Shown here in pieces: positions 1 to 64,000 of a stretch of DNA of 64,000 bases (within the stretch, counting starts at the first letter, position 1; the number at the start of each line of letters is the position of its first letter). Where the stretch lies: NCBI GenBank assembly GCA_951406725.2, contig OX597815.1, positions 39,308,001-39,372,000 of the forward strand, read 5' to 3'. A program made the translations under genes and the position numbers. Source of the DNA: Octopus vulgaris. Its lineage: Eukaryota. Under the pieces are notes generated by a model. That model had not been told where the DNA came from. It did not search any database and saw only the letters and a list, made by a program, of their open reading frames with translations.

Positions 1-39
1 ATTTAATATTATAGTAAAGAATCCACCTATAACAAGCCT

Positions 40-655
40 GTCTAAAAATATTGCTTGAAAGTGTTGCGAAAGCAATGATTGACAACAAACAGCAAGCTGT
101 TGTCAATTCTCTGGAGACAGCTCATGAGGGACCCATTTTCCAGCCACTGAAACCTTTCCAATGTGTTTTAGCTGACATACCATTGTTGTATGGGCCACGT
201 TTAACTGTTCTACAAGTTCCCTAGTGGTAACAGTACGATTCTCTGAAACAAGAGCTTCCAACATTTCGGAATCAAGTCTTTTTTTGGATGACCCTCTTTT
301 GGCTCTTCTTTCAAAATGAAATCACAACTTCGGAAACGGGGAAACCACCTCCTGCAACTTCTATCATTCACTACATCACCCCACGAGTGCTCTGAATAGA
401 TCTTGCTGCTGCACTTGCATTAACACCTTTATGAAACTCGTAGTGTAAAACATTTCTTATGTGATCTTTAGATGGGACAAACATGATGGTAAAATTTTTT
501 GAGAATTATGGCCAGAAGTTCGATAATCTGAAAGAAAATAGTACAAATTAGACACAGAAATATCTTAAAACCATAAGAGGAGATTAAAAAATTGATAAAT
601 TTGCTCGGAAACATTTTTTCTAGAAATCAGACATTACTTTTGCACCAACCTGATA
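40..655 (-). mobile_element. Mariner transposon 5' part (decayed transposase plus one TIR)
   Basis: Minus strand from ATG ~484 reads MFVPSKDHIRNVLHYEFHKG...RRWFPRFR...GKWVPHEL (mariner WVPHEL motif), with disruptions. 631-655 reverse-complements to TATCAGGTTGGTGCAAAAGTAAT, a mariner-type TIR. Confidence 0.85.
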
Positions 656-988
656 CTATATCTGAAAAAAGACAATGGATGTGGCTGGAAGATGTTTGAT
701 TAAGCTTAATCTGAACTGGCTTGGGGTTTAACAAAGACATTTTTGTTTATAGAGAAGTTAACATAACATTTATGCAAAATAAAATCAATATATATATAAC
801 TAACTACAGATAAGATACAAAAACATAATAGATATCAAATTTGAATACTTTCTGTTTGTTGCTTTCAATGGATAAATGAAATTTTAAATTTCTTTTTATT
901 AGATTTACAGTATCTTCAAACTATGTTTATTTTTTTAACTCTACACTGAAAATTTACAATCAAATATTGACTTGTCTTCTATTAAAAG

Positions 989-1123
989 CGAGTGGAGCCT
1001 TGGGAATCTGAGAAAACTGAAGCCGACTGGGAATGTTTTTTCTGGGATAAGAATGTTTCAAGAAAGAATATAGTCCAACTGCTTCAAAGAATTAAAGATA
1101 CTGATAGCAGTAATGGGTCTGAG
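989..1123 (+). CDS. Probable internal coding exon of an unidentified host gene
   Basis: AG at 987-988 after a pyrimidine-rich stretch; GAG|GTAAAC donor at 1124; 135 bp open, phase 0/0: RVEPWESEKTEADWECFFWDKNVSRKNIVQLLQRIKDTDSSNGSE. Confidence 0.6.
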
Positions 1124-1254
1124 GTAAACTACATTTTTGAAATTTCTAGCATGCATTTTGTAATCTGTTTTTAGCTTTTTGTTTTATCTTACTGGTTCAA
1201 CATATCATTATCATCATGTTCATTTTCTATTCTGGCATGAATTGGATGGTTTAA

Positions 1255-3480
1255 CCAGAGCTGGTAAACTAGAGAGCTGCTATGAAAGCAAGGTCATCAA
1301 CATTTGGCAGTTTCCAAGGGCAGCCAGTCTTGAATTCCTCTATTATGGCCTGGAGGACAATGATGAAAAGGAGGGGACTAAGTACCAAGCCCTGATGAAT
1401 GCCTACCTGTACACCAAATTCATCACTGTACTCATAGTTAACTTTCACCTTACTGACAGAGCTTCTGTGCATGGCATGTACAGCTATTACAAGCCACTCA
1501 TCTATCCCTAGCTTCCTCAGAGCCCACCATATCACACATCAGGGTAATCTATCAAAGGCTTTCTTTAGATCAACAAATGCCAAGTATAATGGTTTAATCT
1601 TAGCTAAATACTTCTCTTGCAGTTGCCTTCTCTTGTAGTGCTTCTTCCCCGGACAAAGTCAGAGTACATTTCATCTAGTCTAATTCTGCTCTTAATTAAT
1701 TGTGCTGTAACACTCTTTATAATTTTCATTGTCTAGTATTTGATACCTCTATAATTACTTGTATCCAAGGCCTCTCCCTTACTCTTGTAGCAGCTGACTA
1801 TAATGCTGCTACACCAGTCACTGGGGATTATGTCTTCCTGAATAACCTGATTAACTCTATGGGTGACTAGTCCATATTCTACTCTACCAGATATTTTAAT
1901 TATCTTTGCAGTGACTCCTGATGATTCAGGGACTTTCTCTGTCTTCATATCTTTAATTGTTTATCTATCATAGCACTGTCTACTAGGGTAGCTGGTCCCT
2001 CTGTCAGATTCACATAAAGGAAACTCCCTTTATTCTATTCATTCATCACCATCATCATCGTTTAACGTCCACTTTCCATGCTAGCATGGGTTGGAAGATT
2101 TGACTGAGGTCTGGCGAACCAGATGGCTGCACCACACTCCAATCTGATCTGGCAGAATTTCTACAGCTGGATGCCCTTCCTAACGCCAACCACTCCGAGA
2201 GTGTAGTGGGTGCTTTTACATGCCACCGGCACGAGCCACCAGCATTATCCATATTTAATAGCCTTGCATAGTAACTCTTCCATACCTCTTTCTTTTCAGA
2301 ATTACTAAGTGCAAGCATACCATTATCCATCCATACACACTTCTCTTTCATAACTTCTTGATTCTCTCTGACACACTGTCTAGCAATATGGAACACCTCA
2401 AGTCTCTGATTTTCACATTTTAGGACATTGGCAAACCTCTTCCTTTCTGCTTCTGCTCTAGCTAGATAAACCTGACACTTAGCTTCCTGTTTAGCTATCT
2501 GATATGGTTCCCTGCTACGCCCACTTTTCCATTCTTTGCAAACCCATTTCTTCTCATTTACGACCCTGCCAACCTCAGTGTCCCACTGTCATATCACTCT
2601 TGGTCTGGCAGAAGCTTTGCTCCAGCCACAGATTTGATCTGTCTCAATTACTAGATCATCCTGTAAGAACTTCCATTTGTCCTCTGTCGCATATCTCTAT
2701 CTCTTCCTCCTTCTCATCAAAGGCTTCATTAAGAACATTTCTTAAATCTCTGCCTATATGAAGGATTCCTGAGTTTCCATGACCGCCTTTTCTATACCAG
2801 TTTGTGTCTTCATCATTCTAACCCTAAGTTTGAAGTCACTAACCTCTCTTGAGTTGTACATTTTTCACCTGGAAAGGATTTTGCATTCACAAGCATATGC
2901 CTGTCTCTGTTTCTGGTGAAGATGTTGTCACTCTGGCTACGGTGCCTACCAGATTGATAAGTAATGAGATGGCTGGCAGATTTTATGAAGTCGGTATTGC
3001 AGATCAGTAAATCATGTACATCACAAAACTCCAGCAACCTTGTTCCTTCCTTATTTCTAGGGCCAAACTGTAGCCTCCATGCATTCTCTGAAACCCATCA
3101 GTGTTTTCCAACATGGCCATTGAAGTCCCCTGCCACAATGAGAACATAGTTGTCTTTCATTGTCAAGGTAGTCCACAGAAAAGATTGATCTATCACATAC
3201 CCTGACGACCTCAGTCTCCTTATACACCCATTTCTCTGCCTGGAGAATAGAATACTTACACCACCTAGACCATCATTGCTGCCCACCCAGAAGAACATGT
3301 ATCTATGTCTCTTACCTGTAAGCACTCTAACTGAGGCTCACCTCCATTGTACCTCTTGCATGCAGTACACATCTACATACCTTCACTCAAACATTTCAGC
3401 AATCTCTCCAGACTTACCTCTCATTGTGGAAGCTTTGTGCTTGTAGGCTGGGGATGATGTTTTCAGCATCTGGAAAGGAA
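1255..3480 (-). mobile_element. Decayed RTE-clade LINE (AP endonuclease + RT), intronic
   Basis: APE motifs IVAGDFNGHVG, LEFCDVHDLLICNT, ITYQSG. RT motifs PSDWCSSIIV..KGEALDTSNYRGI, AFVDLKKAFD, IWWALRKLG, GIHQGLVLSPLLF, NVDDL. Many frameshifts. Confidence 0.9.
2043..2238 (-). mobile_element. SINE/retroposon 3' fragment nested in the RTE
   Basis: Interrupts the RTE reading frame. Minus strand has GTTGGCGTTAGGAAGGGCATCCAGCTGTAG and ends in a (GAT)n tail. Confidence 0.6.
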
Positions 3481-4971
3481 AACATCTTTGAGGTCACTTA
3501 CCTAGAGGCAGCAGGTCCTTGTGTTTAGTGTAAGCAGGTACAAATACAAGCTGCAGTTTGAATTTCCTTCAGTCTTATAAGGTGTTCATGGGCATGCTTA
3601 TACAGCATATAAAATAAATATACACACACTTACATATTATTGACACAAATATATGTCCATAAAGTTGATAAAATAAGTACCAAACTACTATGTGTTGGAT
3701 GGTCTTTTTACTGAAGTAATTACATTGGATATCATTTCTTATATTAAGTCACTTGATTATGAAGTAGAGGTGGAACTTATCGTTGTAGGATTTAAATTCT
3801 GAAATATTTTCAACCCTTGTATAGTTGAAATGTGTATGTGTTTTCCTTCTTTGTTACTACTAAATTTATTTCCTACTAAACTGAAAATATTTCATCCATC
3901 AAAAACTTCTCTGGTAGTATTACCCACATGATCTCTAAGTTTCTTCGAAATTTTGTAAATCTCATACAAAAATAAGAATAGTGACTCCTGAATATATGGT
4001 TATGATATCAAACTTTGTTCATCAGTCTACTTCCAATCAAGGTACATAACTCTGTATATACTTATTGCATTTAACACTTCATGGTGCAATTCAAATGCTA
4101 GTTTTGGTATTGATTGTTAGCCTCAACTCAATCTTGATCCAGCCCACCTATGATCAAAGGTTATTTAGAAATGACTGTTTCAACATTTCTCAGGCATTGT
4201 ATAGCTTGGACAACACTACCGAATGCGCCCTTTTTTTGAAGATCATAAAATGTAATTTGAAGCAGAATAAACCACTTGGTCATTTGTTGATCTGTTGAAG
4301 ATGGTCATCTGCATATTGTGCAAAGCACACGTAATTTGAGAGAATGGCTTGACATTGAAAGCTTCAGTTGTTGCATGTAGGTGAGACCACAGTGTTAGTA
4401 TGAGTAATGTGTGATGATAGTGTTGAGTACTGTTGAGAGAGGAAGATGTGGGAAGAATTCTTGCGATCAAGGTGTGTTAGGTATCCTGGATAAAATAATA
4501 GTCAAAATGAGAGAGGATATATTGTAGATTTTTGTACATGTTAAGAAGGATGTTAAAAACAATATGACTTATATGTATCTACACATGCACATATAAGGTA
4601 AATTTTCAAGCAAGTATTTTTAGTAAATACACATCCTTGCTATAAAAAAAAAACAGACACTGTAACTAAACACATTAATATTTATTTGTAAGAAATAAAA
4701 GCAAAAACATTCTGAAGAAATATGTAAGGTGGTGCTACTTTAGTTAGTTTGGCTGATAAAAAAATCTGTAAGCAATACAAATTGTTTTTAAATGCATATG
4801 TATTTATGTTTAACATTAAAAAAAAAACCCTAAACTCAAATCCTTTAAATGTTGGAAAGAGAAAGAAAATAGCAAAAGGGGAAGTACATGGTTCAAAAGT
4901 TTTAATTTCTTATTATCCTCGTTGATATAATTATCAAAATTTCACCATTTTTATATTTTATTTTATTTCAG

Positions 4972-5160
4972 GCCTCTGATGACAAACAACTACCTAATCT
5001 ACCATCAGATGCCTCAGAAGAAACTGTTGTTGCTCTTCCTCAAGTTCAGGCTTACAAAAAAGCTCTAACATCAATGATTGATGAGGGTGAAAATACAGAA
5101 AACTTGAAAGCATATAAAGAAAGTGTAAAAAACTTGTTAAATATAAAAACAACATTTTAA
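4972..5160 (+). CDS. Probable terminal coding exon of the same host gene
   Basis: Strong T-rich acceptor TTTTATTTCAG at 4961-4971; phase 0, 62 codons ASDDKQLPNLPSDASEE...YKESVKNLLNIKTTF then TAA; in frame with exon 989-1123; AATAAA at 5358-5363. Confidence 0.7.
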   Translation, partial: ASDDKQLPNLPSDASEETVVALPQVQAYKKALTSMIDEGENTENLKAYKESVKNLLNIKTTF

Positions 5161-5784
5161 ACTGTTATACTGAGACATCTTTAGACTATTTGTGAAATAG
5201 GAGTTAAAAAATGCCCTTTATTACCTCATCCATCACAGATTTCTAGCCATTGAAAGTCTATCTTCCTGAAATTCTTCTGCATAGTTTTTCTCAGATTTAA
5301 CATGTTGCTTGATATGGGGTGATTAAAGTATTAGGGGTGTTTTTTGCCTTTTTTATAAATAAATTATTTTAAAAATTGTTTATTCTTTCATTACTGTGTT
5401 TATTAAATCATATATTCTTAAAATGTTTAAATATTGTATCTTTTCCTATTGTGATGTCCTTCATTCTTTAATCTTGTCATTATGAAACACATCAGCAAGA
5501 TATGATTAGTTCATTACATTGACCTCCATCCTCGACTGGTGCTTTATGCTATCAATCTCTGAGGAATGAAAGGCAAAGATGTCCTCAGAACTTAAACACA
5601 GAATGTAAAGAACTGGTACAAATTCTTTAAGGCATTTTATTCAATTCCAACAATTCTGCCAATCCATCAACTTTACAGAGAGTATAATCGTGTCGAAATT
5701 TGATTGTGTTTTTTAGGACAGTAACCTATTAATTACCTTACCTTTTATTATTACTAATAATCTGCAGTCAGTCACAGTAATTTC

Positions 5785-7010
5785 TTGGGACATGGAAAAT
5801 GCCTTAATGATGAAAAGCCTGTTATCATCAAGAAAAGTGCTAAAGGCACCTCTCTTCAAGTCATTACAGAGAAGTTAGGTCATCATGTGGACATGGTTAG
5901 ACAATTCCTGAAGAAACTATCCAATTGTGGGACCTCCAAGACTGTGACAGCTAACAATTTAAGGAATGTTGGCCGCAAATTACATGGGAGACCTGGACAA
6001 ACAAGCAAAGCCATTTTCACTACATCTGGACTTATGTACCACAAACCACCAGAAATCACATCCTCAGGATCATGGCTTCTGTGCAAGAACCCTTGAAACT
6101 GCCTCCTTTATCAGGAGTTTGAGGCTTCAGTGGGCCCAAAAGTACATGACATTAGACATGAGTTATGTTCTGTTCACTGACAAAGCTAGAGTGACCCTTG
6201 ACGGACCTGATGGTTGGGTCTATTTTGGAGATGAGCATCACCAACGTTTACGATGTCAACAATAGGTTGGAGGTATCTTCGGGGACAGACCTGGCCCAGT
6301 CAGGGTTCCTGAAGGAGTTAAAGTGACCACAGCCACCTACTGCAATCTCCTGAAGGAGGTCATGGATCCCTGGCTAGATGACCTATGGATGTTGCTTCTA
6401 AGGACATGACAACGCTCCCTCCCACTCTGCTAGGACCATCCAAACATTACTAGGATCTTACAGCATACAAGATGAAAGGTTGATGGTGTAGCTGCCAGCA
6501 TCTCCAGATCTCAACCCTATAGAAAATCTTTGGTCTATCATTAAACGATGTTTATGCCAATTTACGTCAATAGATGTCTTATGGGCGATCATCAAAGCTG
6601 CAGCAGAGGCAGTCCAATGTGTTATTATTAAGAAATTGACAGATTCCATGACTAATGGGGTTTTAGAAGTTACCCGTCGAAATAGCACTCATGTGGCCAA
6701 ATAATTCATTATGTCAATAAATATAATATGATTTTCTGTTAAATATATACTCAATGTATGCTTAATATGTATCATTACCCTTCATTTTCTGGAAAAAAAT
6801 GTCTAGATGGGCTATTTTAATTCAAAAGCTATTAGCGTGGTTCACCCAAAAAACTGAAGAATCTGAAATAAAAAAGGACATTACACAGTACAATGAAAAT
6901 AGTGGTGTTGCCATAGTGTGCAAACCAGCTGGGAAAAGTTTTATCAAAATCGATTTACAGAAAACCAAGAAATCCTAAATTTCACTCCTAAGCTATTAGC
7001 ATAGTTCTAG
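5785..7010 (+). mobile_element. Decayed Tc1-superfamily DD37E (TRT-like) transposon
   Basis: VLFTD..RVTLDGPDGW and HDNAPSH...SPDLNPIENLW, with 37 residues between D and E (counted; one is a stop). AAGCTATTAGC occurs at ~6827 and ~6991, probably right-end repeats. Confidence 0.85.
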
Positions 7011-7043
7011 ATGTATGTATATGTGTGTGTGTATATATATATA

Positions 7044-7262
7044 GGTGAGCTGGCAGACACGTTAGCGCGCCGGGCAAAATGCTTAGTGGTATTTCATCTG
7101 TCGTTACGTTCTGAGTTCAAATTCCGCTGAGGTCGACATTGCCTTTCATCCTTTCAGGGTCGATAAATAAAGTACCAGTTTTGCACTGGGGTCGATGCAA
7201 TCGACTTAATCCCTTTATCTGTCCTTGTTTGTCCCCTCTATGTTTAACCCCTTGTGGGCAAT
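7044..7262 (+). mobile_element. SINE family A (tRNA-derived)
   Basis: A-box-like TGGCAGA, B-box GAGTTCAAATTCC, central GCCTTTCATCCTTTCGGGGTCGATAAA..AAGTACCAG. More than 15 copies or fragments in the window (e.g. 5505, 19322, 19712, 26525, 40400, 43350, 43648, 48020, 55890). Confidence 0.85.
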
Positions 7263-7271
7263 ATACATATG

Positions 7272-7640
7272 GGCGCAGGAGTGGCTGTGTGGTAAGTAGC
7301 TTGCTAACCAACCACATGGTTGCGGGTTCAGTCCCACTGCGTGGCATCTTGGGCAAGTGACTTCTACTATAGCCCCGGGCCGACCAATGCCTTGTGAGTG
7401 GATTTGGTAGACGGAAACTGAAAGAAGCCCGTCGTATATATGTATATATATATATATGTGTGTGTTTGTCCCTCTAGCATTGCTTGACAACCGATGCTGG
7501 TGTCACTTAGCGGTTCGGCAAAAGAGACCGATAGAATAAGTACTGGGCTTACAAAGAATAAGTCCCGGGGTCGATTTGATCAACTAAAGGCGGTGCTCCA
7601 GCATGGCCGCAGTCAAATGACTGAAACAAGTAAAAGAGTA
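7272..7640 (+). mobile_element. SINE family B (tRNA head, CORE-like segment, internal microsatellite)
   Basis: A box TGGCTGTGTGG, B box GGTTCAGTCCC, CTTGGGCAAGTG CORE-like motif, internal (TA)n(TG)n, AAAAGAGT tail. Copies at 9981, 18198, 27180; degenerate reverse copy ~7650-7800. Confidence 0.85.
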
Positions 7641-8224
7641 TACAAATGATGGGCTTCTTTCAGTTTTTGTCTACCAGATCTACTAACATGACTTTGGTCT
7701 GTGTGGGGGATTTAGCAGAAGACACATCTCCAAAGTGCTCTGCAGTGAGACTGAACTTAAATCCACATAGTTGAGAAGCATACTTCTTAACCACGTAGCC
7801 ATACTTACACCAATACATGGTAAGCAAGTTTGCCAGTAGTTTGAAATGAAACACAAAATTTGAAATATTTTTATTTGTTTACCTTGTATTTAATCTCTGT
7901 AGTGCAGGGTCGGAAATAACTTCCTGGTTATTTGAGGTGGTGACCCAGTTTTACTTATTCTACTTTATATATTGCTCTAGGAAAGGCATGAATATTGTGC
8001 TACGTCTGTCTGCATAAGTTTAAAGCTTCATGCTTACTTACTAGAAACAACTGGAATCCACTTCATAAAGCCTCTTCCTGTGATTTAATAACATTCACTG
8101 TAAGCTATGCTCCATTAATATATCAGTAAGACACGGAAGTGCCATCTCGCCGAGGTGCGGGCAGGACAAGCAAATTGAATGTTACTATTTATATCATTTA
8201 GTGTTGATTTGAAATTCAAGTTTG

Positions 8225-9610
8225 TCGATGTTCTCCTTTCAAGTGATAAAAGATGTTATCAATCTTTACACCGATATCCTCCATGACAGGAATAAAAGCA
8301 ATTAAATTCTGGTGGGAAAAGTACTCCTAGAATGCATCAACCAGGTCTTTATTATTGAATCTTTAAAATTTATACTTCAGAACAATTATTTCCTATTTGA
8401 TAACACATATTATCGTCAGAAATGCAGGATTGCGATGGGAACGAAAGCAGCCCCTCTTCTTGAGAACCTAATAATGGGTTATTTTGAATTTACCTTATAT
8501 GAAGTATCACTTCAGAAATATGGTTACCCATTTTACCTCTACATAAGAGAAAATTGGAAAAGATACCTGGATGACTGTTTTATCATTTCAAAGGAGAACA
8601 TCAACAAACTTTTGGATTTCAAATCAACACTAAATGATATAAATAGTAACATTAAATTCACAATGGAATATAACAAAGAACAACTCCCATTTTTAGACAT
8701 TATGATAAAAAAGTCAACAATCAAATCTATACTGACATCTATTATAAACCAACTGATTCAAAACAATATCTCCTCTGCCACCCGAAACACATCAAAATAA
8801 ATATCCCTTTCAATTTGGCAAAATTAATTTACACAATAGTGTATAATAGAACAACTCGGGACCTTCGTCTTGAAGACCTCAAAACAACATTTATTGAAAG
8901 CCAATATCCACCCTCACTTATCGACAAGGGAATTAAACGTGCCAAACAATTAGACATAAAAACACTAAGAACAACAAAACATAACACCACACCTCATCTC
9001 AAAACATTACTATTTATATCAACACACAACCCCAGAAACAGTGAGGCATTCAAGACTATTGTGCAAAATCTTCCTTTTCAAGACTAGAGATCCAAAAACG
9101 AACAACATCCTGAAAACACACAAACTCATCAAATGTAAAAAGCAAGACAAATCGCTAAAGAGACTACTAACAAATGCGAAGCTTTACAAAACAACCACGA
9201 AACCAACGGTTGAAAAATGTAGACGTCCAAACTGTGGAACCTGCCCCAACCTACTTGAGGGCTCGGATTTCCTTTTCAAACAAGGACAGAGGTTCACAAT
9301 TAAAATTAGTTTCACTTGTGCCTCTGAGAACCTAATTTATGTAATAACCTGCTCGGGTTGCGGACACAACTATATTGGACACACGAGTACGACCTTGAGA
9401 AAGAGAACCACTCTACATAAAGAGCAAATCCTGTTCCCGCAATACAGGCAAATTCATCTCAGTGAACATATAGAAAAATGTGCAGATAACATCAAACCAA
9501 ATTTCACAGTCTTCTCCCAGTGCAAAGACACAATCTCTCCACAAGAACGTTTAAATGAAACTTTTTTCATTGAACAATACAAAATACATCTTAATATGCA
9601 CGCATAACCA
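8225..9610 (+). mobile_element. Penelope-like element (RT + GIY-YIG endonuclease), 5'-truncated and frameshifted
   Basis: NNYFLFDNTYYRQKCRIAMGTKAAP, WKRYLDDCF, LPFLD, then CRRPNCGTC linker and FTCASENLIYVITCSGCGHNYIG, split over ORFs 8312-8800, 8815-9087 and 9041-9607. Confidence 0.93.
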
Positions 9611-9980
9611 ACTTTTATCTTTTTACATATCTCAATTCACGATTACATTACTGTACATAAATCCCCTCACTAAACAAGTTTTTCGAAACCTTTTTTTGTC
9701 TGTACATATGTATTCCCATCCCTTTACCGAAAGCTGAACAGTTATCTCCCTTACCCACAACAGTAACAATAATAACGATAACCAATTGCCTCCCTTATTT
9801 TTCTACTGGTGAAGTCATTCACTCGTAAATATCATCACACACAGCATGGACAAAATTTCTTCTTTAAAAAATACATATTCAAATACATATCCTTTCTGTT
9901 ACTACTACATATTCATATATATATATATAAATATATATATATACATAAATTTATACATACACACATATACATACATACAT

Positions 9981-10138
9981 AGGCGTAGGAGTGGCTGTGT
10001 GCTAAGTAACTTGATTACCAACCACATAGTTCCGGGTACATTCCCACTGCATGGCATTTTGGGCAAGTGTCTTCTACTATAGCCTCGGGCCGACCAAAGC
10101 CTTGTGAGTGGATTTCGTAGACTGAAGCCCGTTGTATA

Positions 10139-10183
<45 letters not shown>

Positions 10184-11055
10184 TTATATATATAAAACTG
10201 AGAATGTGTGTCTGTCTGTCTGTGTGTTTCCCTAAAACGTGAGAACTACACAACCAATATCATTCAAATTTTACACATGCCTTACTTAGGGTTCGGGGAG
10301 TGTCATCGGCAAAAATTTTTTTAACTTCTTGCCTTCACCACTTGACCCACAGCAATATCATATCTTTTCCACTACGATGCCCTAAAACTTGAGAACTACA
10401 AAACCAATTTCATTCAAATTTTACACATGCCTTACTAAGGGTCCATGTAGTTTCATGGGCAAAAAAAATGTTCAACTTCTTGCCTAGAGCGAGCCCATAG
10501 CAATATCATATCTTCTCCACTATTTCAGTATAACATGTTAAAAGTGAAATAAAAATATTCCTCAATTTTATGTCAGATGCTTTCACTTTAACAATAAAAA
10601 TAATAATAACAATTGAATTATATATAGTAAGTAATAATTAAAATCAAACTAAAGTATAATATAATCGTAACATAACAAAAGTAAAAATAGCAATTGGTAT
10701 AAAATTGCATCAATGATTTGAACTTGAATAAGTGGTTTCACATGAATGGGAAAAAATAAAAAATAAAATTAGCGTGCAGAAATAGAATAGTCCAGATGGA
10801 TAATAAAAAATTAAATTAAAGAAAAGACTATTGTCTATAAAGTATACAATGTAGAGAAAAAAGAAGAGCTAACAATTCCAGTCTGTTATATATTTTGAGT
10901 ATTGTTATCACTAGCGATATCAAGATATAACTTTGTATTTTGCATTTTATGTGTAGATGTATATATATAGATGTACATGTAATATGTACACATATATATA
11001 CACATATATACATGCACCAGCACTATGACCCGGCAACGACGGGTCTTTAATACTA

Positions 11056-11111
<56 letters not shown>

Positions 11112-11300
11112 ATGTATGTATGTTTGTGTGTCTGTGTTTGTCCCCCCCTCCTCCAACATCGCTTTTTGCCAACTGATGGTGGCAAAGAGCCGATAGAATA
11201 AGTACTAGGCTTATAAAGAATAAGTCCTGGGGTCAATTTGCCCGACTAAAGACGGTGCTCCGGCATGGCCGCAGTCAAGTGACTGAAACAAGTAAAAGTA
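9981..11300 (+). mobile_element. SINE family B split by a Helitron insertion
   Basis: 5' half 9981-10140 and 3' half ~11120-11300 match the intact copy at 7272-7640. Confidence 0.8.
10181..11056 (+). mobile_element. Non-autonomous Helitron
   Basis: 5' TC, 3' hairpin GACCCG-GCAACGA-CGGGTC followed by CTAG, inserted at A|T with no TSD; internal ~150-bp tandem duplication (10231-10520). Confidence 0.8.
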
Positions 11301-11444
11301 AAGTAAATACATACATATATATATGTATATATATATAGATACATATATCTCAATCTATATCTATCTATATCTCTATATATTTATATATATACATATAAAT
11401 ATTTATATTTATAAATATATAGATACATCTCTCTCTCTCTCTCT

Positions 11445-11532
<88 letters not shown>

Positions 11533-12269
11533 TGTAATGATAGCGGTTACCAATTGTAACGGGTAAGATTGATTTGTAAACAATAATATGAAATGTCGGA
11601 GTCAGCAGTTGTAACGATAAAAATTTGTTGTTAGAATTGCATGTTTATTATTAATTTACCGTTACGTTACAATACCTTGCCTCGATGAGCAGGTTATGAT
11701 AAATCCAAAAGCATTCGAAGTAAAGTTTGTATTTGTGTCGTCCTCATCATTGTTTAGTAGTAATTACAGAGAGAGATAGAATCATGTTGTAAGAGAACAG
11801 AATTAGAGCTAGTGAGAGTTGTAGGGTGTTTTTTCACAGTTGCTGACAGTAATCTCCATTTCTCTCTCTGGCCAAGGTTCTAGCTGGTCAGCCAGACTTC
11901 GTTGTCACTGAAGTGACTAACTTGTTGAATCGTCACCATGTGACTGGACTCGTTGAGTCGTCACCGACTGATTTTTGCTTGGGGGGTTCTTGCTTTTATA
12001 ACTATCCAGAATGATAGATATATCATTGAGAACAATAAATTTAATTGGTGGTCTTGTTATCTCTATTCTAGCTTTTGGTGAATTAGAAGAGGTTAGGAAG
12101 GGTCAAGTGGTGAAGACAATATTTTAGCCTAGCTAAAGGCATCTGGAAAATGTAAAACTGCTGTCAGAGAAAAAACATTGTTCCACCGAGGGAAAAGTTC
12201 TGTTGAAGTGTTAATTTAAATTTGGCTATGTTGGATCGTATCCACTTCATGCATGCAAGATCCACTACA
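11533..12269 (-). mobile_element. Solo LTR (Gypsy-like)
   Basis: TGTA...TACA ends, 4-bp TSD TATT (11529-11532 and 12270-12273), minus-strand TATAAAAG ~11995 and AATAAA ~11645. Confidence 0.7.
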
Positions 12270-12769
12270 TATTTAAGAAAAAGTAAGTTCAAAAAGAACA
12301 ATTCAAACTTTTTGGGGGATCCAAAAAGAGAGAAAAGGTGATTTCTAATAAGGATTCATCATATTCATGAAACCAGCCAGAACAGGTAATAAGAATATGA
12401 ATATAATATTTGAGGAGATTCGTTTTAAGTATAAGAATATACCATAAACAATATAAAAAAAGGAGAGATGTTGAAATAGAAATAGATTTATTCAATGCAT
12501 ACGTACGTTTCGAAAAACAATGCAAGAAAGTAAGAAAATAATTTAAATCATAGTGATTATAATTATAATTGAAAATAAACAACTAAAAAATTAAGATTAA
12601 GAATAAAAATAAAAATAAAATTTAAAATTTAATTTATGCATTTTATTTTTATTTTTCTTCTCTCTCACCATTATTATTGTTGATACGATTTTTCCCGTTC
12701 ACAACTTGATTTGTAAATAACCAGATTTCCTTTATTGCCCCATCCGTGTTCTTTTATACAACTAATTAA

Positions 12770-13906
12770 TCAATAATTTTGTTGTTTACAACTTCTCAAC
12801 GTTCAACAAGAATTTCAATACCTCGTTGATAGAAACCATCCGATTTCGACTCGAAAATTCGATCCAACAAAGCTCTCAATTCTGCATCAGTATTGAACGA
12901 AACTCCGCGCGTAGCATTTGAAAGAGATCGAAAGAGGTGGAAATCCGTTGGTACCAAATCAGGAGAGTACGGCGGGTGTGGCAGCACTTCCCAGTCATGC
13001 GTTTGAATGGCTTCCTTGGTCATATTGGCGATATGAGGGTGGGCGTTGTCGTGCAGCAAAAGAACTTCATGCTGACGATTAGGCCTTTTCTCTTGAATAG
13101 CTGTGTTGAGCCTTTCCATCTGTTGAACATAGAGTTCCGCGTTGACAGTTTGGTTCCGTTCAAGCAATTCGTAATGGATAATCCCTTCCCAGTCCCACCA
13201 TACGCACAACAGCGTTTTACGTGGATGAAGATCTTGTTTCACGCGCGGTGTCGCTTGTTTGCCAGAGCTAAGCCATTCCTTACGCTGCTTCATATTGATG
13301 TACAGGCACCATTTTTCGTCGCCAGTAACGATTCGGTAAATAAATCGTTGCTTGTGTCCATAAGTTGAGCGGTGACGAGCAAGCAAACCAGCGAAGATTG
13401 TGACTCGTTGATTTTTGTTGTTGTCACTTAAAGCATGCAGAATCCATGCTCCATACTTCTGAACCTTTCCCCATCGAGTGAAGATGCTTTTCTATAGCAG
13501 TGTGGGAGCATTCCATTTTCTCTGCCAGTTCCCTTGTCGTTTGACGAGAATTTTCGTGGGAAAGTTGGTTTAATCGCTCTCAACGGGACGGCCAGAACGA
13601 AGTGCGGCTTTGAGGTCAAAATTTCCATTTTTGAACTTGGCATACGAATCGTGAGCGGTTCTTTCAGCTATGGCACCCTTTCCATACACAGTACAAATGT
13701 TGAAAGCAGATTTTGTGCCCTTAGAACCTTGATTAAAAGCAAAAAGAAGGAGGTGTTGAAAATGCTCGTTTTTCTGAACTTGACATTCCATTTTAATGAT
13801 CTGAAAATACACAAAAATTGACTAAAATTAACTGATTCCAAAATTTAAAAAACGCAATAAATTCCCCAAAATAAAAAAACGATGGGAACTTAGTTGCTAA
13901 CCCAAT

Positions 13907-13907
<1 letters not shown>
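12770..13907 (-). mobile_element. Mariner DD34D transposon, frameshifted
   Basis: MECQVQKNEHF... start at 13791; IVTGDEKW, LLHDNAHPH, HPPYSPDLVPTDFHLF (D-34-D counted); TIR TATTGGGTTAGCAACTAAGTTCCC at 13884-13907; second TIR not found. Confidence 0.93.
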
Positions 13908-14950
<1,043 letters not shown>

Positions 14951-15714
14951 ATACATCATATATTCCAATACATATTGATAAGTTCCTACTTTAGTACACC
15001 GCTATCACTCGTATTAAATTACCAATTGGCCTATCTAATGAAATGGTCTTTAAACGGAATTTGCCATTGAGATTTATTTTCTACAGGAGTTATTATCAAA
15101 CTATGTATATCTTCGCTATTCTGTTCCATTTTATTTTGAGTCTTTATTGAAATATCTAATTCATATTAAAATAAGCAAATCGATAGACACCATTCTCGAG
15201 AAAAAACAATAACGTTAATATAATCAATGCAGTTTGTATTAAATTCCTAATTATAAATACTTATGAGGTGAGCTAAACACAATACTAGCTCAAATAAATA
15301 AAATATTTAATCATCTTATGAGTAATGAAAATCTCTTTTCCTCGTTACATCAATCTAATAATTTACATAGTTATTTCTCTTATTATGACTTACCTCCCTT
15401 TAACCTTACCGCCATTTATCCTCATAACAGTTTTTCACCCTTATTTTTAAAGAATGATTTTAAACTTATTTTTCATCTTTTATTATAATAAGCAGCCTAA
15501 TTTTTTTGTTTATTATTCATTAGTCAACAGATACAAAGTTTCTAAGTAAACTATTAATAGATCAATACATATATCTAGGTGGTAAATAACTATAATCATT
15601 AAGAAATAAGGTAACAAAAAATGTCTATATACATATAAATACAAAGAAGTAATTATCTTATCAAAATGCATTCTGTTTGTTACAATTTACAATAATTCAG
15701 GGAAAAGGAATATA

Positions 15715-16142
15715 GGATCTCTTCGGTTTGAACGGCAGTTTTTTTCTAGCGGTGTCATATGAAATTGTCACCCATAATTATGACCCTAGTATCGATCTAT
15801 TGCATTTCAATCTGTTTTGGGTTAGGGTTAGTTAGGGTTAGAGGTGGGGGGAAGGGTATCTTTTTTTCTTCACAAATGTAAATAAACCCAATCTGTTTCT
15901 TAAACGAGGGACATATTCATACGGCACAGAATGTTTTTTTTACCTCGATAGACGTTATTGATTGGTTGAAATTGCAGAAATTGAAGAAAAAAACAACGAA
16001 ATATCTTACAAACTATAGAATTTTCTCAATAAAGCCAAGAGAAAAGATGTTTTATAAACACGTTCTACCAGTATACGAAGTTTAAAATTTTTTAGTTACC
16101 TAGAAATTATGTTAAAAACTGCCGTTCAAACTGAAAAGATTC
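15715..16142. mobile_element. MITE with GG termini and 8-bp TSD (Merlin-like), copy 1
   Basis: TIRs GGATCTCTTCGGTTTGAACGGCAGTTTT / AAAACTGCCGTTCAAACTGAAAAGATTC; TSD GGAATATA; internal TTAGGG-like repeats. Confidence 0.85.
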
Positions 16143-16459
16143 GGAATATATTTTACAAAAGAAAAATAGAAAGAGGACACATTAATTCAACACGAAGGGG
16201 TTCAATTAGTCGCTCGCAGCAAGGTTCAACGGAACCTACTGAAGCAAGCCAGCACGCTTTCGGCATTGCCACGCACGATAACGAGGCTTAAGGCGTTAGA
16301 ACAGCCAAGCATCTTCACACGCATGACCTCACACCACGGTACGATGAGCAGCCAACGATGACAAGAACATCGCCGTTTGCGGCCCAGCCACTCCAAACGT
16401 CTCGAACGCAACAAGCTGGATGAGATCGTTCACTGACAAGTCCCGTTACTTAAGGATTT

Positions 16460-16800
16460 TACTCCGTTCGGCTACGAAAGCAGTGACCCTTCCATTTACC
16501 ACAGCATCCAGGATGTAGGAAGGATCAAAGGAGTCACAGACTGTGATGTCCCAGAGGCAGTACCTACCTCTTACCCAGGGATAGAAGGTAAGACCATCTG
16601 GTCTCTTCCATCCCTTCTGGATAATCCCGCCGGCTCCAGAACTGAGGACATATTAACCCGAGCCAGGCCCGCTTAATGATTAAGTTTAGCTCGGTGTGAT
16701 GAGCGAAATGATCAGCATTTAAGTGGCAAGACAGACCGTGAAAACCTGTGGAATCGAGGGTCCTACCACAGCAATATCTCAGACTTATATCGAAAGGAAT
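16460..16800 (-). mobile_element. CRE-like non-LTR retrotransposon fragment (zinc knuckle + restriction-like endonuclease)
   Basis: CCGRTLDSTGFHGLSC...HTELNLIIKRA, then across frameshifts LEPAGLSRRDG, RPDGLTFYPW and LWDITVCDS. Confidence 0.7.
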
Positions 16801-16929
16801 GTGTAAATTTTTCATGTCACCGAGACATTCTAAAAGGTTTCGTGAAATACAAACTGTTCAGACTTCTACGAATTTTAATATTAATAATTTTTTAAATCAT
16901 GACCGTTAAAAATTAATTCGTCAGCTGAG

Positions 16930-17120
16930 CCAACGAGGTGGCCGCTGCGCGAGTATCTCAATCTGCTAGAAATAGCAGCTAAATCTTCCTCGAATCACAC
17001 TATCGTCATTCAAAAAAAGGACATTTTAAATATTATAATTCTAGATAGGTTCTGACTAAAACATCTAGGACATGTTTCATCATAAATCTTCTTGATCGCA
17101 ATTGATCCAGAGCTAATCAA
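16930..17120 (+). repeat. Old interspersed repeat family E
   Basis: TCTGCTAGAAATAGCAGC.AAATCT..CTC.AATCA motif recurs, degenerate, at ~41040-41150 (-), ~50500-50700 (+) and ~52365-52395 (-). Confidence 0.5.
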
Positions 17121-17307
17121 TAAGTTTTCCTTCTGAGAAAAAATATCACTTATGAAAAATTGTCCCTAAAGATAGGCTTTTTTTTTGTCTTCCTCATCCA
17201 CCTAGCATCGTATGCATGCTTCGAGGCTTGATTTTTTTCGAACATATAGTGGTTAGTTTTCCTATTACTTGTAGCATCAGCTTTTGCGTCATAATTAAAG
17301 CTATAAC

Positions 17308-17716
17308 GGATCTTTTCGGTTTGAACGGCAGTTTTCTCATATAATTTCCACGTAACTAAACACTTTTAAACTTCGTATACTGGTAGAATGCGTTTATAAA
17401 ACATTTTTTTCTCTTGGCTTTATTGAGAAAATTCTATAGTTTGTAAGATATTTGTTGTTTTTTTTCTTCAATTTCTGCAATTTCAACCAATCAATGACGT
17501 CTATTGAGGTGAAAGCATTCTGTGCCGTATGAATATGTCCCTCGTTTAAGAAACAGATTGGGTTTATTTAGATTTCTGAAGAAAAAATATACCCCCCCCC
17601 TAACCCTAACCCTAAAACAGATTGAAATGCAATAGATCAATACTAGGGTCATAATTATGGGTGACCATTTCATATGACACCGCTAGAAAAAACTGCCGTT
17701 CAAACCGGAAAGATCC
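17308..17716. mobile_element. MITE with GG termini and 8-bp TSD, copy 2 (inverted relative to copy 1)
   Basis: Same TIRs; TSD GCTATAAC on both sides; internal (CCCTAA)n. Confidence 0.88.
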
Positions 17717-18197
17717 GCTATAACTCTGAATGATACGCGCGGGGCGTGGGTAGCTCTGAAGAATACGGTGTATACATTTTGAATTTCTTTTAACCTTTCC
17801 TGTTGCCACAATTAATCCTTTGTCTTAAAATGGTATGATGAGATAATTTTAAAGAAATATGAAGAAACTGCCAACCGTTTTCATCAAATACAATATAAAT
17901 TTTGTTTTATATTCTATAGATCTCACTTCAAATCTCTCTTGTGACGACGTTATTAATCCGGGTAGTGAAATTCTCTGATTAACAAATCCACCCACAAACA
18001 AACAATTCACCGATTGATATATTATTCACCGGCGATATTTAGTTCTACAAATAGAAAACAATATTTGAAGTTTTACTCAACTGTCATTAGTTGAAGTTTG
18101 GTTGTTTATAAGATGCTTCGGTGTTTCAGTTATTTACTTTTGTGAAAGAGAAAAAACCGAGGAGACAGTTTTATGTTAAAGATCTGATGAATATGTA

Positions 18198-18598
18198 GGC
18201 GCAGGAGTGGCTGTGTGGTAAGTAGCTTGTTTACCAACCGCATGGTTCCGGGTTCAGTCCCACTGCGTGGCACCTTGGGCAAGTGTCTTCTACTATAGCC
18301 TCGGGCCGACCAAAGCCCTGTGAGTGGATTTGGTAGACGGAAACTGAAAGAAGCCCCCATTGTATATATGTATATATATATGAGTGTGTGTGTGTCTGTG
18401 TTTGTCCCCCTAGCATTGCTTAACAACCGATGCTGGTGTGTTTATGTCCCCGTTACTTAGCGGTTCGGCAAAAGAGACCGATAGAATAAGTACTGGGCTT
18501 ACAAGTCCCGGGATCGAGTTGCTCGATTAAAGGCGATGCTCCAGCATGGCCGCAGTCAAATGACTGAAACAAGTAAAAGAGTAAAAGAGTAAAGAGTA
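18198..18598 (+). mobile_element. SINE family B, full-length
   Basis: Colinear with 7272-7640; (AAAAGAGT)n tail. Confidence 0.85.
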
Positions 18599-19585
18599 AT
18601 ATAAGTAACTTAAATAAAATAAATAAATAAATAAACAAATAAATAAATAAATGTCGTTCGTGAATAAGCGCAATCGGTGACACTATAGTAAATCAATCAA
18701 CAGTATACCCTCACTGCTATCTGTAATAGCAAATGTGCTTGTCCACTTAATCATAGAAACATTTAGACTAATGTAATAGTGATATTACTTCTCCTGAGGC
18801 ACAGACAATTAGTTACTTCAAAGACTTTAAGTAAGTACCCTTTCAGAGACTAGTGCATCGAACACAATTTCAGCCTTGTCAGCCTTACGAGAGTTACAGA
18901 AAACCAACAATTCCGTTAAAAGCTAGCATATGGCTTTTGAAAAGCAACTAATAACCAGCCTATCATTCAAACGTTTGGGACTTCACTGAGAGCATTAAAT
19001 GTGAGTACTAGAATGCATGAAACAGTGTATTACAAGTGAATGACCTTTAAAGAAACGAGAACGATGCAATTGTGTCGAAAGAATAAAAAGGTTTGTTACC
19101 AACTATGAACGTATCATGTCTATCGTCCATATTTAACATCTCATTTTGAAAATCTTTTCAAAATTGTTTTTTCTTTTTTATTCAATTTTATGACTAGGAA
19201 ATATTTTTAAAGTTTTAAATCCCTGCTTTAAAATCATACTACTTATTATTTTGCGATCACTAGATATGTTAATCAATCAATTGCGAAGTGGAGTAAATTA
19301 AGTTGATCGTTCTTCCCTTAAGGCGGCGAGCAGGCAGGATCGTTAGCACTCCAGGCAAAACGTTTCGTCCGTCTTTACTTTCTGAGTTCAAATTCCGCCG
19401 AGATTGACTTTGCTATTCATCCTTTCGGGGTCGATAAAATAAATACTAGTGGAGAACTAGGGTCGATGTAATCGACCAGTCCCCTCTACCGAAATTGCTA
19501 TCCTTGTTCCAGAATTTGAAGCTAATATTTATTCTTCCCAAACTGGTGAACGCTGCTTATGCTCTCGATAAACTTTCTTTTAAGA

Positions 19586-20170
19586 TTATTCGATGAATCT
19601 GCCTTCATCTTCGATGATAGCTTCAATGTAGGGCCAGAATCGTTGACATACCTGTACTATATAGCGCTTATTCATTTCGGACATCAACTGGACAATGGCA
19701 GCCTTCGGTGAAGCTGGCAAGCTGGCAGAAACGTTAGCACGCCGGGCGAAATGCGTAGCCGTATTTCGTTTGCCGTTACGTTCTGAGTTCAAATTCCGCC
19801 GAGGTCGACTTTGCCTTTCATCCTTTCGGGGTCGATAAATTAAGTACCAGTTACGCCCTGGGGTCGATATAATCGACTTAATCCGCTTGTTTGTCCTTGT
19901 TTGTCCTCTCTGTGTTTAGCTCCTTGTGGGCAGTAAAGAAATTGGTATTGTGAGGATATCGATTGGTCTCCCTTTCAACAACGCTCCAAACGTTGTACGC
20001 TATTGGGTTTAAATCTTGTAAGTTTGGAGGTCACAAGTTTGGTGTTACACGACCGTAAAATTGTCTGGCGTCCATTCTTGGATTTCGTGGGCGTTGTGAA
20101 GAGGTGCTGAGTCTTGTCGAAAAAAGTATGGACTTTCACTGCGCACTTCATTTATTCAAGGCTAAACAAC
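19586..20170 (-). mobile_element. Tc1/mariner (maT/DD37D-like) transposase 3' fragment, interrupted by SINE A at 19712-19945
   Basis: RQDSAP, PPNLQDLNPIAYNVWS, then beyond the SINE AAIVQLMSEM...CQRFWPYIEAIIEDEGRFIE*. Confidence 0.6.
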
Positions 20171-20691
20171 TGTCTCCAGCACCTCAGTATATATGGTAGC
20201 AATGACTACGTGTCTTCTGATTTCTCTTATTGGCATTTTATTTGCCATAGGCGATCCGAAAGAAAAAAAAAGCCTTTTAATTTGTTTCAATTAGCACGGG
20301 TTAAAGCTATGAAATAAGATTAAATTTTCATTCTATATCATTGGAATTTACTACCTAGGTTATTTTAACGTGTGTTTTGCAATAAATAAGTTCAGTAGTT
20401 CCATCCGTCAGAGTAGAATTTGGTTTAATAACCATAATATAAACAGACTTTTACAACATCCACACACATTCTGTTAAAGAATTATAATAGCATATTCATG
20501 CAAATAAAAATACTTTTATTTTCTCCCTTTTCACAAAAATATATCTTATTTCAAACCGCTCAATTTTCTTTCACTCTAAAGATCATTTCCTATCTGCATG
20601 GTTTCTGTCAATAGAACAGCTACAGGGACAATTTAAAATCCTTTAATTCAAAATTCTTTAAATATTAAAGCGAACAAAACCCTTGTGAAGA

Positions 20692-20789
<98 letters not shown>

Positions 20790-20790
<1 letters not shown>

Positions 20791-21006
20791 TAGCAGTATA
20801 GCCCGGCTTTGTCCGGGTTTAAGTTAGGATTATTAAGCTAATCAATTTCTTTATTTCAAACCAAACTAAGTAACATCGACGTCAAATCTGGGCGAAATCC
20901 GTTGAAATTGGTTTATATATATATATGGGCAACACACACACACGTACGTACGTACACCCCTATTACATAAATGTTTTTTATGCGCATACATGTTCGTATG
21001 TGTGTA

Positions 21007-21078
<72 letters not shown>

Positions 21079-21340
21079 GCTCGTATATCAACAAAAGTCT
21101 TAACAAAAACTTACTCGTCGCTAGAAGGGTACTTAACTTCTCTTTGCAAACAATGGTGATTTCTCCGACTTGAAAATTGTTAAAAGTTTTGGTTGAAATT
21201 TTATTTTTACTGCTATTTGCTGGTGCCTCTGGTAAAAATAAGTTGAGGAAAATTGGAGCGACATGCGTGTTAATTTGTGGACGTGCATAAATTACATTCA
21301 CGTACACACACACACACATCTTGCCTGTTATATATACAAA
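20790..21340 (-). mobile_element. Non-autonomous Helitron
   Basis: CTAG at 20790 next to hairpin CCCGG-CTTTGT-CCGGG; internal (TG)n; 5' end decayed. Confidence 0.6.
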
Positions 21341-22013
21341 TATATATATATATATATATATATGAACGTGTACCCGTTCCTGAAAAGAATTTTTTTAAAA
21401 ATTGCTTCTAATTGTTTCTAAAAATTGCTTCTCATGTCCTTGTTCATGAAACTAACTGTGACAATATCTCTAACACGCAAAACACATACATTAATTCCTG
21501 ATCTGCACAGAGCACGTCTCACAGTTACTCTCTATAGGCTACTCAAAAGTCTCCTTGTGTCACCTAGTAGCTTTATATATCCTTTGCATGTTTTCAATAA
21601 CACTGGACAACAAAGATTTTGCTACTGGGGTAAAAACATGTGTTTTAGACTAAATCGTGGATGCCGATTCCGAATCCACACTCAGAATCGTTCTGGCACG
21701 TCAGGATTTTGAGTTATGCGCATGCACAAGATTATAACTATACTTTCGGCTAGATATAAGCCGTATTATAAAATTTGCTAAAATTAAAGGGGTCTTAATT
21801 CAAAATTAAAGCAATAACAGCGATAAAACAAACGATGAAAAAGTTCATTATTTAGTTTAGCAATAGATGGCGCTGACGTATTATGTGTAAGCGCCAAATA
21901 CGTCAGTTTTTTTCTTGGTATCTCTCATTGTCGTTTGCGCTGCCGTCACGTGTGGTATGTGTATCTCTCGCTCTGAGTGATTTCTGTTTTAACTGTGTCC
22001 ATTGCATTAGATC

Positions 22014-23648
22014 ATGAATAGGGGAGGCTGTGTGAATCACCCAAACAACTTTTGTTATGTCTGTGGAAAATTTGCCTCGCGGAAGAACATTACCACCAAA
22101 TTAAAAACTGTCTATGAATATTATTTCGGGTGTAAAGTTGGGGACCAAGACAAGAAGTGGGCACCTCATATATGCTGCAGTATGTGTTACTCAGAGCTTA
22201 GACAGTGGCTGAATGGAAAACGGAAGGGAATGCCTTTTGTTGTACCAATGGTATGGCGTGAGCCAACCAATCGTGTATCTGATTATTACTTTTGTATGAC
22301 TAATATTAGGGGTTTCTCAAAGAAAACCAAAGCAAAAATTGTGTATGCAGCTTGTAGGTCGGCTCTAAAACCGGTCTCACATGACTTCGAGAACCCTGTC
22401 CCAGTTTCCCTCTCACATGATTCCCTTGATGATCTCGACACGTCGCACGATGAACCCACTGATTCTCCTATCGACGAAGAGTACGTAGTTGATTCTAAGG
22501 AAAATAAGCCACGCTTGTTTAATCAAGAAGATTTGAACGATTTAGTGAGAGACTTAGCACTGTCAAAGGAGAAGGCAGAATTTTGGGGGTCCAGACTACA
22601 GCAACGGAATTTCCTACAACAAAGTACGAAAATTTCCATTTTCCTTTCTCGCCATGAAAGCTTATCTGTCTTTTTCAAGCAAAAAATAATGCATATTTCT
22701 GTACAGACGTTAATGCACTCATACAAAAACAAGGACACGTGCATGTGGCTAATGAATGGAGATTGTTTATAGACTGGAGTAAGGTTGTTGTCACATAATG
22801 GTAATGAAAAACCTTTCATTCTTGTGGGTCATGTCGGTATGGAAGAAACTTATGAATCGATGGAACTTATTCTGAAAGGAGTTAATTACGCAGTTCATAA
22901 GTGGAATATTTGTGGTGATTTAAAGGTGATTTCCCTCCTAGTACTACAGCTGGGATGTACCAAAAACATGTGCTTTTTGTGTATTAGGAAAAGCCGCAAC
23001 GGCAGCAATCATTACACTATAAAAGACTGGCCTAAAAGAGATGAGCACATAGTTGGCCGGTACAATGTGCAGCATATGCCACCCGCAAAACATCTTCCTT
23101 CCACCCCTTCTCATCAAACTCGGCCTCATGAAAAACTTCGTAAAAGCAATGACACACGATGGTTGTTGCTTCCAGTATATAAAAATAAAATTTGGTGCAG
23201 AGAAAAATGACGCAAAACTGAAAACAGGTATTTTCATTGGACACGAAATCAGAGAATTGATGTCTGATAACAAATTCAGAGGTAAACCGAATCCAGTTGA
23301 GCTGACGGCGTGGGATTCATTCGTGTTAGTTGTACAGAATTTTCTTGGAAATCATAGAGCTGAAAACTATGCTGATTTAATAAACAACATGCTAACAGTG
23401 TGTGAAAGAATGGGATGCCGAATATCCCTAAAAATGCACGTCTTGCATTCTCATCTCGATTTTTTCCAACGAATCTTGGTGCCGTTAGTGATGAGCATGG
23501 TGAGAGGTTCCACAAGGACATATCTGAGATGGAAATGAAGTATCAAGGCCGGTTCAATCCACAGCTGATGAGTGACTACTACTGGTTCCTACAACGGGAG
23601 ACCAGTACGGCGTATAAGCGCAAGAGCAAGTGTCTCAAACATTTCTAA
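22014..23648 (+). pseudogene. Chapaev3-like transposase, frameshifted
   Basis: CVNHPNNFCYVCG, YFGCKVGDQDKKWAPHICC, PMVWREP, WNICGDLKV, LPPLLIKLGLMKNFVKA, HSHLDFF, LGAVSDEHGERFH across four overlapping ORFs. Family name is from recall of these motifs and termini. Confidence 0.75.
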
Positions 23649-23777
23649 GCTGAGCATATCAAAAATAAAGTGAGTAGTCCCTTAACGCAAACATACTATG
23701 TACCATTATATTATAATACTATTTGCCTCGAACATAAATATACTATATAACGTACTAATATACCATTATAATAATTA

Positions 23778-24126
23778 CTAGCACTATGACCCGGCAACGC
23801 TAGTGCATGCATATACAGCTGCGTGCATGTGCACATACACGCGAATACTGCCCAAATCTCCGACCAGTCACATACATTTAGCTGGCATTCAATTGGCGTA
23901 TCAAGTTTCAGGCATTTTGATTGGGTTTTGGATAGAAAATTCACAAAAAAGTCGCTTGTATTGATTTTCTAATGGCTTTGCGGGGTGACTGGGGGAAAGA
24001 AAAGATGTGCACGACCACCCTTGGACGGTTTTAAATGACCATAGAAAGTGCGAGCCCTCTAACTAAAAAATTGTGGATTTGTATAAAGGACACACACACA
24101 GACATTTTGCCGTTTATATATAGAGA
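23778..24126 (-). mobile_element. Non-autonomous Helitron
   Basis: Minus strand 5' TCTCTATATATAAACGG and 3' CCGGGTCATAGTGCTAG; terminal motif shared with 11017-11040. Confidence 0.7.
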
Positions 24127-24762
24127 CTAGCAGTATCGCCCGGCGTTGCTCGGGTTTGTAAGGGAAATAACTATATAAGCATTTTTAGAGAGTTATAGCC
24201 AAAAAATAGCAAAAAATGCATTAAAAATGGAAAAAATATGATGGTAAATTTTATGAAAAATCGTTGACTCATCGTAGACATTTTTAGAGAGTTACTTCCC
24301 TTATATAATAGCGAAAAAATGCATTAAAATGGAAAAAAACGATGGTAAATTTTTTTTTAAATCGTAGACTCATGTAGACGCTTTCTTAGCCATTTCTGTT
24401 TTGGTGTCTTCAAGCCATGAAGTCGTTGTTCTAAAAGAACGCTGGTCTCCTTGACAACGCATTACGACGTTGATTTCCTTGCACTCCCTTCCCCACAGGT
24501 GCAGGTGTGAGCGTGGATGCCAACTCCGCCGCCATCGACACACGAAAAATTATGCATTAAAATGGAATAAAAAATGATGTTAAATTATTTTAAAAATCGT
24601 AGACTCATCGTAGACGCGCGCTAATACTCAGACGGGCTCGATATGAATCACGACTATAAGCTACCCGAATTTGGTTAAACTGCACCGCAAAATGTGGGAG
24701 TAGTTAGGAATCTAAATCGAAGGGGACAGACACTCACACAACTACAGTTTTATATATATAGA
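24127..24762 (-). mobile_element. Non-autonomous Helitron (second family), abutting the previous one
   Basis: CTAG at 24127 plus hairpin CCCGG-CGTTGCT-CGGG; 5' TCTATATATATAAAAC; three internal ATGCATTAAAATGGA...GACTCAT repeats. Confidence 0.75.
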
Positions 24763-24774
24763 TATACATAGCGC

Positions 24775-25212
24775 AGTAGTGGTGAGATGTGACAGCAAAG
24801 AAAAGCATACATTCACTCTCTGCATGCAATTAGACTCGGAAAGTTCGTGAGGAACCCATTGACCCAATTTGCTGACTTTTCCGATAGCACACAGGTCTCA
24901 ATGAATGGTTGAATGACCAAATCCAAGCTTCTCTGCTAGTTCCTCAACAGTTACGATGAGATTTTGTTCCACCAGGGTTTTCAGGATGTCCTTGTCGAGT
25001 TCTACAGATCTTTCAGGATGAGGCTCGTCTTCTAGGCTGTTCCAATATAGCTTTGAAAAAAATAGCTGTTAAAATCGAAATGCACTCTTCAAAACTTGCA
25101 CTATGAATAAGGACAAGATAAAATTACTACCTGCTTTTATAGCAAGTTAATATAAGTAGTTTATCCCATTCCCCTCTGACTTTTAGTTCAAGCTGTTGAA
25201 AAAACCGCATTA
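24775..25212 (-). mobile_element. Mariner fragment
   Basis: SLEDEPHPERSVELDKDILKTLVEQN...GKVSKLGQWVPHELS. Confidence 0.7.
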
Positions 25213-25239
25213 TTATATATATATACATACATACATACA

Positions 25240-25271
<32 letters not shown>

Positions 25272-25591
25272 CACACACACTCTCTCTCTCACACACATGC
25301 ACACATTTATATTCTGTTATTCTTTTATATGTTTCAGCCTTGAGGTTGTGGCCATGCTGGATCATGTGTGTGTGTGTGTCTATCTGTCTGTCTGTCTGTA
25401 TGTATATATGTATATGTATGTGTGTGAACAATAATATTTTCAACAGATGTGTTGCAAATGTATCTGATTGTTCTCAAGCTTCAATACTGTGTGTGTGTGT
25501 GTATGTGTGTGTGTGTGTATGTATGTATATGTATGTATGTATATGTATGTATGTATGTATGTGTGTATGTATGTGTGTGTGTATGTATGTA

Positions 25592-25624
<33 letters not shown>

Positions 25625-25669
25625 ATGTATGTATGTATGTATGTATGTATGAGTGTATGTTTACTTTAT

Positions 25670-26106
25670 TACTAACACAAGCCAGTACGGTTATTTAATG
25701 TAAAGTCTTCCTCAAATCACTATCTCTGGCTATTTACTCTCTTCCAAGAACATTTTCACTCACACTTATGTGTTAGCTTCCCATACATTTTACTCATGTA
25801 TCTATCAGCGTGATAGAGAGAAACAAATATTACATCTAGTTTCACTTTATTCGTTGCCCACTGTGTGTGTGCGTTTGCGTGTGGTGTAAACCAGACTAAG
25901 AAAAGCATTTGACACACACACCAGAATGTGAGTTTTCTGTAAATTTTGCTTAATTGGAGTTTAAATTTTAAAAACTGGACCTGGCATGACGCGATGCATT
26001 GTACTCTTAAAAATGGTAGGTAAATTGTAATTGAAGAAATCCTATATTGTAGATTTGTATAACTCCCAAAGGGAGGCAGATAAAATCTGCCTTTTATAAT
26101 AAGAGA
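25670..26106 (-). mobile_element. Probable non-autonomous Helitron
   Basis: Minus-strand 5' TCTCTTATTATAAAAGGCAGA resembles the other Helitron starts; 3' end degenerate. Confidence 0.4.
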
Positions 26107-26801
26107 TTTACTTTGAATTTAACTATTTCTATATAATTATGAGCATAACTCAAAATCCTGACAAGCTACAGCAATTCTGAATTTAGATTCGGAATCAGCG
26201 TATTTGATTTAGTTCAGTACAACACAATTTGTCTGGGTTGAAGACAATAAATTGGTTTTTTTTTTTGTTTTTTTTTGTCCAGTAAATCGAACATCTTAAG
26301 AATGCTGGACAAGCTCCTGAAGTCTTTTATAAAAGAAGTTTGATACTTAAATAAATTTGAGAGTCATGGCGTGTGGGCTTAGTGCGTATTAGGAAATAAC
26401 CCAACGCAAACATGGGCAAAATAAACTCTTTCCATTAATACTTGATTATATTTTCTTATATTGTGAAGGTTTCTGGTTCCAGCTTTTTACAAGACTGTAA
26501 ACTTTTAGTCAATATTTTGTTATAATCCTTTCTACTAAAGGCACAAAGTCTGGAATTTTTGGGGAGGGGGTAGGTCGATTAAATCGACTCCAGTGTTTCA
26601 CTGGTACTTACTTTATCAACTCCGAAATGATAAAAGGCAAAGTCGACCCGGCGAAATTTGAACTCAGAACCTAACGACGGGCAAAATACTGCTAAGCTGC
26701 TAAGCATTTCGTCCAGCGTGCTAACGATTCTGCCATGGTAGAAATGTTAGTCTTCTATTATTTGATTTCGTCCTCTATTTACTTTCTGAGTTCAAAATAT
26801 C

Positions 26802-26875
<74 letters not shown>

Positions 26876-27179
26876 TCCAATGATATGCATTATGCACTTA
26901 TATCCTACCAATTTCTTCACACGGCAGAATTACATCAACACTTATTGCTTTTAACCAAGTACATCTAATCACCAATCTTAGTTTCTTTTGTATTATTTCG
27001 ACGGTTTTTACATTATAAAGAGGGGGCGAGGTGACAAGATTTGATATTTTGTTTTTCTAAGAGAGCAGTTGCCTAGTAAAAGTAAAATGAATCGACTCGA
27101 ATTGAACGTGTTTTGTGGAATCACGCAATTTATCGACTTGTCTAAAAGTACTCCTCATGACATAAAACATAAATAAATA

Positions 27180-27439
27180 AGGCGTAGGAGTGGGTGTGTG
27201 GTACGTAGCTTGCTTACTAACCACATGGTTCCGGGTTCAGTCCTACGGCGTGACACGTTGGCCAAGTTTCTTCTACTATAGCCTCGGGCCGACCAAAGCC
27301 TTGTGAGTGGATTTGGTAGATGGAAACAGAAAGAAGACCGTCGTATATATATATATATATATAAAACAATATAATAAATAAATATATGCATATATACATA
27401 CATATATGTACATACTTACATCCATATGTATATATACAA

Positions 27440-27504
<65 letters not shown>

Positions 27505-28460
27505 TACAGGACACCACAAATAAACGTAGAACACAACGAGAAACGAAAACATAAAATCAAACAAGGAAACGGACTTTTTTAACAACGAAAAAACAGAGTA
27601 CAGGACAAACAATACAACGAAAATTCCCCTTCATCAGCTGCCCCTGGTTCGACTCAATGCGTGTTTCGAAGGTAAGGGCAGAACAGGGCCAGGCCGAGGC
27701 AATCCTTCCTGCAAAAAGAATTAAATAAAATTCTTTTGCAGAGAGGTAAAACAAGTGACAAGAACAGGACGTAAAAGCAATACAAATGAAGAAAAAACAG
27801 TAGAAAAAACAGTACAAACAAGGAATAACAGGACAGGGAACCAACAATAAAGGCTTTTTTAGGCCTAGACGGTGGAAAATTTAGTTAGAACGCATGTGAA
27901 AAATCGGCTTTCCGGCGTCACAGGGATTCAAAAGTTAAAAATTAAGATTTTTATGCAAGCTTGAATTTATTAAATTATGGCTTGCACGGCAAGGTTCGGC
28001 GAATTTATTTGCACACCCGCACGTTTGTTTGTTAGTTACATTCGTAACTGATAAAATATAAAAATATAGGAATATTTATAGAATTTTGAAAAGTTGTGAA
28101 GAGTCCTGAGGATTGGTGTTGCAGTTAAGACATGTTTCTGAAAAAGACTGAGGGTCTCGGGAACGTTAAACGCACTTCATGAAATACGTGTAGAAGAGAA
28201 ATTTGGAACTGAAATAGTAAGTTTTAAAATAAAATTCTATGATATGGTGTGATGTATACTAGGATTTGATGAATTGCTTGGGGACTTCTATCTCTAAATG
28301 ACATATATGTGTGTGTGTGTGTTTGTCCCTCCCAACATCGCTTGACAACCAATGCTGGTGTGTTTTGCGGTTCGGCAAAAGAGACCGATATGATAAGTAC
28401 TAGGCTTACAAAAAATAAGTCCTGGGGTCGATTTAATCGACTAAAGGCGGTGCTCCAGCA
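27180..28460 (+). mobile_element. SINE family B split by an ~800-bp unclassified insert
   Basis: 5' half 27180-27345, (TA)n, insert 27500-28300, 3' half 28315-28460. Confidence 0.75.
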
Positions 28461-29876
28461 AAATTGATGAGTGTTTCATGTACATCTGGACTGTGACCAG
28501 TATATCCACGAAAAAGGAAGTTATTAAATATAGACCTATCTCCTATTCTGGGTAATATTTCTCAGCTGGAAATCAGAGTTGGATACTTGTTAAAATGTTC
28601 TTGGTGATTTGCAACGAATCAGCTTAGGGTAAAGTTCAGTCCCAAAAGACTATGTGTATCTTGGCGAAAGGGAAACTACATCCAATATAAATAAAATATA
28701 TAAATTAACTAAATTCAAACCCAAGAATACATCGACGTGTAGAATAAGGAATAACCAAGGAATGAAGGTAAAATATTAAGAAAGGTATAGCTTATATCAG
28801 TGTGAATGTGTGTTGCTTTTTCACCCCTTGACAAAAATGAGTGCAAATTTGGTTCGATGTTTAAGAAGTATACATCGCACCCATGTAGCTTGATCTTACA
28901 GCACGGTACTTCGAGAAAGGGCTTTCTACCGTAGCTTCGTGTTAACCGATACTTTGAGAGTGAAATTTGATAGATTGAACCAGTGCCGAAACTTAACCAT
29001 GCGTGTGTGTGTTTATGTGTTTATGTGTGTGTGTGTGCGTGTGTGTGTGCGTGCGCACGCATCTCGGATATTCTCAGTTAAAAAGAAGACAGGAAAAATA
29101 TGGCTCAATTAAGTAGTCGATGCATAGTAAAGATGTCGAGTTTGTATCTTCATGATTATTTTACTCTTTTCAATAAATGTATTTTTGACTTAATATTTGA
29201 CTTTTTTTTCACATGACAAGAACTGTTAAAAAAAGAAGAAACAAAGTTCCATCTTGAAGTTTATTTAACAAAACGATATGTACTACAAGTTGAACTTCAG
29301 AAAAGTCTGGCAAAATTCTACTGGTTTTTGATTGGCTAAAATCTTCGGTTGGTTAAAATTTCTGATTGACTAAAAAGCAAAGGTAATGAAACCGTGAAAG
29401 CAATATGTCAGTCGTAGAATGGAATCGCTACACTTATCACTTCTGCTTAAAATAGCGAAGACTATGTGTATCTTGGCGAAAGGAAAACTGCATCCTCTGC
29501 TTACCGATTGTATTTGTAAATTGCGTATTTATTAGCTGGTGACTTCTTAACCAAGTGCACCGATAATTCTCAGTATAAGCGGGAATTTATTATCAAGGTA
29601 GAGAATCTGCAGATTTCGAAGCAGTGGCTCGTTGAATACCTTCCATCGCAGAGACTTCGAATGAAAATGTTCACATTTATAAAGCAATTGACCCCAATGA
29701 CTTTTATATGATTATTTTTTTATTTGTTCTGTCCCACATACCTATATCAGGGCTATTATGTCTGCATTAAACAGAAGTCTTGATAGAAATGTTTTCCCGA
29801 TATTCCTCACGCTGATATACATGAATTCATTAAGAAGGGTATTATCTATATTTATCCAAGAGCATACTAGCCTCTT

Positions 29877-30087
29877 AAAAGTGTCAAGATATTACTTCCC
29901 ATTACGGTTCAATGTTGTTAACACAGTATCAAATGCTATCTGTACAGATAGCATTTGATACTATGTTAGCTACATTGACCTGTTATCTTGGCACTTCACA
30001 CTATATCAAATGCTATCTGCACAGATAGCATTTGATACCGTGTTAGCAACATTGAACCGTAATGGAAAGTAATATCTTGACACTTTT
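29877..30087. repeat. Nested palindrome / foldback element
   Basis: Outer ~67-bp inverted arms; perfect 36-bp palindrome at 29926-29961; near-copy at 30004-30037. Confidence 0.9.
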
Positions 30088-30103
30088 GTGTAGCTGCTGA
30101 TTA

Positions 30104-30947
30104 CAGAAATCCCTCGACTATCGCACGTATTACGTTCTAAAACCCACCGTGATAAGTGAAAATCCGCGAAGTAGAAACAGTACTGTACTGTATATTTTTT
30201 TCAATCTTTTATAAACTCTCCCCACACTCTTAGGAGTACTCGTAACTTCACTTTTTTTGCCAGTGAGGAACATAGTGATGGGCAGTTGCTGGTGCTGTCT
30301 TTTCATCTGTGTAAGGAATTTTTTATAAACTTCCATGGCTCCGTCGATTGCATTCCTGAACTGCAACGCGCGAATCATCTGGGGGTCCCAATCTTCCGCC
30401 ATTCTCTGAAGTTCTTTTGGTGGCCTACATCTGCACACCTTCTCCCTTACTTAAGCATGTCGAGGAGTCTCACCTTCTCTGCTATAGTAAGCATCTTCCT
30501 CTGGCACTTGGGTTCATTGCCAGAAGCCTTAGAAGGTCTAGAACGTTTCGGCGATATTGTAGGGCTTGAAATAAATTCACAATCTTACACACAAAGCTAA
30601 AACAATACCACACACTCGTCCTAGTTTCGTTTTCCATACGGTATGTGCGGTTTCTTGTTTACTCATCTATGGTACACTACGTATTTTCTTTTAATATATT
30701 TTATTTGACGTATTATACAGTGCAGTACTGTACTGTATTTTTATTTATTAATTTATCAAATTTTAGGTATGAAAATGCTCATTTTACCACAAAAATAATT
30801 GAAATCTAAAGAAATATAAATACCTATCACCCGCAGAAACTCGCGATATACTGAGGAGTCCGCGATATAAATTTACATGTTAGCCAGAAAAATCCGCGAT
30901 GTACTGAGGGCGCGATAAGTGTACCGCGATATGGCGAGTGATTACTG
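30104..30947 (-). mobile_element. Internally deleted pogo/Tigger transposon
   Basis: TA|CAGAAATCCCTCG ... CGAGTGATTACTG|TA; minus strand PKCQRKMLTIAEKVRLLDML (CENP-B-type N-terminus) joined to C-terminal WDPQMIRALQF...KRQHQQLPITMF. Confidence 0.85.
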
Positions 30948-31194
30948 TATATGTGCTATATTTTACACGTGACTGGAATTTTAGGTCATATTCTAGAGGG
31001 TTTAAAGGTTTAATTGTCTTTTTTTTATCTCTTTTAATCATTAGATATTTCGTAGTAATTTCCTAGTCTTGAATTCTACGAGCATGACCTTACAATGTAA
31101 CATGATGTAACGGTCATGAGCCCAAGGGAAGCGACACTTCAGTACTAGCACCATCAAGTTTACGTGAAACATATCTACGCATAAAACAATATTC

Positions 31195-31992
31195 TTTTTT
31201 TCTCTAGGCACAAGGCTTGAAATTTTTGGGGAGGGTGCCAGTCGATTAGATCAACCCCAGTACGCAACTGGTACTTAATTTATCGACTCCGACAGGATGA
31301 GAGACAAAGTGGACCTCGGCGAAATTTGAACTCAGAACGTAAAGACAGACGAAATACCGCTAAGCATTTCGCCCGGCGTACAAACGTTACTTATTTCTTT
31401 ATTGCCCACAAGAGGCTAAACCTAGAGGGGACAAACAAGGACAGACAAAGGAGTTAAGTCGATTACATCGACTCCAATGCGTAACTGGTACTTAATTTAT
31501 CGACCCCGAAAGGATGAAAGGCAAAGTCGACCTCGGTGGAATTTGAACTCACAACGGAGCGGCAGACGAAATACCTATTTCTTTACTACCCACAAGGGGC
31601 TAAACACAGAGAGAACAAACAAGGACAGACAAACGGATTAAGTCGATTATATCGACCTCAGTGCGTAACTGATACTTATTTAATCGACTCCGAAAGGATG
31701 AAAGGCAAAGTCGACCTCGGCGGAATTTAAACTCAGAACGTAGCGGCTGACGAAATACCTATTTCTTTATTACCCACAAGGGGCTAAACATAGAGGGGAC
31801 AAACAAGGACAGACATAGATATTAAGTCGTCTACATCGACCCCAGTGCGTAACTGGTACTTAATTTATCGACCCCGAAAGGATGAAATGCAAAGTCGACC
31901 TCGGCGAAATTTGAACTCACAACGTTGCGACAGACGATATACCGCTTAGCATTTCGCCCGGCGCGCTAACGTTTCTGCCAGCTTCGCCGCTT
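31195..31992 (-). mobile_element. Head-to-tail array of four SINE A units
   Basis: CGAAAGGATGAAAGGCAAAGTCGACCTCGG-like block recurs four times; junctions at ~31390, 31575 and 31759. Confidence 0.9.
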
Positions 31993-32269
31993 TCAAACAA
32001 TATTTTTTCTCTTCCAGGTCTTTGTTGGGGCATGCATGTATTTATCATGTATGTATTTATCTTACATATTAAGTCGTTTTACACACACATGCACACACAC
32101 ACATGCATACATACTAACATACATACACGCATACATATATATATAAAAGAAGAAAAAGAAAATGGAGACTGGAAAGTTAATAATTGTTTATTATTAACAG
32201 CGAATTAATCATCTTTACCTACAGCTGTTTCAGCTAATACTCCGTAAATATTAAGTAAATATTAAATTT

Positions 32270-32409
32270 ATATACATTATTTACATTTGACGGATATTTG
32301 TCCTCATCTTGTTTGTTAACACGTTTCGGCCGATATACCCTCCAGCCTTCATCAGTTGTCTTGGGGAAATTTCGAACCTGGGTTCTCATTCCTAAGGTAT
32401 TTTTCGATG

Positions 32410-32466
<57 letters not shown>

Positions 32467-32540
32467 GGGTCACTGCCAGGAATGGGACTCGGAACTTTGG
32501 GGTTTGTAGCCCGCGCTCTTAACCACTACGCCATATGCCC

Positions 32541-32610
<70 letters not shown>

Positions 32611-32614
32611 TTAA

Positions 32615-32708
<94 letters not shown>

Positions 32709-32715
32709 AATAATA

Positions 32716-32785
<70 letters not shown>

Positions 32786-32993
32786 TGATGATGATAATGA
32801 TAATAATAACATCGAAAAATACCTTAGGAATGAGAACCCAGGTTTGAAATTTCCCCAAGACACCTGATGAAGGCTGGAGGGTATGTCAGCCGATACGTTG
32901 TGTTAACAACAAACAAGATGAGGACAAATATCCGTCAAATGTAAATAATGTAAATAATGTACATAATTCCTCATCTCTTAAATGTATAACTGT
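32270..32993. mobile_element. Hammerhead-bearing element, locus 1: two inverted arms, tRNA-like head and AAT/ATT tracts
   Basis: Arm 32270-32410 (-) is the reverse complement of arm 32808-32950 (+); tRNA-like segment at 32467-32540 (-). Confidence 0.8.
32467..32540 (-). promoter_or_regulatory. tRNA-derived Pol III head of the hammerhead element
   Basis: GGGCATATGGCGTAGTGGTTAAGAGCGCGGGCTACAAACCCC... has A box TGGCGTAGTGG; the homologous 36630-36670 copy has B box GAGTTCGATTCC. Acceptor stem does not pair, so it is not a functional tRNA. Confidence 0.7.
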
Positions 32994-33914
32994 AAAAAAG
33001 GTCAGTTTGCAACTGTTCTCCTAACGACGTTCAGAAGTATTAAACGTCAAGTTGTTCATTTACTAAACACTCGACAGTCCTGATATTTGTATGAATCTTT
33101 GTTACTATAACTTATTAAAAGCTTCAGTGGCACCCATCACCATCATAGCAGCTGGCATAGACGACAAATGGTTCTCCTTAAATTCTAAAATCTATGATGC
33201 TGCTCCCCAATCATCATCATTGTTCGACCGTGGTCGAGACAATGGAATTTACTTGTAAATTCCATAGTCTTTTCAAATGGCTAATAATGTGTGCGCGCGC
33301 CACTGCTACACACATTGGAAAGCATTGTTCAACCAAGTACTAAAGAAGATCTTTCCTCTTCCATGAAACAAAGCTGTTCCCGCTGGACGTCAGCCCAGTA
33401 TTTCTAAGCTACGGACCGAGTGATTTATTGTAAGGTTATCTCCCTAGATAGATTGCCTTCACTACGGCTAAGGAGCCCTTTCTACCCCAAACTATCGGAT
33501 TTAGACTGGCTAGATGAGAATTTCAGCGCAATCAACAGACTTCTGAATGATAGACACGGAGTTCACAGAATAACCATAGACAATTCCTTATCACACACTC
33601 TAGCAATAGCGAGCTTTTCCGAATCAGGTTCAGTCCAATATTCGTAGACTGAAAATCAATAATGGATTGCAACAGCTTGATAGATCCAAATGAATGCATG
33701 ACATATGCCTGTTTTCAGGGATGCAAAAGATGGAAACTGAATGGACCTGGAAATATTGTTTCAATGTACCAGTCAAGTGAGCAGACGACACTTCTCTATT
33801 TAAAAAAAAATCAGTCAACAATAGTTTAAACTAGTTTAGAAGCGGGTTAAAGAGAAGAACGCAGACATATATACACACGCACGCGCATACACAAACACAC
33901 ACACACGTAATATC

Positions 33915-33976
<62 letters not shown>

Positions 33977-34072
33977 ACTTATAAATAAGGGCAAACGAAA
34001 AAATTTCTAATGCCAAATATGCCGAAATTGAACATATTGTCCATAACAATATAATTTTTCACAATATAAATT

Positions 34073-34165
<93 letters not shown>

Positions 34166-34171
34166 GTATAT

Positions 34172-34502
34172 GGTGGTGACCCCCTTCGGTCAGACACTGA
34201 CCATGGGTTTGCACCTAGAGAGTTACCCTCTGAGGCACAAGTCTGGGCAAGGTTGTTTTATGGAAGACCAGCAGTCGCCCATGCATCCCGGCCTCCCCTC
34301 TCCACGTCACCGTGTCGTCCAAGGGAAATGCAAGGGCCGATACAGCTTGGCACCTGTGACGTCGCAACAGCTGAGTGAACTGGAGCAACGTGAAATAAAG
34401 TGTCTTGCTCAAGAACACAACACGCACCCCGGTCCGGGATTCGAGCTCACAACCTCACGATCGTAAGCTCGACGCTCTAATCACTGAGCCACGTGCCTTC
34501 AC
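34172..34502 (-). mobile_element. SINE family C (tRNA head, V-domain-like segment)
   Basis: A box TGGCTCAGTGA, B box GAGCTCGAATCCC, then GTTGTGTTCTTGAGCAAGACACTT; inserted in TATG repeats. Confidence 0.75.
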
Positions 34503-35015
34503 TGTATGTATATAGACATATATTTTTTATTGTTTTACTTGTTTCAGTCATGTGACTGTGGCCATCATTTTATTTCATTACATATTATTTTATTTTATTT
34601 TATTTATTTATTTTTTTATTTTTTTATTTTTTATTTATTATTATAAAACACGAAAATAACAGTAAACGAAAGGAAGAGCAAAGTTTTTGCCCTCAAAACA
34701 TTCTTAATTTGCATAGCAATTTGGTTCTATAACAAACAAAATTGCACTCCTGTCGTAAGCAATGACCCTCATCCCATAGCAGACAGCCTATTCTCCGTAC
34801 AAACAGAAAGACAACACCAATCAAACTCCAAACATATTTTCTGCCCACATTCTTTACATAGTCTACACAGTATCATGTATCTAGGCGGAATGCCACCAAT
34901 GTGGTGCCCACAAATGCTTACAAAGAGAGAAAAATGATCAACTTTAGTTTTGAAAACTATAACAAACTCTATAGTTTGTCTTTACAAACATTTCAGTGTT
35001 ACAGCTTACCTCTGC

Positions 35016-35016
<1 letters not shown>

Positions 35017-35046
<30 letters not shown>

Positions 35047-35407
35047 TTCTTCTTCTTCTTCTTCTTCTTCTTCTTCTTCTTCTTCTTCTTCTTCTTCATT
35101 CTTCTTCTTCTTCTTCTTCTTCTTCTTCATTCTTCTTCTTCTTCACCTTCTTCTACTTCTTCGTCTTCTTTTTCTTCTTCTTCTTCTTCTTCTTCTTCTT
35201 CTTCTTCTTCATTCTTCTTCTTCTTCTTCTTCTTCTTCTTCTTCTTCTTCTTCTTCTTCTTCTTCTTCTTCTTCTTCTCTTTCTTCTTCTTCTTCTTCCT
35301 CCTTCACCTCCTTCTTCTTCCTCATTCTTCTTCTTCTTCTTCTTCTTCTACTTCTTCTTCTTCTTCTTCTTCTTCTCCTCCTCCTCCTCCTCCTCCTCCT
35401 CCTCCTC
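35017..35407. repeat. (CTT)n/(CCT)n microsatellite, ~390 bp
   Basis: Directly visible. Confidence 0.97.
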
Positions 35408-35904
35408 AAGAAGAAACTGTAGAACATTTCATATTATTTAATCCCGTCCCTTAAATATTCAGATTTCAAACCCCGCCGAGGGTCAATCTGGCTTTTTTCA
35501 TTCCTCGGGGCTTGTATATAATAAGAGGCATGCATTAGGATTGATTCAGTTCTTTCTCGCCAGCAGTATTGTCCTGGACCCACAGACTACTAAACACTGA
35601 CTCACTACAACCCAGTAGCTCAGTCCACCTAGCTGTTTACTTGAACTAGATAGTTTGACAGATCACGGTCATAAATCACCGTGGCGCTGTATGATTCATG
35701 TCATTCATTAGCTTGTAATCTTGTTGAGTTACCTCCTTTAATGGGCATAGCGGAGAAAGGAGGAGAAAGAGGAAGAGAGAGAAAGAGAGAGAGTGAGAGA
35801 GAGAGAGAAAGGGAAAGACGGACAGACAGACAGACAGACATACAGAGATGAACTGGTTCTAGTTGTTTTCATTCACAAAATATGCATTTTTAAAAAGAAA
35901 GTAA

Positions 35905-36109
35905 GGCGATGCTCCGGTATATGTACACACGTGACTTTGTTTACATTTCTGAAGATAACAGAAACCCTTTTCTCCCACCCCTAACCCTAACCCTAACCCT
36001 AACACAAACCCTAACCCTAATACAACCCCTAACCCTAAACTTAAACCCTTTTTTGAAATGTATCCGATACTTCCGGTACTTACACCGGTACATATACCGA
36101 AGGTTCACC
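35905..36109. mobile_element. Second MITE family with GG termini, 8-bp TSD and (CCCTAA)n core
   Basis: TIRs GGCGATGCTCCGGTATATGTAC / GTACATATACCGAAGGTTCACC; TSD GAAAGTAA on both sides. Confidence 0.75.
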
Positions 36110-36396
36110 GAAAGTAAAAAGAATCTGAAAATTGGCTATAATAATGTAGTCTTCCAGTTTCATTGCTATGAAGGTATGATGTAGTAAAGAAAAACTGGAG
36201 GAAAGAGTCACAGAGGTTTAAATATCGGAAAAAACTCTGTATTTTTAGCCAATAGCGAGACAGAAATTTTCTGCGGTCAACGGTGCGGTGTCAACTTGAA
36301 GTTTGTACCCTGTGAAATTTATAGTTTAGCGTCTGTAATATGACTTGTTCACTGTAGGTTTCTAAATAAACAGAAATACCGAATAAAATCAACATA

Positions 36397-36861
36397 TATC
36401 ATCTTACTGTTCAATATTTAAGAGATGAGGAATTATAAACATTATTATACATTATTTACATTTGACTGATATTTGTCTTCATCTTGTTTGTTGTTAACAC
36501 AACGTTTCGGCCGATATACCCTCCAGCCTTCATCAGGTGTCTTGGGGAAATTTCGAACTTGGGTTCTCATTCCCAAGGTATTTTTCAATGTTATTATTAT
36601 TGTTGTTGTTGTTGTTGTTGTTGTTGTTCAGGTCACTGCCTGGAATCGAACTCGGAATCTTGGAGGTTAGTGACCTGAATAATAATAACATAGAAAAATA
36701 CCTTAGGAATGGGAACCAGGTTCGAAATTTCCCCAAGACACCTAATGAAGGCTGGAGGGTATATCGGTCGAAACGTTGTGTTAACAACAAACAAGATGAG
36801 GACAAATATCCGCCAAATGTAAATAATGTAAATAATGTAAATAATGTATCATCTTACTGTT
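36397..36861. mobile_element. Hammerhead-bearing element, locus 2: inverted arms with flanking direct repeat
   Basis: Minus arm 36410-36670 and plus arm 36669-36848; TATCATCTTACTGTT at 36397-36411 and 36847-36861. Confidence 0.85.
36496..36541 (-). ncRNA. Minimal type I hammerhead ribozyme motif, intact core
   Basis: GACAC-CUGAUGA-A-GGCUG-gaggguauau-CGGCC-GAAAC-GUU-GUGUU: stem I GACAC/GUGUU, stem II GGCUG/CGGCC, palindromic AACGUU in place of stem III. Variant copies at 32318-32360, 32859-32904, 36737-36782 and 40100-40146. Confidence 0.75.
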
Positions 36862-38020
36862 TCTTTTCATTGATTGTATGTTTTTTTATGTTTTTTTTTA
36901 GTTTGTTATATTAATATATTTGTTTGCATGTGTTTACTTTATGCGTATTTCAGTATTATGTATACTTGTTATGTATTTGTGTACATCATAAATATATAAG
37001 TGCATGTGGATGTATGTATTCATATATAAGTTTATATGTAGATTTATGCATTCATGAGTGTGTGTGAAGGGAGCGTCTGTCTCCCAAACTCCAAAGTTTA
37101 GTAACGTTTTCATGCCTGATTTGTAAACTACGATAAGAATAAAACTGATCAACAAAGCTATTTGTCCCAAGGAAAAGAATACCTTATCCTATGCGTTTTT
37201 GCATGTAGAATTCAAGAATAATGTCAAATTATCTGTACCCCCACGGTTTCTCTGTTCCACGATATCCCTCTCAGTTCCAGTTACGTGGGCTAAATTTCAG
37301 TTAGGCTGTTGAAATGTGAAGCTAACGGTTTAAGAAATACTCCTAATTGAAATTTTTATTGACATAATTAACCTTGTGAAATCATAAATCCAGCTATCTG
37401 AGCCAATGAGTTCCAAAAATATATGAAATGAAAAATATGTAAAAATACTAACATACAGAAAAAGCACAGAAAAATACTAACACACAGAAGCACAGAGAAA
37501 TATGTCATATTCTAACACAGAAAATTTAAAACAAATCACGCAGGTGAAAATAATCTCGTGATGTGAAGAATCAAGTGTGAAAAATCAACATAGACAACAG
37601 CACCACAGACAACAGTGAATCATAATACAGCGTGCGGTTGTCATGGTAATAAACTGCTAATGTCAGGCTATCTGATGGTTGGCTAAAATTACCCAAATTT
37701 CCCAACTTTAATTCCAAATAACATTAGGTTCTTTAATTTACGAGATAAAGTAATTGGTTGATCGATACACCAAAATTGAAAGCAATCTGAGCAGAATTAA
37801 AGGGGTCTCATTTTACGAATGAAAAAGACTAGATCCGATGAATTACCCCATGCTACCTGCAACTTAAAAGATATTGAAAGCCTTCATCGGAGACTTCTAT
37901 TTCATGTTACGATTAGACACAGGAGTAGTGAGAGTGAAGGGGAAAGAGAAGGAGTTAATGAGAGAGAGAGAGAGAGAGAGAGAAGAATATAAAAAGAGAA
38001 GAAGGAAAAATAGTGCAGAA

Positions 38021-38611
38021 TGTAGGAAATGGAATCACAAATGTTGAACAGCAGTCAAAGAGAGACACTCGACGAGAACGCTAGCAAATTAGCTTTATAC
38101 ACTGATAACACGTAAAGGAGGCTGCTATTTTCACAGCGGATCCAAGGTAGATGAAGGTGTGCTTTCAATGGTTCTGTAGTGATCCCTGGCGGTCAAGCAG
38201 GAAAGCAAAACGAAAAAGGGATCTAACGAGAGTAATCTCCCTCGACCTTCTCGAAAATTCTCGAACATTTTAGAAGCTTCCAATTAACTTCCAGATGACG
38301 TGGAAGTCAGGGACTTCCGGTTCATCCCTTATATAAAGGAACACATTTCTAATTTCGCGCCACTCTTGCCTGTCGGTTCCCAGACATGCTCTGAATTGCG
38401 CAACTCGCATACACACCCGCACGCGTGGATGATCGCGTTATTTGCTTTGAGACATGTGGTTGCAAAATATGTTCATGTGATGTTACAAGCTTTTCGTTCA
38501 ATTAACCTTATATGTTAACGCATTACATCCAGTAATAAATATGTTATGACTTATTACGAACGTCTTACAAATTCATGTTTTCTTGTCGTTTACGTACAAG
38601 ATGGTGACCCC
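38021..38611 (+). mobile_element. Gypsy-type LTR with PBS remnant
   Basis: TGTAG...GTACA (38021-38598), TATATAAA at 38330, AATAAA ~38534, then TGGTGACCCC (38602-38611), which matches the complement of a tRNA-Trp 3' end. Confidence 0.6.
38247..38281. promoter_or_regulatory. Heat-shock element array
   Basis: cTTCtcGAAaaTTCtcGAAcaTTTtaGAAgcTTCc: seven alternating nGAAn units with one mismatch, ~50 bp upstream of a TATA box. Confidence 0.65.
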
Positions 38612-38640
38612 TCTTTCTCGCATGCAATTATAAAAATTGT

Positions 38641-39023
38641 GGAAGCACTCCGTCGGTTACGACGACGAGGGTTCCGGTTGATCCGAATCAACGGAACAGC
38701 CTGCTCGTGAAATTAACGTGTAAGTGGCTGAGCACTCCACAGACACGTGTACCCTTAACGTAGTTCTCGGAGATATTCAGCGTGACACAGAGAGTGACAA
38801 GGCCGGCCCTTTGAAATACAGGTACAACAGAAACAGGAAGTAAGAGTGAGAGAAAGTTGTGGTGAAAGAGTGCAGCAGGGATCACCACCATCCCTGCCGG
38901 AGCCTCGTGGAGCTTTAGGTATTTTCGCTCAATAAACACTCACAACGCCCGGTCTGGGAATCGAAACCGCGATCCTATGACCGCGAGTCCGCTACCCTAA
39001 CCACTGGGCCATTGCACCTCCAC
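38641..39023 (-). mobile_element. SINE family D (tRNA-Arg-like head), full-length
   Basis: A box TGGCCCAGTGG, loop GAC-TCG-CGGTC, B box GTTTCGATTCC; 13-bp TSD TT(A/G)TAAAAATTGT. Confidence 0.85.
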
Positions 39024-39584
39024 TTGTAAAAATTGTAGGATGTCACTTACTGACATCACTATAGTTCGTTATCGATATGCAAGTCAAGAGATCCTCTGCA
39101 TTATCAGACAGTGTTTTCTGGGCGAAGAAAGATACAGTTTGATTAGCTCTATATGATATTTGATAGTTATGACTTGCGCTGAGGATGACATCAATTTGGA
39201 ACTGTACACAAACCACTAACACGTTACTTTGAAGAGTTAACGCTTTCAGAAAACAAATCACCACCATTCCACTACGATTAACAAATATGAAATGATAGCG
39301 CAGAGAAACAGATTATCAACTTTTGTACATACAATTCAACCACTCACCGACAACATAAAAACAAATTTGACGAATACAGTAAGAAAACTTGGAGCAAGGC
39401 AATCTTTGACAAAGCTGTAGCGTTCAATGGAAAGGCACCAAAATGCAACCGATAATGTGGAAGATTAGTAAAACACGTTCAATGATAATCAAATCTTTTT
39501 GAATAGTATAACTCGCGCATTTAACATTGATTTAAAACGAACGTAGTTTGAGAATAGCTCTATACAGTTCATGAACATCACCGT

Positions 39585-40003
39585 TTGATGATCCTCGGTG
39601 ATGATCCTCAATATAAAGGATGGGTCATCAGTGGAACGCTGACGGAGATTTTGACAGACTTCGACGCGGTGTTCTTGGAGATTTTGACAGACTTCGACGC
39701 GGTGTTCTTTCTGCTCAGTGGTCAGCAGATGGGGGCGAAACATGGCAGAGACACTCCGCATTTTCAATTCAGGAGTTAGGATTGACTGCACGGACCCATA
39801 CGACAGACCAACAACATCAGCAATGTCATTGATTGTCCTCCGACGATCCTCGTGCACAAGTTAATGAATTTTCTCCACATTTGCAGGGGTGACGCTCGTG
39901 GCAGGTCTTCCAGATCGCTCATCTTCCGCTTTTGAAGCAACCGTGTCACGCGAAACATTGTGTACGACCCATTCCCTAGTCGTCGTAAGCTTGCCGAAGT
40001 ATG
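39585..40003 (-). mobile_element. Mariner fragment with a 33-bp internal tandem duplication
   Basis: HEDRRRTINDIADVVGLSYGSVQSIL...LLTTEQKEHRVEVCQNL (EHRVEVCQNL duplicated) ...DPSFILRIIT. Confidence 0.8.
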
Positions 40004-40019
40004 CTCAGTATCTCTGTAG

Positions 40020-40320
40020 CACTATTCTATATTTTTGAGATGAGGAGTTATGTATATTATTTACAATGGACGGATAGGTGTCCTCACCTTGTTTGTTGTT
40101 ACTACAATATTTCGGCTGATGTACTCTCCAGCTTTCACTAGGTGTTCTGGTGGAATTTCGAACCCAACCCTTTATTTGTCTAATGGAGTGCTCTGTTCTC
40201 ATTCCCAAGGGATTCATTTTTTGCTGATGTTATAAACATCAGCAAAAAAGAATACCTTAGGAATGAGAACAGAGTACCTAACTAGTCAAATACAGGGTTG
40301 GGTTAGAAATTCCACCAGAA
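40020..40320. mobile_element. Diverged relative of the hammerhead element, folded back on itself
   Basis: Shares GAGATGAGGA, GACGGATA, TCCTCA and TTCTCATTCC blocks; 40145-40320 is an inverted repeat centred on GCTGATGTTATAAACATCAGC. Confidence 0.7.
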
Positions 40321-43300
40321 TAGATGTAATCGACTTACCCCCATCACCGAAACTACTGGCCTTGTGCCAAAATTTGAAATCAATATCAAAACTGTGTCAA
40401 GGCGGCGAGGCGAACTGGCAGAAGCGTTAGCACACCAGGCAACAGGCTTAGTGGCGTTTCGTCAGTTTTCACGCTTTGTGTTCAAATTCCGCTGAGGTCG
40501 GCTTTACCTTTCATCCTTTCGGAGCCGATAAAATAAGTACAAGTTGAGTACTTGGGTCGATGTAATCGACTTACCATCTCCCCTGAAATTATTGAACTTG
40601 TTCCAAACTTTGAAATCAATATTAAAACCGAGGTAGAGTCAATTAATGATGTTTTTATCTTTCAAATTTGTAACTATTTAAACATACAAAATTGTTTCGT
40701 TTTTGTTTGTATGTTTAAGATTACATTATACATTATAACCCGATAAAATTTGATAAAAAATAATCTTGGGAAACAATGTTGGTAAAACGCATTTTGTAGA
40801 GAAACAAATCCAGGAATTAACCAAACAAAACCAGGAATTAACCAAAACTACACACACACAAACACAAACACATATGCACACTCACTAACACACAAACACA
40901 TTCACACACACATACATACCAAAAAAAAATTACTACTTCTCTGACATAATCTTAATATCTAAACTGGAAATGTTTATCAAAAAAGTTTCCAAGGAAATTA
41001 TAGGGAACTAAAGTTGGTGGGAGGCGGGGCACATTCTTGTATAAGTACATTTTGTATCTAAGATGCTTTTCCTTTTTTAAGATGTATGGATATGATTTGA
41101 GAGAAACTTGGCTGTTGTTTCTAGCTACATGAGTGACTATATAGAAGTTACATAAATCACTCATTATACCATACCCAATGCAGTATGGATTTTATTCTTA
41201 TCTTATATTATTTACTGCTAATATTCTTCAAAACGGCATGGGTATCGATCTCTGGCTGGAATTATCGAAAAGCTTTTTGTGAAAGATTATCTTCAGAAAG
41301 CCATAGCGTCAAATTTGAACTATCATCGTAAAGAAACGAAACTGGTTAAGGCGTTGTAGCCGTTTTTGCCAATACACAGTTAGTTTCTCTTCTAGAAGTT
41401 TTGCGTAACATTTTAATCACAGATTGGATCTGAGCCCCTTTAAGTAATTTTTCTTATGAATCAGTGTAAAGAACACACACTTTAAATTTGTTTAACATAA
41501 GCAATTCTTTCACTGCTCATGTGTCTCGAATAAAACATTCTTATCATATGGTTCTACATTTCAGTACAACTGCACCCGAAGAGGCTTGCAAATATACATA
41601 CATACATTTATATATGTGTGTATGTCTGGCCGTTTGCGAATAATTATAACAAGCTGCTTGGACACAACTTTCTGATATTGGTTTCTGATTTAAGTACAAC
41701 ACCAGCAATTTCGAAGGAGGGGAATCTCGATTACATCAACTCCAGTACTTGGCTGCTCTTTATTTTAACGACCCGGAGGGATAAAAAGGCATATTTGACA
41801 TTGACTGGATTTGAACTCAGAACGTTTAAAAAAATAAAAAATAATAATCAAAACTGAAATCTATACCGCAAGATTTTCTCTCACCCTCTGCTCCCACAAT
41901 TCTATCACTCTCCTTACCCCTGCGTTATATTCGTATAGTAATGGTTTTGCGTCAATAGGTTTAATCAACTCCCACTCTCTCGTAAATATGTAAATATTAA
42001 ACGAACGTTGACATTGTCTATTAACACGTCTCACAAATATTATCCTCTTTTTTTTCCAGTCGTATGATAGTGTTTTTGATGTTTTTATTTGCTGTGGACT
42101 TCTGTTATTTGTTCAAATCTTGCAGGAAATTAAAACTAATTTAGGAATTATTGTTATAAATGTCTTGGGCATTTCTTCCAGCTCATTTAATTCTGCATTC
42201 AATTCTCGCAAAGATCAGCTTGGCTTTCCAGTCTTCCGTGATCGATAAAATGAGCACCTGGCAAGTTCTAGAGTCGATGTAATCGACTACTTCTCCCCAA
42301 AGCTACTGGTCTTTTACCTATATTAACAGCTACTGGCAGAATCGTCTGAAGCTGGCAGAATTGTCTGATTGTCGACAAAATGCTTTACGGTATCTGAGCA
42401 TATATTTTTACGTTCTGAGTTCAAATCGCGCAGAAGTCAATTTCGCCTTTTATCCCAAGACTCGATACAGTACAACACAGTACAGTACAGTTAATAGAAT
42501 CGACTAACTGTACCCGTAAGATTGTTGACTTAGTCCTAAAATCAGAAGCCATTGTTATAATTATTAGGATTACGTCACAATACTGTTGTCGGGCAGTATG
42601 GAGGTGCAAGTAATCCGAGGCGATGATAAGGCAAAGATAAATCCGGAGAATTTGTTGGACTTGCAGTTTGGTACCGGCAAAAGCAAATCAATTCCATCGA
42701 ACAACATAATAAGTCGATGAAGCGATTCACCGATTGAAAGGCTTGGGGTCTGGTTTGCTCCAGACCTCTAGATGGACAGAAACAAGGACGAAATTACGAG
42801 CAGATGGATTGCCCCATCAACAGTTTTTAACAAGACATGGTAGGCAGTGTTCCTGTATCTGGTGGCTAGGCGAAAGAGGTTCTAAAACGGACGTGGCTGA
42901 AACAATTGAAGACAGACATTGTCCTCATTTTCTTCGACTTTTTAAGGTTCCACTTTGAAAGGAAGACGTGAGTGGAGAGGAAGTGTTCTCACCCAGCAAA
43001 GTTGTCAAAAAATGAGTGAGTGTACATAAATAGTTAGGTTGAGTGGATCTAGTCTAAACATGGGCCTTTTGATCGGGGACCAACTGATGAGTGAGGGCTG
43101 ATGCACTTAGTGGTCAAGATGATACTGGTTCTGTAAGGTTCCTTGATTGATCTCAGTCGGAGGTTACCCTGTATGAGGAGGATTGCATCATTCACGAATT
43201 CTCGTACTTTGTACACTATGTATACTTTTTAATTCACTTTCCCTTTCTCACACTGTCTTCCCTTCATCTTTTTATGTAAGCCACACACAAACTGTAAAGT

Positions 43301-43519
43301 CGTTCTCATCTTGTGTCTCAGTAGCATCTAAAAGATATTACTATTATTATTAGCGCCGAGCGAAATGCTTAGCGGTATTTCGTCCGAATTTTACGTTCTG
43401 AGTTCAAATTCCGCCGATATCGATTTTGCCTTTCATCCCTCCGGGGTCGATAACATAAATACCAGTTGAACACTAGGATCCTCCCTCAAAATTGCTACAC
43501 TTGCGGCAAAATTTGAAAC

Positions 43520-43576
<57 letters not shown>

Positions 43577-43596
43577 CATCATCATCATCATCATCA

Positions 43597-43641
<45 letters not shown>

Positions 43642-43944
43642 GTATCAAGGCAGCGAGCTGGCAGAATCGTTAGCACGCTGGGTGAAAGGCTTAGCGGTAT
43701 TTCCTCCGTCTTTACGTTCTGAGTTCAAATTCCGCCGTGGTCAACTTTTCTTTCCATCTTTTTGAGGTTAATAAACACTGGGGTCGCTATAATCAATTAG
43801 TCCCCCCCACACACACACACAAATTTCAGGCCTTGTGACTATAGTAGAAAGGATCATTATTATTTTGTTTTACTTCTCAGAACATTCAGTCTTGTTTGTT
43901 CTGGTAGATTCTGTGAGAGCGGACAGCAACCGGCCGTCAGAGGT

Positions 43945-44335
43945 TCCACAGGGTCTCTTTCTGCACATTATAAGCTTTGATACTTGGTTGTTAATCATCG
44001 TGGTAGGCATTCAACATCCAAGTACCAATCTCAAAATCCTAGCTGTCCACAGTAGAGCAGGTTTTTGGGCTTGCACTGCTCTCATGTCAATTCCGATTTC
44101 TTTGACATATTTCTCGAACTTGGTTGTTAGTTATTCCGAGTGCTCCTACAACTAACTGGAATGATAGACACTATCCTCATAGTCCACATTCTTGCAGTTT
44201 CATCTTTTAGTAGTCTGTACTTTTCAATATGTTCTAGTTCTTTGTCACTTATGCGTGCATCTCCAGGTATTGCAATATCTATTATCTTGGTTTCTTTTTT
44301 TTCTTTTATCTACCACAACAATATCAGGTCTTATT
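43945..44335 (-). mobile_element. Dong/R4 retrotransposon 3' fragment
   Basis: PDIVVVDKR..KIIDIAIPGDARISDKELEHIEKY..MWTM restriction-like endonuclease motifs. Confidence 0.8.
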
Positions 44336-44419
44336 ATTGTTATTATTATTTGATGAAAACCCTCAGTTTATTTTCCTGAGTATGATGGAAAATGTCAGCT
44401 ATCCACAGCTAGCATACTG

Positions 44420-47400
44420 AGGCGATACCTGTTTATTGGTCGTGCTTCAAGAACCAAGCGAAGAATTCTTGCAGTTCCAAGCAATGTTAATTTTTTGTAG
44501 GTGTTTTATCTTTACATTTGTACCAATCTTTTTGAGCCACGTTGGTAGTTGAGTGCTGATACTTTCAAGTGCGTCAATTACAATTGGTATCACATCTACT
44601 CTCCTCATTGACCACAACCTTCGTATTTCCCTCTTCAAATCGTCGTAGTTGTTCAGCTTTTCTTTTTCTTTTTCTTTGATTCTGTTGTCACCGGAACATG
44701 CAATGTCGATTATTATGCAAGTTCTTTCTTTTTTATTCACCACAACAATGTCCAGTTTCCGATGACTCTTCAGGTGATCGCACAGAATCATTGCATCCCA
44801 CAGGATTTTGCAATTCTCATTTTAGGTGACTCCTTCTGGGGTTTATTTATACCACGTCTTTGCTCTTTGTAAGCCGTGATTTCCACAAAGTTCCCAACGG
44901 ATTATTCTTGCCACATTGTCATGTTGTCTTTTGGCGTTGTGTCAATTTTGCGCATTTGCTAACGATGTGCTATACTGTTTCACCCCTCTCACCACACATT
45001 CTGCATTTGTCGTTGTCGGTAGTGTTGTCAATTCTACACTTCACATAATCCTTAACGCTTGTTCTTGTGCTGCGCATGTAAGTGCTTCTATCTTCAGGCC
45101 ACTTTTCATCTATAACCATCGGTTTTCTGTATCTGTCTTGGCGTTCGTATCTCTTGCAAACTGACCATACATTTTTTCTCCTTCCATGCTGTTTCTTTTT
45201 TTGCGTTCTTTTCCTCTTTAAATTTTTCTTTCTTTACACAATTATCAATTTTGATGACTCCGAACTTCTTCACATGTTTCAACAATGGTTCCATGGCATT
45301 TTTTAAATACCATCATAAGTTGTTTTCCTTTGCTTCGATACAATCCTGGCAACTGATCAAACCTCTCCCACCCTTTCTTCTGGACAAGTACAGCCTATCG
45401 GTATCACTTTTAGAAAGTAATGTTCCGTGCACTATCAATATTTTGTGTCTATGTTCAGTCCTTTCTTTTGCCAGTTTGTGTTTCCAGCTCCATGCGGAAG
45501 TGATGCAATCGCCCGTGTATTAATTACTTGGATTTTATTCCATCCGGTCAATTTTGAGTGCAACACCAATCTTAGTCTTCGGAAATATTTCATCCTCAGT
45601 CGTTGTTTCATTTCCTTCTCCCTGATTTCGTTGAACTCTAGTATGCCAAGGTATTTGTAGCCTTCCTTTTCAATTCGTTTAATCATTTCTCTATTAGGTA
45701 AGTATATCTTACCTAATAGTAAGAGTATAACGTACTCTTTTCTGGTACATTATACCACAGTTCTTGAGTCCGAATTCCATTCTATAATTACCACTAAGGC
45801 AGTGGGCCGTGTTCACCAAGGAACTTACTTGTGCCTCAACCTTGCCATACAGCTTCAAATCATTCATGAAGGCTGATTGTTTGAGATTTTCTCTTTAGCT
45901 GATTTCCCAGGTTAATTTTCCTAAGTAGCTAGGTCAGAAAGATCATGCACAGAACAAAAAGTAAGGGGGATAAGCTATCGCCTTGGAAAATTCCTCTTTT
46001 GATGCCCAGGGTGACTAAGTTTTGTCCGTAGGACGTAAATTCAGTTTTCCATCTCACCATACTTCCATTCAGAAAACATGTTACATTCCTCGCAATTCCA
46101 AACAAACTCGTTGATCCACGAATGTGGAATCATATCATAAACTTTGCGATAGTTAATCCAGCCCATTCCCAAATTTGTCCTCCTTTGTTTGTAATCTTGT
46201 ATTACCATTTTGTCTATCAGTAACTGATCTTTGATACCTCTCCATCACTTTCTACAACCTTTTTGTTCCGTCGGTAATATATCGTTCTCACCAAGAAATT
46301 TATACAATTCTTCTGCAATTCCTACTGACAGTAACTTCCAGATTAATGTGAGGCAAGAAATTGTAAGTGTCGGCAGCATTTCCTTTTGATGCATCCTTCA
46401 GACACATTGTTCATCCTGTTGTCAATCAACCCGGGATTTCTTCTGCTCTATCAATCATTGCATTAAATTGCTCTGCGATCAATTTATGGCATCTACTGAA
46501 CTTTTTTACCCCAAATCCCTGTACACCACCAGGTCCTGCTGCTTTCCAACATTCCAATAGCTCATCTTTTCACTTCTATTTCTCATATTGTCTTCCGTGA
46601 AATGGATAGCCTCTTGTTGGGGATAAGAAGCTGTTTGCTTCAGGTTGCAGAGCCTTTCGGCTTCAGTATTATGTTGTTCTTGCGTACTCCATATCTTACC
46701 CCCAAACTGTCGATTTTATGAGCATCAGGAGTTACTCCTTCAATTTCTATATCCTCATTGATTTATTGATAAAAATCTTTTTTGGTCGATTCTAAACAAT
46801 TGGTCTTGCCGATATTGCTTAATCCGTTGTACAAACCTAGTTAGCTTTGATTTTTTGGCAAGTATGTGCTGCTTCTGTTTTTCATTTACAACATTCAGGC
46901 CTTTTGTATCTACATCATACTTCTTCAATTTTTCAAATTTGCGATCATTCTTCAAATCTCCTTTTCTTTTCCTGACAAGTATTGACACTACACTGTTCAG
47001 GGAGTTTATATCTTCTGAAATTTTCATTTTCCTCTCCTATCCGCCAATGTTCTGTTGCCAGTAGTTCTCAATGCCATCCTTTCCGCCACTTGTAGCCTTA
47101 ATGAGTTTATTTGTGTGTGTGATGTTCTTTGTTTAAATGTGTTTCAATACATTATTGACTTCGCTTACCTTTTGATTTAATCTCCATTGGTTAGCCTTCT
47201 TAAAGTTGTACATAAATTCTGCCTCTTCTGTATTTAACACATCAAAAATCCTGTTTATTATTATTTGGTCTCCATTGTTTAAATAGTCACTGATCTCGAT
47301 TCTTTCACGATTCACGGTAGTACATGCTTGCGAACAATTATCCGTCTCTTCCACTATACCATTTTAGTTTCTCGTATGCCCAGCATCACCTGACATCCTT

Positions 47401-47490
47401 ATTTTAATAGCTTGTAACTCCAATTCTGTCAGCCATCCATTCTTCCGTATTGCACTTGTTTGGTTACATAATCTCTGTTCAGTAATTTTA
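44420..47490 (-). mobile_element. Dong/R4 retrotransposon, long decayed copy
   Basis: KQYRQDQLFRIDQKRF, GIFQGDSLSPLLF, YKYLGILE, GGRGLI, CRMCGERGETV, LDIVVVNKKERTCIIIDIAC; many stops and frameshifts. Confidence 0.9.
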
Positions 47491-47496
47491 AACTGC

Positions 47497-47951
47497 TGCA
47501 GCAAATATTCTGCTCAATATCACAGATTTGCTTGTCATTTGTTTGACCATAACCAGTTGAGCACGTCCCTTAGTGGCTGACGATATGCTGTATCTCTGAT
47601 CACGAGCAGAAGTAGTGGGTGGGGGGCATCATAGCCATATGTTGAAAGGAATTATTTGGGGTTTGGATAGTTCATCTTTGGAAACATAGGTGTTTCGTTC
47701 AACATCTTTAAACAACCCTTATTCAGAGCCCTGTTGAGCGGGATGGGCTACTCGACCTGAAGAAAATTCTAACTGGGCCCTACCTGCTAGGTCATGTGCT
47801 GTTTATCTTGATATGAGATCATGTCACGCACATATGGTTGTGATGCATGTGCCTGGTGTACACTTATCAAACGGGTAGTCATGATAGGTATACTGGACTT
47901 CGTATATTTTACCCCAGCATCACTTTAATGGCATGCACCGCTCTCTCTCAC

Positions 47952-47953
<2 letters not shown>
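47497..47953. repeat. Interspersed repeat family F, AAT-associated
   Basis: High identity to 63599-64000; both copies abut (AAT)n tracts next to Dong/R4 sequence. Confidence 0.8.
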
Positions 47954-48019
<66 letters not shown>

Positions 48020-48189
48020 TCCTATTACAGGCACAATGCCGGAAATTTAGGGGATGGGGGTGGTCGATTACATCGATTCCTGTACTTAGCTGGTACTTAA
48101 TTTATCGACTCCGAAAGGATGAAAAGGAAAGTCGACCTCGGCGGAATTTGAACTCAGAACATAAAGGTGGATGAAATGTCGCTAAGGGA

Positions 48190-48522
48190 ACACCAGCATC
48201 CCTCTCAACTATTAACCGGAGAGGATTTTTAAAATGAGAATATCGGAAATAAACTCGACTGCTCTCATAAACAAAAATACTAAAAATGAACCCGACCACT
48301 CTCAAAAATTAAGTAAAAAAAAATCGGAAAATAATCCCGAATCCTTGTCTGGTACCGGATCGATCCCCAAATCTAATCAGTGCGTGCCAGTTATGAGGCC
48401 AAACATTCCTGAAAGTTTCATCCGAAACCATCCAGCGGTTTTTGAGATATCTTGTCCACAGACAAACAAACAAACGAACTTGACTAAAAACAGTACCTCC
48501 GCCTTAGCGAAGGTGGAGCTAA
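48190..48522 (+). mobile_element. Helentron-type non-autonomous element (HINE/DINE-like)
   Basis: AAGTTTCAT...GAGATAT...(CAAA)n...AAAAACAGTA followed by terminal hairpin CTCCGCCTT-AGCG-AAGGTGGAG. Confidence 0.6.
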
Positions 48523-48544
48523 TAATAATAATAACAATAATAAT

Positions 48545-48947
48545 AATCCTTTATACTATAGGCCTGAAATTTTGGGGGAGGGGTTTAAGTCGATAACATT
48601 GACCCCAGTGCATAACTGGTACTTATTTTATCGACTTCGAAAGGACAAAAGGCAAAGTCGACCCCGGCGGAATTTGAACTCGGAACTTAACTCAGAACAC
48701 GAAAACAGACGAAATACCCATTTCTTTATTACCCACAAGGGGCTAAACACAAGGGGACAAACAAGGACAAAGCGATTAAGTCGATTACCTCGACCCCAGT
48801 GCATGACTGGTACTTATTTAATCGACCCCGAAAAGATGAATGGCAAAGTCGACCTCGGCGGAATTTCAACTCAGAACGCAACGGCAGACGAAATACCGGT
48901 AAGCATTTCGCCCGGCATGGTAACGTTTCTGCCAGCTCACCGCCTTC
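48545..48947 (-). mobile_element. SINE A dimer
   Basis: Two units joined at GACGAAATACC|CATTTCTTTATTACCCACAAGG (~48718). Confidence 0.85.
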
Positions 48948-48968
48948 ATAATAATAATAATAATAATG

Positions 48969-49001
<33 letters not shown>

Positions 49002-49851
49002 GTGTTACTGTTGATGTTATATAAACCACATTTCTCGTGTTTCTTCTAAATTAAATAATACACGCGTTTTATCTAACAACATCCCCATGATTTATTCAAC
49101 TGTTAAATTATGTATGTATACATTTTTACATGGATGTTGACCTTAGCGTTAAAATACACAGTGTTATCAAACATTCGAAATTTCTGGCTTTCTATTGGAA
49201 GTACTATCTTCGCCAAAATGTTTCTGATCATATTTCATGAGATATGTAGAATAAAAACAGGTATCATAAATACCAGATTTATTATATATATAACATTGCA
49301 AAACTGTCCGCTAGTTCTCTGATCAGTTACCAGGTCGGGGCTTTCCTAGTTCTATACTCACTACTCCTGGCAGCAAACATACTTCATTTTCACTCATCGA
49401 AAATAGTCAGGTGTATTACAGAGTATCGGGAGAGTCATTAGAGCGTCGAAGAGAATGCTCTGCGATATCTGTTCCGATTCTTCATGCTCTGAGATCAAAT
49501 CTCGCTAAGACCAACTTTACCTTTCCTCCTTTTGGAGGTTGGTAAAAAGAAAGTACCAATCAAAGGTAGTGAATTGGCCGAAATATAAGAACGTCGACCC
49601 AGAAACCACGAAGTATTTTTTTCTGGCTCTTAACGTCTTAATTTCAAAATCTCCCCATGCCTTACTCGGATGGTAGACCAAATTCGTCGCCCGGTTTTTC
49701 ACCATCACTTGACACTTTTGCGCCTTTAATGGGTTTTCCTTTTTGCATGCATTTAGGTAACGTCTCAGATACGAGAATACTTCCCCCTCGTCTTCAGATG
49801 GTCTTGGAGGCCCTGTAAATAGTCATGAGCACTACTGACTAAAAAAGTAAA

Positions 49852-50006
49852 AATGTTATTTTGTATAGTTCCATATTTAAGAGAAGAGGAATTAGGTACA
49901 TTATTTACATTATTTACATTTGACGGATATTTGTGGTGTTAAGAACAAAAAAGATGAGGACAAATATCCGTCAAATGTAAATATTGTAAATAATGTTATT
50001 TTGTAT
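49852..50006. mobile_element. Minimal inverted-arm remnant of the hammerhead element
   Basis: ACATTTGACGGATATTTG / CAAATATCCGTCAAATGT arms; flanking repeat AATGTTATTTTGTAT at 49852-49866 and 49992-50006; ribozyme core absent. Confidence 0.75.
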
Positions 50007-53000
50007 GTTTCGCCTTATCCTTCAACTGAGCCCAGATTTCAAAATCCCCGAATAGTTCATTCCCTCGGTGTTGTGTTGCAACAGTTCATATGAATAACAT
50101 CCCTTACAACAACCACCAGAAGTAATTTAACATCAACGATTAGAAGGCTTCCATTCTCTCCAGGGGCGCCTGGGAAACGACCGAATAGAATTTTTTTCTA
50201 TTAATCATTAATCTAAACTAACGTGGTAGATAGTCTTGATGGTGTTTTTTACCATTATTCTTGAATAGTGCACTTCAGAACTTCCTTCTATGTAACCAAA
50301 CTCATTAATCATTATTTTACAGTAGGGACATACTTTAATCTAAGGAAGCATTCCGAAGGGCTGCACTTCTGAAAGGTAACGGAAACGTTTGTGATCAATC
50401 ACCTTCGCCACATTGAATCTGTTTCCATTTTTAGCGAGCACCAAAGTAGTTCATGTAGAGCTAGATCTACGTGAGATTTTTTCTCTATGAGCCAATAGAG
50501 GAGCTTCTACGTGGTCATTCGGTCTGCTAGAAACACTAACTGATTGTTTTTCATATTAACATTACCGTCTTACAACGGGAAGGATACATTGGCTAATGCA
50601 ATCCTAGATAAAATACATTAAAAGAATAAAGTGAGTTGGTAATAAAGTGCTTTTGAAAATCAGTTTACCCAATCAGATCTGAAGTGAGGCTAAACTACAA
50701 ATTTCTCTCCTGTGTAACGTAGCATTGGTCTATTTGAGTGTTAACCCACCTTAGAGTTTCAAACTGTCACTGATGAAAACAAGGTGGGTTGGTGATTTTT
50801 CAATGGTCCGTTTGGCATTAATATTATAGAAAATTTAAACAGGACGACGTACTCTCCTTTTTCATACAGAATATTGTAAGGCTGCATCATTTCATACTTG
50901 ACACACGCCAGTAATCCCATAGCCTATATTTTTATCAACTTCACTGAAAATTTTGTGAGAGACTCACATTTTCGATTATAAATCGCATCTTTTTTTCTTG
51001 TAGATTGTTGTCTTTGTATCAATTTCTTTTCCTATTTCTTCACCGGTGCTGACTAAAATATCAGTGGTATACACATCGTGTACTTCAAATTCACATTTCT
51101 CGTGAGCTTTCCTTTGGGCATCTGTAGGGTACAAAATGATGGCCTACTTACCATCAATCACATGCTTATTCAACTGATAAGATAATAACCATTCAACGGG
51201 CTGACACTTGAAAGGTTTAGCTATTTTCTGGTTCGCATCTGTAACAGTATAATTACTATTTCCAGATTTTACAAGGTGGAGAACAGCTTCACTGGCCAAC
51301 TGAGTGGCAAGACAAACGTTTACTATTCAGCCCTTCATTTTATTTTCAACAGAAGATCCTATAACCAACGTATGTGCAATCACTGCAATGAAAGCATCAA
51401 TGTGGGCATTAAGTCGATTTTAACACTATCCTTTAATAAAATTCTAGGTTCGCTTTCCAAGGGAGAGAAATGACACTCACAGTTGATGTCGAATATACAA
51501 GTAGGAAATCCCAAACCCTTTTCTTTTTTTTTAATTTTTTAAAAATCTTCCTTGAATACTTCAGATGATTCTTCAGTCAATAATTCATCTTTAAATTTGC
51601 AAATTTGGATGGCAGATTTACAAGTTTTACATTTTCTAATGACAAGTCTTAAGATCCCTTTGACCATGTCTCCAACCATTTTATATTTGGTGATGGCTAA
51701 ATCCCAGGCAGGGGAATTTTTAGTGTCTTTCTTTCATAAGGTTATGACCCCAAAAGCTAGATGTTCTTCTATTCCTTTCATTTGACGTATTTATTTCCCG
51801 TTTACATATTCTTAACTTTTCTTTCGGCTAGAGCTTTTAATGACCTATTTGCCGCACATATCACAATTCCACATGAAGTCTACATAATACTGTACTATAA
51901 TGCAGCAATAGGTAGCCTTCGATCCATGGGTCCTTCCTGGCGAAAAATTACCTTTAATTCCTTCTTTAGTAGTATGGCTGGCCTGATGATGAGCCATGTC
52001 TCGTGCGAGCCTCCTGATGATGAAACATATCACGTGCAGCATGCTTCTCGAAAAAGTTTACCTATTCCTGTTATAATATTATGAATTTCTTGAATGCTGT
52101 AACGCTTTGGAAACTGAGGAAAATCAAGGAAGATTAACAGAGAACCTGAGTGACCCATCACAGATTCCATTATAATATATAGGCATCATAGTTCAAAATA
52201 ATTTTCAGTATCAGCATTTTCCGAATTGCCTATCACAAAATGGTAAAACGTTGTGTTGCTTAGGTCTCGGCCAACGCAGGCAGAACAGGCATATGATTAA
52301 AGGCATTCTCAAGAATGCTTAGGACGAAATGATCTAGCGAGTCATACTTTTAGTACTGTAGGCTGTGATTTGGAGGAGATTCGGCAGCTATCAATGGCCG
52401 GTTGCGCGACCACGTAGCGACCGTTGGTTTGTGAAAAACTGTGTTAGAATCAAAACTGGATTCGGCACTTAAAGTGAAAAGCCCTGGTATAAGACATCCG
52501 AAGACATATATCGCGAGAACGAGAAAAGAAGTAAAATAGTTTAGAAACCTCAAACTAAAGTCGTGTTAATGTTTCGTAATTTCTTACATGTTTTAGGGTA
52601 GGTGGCATTTAGTATTTTCTCTCAGAAGCGTCAGGGGCTTTGTACAGTGTATCCAAAAACCTATGAATTAACATTGAGAAAAATACTGAGAACGAAGTAA
52701 AGTGCCACAACTGACTCTGTCTTCCGTAGGACTATATCTTCCAAACGTTACATTCACAGCCATTTCTCTCTAGAAAAAAAGTATTCACAAAACTAGAAGC
52801 GATGCTATGTCTAGACAAGAAGTTATCGATAACCAAAAGAAGAAATAGATAAGTACGAATGGGGAATAGAAGTGTTAAAATCAAGTTGTTTTTCTTTACT
52901 TTTTTCTTTCGATTTTATTTTATTCTTGAAAACCTATGACCATATTACGCTTCAATGCTTACTTTGCTATCGCTTAGCTGCTTGAGATTAGCAACATCCC

Positions 53001-53639
53001 AAGGGAGGAGATGGATACAATATGGTTAGAAAAACATCTCAATTTTCAATATTACCCTACGCCCTATAATTCTATTTACACACACCAACCCTATTTTGAT
53101 TACTCAAATAGGTCTGGTAGAGAAATAGTAAAACGCATGGCTGTAGCAGTTGTAGGTACTCCTGTTGCTGGTATTAAAATTGCTCTATTTGAATTATTTC
53201 TTTAAAAGACATGATGTTTTGGACAGCTTGTAGGACACGTGTTTCCGTGTCGTTACGCTTCATCAGCTACAGACACTGAATTTGTCGTTCATAACCCAAT
53301 AATCAGCACACACGCGCTTATGCGCACGTACACACGCACATGCGCACGCACACACACACATGAATAGGGAACAGCTTCTGAACGTACGAGTTTAATTCTT
53401 TTTTATAAAGACTTTTTCGTCGCATTAGACCACTAAGTTTAGTTTTGAAAAATAGTGTTCTTATATTCATTACTTGACATTTTAAAACTTTTTCCATCAT
53501 TATCAAAATAATACAATGACAGCAATAACAATCCATATGTTGTTCGTACACTTTGCAGTAGATCGAAAGGGAACATGTGACTGCCGTTATAACCGATATA
53601 ATCATCAGCGCAGGATTTAAAAATCATACAATGACTTAT

Positions 53640-54250
53640 CTGTAGGTTGGCTTATGGTTCGCATTTCGCTATTAGTAAATCTTCCATAGTTTCTCTCAGA
53701 GGTTTACGAAATCTCAATGGGCAAAGCTTCCGTACTACATATATAAATAAACTTGAAACTTTTCACACGTGCTGTCTGCGGAAGCCCTGCGACGTAAAAT
53801 GGCAAGATAAGATATCAAATATCAATTTTTTTAAAAAAAAAAGGTGATATCTCTTGTATCGAAAGAATGCTGTTGAGAATTCATTGCATTTTGTTCGAAT
53901 CAAGATGATCGCATTCTGAACATTATTTTTTATGGCCATCAAGTAAAGGGATTCCTTATAACTAAGGAATAAGATATTAGGATAAGTTGAAACAATTACT
54001 AAAATCCCTGCAGCGTAATGTAACATCTTGGGAAAGTATTGTCTATGAGCGGCGTAAAATGTGTTTTGATGCATCTAAACAATTTGAGTTGAAGAAACAG
54101 AACAATAAAAGAATTATATCCTGCGATCAACAGACACATTTGTCCAATCCAGGCAAAATCAAAATTATCATTACCCCCATTGTGACTTCACTGCAAAATT
54201 CATACTTGGATTCAAAATACATTCACGCTTCCATCGCAAATAGATGCAGC
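53640..54250 (+). mobile_element. Old RTE-like LINE 3' fragment
   Basis: INKLETFHTCCLRK..VKWQDKISN and LKQLLKSLQRNVTSWESIV match RTE C-terminal patterns. Confidence 0.55.
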
Positions 54251-54344
54251 TTCTTTCATATTTAATCCTTTTTTTTTAAATTCTTTTTCTGCAAACACTC
54301 ATACATTGAAATCGACGGGAGTGATTTATTATTATTATTATTAT

Positions 54345-55290
54345 TATTTACTTTTAATCTGCATGTTTGGTATAATCACTTGCCCAGACACACCCAGCGT
54401 CCTAGGGCGAGTGAAAGATAAGAGAGGTTACAGTATGACTGAAAGCTTGGGGGAAGGGAAGTGACAGGGGCAGTAGCGGAATGTCTTCATGTAATGCAAT
54501 ACAGACATTTAAACTGATAGGGATTTTCCAAGGATGCGGGCAGTACTTGTCAACACTATCTTTTGGATTTCTCTGAGACATGGTTCTCCTGGGATATCAT
54601 CTAAATGTTTCTGATAGCTCTTTCTTATCATACCTAGGATACCCATAATAGCAGGAACAGTTCTTGCTTCAAGATGCCACATCTTTTTTGAATTTCAATT
54701 TCCAGGTCCTTATATTTGCTTAATTTGTCAAATTCCTTTACAGATATATTTCTATCAGTAGTATTTTCTTCCCTGTCTTTAATGACTACGTCTGGTCGAT
54801 TAGCCTGGATTTTTCTATCGGTGTTGACTGGAAAATCTCAGAGGATAGAGACAGTTTTACGTTCAACGACTGGCTCAGGGGGATGTTCAGGGGCGCTGAT
54901 TTTGTAGTGTTTACATATTTTCCAATCTAAATACTGTCCTACGCTATCGTGATGAATTTTGTAATCGTTTGGTGTCTGTACAGGACATCCCGAGACGAGA
55001 TGGTCTATTGTTTCAGGTGTTAATAGCTTCAATCTTATTCCGTCCGTTTAATTTCGACTTAAGGATCAGTCTTAGTCTGCGCAGAAAGATAAGAAAGAGC
55101 TATTTTCGACGATGCCTTCAGGTTTGTGGACGTACCATTTTTTTTCTCTGTCAAGTCCATACTTGTTGCATAATCGTTAGCCCGTCCATACATTTGATTT
55201 TGCCTCTCTTCACATTTTCCCAGTCTGAACTCCATTCTGATATCAGCACTGAAGGTATACATCGTATCAACGAGGGAACTGACTTGGGGC
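54345..55290 (-). mobile_element. Dong/R4 3' fragment, rearranged
   Basis: ETIDHLVSGCP, HDSVGQYLDWKICKHY, ANRPDVVIKD, MEFRLGKC; bounded by ATT repeats. Confidence 0.8.
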
Positions 55291-55292
55291 TT

Positions 55293-55303
55293 CATTATTA
55301 TTA

Positions 55304-55379
<76 letters not shown>

Positions 55380-55381
55380 TG

Positions 55382-55443
<62 letters not shown>

Positions 55444-55513
55444 AATGTTGTTATTATTATTATTATTATTATTGTTATTATTATTATTATTAATAGTTGT
55501 TATTATTATTATT

Positions 55514-55593
<80 letters not shown>

Positions 55594-55760
55594 TATTATT
55601 ATTATTATCAATGTTGTTATTATTATTATTATTATAATTATTATCATTATCATCATCATCATCATCATTATTATTATTTCGCTAGATGCCGAAATATCGT
55701 TCAAACAATTTCACATGATGTAGCACTCTTCTATTTATTCCTTTATTTATTTATTTATTC

Positions 55761-55847
<87 letters not shown>

Positions 55848-55885
55848 CATCATCATTATTATCATCATCATTATTATCATCATCA
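55293..55885. repeat. (ATT)n/(ATC)n/(GTT)n microsatellite block
   Basis: Directly visible. Confidence 0.97.
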
Positions 55886-55989
55886 TAAAGTGGTGAGGTA
55901 ACAGAGTCGTTAGCATGCTGGACAAAATGCTTAGCGGTATTTCGTCGGTCCTTACATTCTGATTTCAAATTCTGCCGAGTTCAAGTTGA

Positions 55990-57245
55990 TGTTATGCCTA
56001 GGGTGTCATATATTTGGTTTTGCACATAGTATTGTTCTAGAGGATGTTTAAGAAAACATAAGAAAATTATGAGATTTTGTTTTAAAATTTGAGATTACAT
56101 AGATAGTATTTTACGTAGAATATGAGCAGCTCCCATCAGCACTATCTCTTGAATTTCTGCCATTTTGGGGTTTCCTGGTATTCGAGCTAGGTAGCAATCA
56201 GCCCCTTTTTGCTATCATTCCTAAGGAACCTATGACAACAGGTATTGTTTTAGTCTTCAGGTTCCACATTTTTCCAATTTCTATTTCAAGATCTTTATAC
56301 TTGCTCAGTTTTTGGTAGATCTTGACATACATTTATGTCGATTGGAACAGTCATATCAATGAGGCGGCATGATTTTTGTGTGAAATCATTCAATATAATG
56401 TCTGGATTATTCGCATTTATCTTTCTGTCAGTTTCAACGGTGAAATTCTAGAGGAGTGAGATGTGATCATTTTCAAGCACTAGAGGTAGTTTGTGTTCCC
56501 ACCAGTTTTTATCATGGGGCAGGTCCAGGTTTTTACAAATTACCCAGTGAATATATTGTGCTGCTCTATCATTCCTGTTGAGAAACTTTGTAGGCACAAG
56601 AAGACTGCACATGGAGACAACATGATCAATGCTTTCATTTTACTGTTTACATGTTGGGCTACTGCCGTTCTGCAATATGTTGGCCTGGTGTCTCCTTGTA
56701 GGTAGGTATTGATCTTGAGCTGCTATGATAAATTCTTCAGTTTCTGATTTAAAACTAGAAGACACTAACCATTTATGGATAAGGGCTTTGTCAACATTGG
56801 CACTATTGGTTCTCTTTGGGTATTTGCCATTGAGAGGTTTTCCTTGCCATTTATCAGTAAGGATATCTAAGGCAGCAGTTTTATTAAGGGTTTCCATACG
56901 CTTAGCTTTTTCTGTGCTGGTTCCCAGTACGTCTAGTTCTGGGATTTGTTGTATTTAGAATTCACTTAGATATTCTTTTGCCTGTTTTGTTACTGAGCAT
57001 GATGCTTTTGCTTTTCATGCTTTAAGACAAGTTTTAACATCCAGCCCTCGATCTTGTTTCTTGCATTTAGCTCTGTCTTGAGTATTGCCTTTACCCTGAG
57101 ATAACATTCTCTTCTGATCCTTTCCCTCATCATTGAATGTTTGATTCCATCACCTTCAAATACCCGTACGTATTTGTAGCTCTTCGCTGGTTCTAACTCC
57201 TTTATGACATTCTGCTGGTCAAGATTAACGTTGGATATTTTTGCC
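55990..57245 (-). mobile_element. Dong/R4 3' fragment
   Basis: YKYVRV, LKTELNARNKI, KWQGKPLNGKY, ETEEFIIAAQDQYLPTR, LSKYKDLEIEI. Confidence 0.85.
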
Positions 57246-57255
57246 ATTATCATCA

Positions 57256-57322
<67 letters not shown>

Positions 57323-57347
57323 CATCATTATTATTATTATTATTATT

Positions 57348-60300
57348 CAGTAGTTTTATTTTTATAGGGTGCTTTCACTTCACTACCGAGCGCAGCTCTG
57401 TATGCCTTAGGTATGTGCTGTGATTTGTTGTGATGCTCTGATGGTTATTGTATGGAAAGTGTTCTGCGTAGGATGTGTGCAGTTCCTAGTAGTGCAATTT
57501 TCTGTATGTTATATGTGTTGGTAAGTCCTGGTGTTTTTGTTATGTATTTGTCTGAATATTTTTTTATCATGCCTAATGCACCTACTATGATAGGAATTGT
57601 TTCTGTTTTCAGATTCCACATTCTGGTTACCTCTATTTCCAGGTCTTTGTATTTTGAAAGTTTCTCCATTTCTTTTAGAGTCACGTTGTCATCTGTCGGT
57701 AGTGATACATCAATTAGAAAGCATTTTTTTCTTCATGATCTCTGACAACTATATCTGGTCTGTTGGCCTTAATTTCTCTATCTGTGTGTATCGGCATATC
57801 CCAGAGTATGGTTACTTTCTCGTTTTCTCTGTGACCTTTTCTGGTGTGTGCCTATACCATCTTTTTTCTGTTGTTATTCCATAATGTTGGCATAGCTTCC
57901 AGTGCATGTAGGTTCCAACTCTGTCATGTCTGTGAATATATTCCTTCTTAGCCAGGACTGGGCAGCCAGAGATAATATGATTTATTGTTTCTTGTCCATC
58001 TCCACATATTCTGCAGTTACTTGTTATATTTCTTTTCATTACATGTTTTTGGTAATTTCTGGTGGGGAGGCTTTGGTCTTGTGCTGCAATTAAAAATCCC
58101 TCTGTCTCTGCTTTGAGTCCTGAGCTTCTCAACCATTGCTGGGATTTTTCTTTGTCTATTTCTTTTGCGTTTAGTTTAGTCAGTATTTACCATGAAGGGG
58201 CTTTTCTTGCCATCGTTTTATCATGGTTCGTTGCTGTTCTATTTTTAGTTTGGATTTCATTTGTTTTATAGCTTTTGTTGTTTCTTCTTCTTCTTCTTCT
58301 TCTTCTTCTTCTTCTTCTTCTTCTTCTTCTTCTTCTTCTTCTTCTTCTTCTTTCTTCTTCTTCTTCTTCTTCTTCTTCTTCTTCTTCTTCTTCTTCTTCT
58401 TCTTCTTCTTCATATTTATTAGGTGGTATGATTTCTTGTTTGTATTTATCAGCTTCCTTAAATACTGAGAACATTTTTTCGTTTTGCTCGTTTTGCTCGT
58501 GTTTTGCCGCTATTTGTATGAGTTTTCCTTCCTTCTGAAGTAGATATTTTTGCAGTCCTATGGTAGTTATTTTATAGTAGTTTTCCAGCTGTATAAGGCC
58601 TCTACCACCTTCTATACGTTGTATATATAGTCTTTCTATGTCAGATTTTGGGTGATGCATCCTAGATCCTGTCATTATTTTTCTTGTTTTCCTATCTATT
58701 TTGGTCAGTTCATTTAGTGTTCAGTTAAGGATATTGTAGCTGTGACTTATAACTGGGACAGCTAAAGTGTTAATACCTATTATCTTGTTTTTAGCATTGA
58801 GCTCTGTTTTTAGTATTGATCTAACTCGTCTATGATATTCTTTTTTTATTTTCTCTTTCATTTGTGTGTGTTGTGTCTTATCTAGTTCACGGATTCCTAA
58901 GTATTTGTAAGTTTGGCTTTGGTCTAATTCTTTTATTTCATTGGTTTTATCTAGTGTGATGTTGCTACTCTTAACTAGTTTTCCTCTTTTCATGGTTACT
59001 TTGGCGCATTTTTCTAATCCAAATTTCATATCTATTTCTTTGATAAATCCATGAACTGTCTTTAATAGTGTTTCCAGCTGTTTGTCATTTGTAGCGTATA
59101 GTTTTAGGTCATCCATATATAAAAAGTGGCTGATCGTTTTGCCGTAACATTTATATCCGCATCCAGTTCTATTTAGCATATCAGATAGAGGTGACAGTGC
59201 CAAGCAGAAAAGGAGTGGAGAGAGCGTGTCTCCCTGGAATATTCCTCTTCTAATGGGGATGGCTTTGGTTTTCATGAGTCCCTCTTTTGTTTGGAGCTGT
59301 AGCACTGTTTGCCATTTATTCATAGAGTGCCCTATGAATTTTATAATTGTTGGTGCTACTTTGTTAATGGCTAGTGTTTCGAGGATCCATGTGTGGGGGA
59401 TGCTATCAAACGCCTTTTTGTAGTCGATCCAGGCCATACTGAGGCCTTTCTTCTTTCTGTGGCTGTCTTCAGTTATGGCTTTATTAATCATTAGTTGATC
59501 TTTACAGCCATATGAGCCTTTGCGGCATCCTTTCTGCTCTTCTGGAAACAGGTTGTTTTCGTCCAGGTGCTTGTTCAACCTTTGCGATATCACTGCAGTA
59601 AATGCCTTGTACATTGTAAGGAGACAGGTTATTGGTCTGTAGTTTTCTGGTTTTGCTGTCTCATTTGATTTGGGAATTAAGATGGTTTTCTCCTTCGTGA
59701 GCCATTCAAGCATTGTCTCTTGCTCTGCTAGTATGTTGTTAAAGTTTTCAGCCAGCTTTTTGTGCATTCCTGTTAGATATTTCAACCAGAAGTTGGGAAT
59801 CTTGTCAAGCCCAGGTACCTTCCAGTTGCTTTGTCTTTGCAGTGCCTGGGTGACCTCTTCAGTTGTTATGGGGGTCCAAAGTTGCTCAGATGCTGAGTTT
59901 GTTGTTTTAACACTCCTTTTTTTGGTTGTTCGTTCGCCGACCATATTTCTCTCCAGAATTCTTCCACTTCTTCTGCCGTTGGTGCTACAGTGATTTCTAT
60001 TTTATTTTTGCCAAGTTCTTGGTAGAACTTTTTGTTTTGTTCAAAGAAGCGCTGGCGTTTCTCGTACCGGCGGATCCTTTGTGCTTTGGCAAGGATATCT
60101 TGCTTCAGCTTTTCTTTTATCTTAGGTAAGTCTTTTTCTGTGATGTTATATTTGCGGAGTATTTTTGTTTTCTTTTTGTTGCTCAGTAGCCTGTATTGTC
60201 TACTGATTTCATTAAGAATCGACAGAGCTTTTCTCATTTTTTGTATTTTGTTTTGGATGTTATTTATCCACAGGGTTTGTTTGGGTGGTGGTACTCCTGT

Positions 60301-60575
60301 TTGGGCGGGTTTGAGTGAGTATCCAGCTTCTTTTGTGGCTGCAGTGGCTGCTGCGTATACTAAGTCATTTAGCTCAGTGATATCGCTTTTTGTTTTAGTG
60401 GCTATTAGTTCAGTGACGGCTAGGTTTATGCTGTTTATAATTGGTGTTGTTGTTTCGTCTATTTTGATTTTTGGGAGGTATGGTCGGTGGTCCATTTTGA
60501 GCTCTGTGGTTTTCAGTTCTTTGATTATTTTACTTTTTATATTATCATAATCATTAGGCTCCCCTTCGTTCTTTC
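57348..60575 (-). mobile_element. Dong/R4 retrotransposon, best-preserved copy (RT, CCHC, RLE)
   Basis: 407-aa RT ORF 58721-59944 (NYRPITCL, EQKGC, WIDYKKAFDS, GIFQGDTLSPLLF, YMDDLK, YKYLG), then GGRGL, AAQDQ, CRICGDGQETINHIISGC, KYKDL and LLGTAHILR; a few frameshifts; (AAT)n tail. Confidence 0.95.
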
Positions 60576-60613
60576 TTCTTCTTTTTCTTCTTCTTCTTCT
60601 TCTTCTTCTTCTT

Positions 60614-60689
<76 letters not shown>

Positions 60690-60704
60690 GTATTATTATT
60701 ATTA

Positions 60705-61160
60705 TCTAGGTTTTCTCAAGTTCAGCCTTACTCCTGGTAGAGATTATGTGGATCGCGGGTTACTACCTGTAATCTTAGCTAATCAGAAGTTTTCAGTAGT
60801 CTTTCAAGTGCTTAAGACCCTCCTGATAATCCTTGCTGTCCCTAAGAGGCAAACTTTCGGTAGCAGCTCTACCGAGCATTCTATTTCAGTCTCCCTCAGC
60901 TATTTGTCTATATCTTAGTTCACTATTCCCAGCGTACCAACTATTATAGGCACGACCTTTACTGTTAGTATGCTCCAAATTCTTCCTATTTCAAATTTTA
61001 GGGGGTTGTATTTATTTGTTTTTGTTTTTCTTCCTCTTTCTTTACGTTCCTGGAATCAAATGGAATCAAATGGAATCAATGATGGCTCGATAAGTAAGCA
61101 AGTTCGCTTTTCCTTATCTCTGATTGTAATAGCCGGTCTATTATTTTCCAACTTCTTGTA
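60705..61160 (-). mobile_element. Dong/R4 3' fragment
   Basis: DRLL..., KYNPLKFEIGRIWS, VVPIIVGTLG, LLGTARIIRRVL; bounded by ATT repeats. Confidence 0.75.
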
Positions 61161-61223
<63 letters not shown>

Positions 61224-61247
61224 TCATCATTATTATTGTGTGTGTGT

Positions 61248-61339
<92 letters not shown>

Positions 61340-62456
61340 CTGCGTATGATCGTGCGCGAGAGCGTTACTGAAAATTTGAGTTCGTATCATACCACCGTTG
61401 GCTTTCTCTATGAGCAAAAGACACAATTCTCAATACCCTAGATGGCGTTTTTTTTTCTTTTGTAGAGGGAGTCAGTGTTGAATAAAGCAGTAGTTGCAAT
61501 TTTCAAAGGTATTCCAACAAACATTTTAAGCACGTAGTATCCTCCTAAAGGACAGTTAATACATGGGAGATAATCATTTCTTCATTGTATTTGGCAGGAT
61601 TAGAAGATTGAATCTGAAATTAAGGAATAAGTGAAAAGACGCATAGAATACACCTATTTAACATTTTTGCTGTTGCTTATTTAATCTTATCACAAAATAT
61701 CTGCTCTTAGTTTTCCTTCTTTCGTCAATTAACTCTATAGGAACTTATTCAAATCTTCTTTCTTTATAACTTTATAATTGTGAAAATACATTTCTAAAAT
61801 ACATCAGCCATTTTATTTCGGTGACATTTTTATTTATTTTATTTTTATTTTATGTTATTTATATATTTCATAAGTGTTATAATTCAAATGTAAATCAAGA
61901 GCCGGATCAAGTAAGTCATTTCTATCAATATTAGGCATTTTCTAACGGAAACATATTAAGAAGAAACTGATCCTCAGCAAAACAAAAATAAATGTAAACT
62001 CTCCATAAAGAATTATTAATAGAAATAGTTGTTTTGTTTTGTTTTTCGGAGCTTGTCATCAATCATTGAAATTAAGTCTGAAATCCGAAGATGACAAAAA
62101 TATATTACATATGTAGCACATAAAAAGGCTGAGCCGACTGCAGGCAGATGAAAAAATGACTCATATCAGAACTCAAAGCTGAGGCCAATAAATTAATCAT
62201 TTCACACTATGCTACAGGAACTACATAAGATATCAAAAGTATAGCCTTGATATCTATTTGAAACTACAAAAGATGTTAAAAAATATAATATGTTAGAGCA
62301 TTACTTTTAAAGTGTCTCCAGTGACTTCAAATTTTCATCAGTAATGAAGCTTTCTAAAATGATAACGCTTAATGATACAGATCGATTTAATTAAACTTCC
62401 AGACATATTATATTTACGACTAGTTTTGAAATTTATTCTCTGAGAAGTAAGAATAC

Positions 62457-62525
<69 letters not shown>

Positions 62526-62529
62526 CAAC

Positions 62530-64000
<1,471 letters not shown>

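What the first reader, a model, noticed from the sequence alone, without database searches (positions are those of the whole stretch)
32270..36861. Candidate Penelope-dependent ribozyme SINE: tRNA head + (AAT)n + minimal hammerhead
Seen: reading the minus strand from 32540 gives a tRNA-like head with A box, an AAT tract and a ~190-nt tail containing CUGAUGA-A-stem II-GAAAC-GU. Head remnants are attached to the same tail in two more arms (36630-36670 and 36669-36680). Five motif copies exist; 36496-36541 has an intact core. Stem II variants keep pairing (GGCUG with CGGCC, CAGCC or CGGUC). Stem III is replaced by the palindrome AACGUU. Knowledge: such minimal type I hammerheads typify Penelope terminal repeats and are thought to cleave as dimers; schistosome Sm-alpha is a precedent for tRNA head plus hammerhead. 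Inference: a non-coding, Pol III-driven, self-cleaving retroposon that uses a PLE rather than a LINE. I know of no description of this in cephalopods but could not search.
Basis: partly seen in the sequence, partly recalled or inferred. Interest (0 to 1): 0.85.

Follow-up and report, generated by a model that had tools for sequence, protein, structure and literature searches.

The report
Penelope retroelement with tRNA-derived promoter head
This SINE-like repeat is the start and terminal repeat of a decayed protein-coding Penelope-like retrotransposon, and most short copies begin right at its tRNA-like head, so one element likely uses an RNA polymerase III promoter and likely spins off tens of thousands of SINE-like copies of its own front end.

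Summary
In detail: tRNA-like head, (AAT)n tract, minimal type I hammerhead, five motif copies. The reading as a non-coding SINE that borrowed a tail does not. The whole unit, head included, is the pseudo-LTR of a Penelope/Poseidon-type element in the same genome. It follows the ORF's stop (14 of 20 loci picked on RT alone). It also precedes the ORF, and the hammerhead lies inside the first codons of a reading frame that runs on into the ~840-codon RT-endonuclease ORF. Insertions carry the PLE signature: 73 of 77 inverted pairs have one long and one short 3' end about 30 nt apart, with 12-16-nt target duplications. Yet 36 of 39 copies with a full head begin 0-9 nt before the tRNA's first base, so the head is a start site, not random truncation. 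The family ORF has no T4 run on the sense strand (3-4 expected, P 0.01-0.02), which fits Pol III. A 3-nt deletion recurs at the predicted cut site (25 of 222 arms). Pol III use and cleavage were not shown, and no intact copy was found.

The parts
32466..32540 (-). Complete tRNA-like head (A box 32533-32523; B box decayed); the 5' end of the family's repeat unit and likely Pol III promoter
   Evidence: best match among 30 distinct tRNA sequences of this genome is tRNA-Arg; family 5' ends cluster here
32410..32465 (-). (AAT/AAC)n tract between head and start codon
32268..32409 (-). Arm A tail (start of PLE ORF, ATG at 32389); hammerhead 32318-32360 with the recurrent 3-nt deletion at the cut site; ends at the inner 3' site
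32541..32808 (.). Alternating (AAT)n/(ATT)n block joining arms A and B (fold-back junction inside the tract)
32809..32992 (+). Arm B tail: ATG at 32830, frame homologous to the PLE N-terminus, hammerhead 32859-32904 (core broken), ends at the outer 3' site with the ~30-nt PLE 'tail'
36409..36677 (-). Arm C: head remnant 36629-36677, tract, tail to the outer site
36496..36541 (-). Intact minimal type I hammerhead: 5-bp stem I, extra A after A9, 5-6-bp stem II, palindrome instead of stem III; predicted cut between 36501 and 36500
   Evidence: motif definition from PMC4209133
36669..36848 (+). Arm D: 10-nt head remnant, tract, tail to the inner site; hammerhead 36737-36782 with G5 changed
36398..36411 (+). 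Target-site duplication of the C/D insertion (14 nt; partner 36848-36861)
40025..40320 (-). Copy of an older subfamily (27 extra nt in frame after the ATG) with inverted partial arm 40221-40320; hammerhead 40101-40146, core broken
49852..50006 (.). Short inverted pair of tail ends (one outer, one inner; hammerhead core not included) with a 15-nt target duplication at 49852-49866 and 49992-50006

Best explanation
The repeat is the pseudo-LTR and 5' end of a decayed Penelope/Poseidon-type retrotransposon whose unit begins with a tRNA-derived head, and the short copies are likely reverse transcripts of RNAs that likely start at that head from a Pol III promoter. Unit order (shown): head, (AAT)n, ATG, minimal hammerhead within about codons 10-25, two 3' end sites about 30 nt apart within about codons 38-51, rest of the RT-endonuclease ORF, stop, about 30 nt, next head. 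Mechanism (inferred from the anatomy and from the in vitro work on the anole element PAc): the element's protein nicks AT-rich DNA with a 12-16-nt stagger and starts reverse transcription inside the RNA at these sites. Priming at the sites nearest the RNA's 5' end would copy only head, tract and hammerhead, giving a SINE-shaped unit as a by-product. Priming in the downstream repeat would copy the ORF end, usually 5'-truncated. Use of both sites on the two target strands, joined by fold-back or template jumps, would give the inverted pairs. The hammerhead likely cut some RNAs in vivo, but cutting is probably not needed for copying. Whether the ORF mRNA itself was made by Pol III is open (about 45%).
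For: ORF end runs into the unit: tail downstream in 30 of 30 loci picked with ORF end + head (the head was in the query, the tail was not), and head after the ORF in 14 of 20 loci picked on RT protein alone; 1 more has the tail only and 5 break off earlier. Unit runs into ORF start: L146, L149, and tail then ORF in 19 of 20 loci picked on the ORF start, 4 of them with a head in the same direction. The frame from the unit's ATG aligns with the N-terminus of a full-length 847-aa relative, 40% over 52 aa, E 3e-8; subfamily indels in the tail keep the frame (27 nt, 9-nt repeats). Majority of 22 long copies gives a 793-codon open frame after the tail; RVT_1 E 1e-10; 2989 homologues at E<=0.001 among 7999 scored. 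PLE signature: 3' ends bimodal, 107 inner, 97 outer, 8 between; 73 of 77 inverted pairs have one of each, none two outer; shared flank string of 12 nt or more in 49 of 77 against 2 of 300 mismatched pairs; matches PMC8557442 and PMC11167929. Defined start: 36 of 39 head-picked loci begin 0-9 nt before G1 (binomial P about 1e-43 at a 5% expectation); many keep 2-7 nt of the element's own leader. T4 runs: 0 in the ORF and unit, expected 3.1-4.6, P 0.008-0.021; T2 and T3 normal; a Neptune-type ORF of this genome has 9; none in older-subfamily copies up to 1849 nt at 85% identity. Cut-site deletion: 25 of 222 arms, both subfamilies, absent from the partner arm in 8 of 10 loci.
Against: No intact ORF among 149 scored candidates (longest open frame 572 aa) and no single complete head-ORF-head copy was seen; the map is built from overlapping copies. 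RNA-seq reads of a related species label cover both directions equally and show no pile-up of ends at the head or the cut site. In those reads depth only doubles from ORF end to head, so ORF-linked copies are commoner than the head-picked sample suggests; that sample favours the youngest copies, and the older subfamily runs into the ORF more often. The T4 test is one family, and G4 runs are also absent (0 against 2.8). Rfam and ARAGORN do not call the head a tRNA. 5' truncations are not enriched at the cut site. The core is intact in only 38 of 103 arms and no more conserved than its flanks. The GIY-YIG Pfam model does not hit the C-terminal piece.
Confidence: 0.8

Rival explanations
1. A true independent SINE lineage: head-start units became their own source genes, transcribed by Pol III and copied in trans by the PLE protein.
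For: 92% of head-picked copies start at the head. Solo and ORF-linked copies differ in a few variant frequencies, e.g. tail position 127, 14 of 99 against 1 of 58. Two loci share one junction that joins ORF position 234 to the head, so deleted derivatives did multiply. The unit has no T4 terminator.
Against: No fixed diagnostic change separates solo from ORF-linked copies. The differences are uncorrected tests over about 200 columns, the strongest at a CpG and confounded by how the samples were picked. Solo copies keep the leader of the ORF-linked context and the reading frame. Internal priming on the full-length RNA explains the same units without a separate source.
Confidence: 0.35
2. The head is a passenger (an old SINE or tRNA piece captured in the pseudo-LTR); the element is made by Pol II or read-through, and ends cluster at the head because a small hairpin at -7 to +5 stops or folds back the cDNA.
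For: Several inverted junctions are symmetrical at this hairpin. Drosophila Penelope has a LINE-like internal promoter (PMC2377424, abstract and passages). No discrete RNA is seen.
Against: Copies without an inverted arm (6 of 38) and copies joined to distant parts of the tail end in the same 10 nt. A structural stall is expected at the 3' side of the head, not after it has been copied. A and B boxes are kept in both subfamilies. The T4-free sense strand is unexplained.
Confidence: 0.15
3. The deletions at the cut site come from reverse-transcriptase slippage at the end of stem I, and the hammerhead never cut.
For: A 2-nt microhomology spans the deletion. The two windows just 3' of it are also raised (22 of 221, 19 of 222). 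In PAc no RNA ends were found at the cut and core mutants still insert.
Against: Six other 3-nt microhomology sites in the tail, two of them perfect tandem repeats, show 0-6 deletions against 25. The site is exactly the predicted scissile bond. Core and stem II are unchanged between subfamilies while loop II differs.
Confidence: 0.4

Closest known systems
Penelope/Poseidon clade PLEs, especially PAc (Poseidon of Anolis; PMC11167929, parts 1-2 of 4 read)
   Same: RT then C-terminal endonuclease region, no extra linker zinc finger; pseudo-LTR overlaps the ORF start; hammerhead within the first codons; two 3' sites 30-40 nt apart in an AC-rich stem-loop; AT-rich targets; inverted 5' arms
   Different: No tRNA-like head is described there in the parts read; here the unit starts with one, 5' ends pile up at it, and the sense strand lacks T4
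Minimal type I hammerheads of metazoan PLEs (PMC4209133, parts 1-2 of 4 read)
   Same: Extra base between 9 and 10.1, G10.1-C11.1, short stem I, palindrome in place of stem III, mostly solo copies, some in close inverted pairs
   Different: Nothing in the motif; the upstream tRNA head is the difference
Schistosome Sm-alpha / Sj-alpha SINE-like elements (seen only in review passages, PMC6765202; original not held)
   Same: Pol III-type promoter followed by a hammerhead in a short repeat
   Different: Tandem multimers cut to monomers, canonical hammerhead, no autonomous partner named in the passages; here inverted pairs and an identified parent that contains the whole unit
Non-LTR retrozymes (PMC7229834 passages; bioRxiv 10.64898/2026.07.22.740005 part 1 and passages)
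   Same: Non-autonomous hammerhead repeats related to PLE pseudo-LTRs
   Different: Head-to-tail tandem arrays; the bioRxiv main text has no occurrence of tRNA or Pol III; here dispersed, inverted, tRNA-headed
TRIMp3: Cassandra, Helenus, Ajax (PMC10886601, passages)
   Same: Small-RNA-derived Pol III promoter inside a terminal repeat
   Different: Non-autonomous LTR elements; the paper argues their autonomous partners must use Pol II and not share the repeat. Here the coding element itself carries the head
Octopus tRNA SINE OR2 (named in PMC4758252 and PMC5804259, passages; original not held); OK and OR1 recalled
   Same: tRNA-derived head, similar size (recalled)
   Different: OR2 is listed as a CORE SINE; here the head is followed by (AAT)n and PLE coding sequence. 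Their sequences could not be compared

Membership tests
Penelope-like element (EN+, Penelope/Poseidon) | Single ORF with RT | tested here: met
   RVT_1 E 1.4e-10; 793-codon majority frame; homologues 55-68% identical
Penelope-like element (EN+, Penelope/Poseidon) | C-terminal GIY-YIG endonuclease with CCHH motif | tested here: inconclusive
   Motif-like residues are visible and 3 of 120 listed homologues carry PF01541, but Pfam does not hit the piece tested
Penelope-like element (EN+, Penelope/Poseidon) | No extra zinc finger between RT and EN (unlike Neptune/Nematis) | tested here: met
   Absent in L145, present in the other family L061; no tree was built
Penelope-like element (EN+, Penelope/Poseidon) | Pseudo-LTRs from partial tandems, inverted 5' arms | tested here: met
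Penelope-like element (EN+, Penelope/Poseidon) | 30-40-nt tail on one end only | tested here: met
   73 of 77 pairs; bimodal ends
Minimal type I hammerhead | Core residues, stems I and II, palindromic stem III remnant | tested here: met
   Rfam gives no hit
Minimal type I hammerhead | Self-cleavage (as dimer or protein-assisted) | not testable with these tools
   Indirect only: deletion hot spot; no RNA ends seen
tRNA SINE | tRNA-derived head with A and B boxes | tested here: met
   Colinear over 70 nt with tRNA-Arg(TCG) of this genome, score 64 against 61 and 58 for the next isotypes in an incomplete sample; not called by Rfam or ARAGORN
tRNA SINE | RNA starts at the head | tested here: met
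   By the 5' ends of genomic copies, 36 of 39; not by RNA
tRNA SINE | Transcribed by Pol III | not testable with these tools
   Indirect: T4-free sense strand
tRNA SINE | Head independent of the partner element; only the 3' tail shared | tested here: not met
   The head is part of the autonomous element
tRNA SINE | Short copies form their own source lineage | tested here: inconclusive
Non-LTR retrozyme | Head-to-tail tandem arrays with a hammerhead in each unit | tested here: not met
   Copies are single or inverted pairs; no such array in the window

The most novel reading that the evidence does not exclude
An autonomous, protein-coding Penelope-like retrotransposon transcribed end to end by RNA polymerase III from a captured tRNA-Arg promoter. 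Its 2.5-kb ORF is purged of T4 terminators, it is translated from an uncapped RNA behind an (AAT/AAC)n leader, it makes a SINE-like family directly from its own mRNA by internal priming, and its copies record in vivo hammerhead cleavage as a recurrent scar.
Probability: 0.4. Interest if true: 0.88.

Novelty: new variant of a known kind. Interest (0 to 1): 0.72.

Why it matters
It shows a route to a SINE-like family that needs no fusion of a tRNA gene with a foreign tail: a promoter inside a PLE repeat plus internal priming yields the short unit directly. A Pol III-made retroelement mRNA would go against the stated view that coding retrotransposons need Pol II (PMC10886601, passages). With roughly 30,000-180,000 arms, the family is a large fossil record of PLE start sites, priming sites, target stagger and possibly ribozyme cutting, all open questions for this class. 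It also warns that a tRNA-headed repeat annotated as a SINE may be a PLE terminal repeat.

Tried and rejected
The young Neptune-type family found by GIY-YIG search is not the partner: no similarity to the unit in 30 loci. Stem II covariation as evidence of function: rejected. Enrichment of 5' ends at the cut site: not seen. Identity with OR2: unlikely, since OR2 is listed as a CORE SINE; the original paper is not held. Rfam gave only microsatellite hits in the window. No solved-structure match at E<=0.01. No RNA holder listed in the run search. A search for a second Poseidon-type family as a T4 control returned mainly loci already known for this family, and the rest were not fetched. Earlier findings: three look-ups, nothing. 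Literature: ten searches listed no paper describing a tRNA-headed PLE or this family. Repbase, Dfam, SINEBase, subscription journals and all supplements were not seen, so a database entry may exist. The random sample is 200 kb only.
Full report
Observation. The region holds two inverted pairs of one repeat: arm A (32268-32540, minus) with arm B (32809-32992, plus), and arm C (36409-36677, minus) with arm D (36669-36848, plus). A fifth, older copy lies at 40025-40214 and a short pair at 49867-49994. The unit reads: 75-nt head with A and B boxes, (AAT/AAC)n, then a tail with a minimal type I hammerhead. The motif has the features listed for PLE hammerheads in PMC4209133 (parts 1-2 read). Only arm C has an intact core. 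The repeat is abundant: 6 arms in 20 arbitrary 10-kb stretches, 30 per Mb (95% range 11-65), or about 30,000-180,000 arms in 2.8 Gb. DNA or unlabelled runs of six organism labels hold it.

The parent element. Upstream of the head, several loci carry the coding end of a PLE protein. With ORF end plus head as query, the tail followed in 30 of 30 loci, the query's own included. With the RT region alone as query (153 matches, 20 fetched), the head followed the ORF in 14 of 20, the tail alone in 1, and 5 broke off earlier. The unit also stands in front of the ORF. In L146 and L149 the tail runs on into it, and so it does in 19 of 20 loci picked on the ORF start (20 of 40 matches fetched), 4 with a head in the same direction. 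From an ATG about 20 nt after the tract, one frame passes through the hammerhead and tail into the ORF and aligns with the N-terminus of an 847-aa database relative (40% over 52 aa, E 3e-8). The majority of 22 long copies gives 793 open codons after the tail start, about 840 in all. All copies seen are decayed, about 4-8% from the majority. So the 'SINE' is the pseudo-LTR, and its tail is coding sequence, as in the anole element PAc (PMC11167929).

Integration signature. 3' ends fall at two sites about 30 nt apart (107 inner, 97 outer, 8 between, among 260 arms, part of them picked on the tail). Of 77 inverted pairs, 73 have one of each, 4 two inner, none two outer. Flanks share 12 nt or more (one mismatch allowed) in 49 of 77, one of them a TA run, against 2 of 300 mismatched pairs. 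In the window, C/D and the 49867 pair have 14- and 15-nt duplications; A/B has none that I could find. This is the pattern given for PLEs in PMC8557442 (passages), and in PAc the two sites are RT start sites. The inner site lies in an AC-rich loop of a predicted hairpin, which is weak against shuffles (z -1.3).

The head as a start site. Among loci picked only for a full head (40 loci; 38 fetched, the query's own left out, one already held and ORF-linked), 36 of 39 begin 0-9 nt before the first base of the head, often keeping 2-7 nt of the element's own leader; 32 of 38 have an inverted arm upstream. ORF-linked copies, by contrast, run on for tens to over a thousand bases. Against this, the sample favours young copies, the older subfamily enters the ORF more often, and RNA-seq depth only doubles across the boundary. 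The head aligns best with tRNA-Arg among 30 distinct tRNAs of this genome, a sample that lacks many isotypes; Rfam and ARAGORN do not call it. Pol III stops at runs of four or more T (established knowledge). The sense strand of the family has none in 2635 nt, with 3.1-4.6 expected under four shuffles (P 0.008-0.021), while T2 and T3 are normal and a Neptune-type ORF of equal T content has 9. G4 runs are also missing (0 against 2.8), and it is one family, so this is suggestive only.

The hammerhead. Between the two subfamilies the core and stem II are unchanged, though protein constraint could contribute. A 3-nt deletion at the predicted cut occurs in 25 of 222 arms against 0-6 at six other microhomology sites. 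It occurs in both subfamilies and is absent from the partner arm in 8 of 10 loci, so it arises anew. Any deletion over that 5-nt window: 39 of 218, against 0-9 in 15 of 17 other windows and 19-22 in the two just downstream. Two template jumps also land there. This is what an RT jump across a cut RNA would leave, but slippage at stem I is not excluded, 5' truncations are not enriched there, and RNA reads show no ends.

Mechanism. Shown: unit order, coding tail, two 3' sites, target duplications, clustering of 5' ends. Inferred: Pol III starts RNAs at the head; the element's RT primes internally. Priming at the first sites gives the short unit and priming in the next repeat gives ORF-bearing copies; fold-back or jumps join two products into inverted pairs. 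It works like a SINE in promoter and size but fails one defining test, since its head belongs to the partner. Whether short units also became sources, and whether the mRNA was a Pol III product, is open.

Novelty. The PLE architecture and the hammerhead are known. A tRNA-derived head at the start of a coding PLE was not found in ten literature searches; repeat databases and supplements were not seen. Nearest ideas are Sm-alpha (review passages), TRIMp3 (passages) and retrozymes. Drosophila Penelope has a LINE-like internal promoter. Verdict: new variant of a known kind, interest 0.72.

Noticed in passing
G000, L061-L066 (e.g. L061:1245-3587): A young Neptune-type PLE family with many 781-codon open frames, an upstream overlapping ORF, a variant hammerhead-like motif near its 3' end and insertion at (TA)n; possibly still active.
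   Followed up: partly
L274 and L284 (ORF position 234 joined to the head leader); also L273, L277: Internally deleted mini-elements (tail, first 230-260 nt of ORF, head, tail); two loci share the same junction, so a deleted derivative multiplied.
   Followed up: partly
L271-L290: Many copies stop 160-460 nt into the ORF and are followed by another tail, suggesting template jumps onto short RNAs ending in that zone.
   Followed up: no
window 31171-31943: Three to four head-to-tail copies of a 184-bp unit from another abundant repeat family.
   Followed up: no
L034 downstream of the endonuclease end; L051 likewise: Further PLE families of this genome with their own minimal hammerhead-like motifs.
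   Followed up: no
L070, L074, L091 (older subfamily, just after the head): The bases after the older head faintly resemble those after the head of another abundant SINE family (e.g. window 18214-18300), hinting that the head was captured from a SINE rather than a tRNA gene.
   Followed up: no
window 34170-34500: A different tRNA-headed repeat on the minus strand, ending in microsatellite.
   Followed up: no
window 35979-36038: About ten degenerate CCCTAA units at the edge of another repeat.
   Followed up: no
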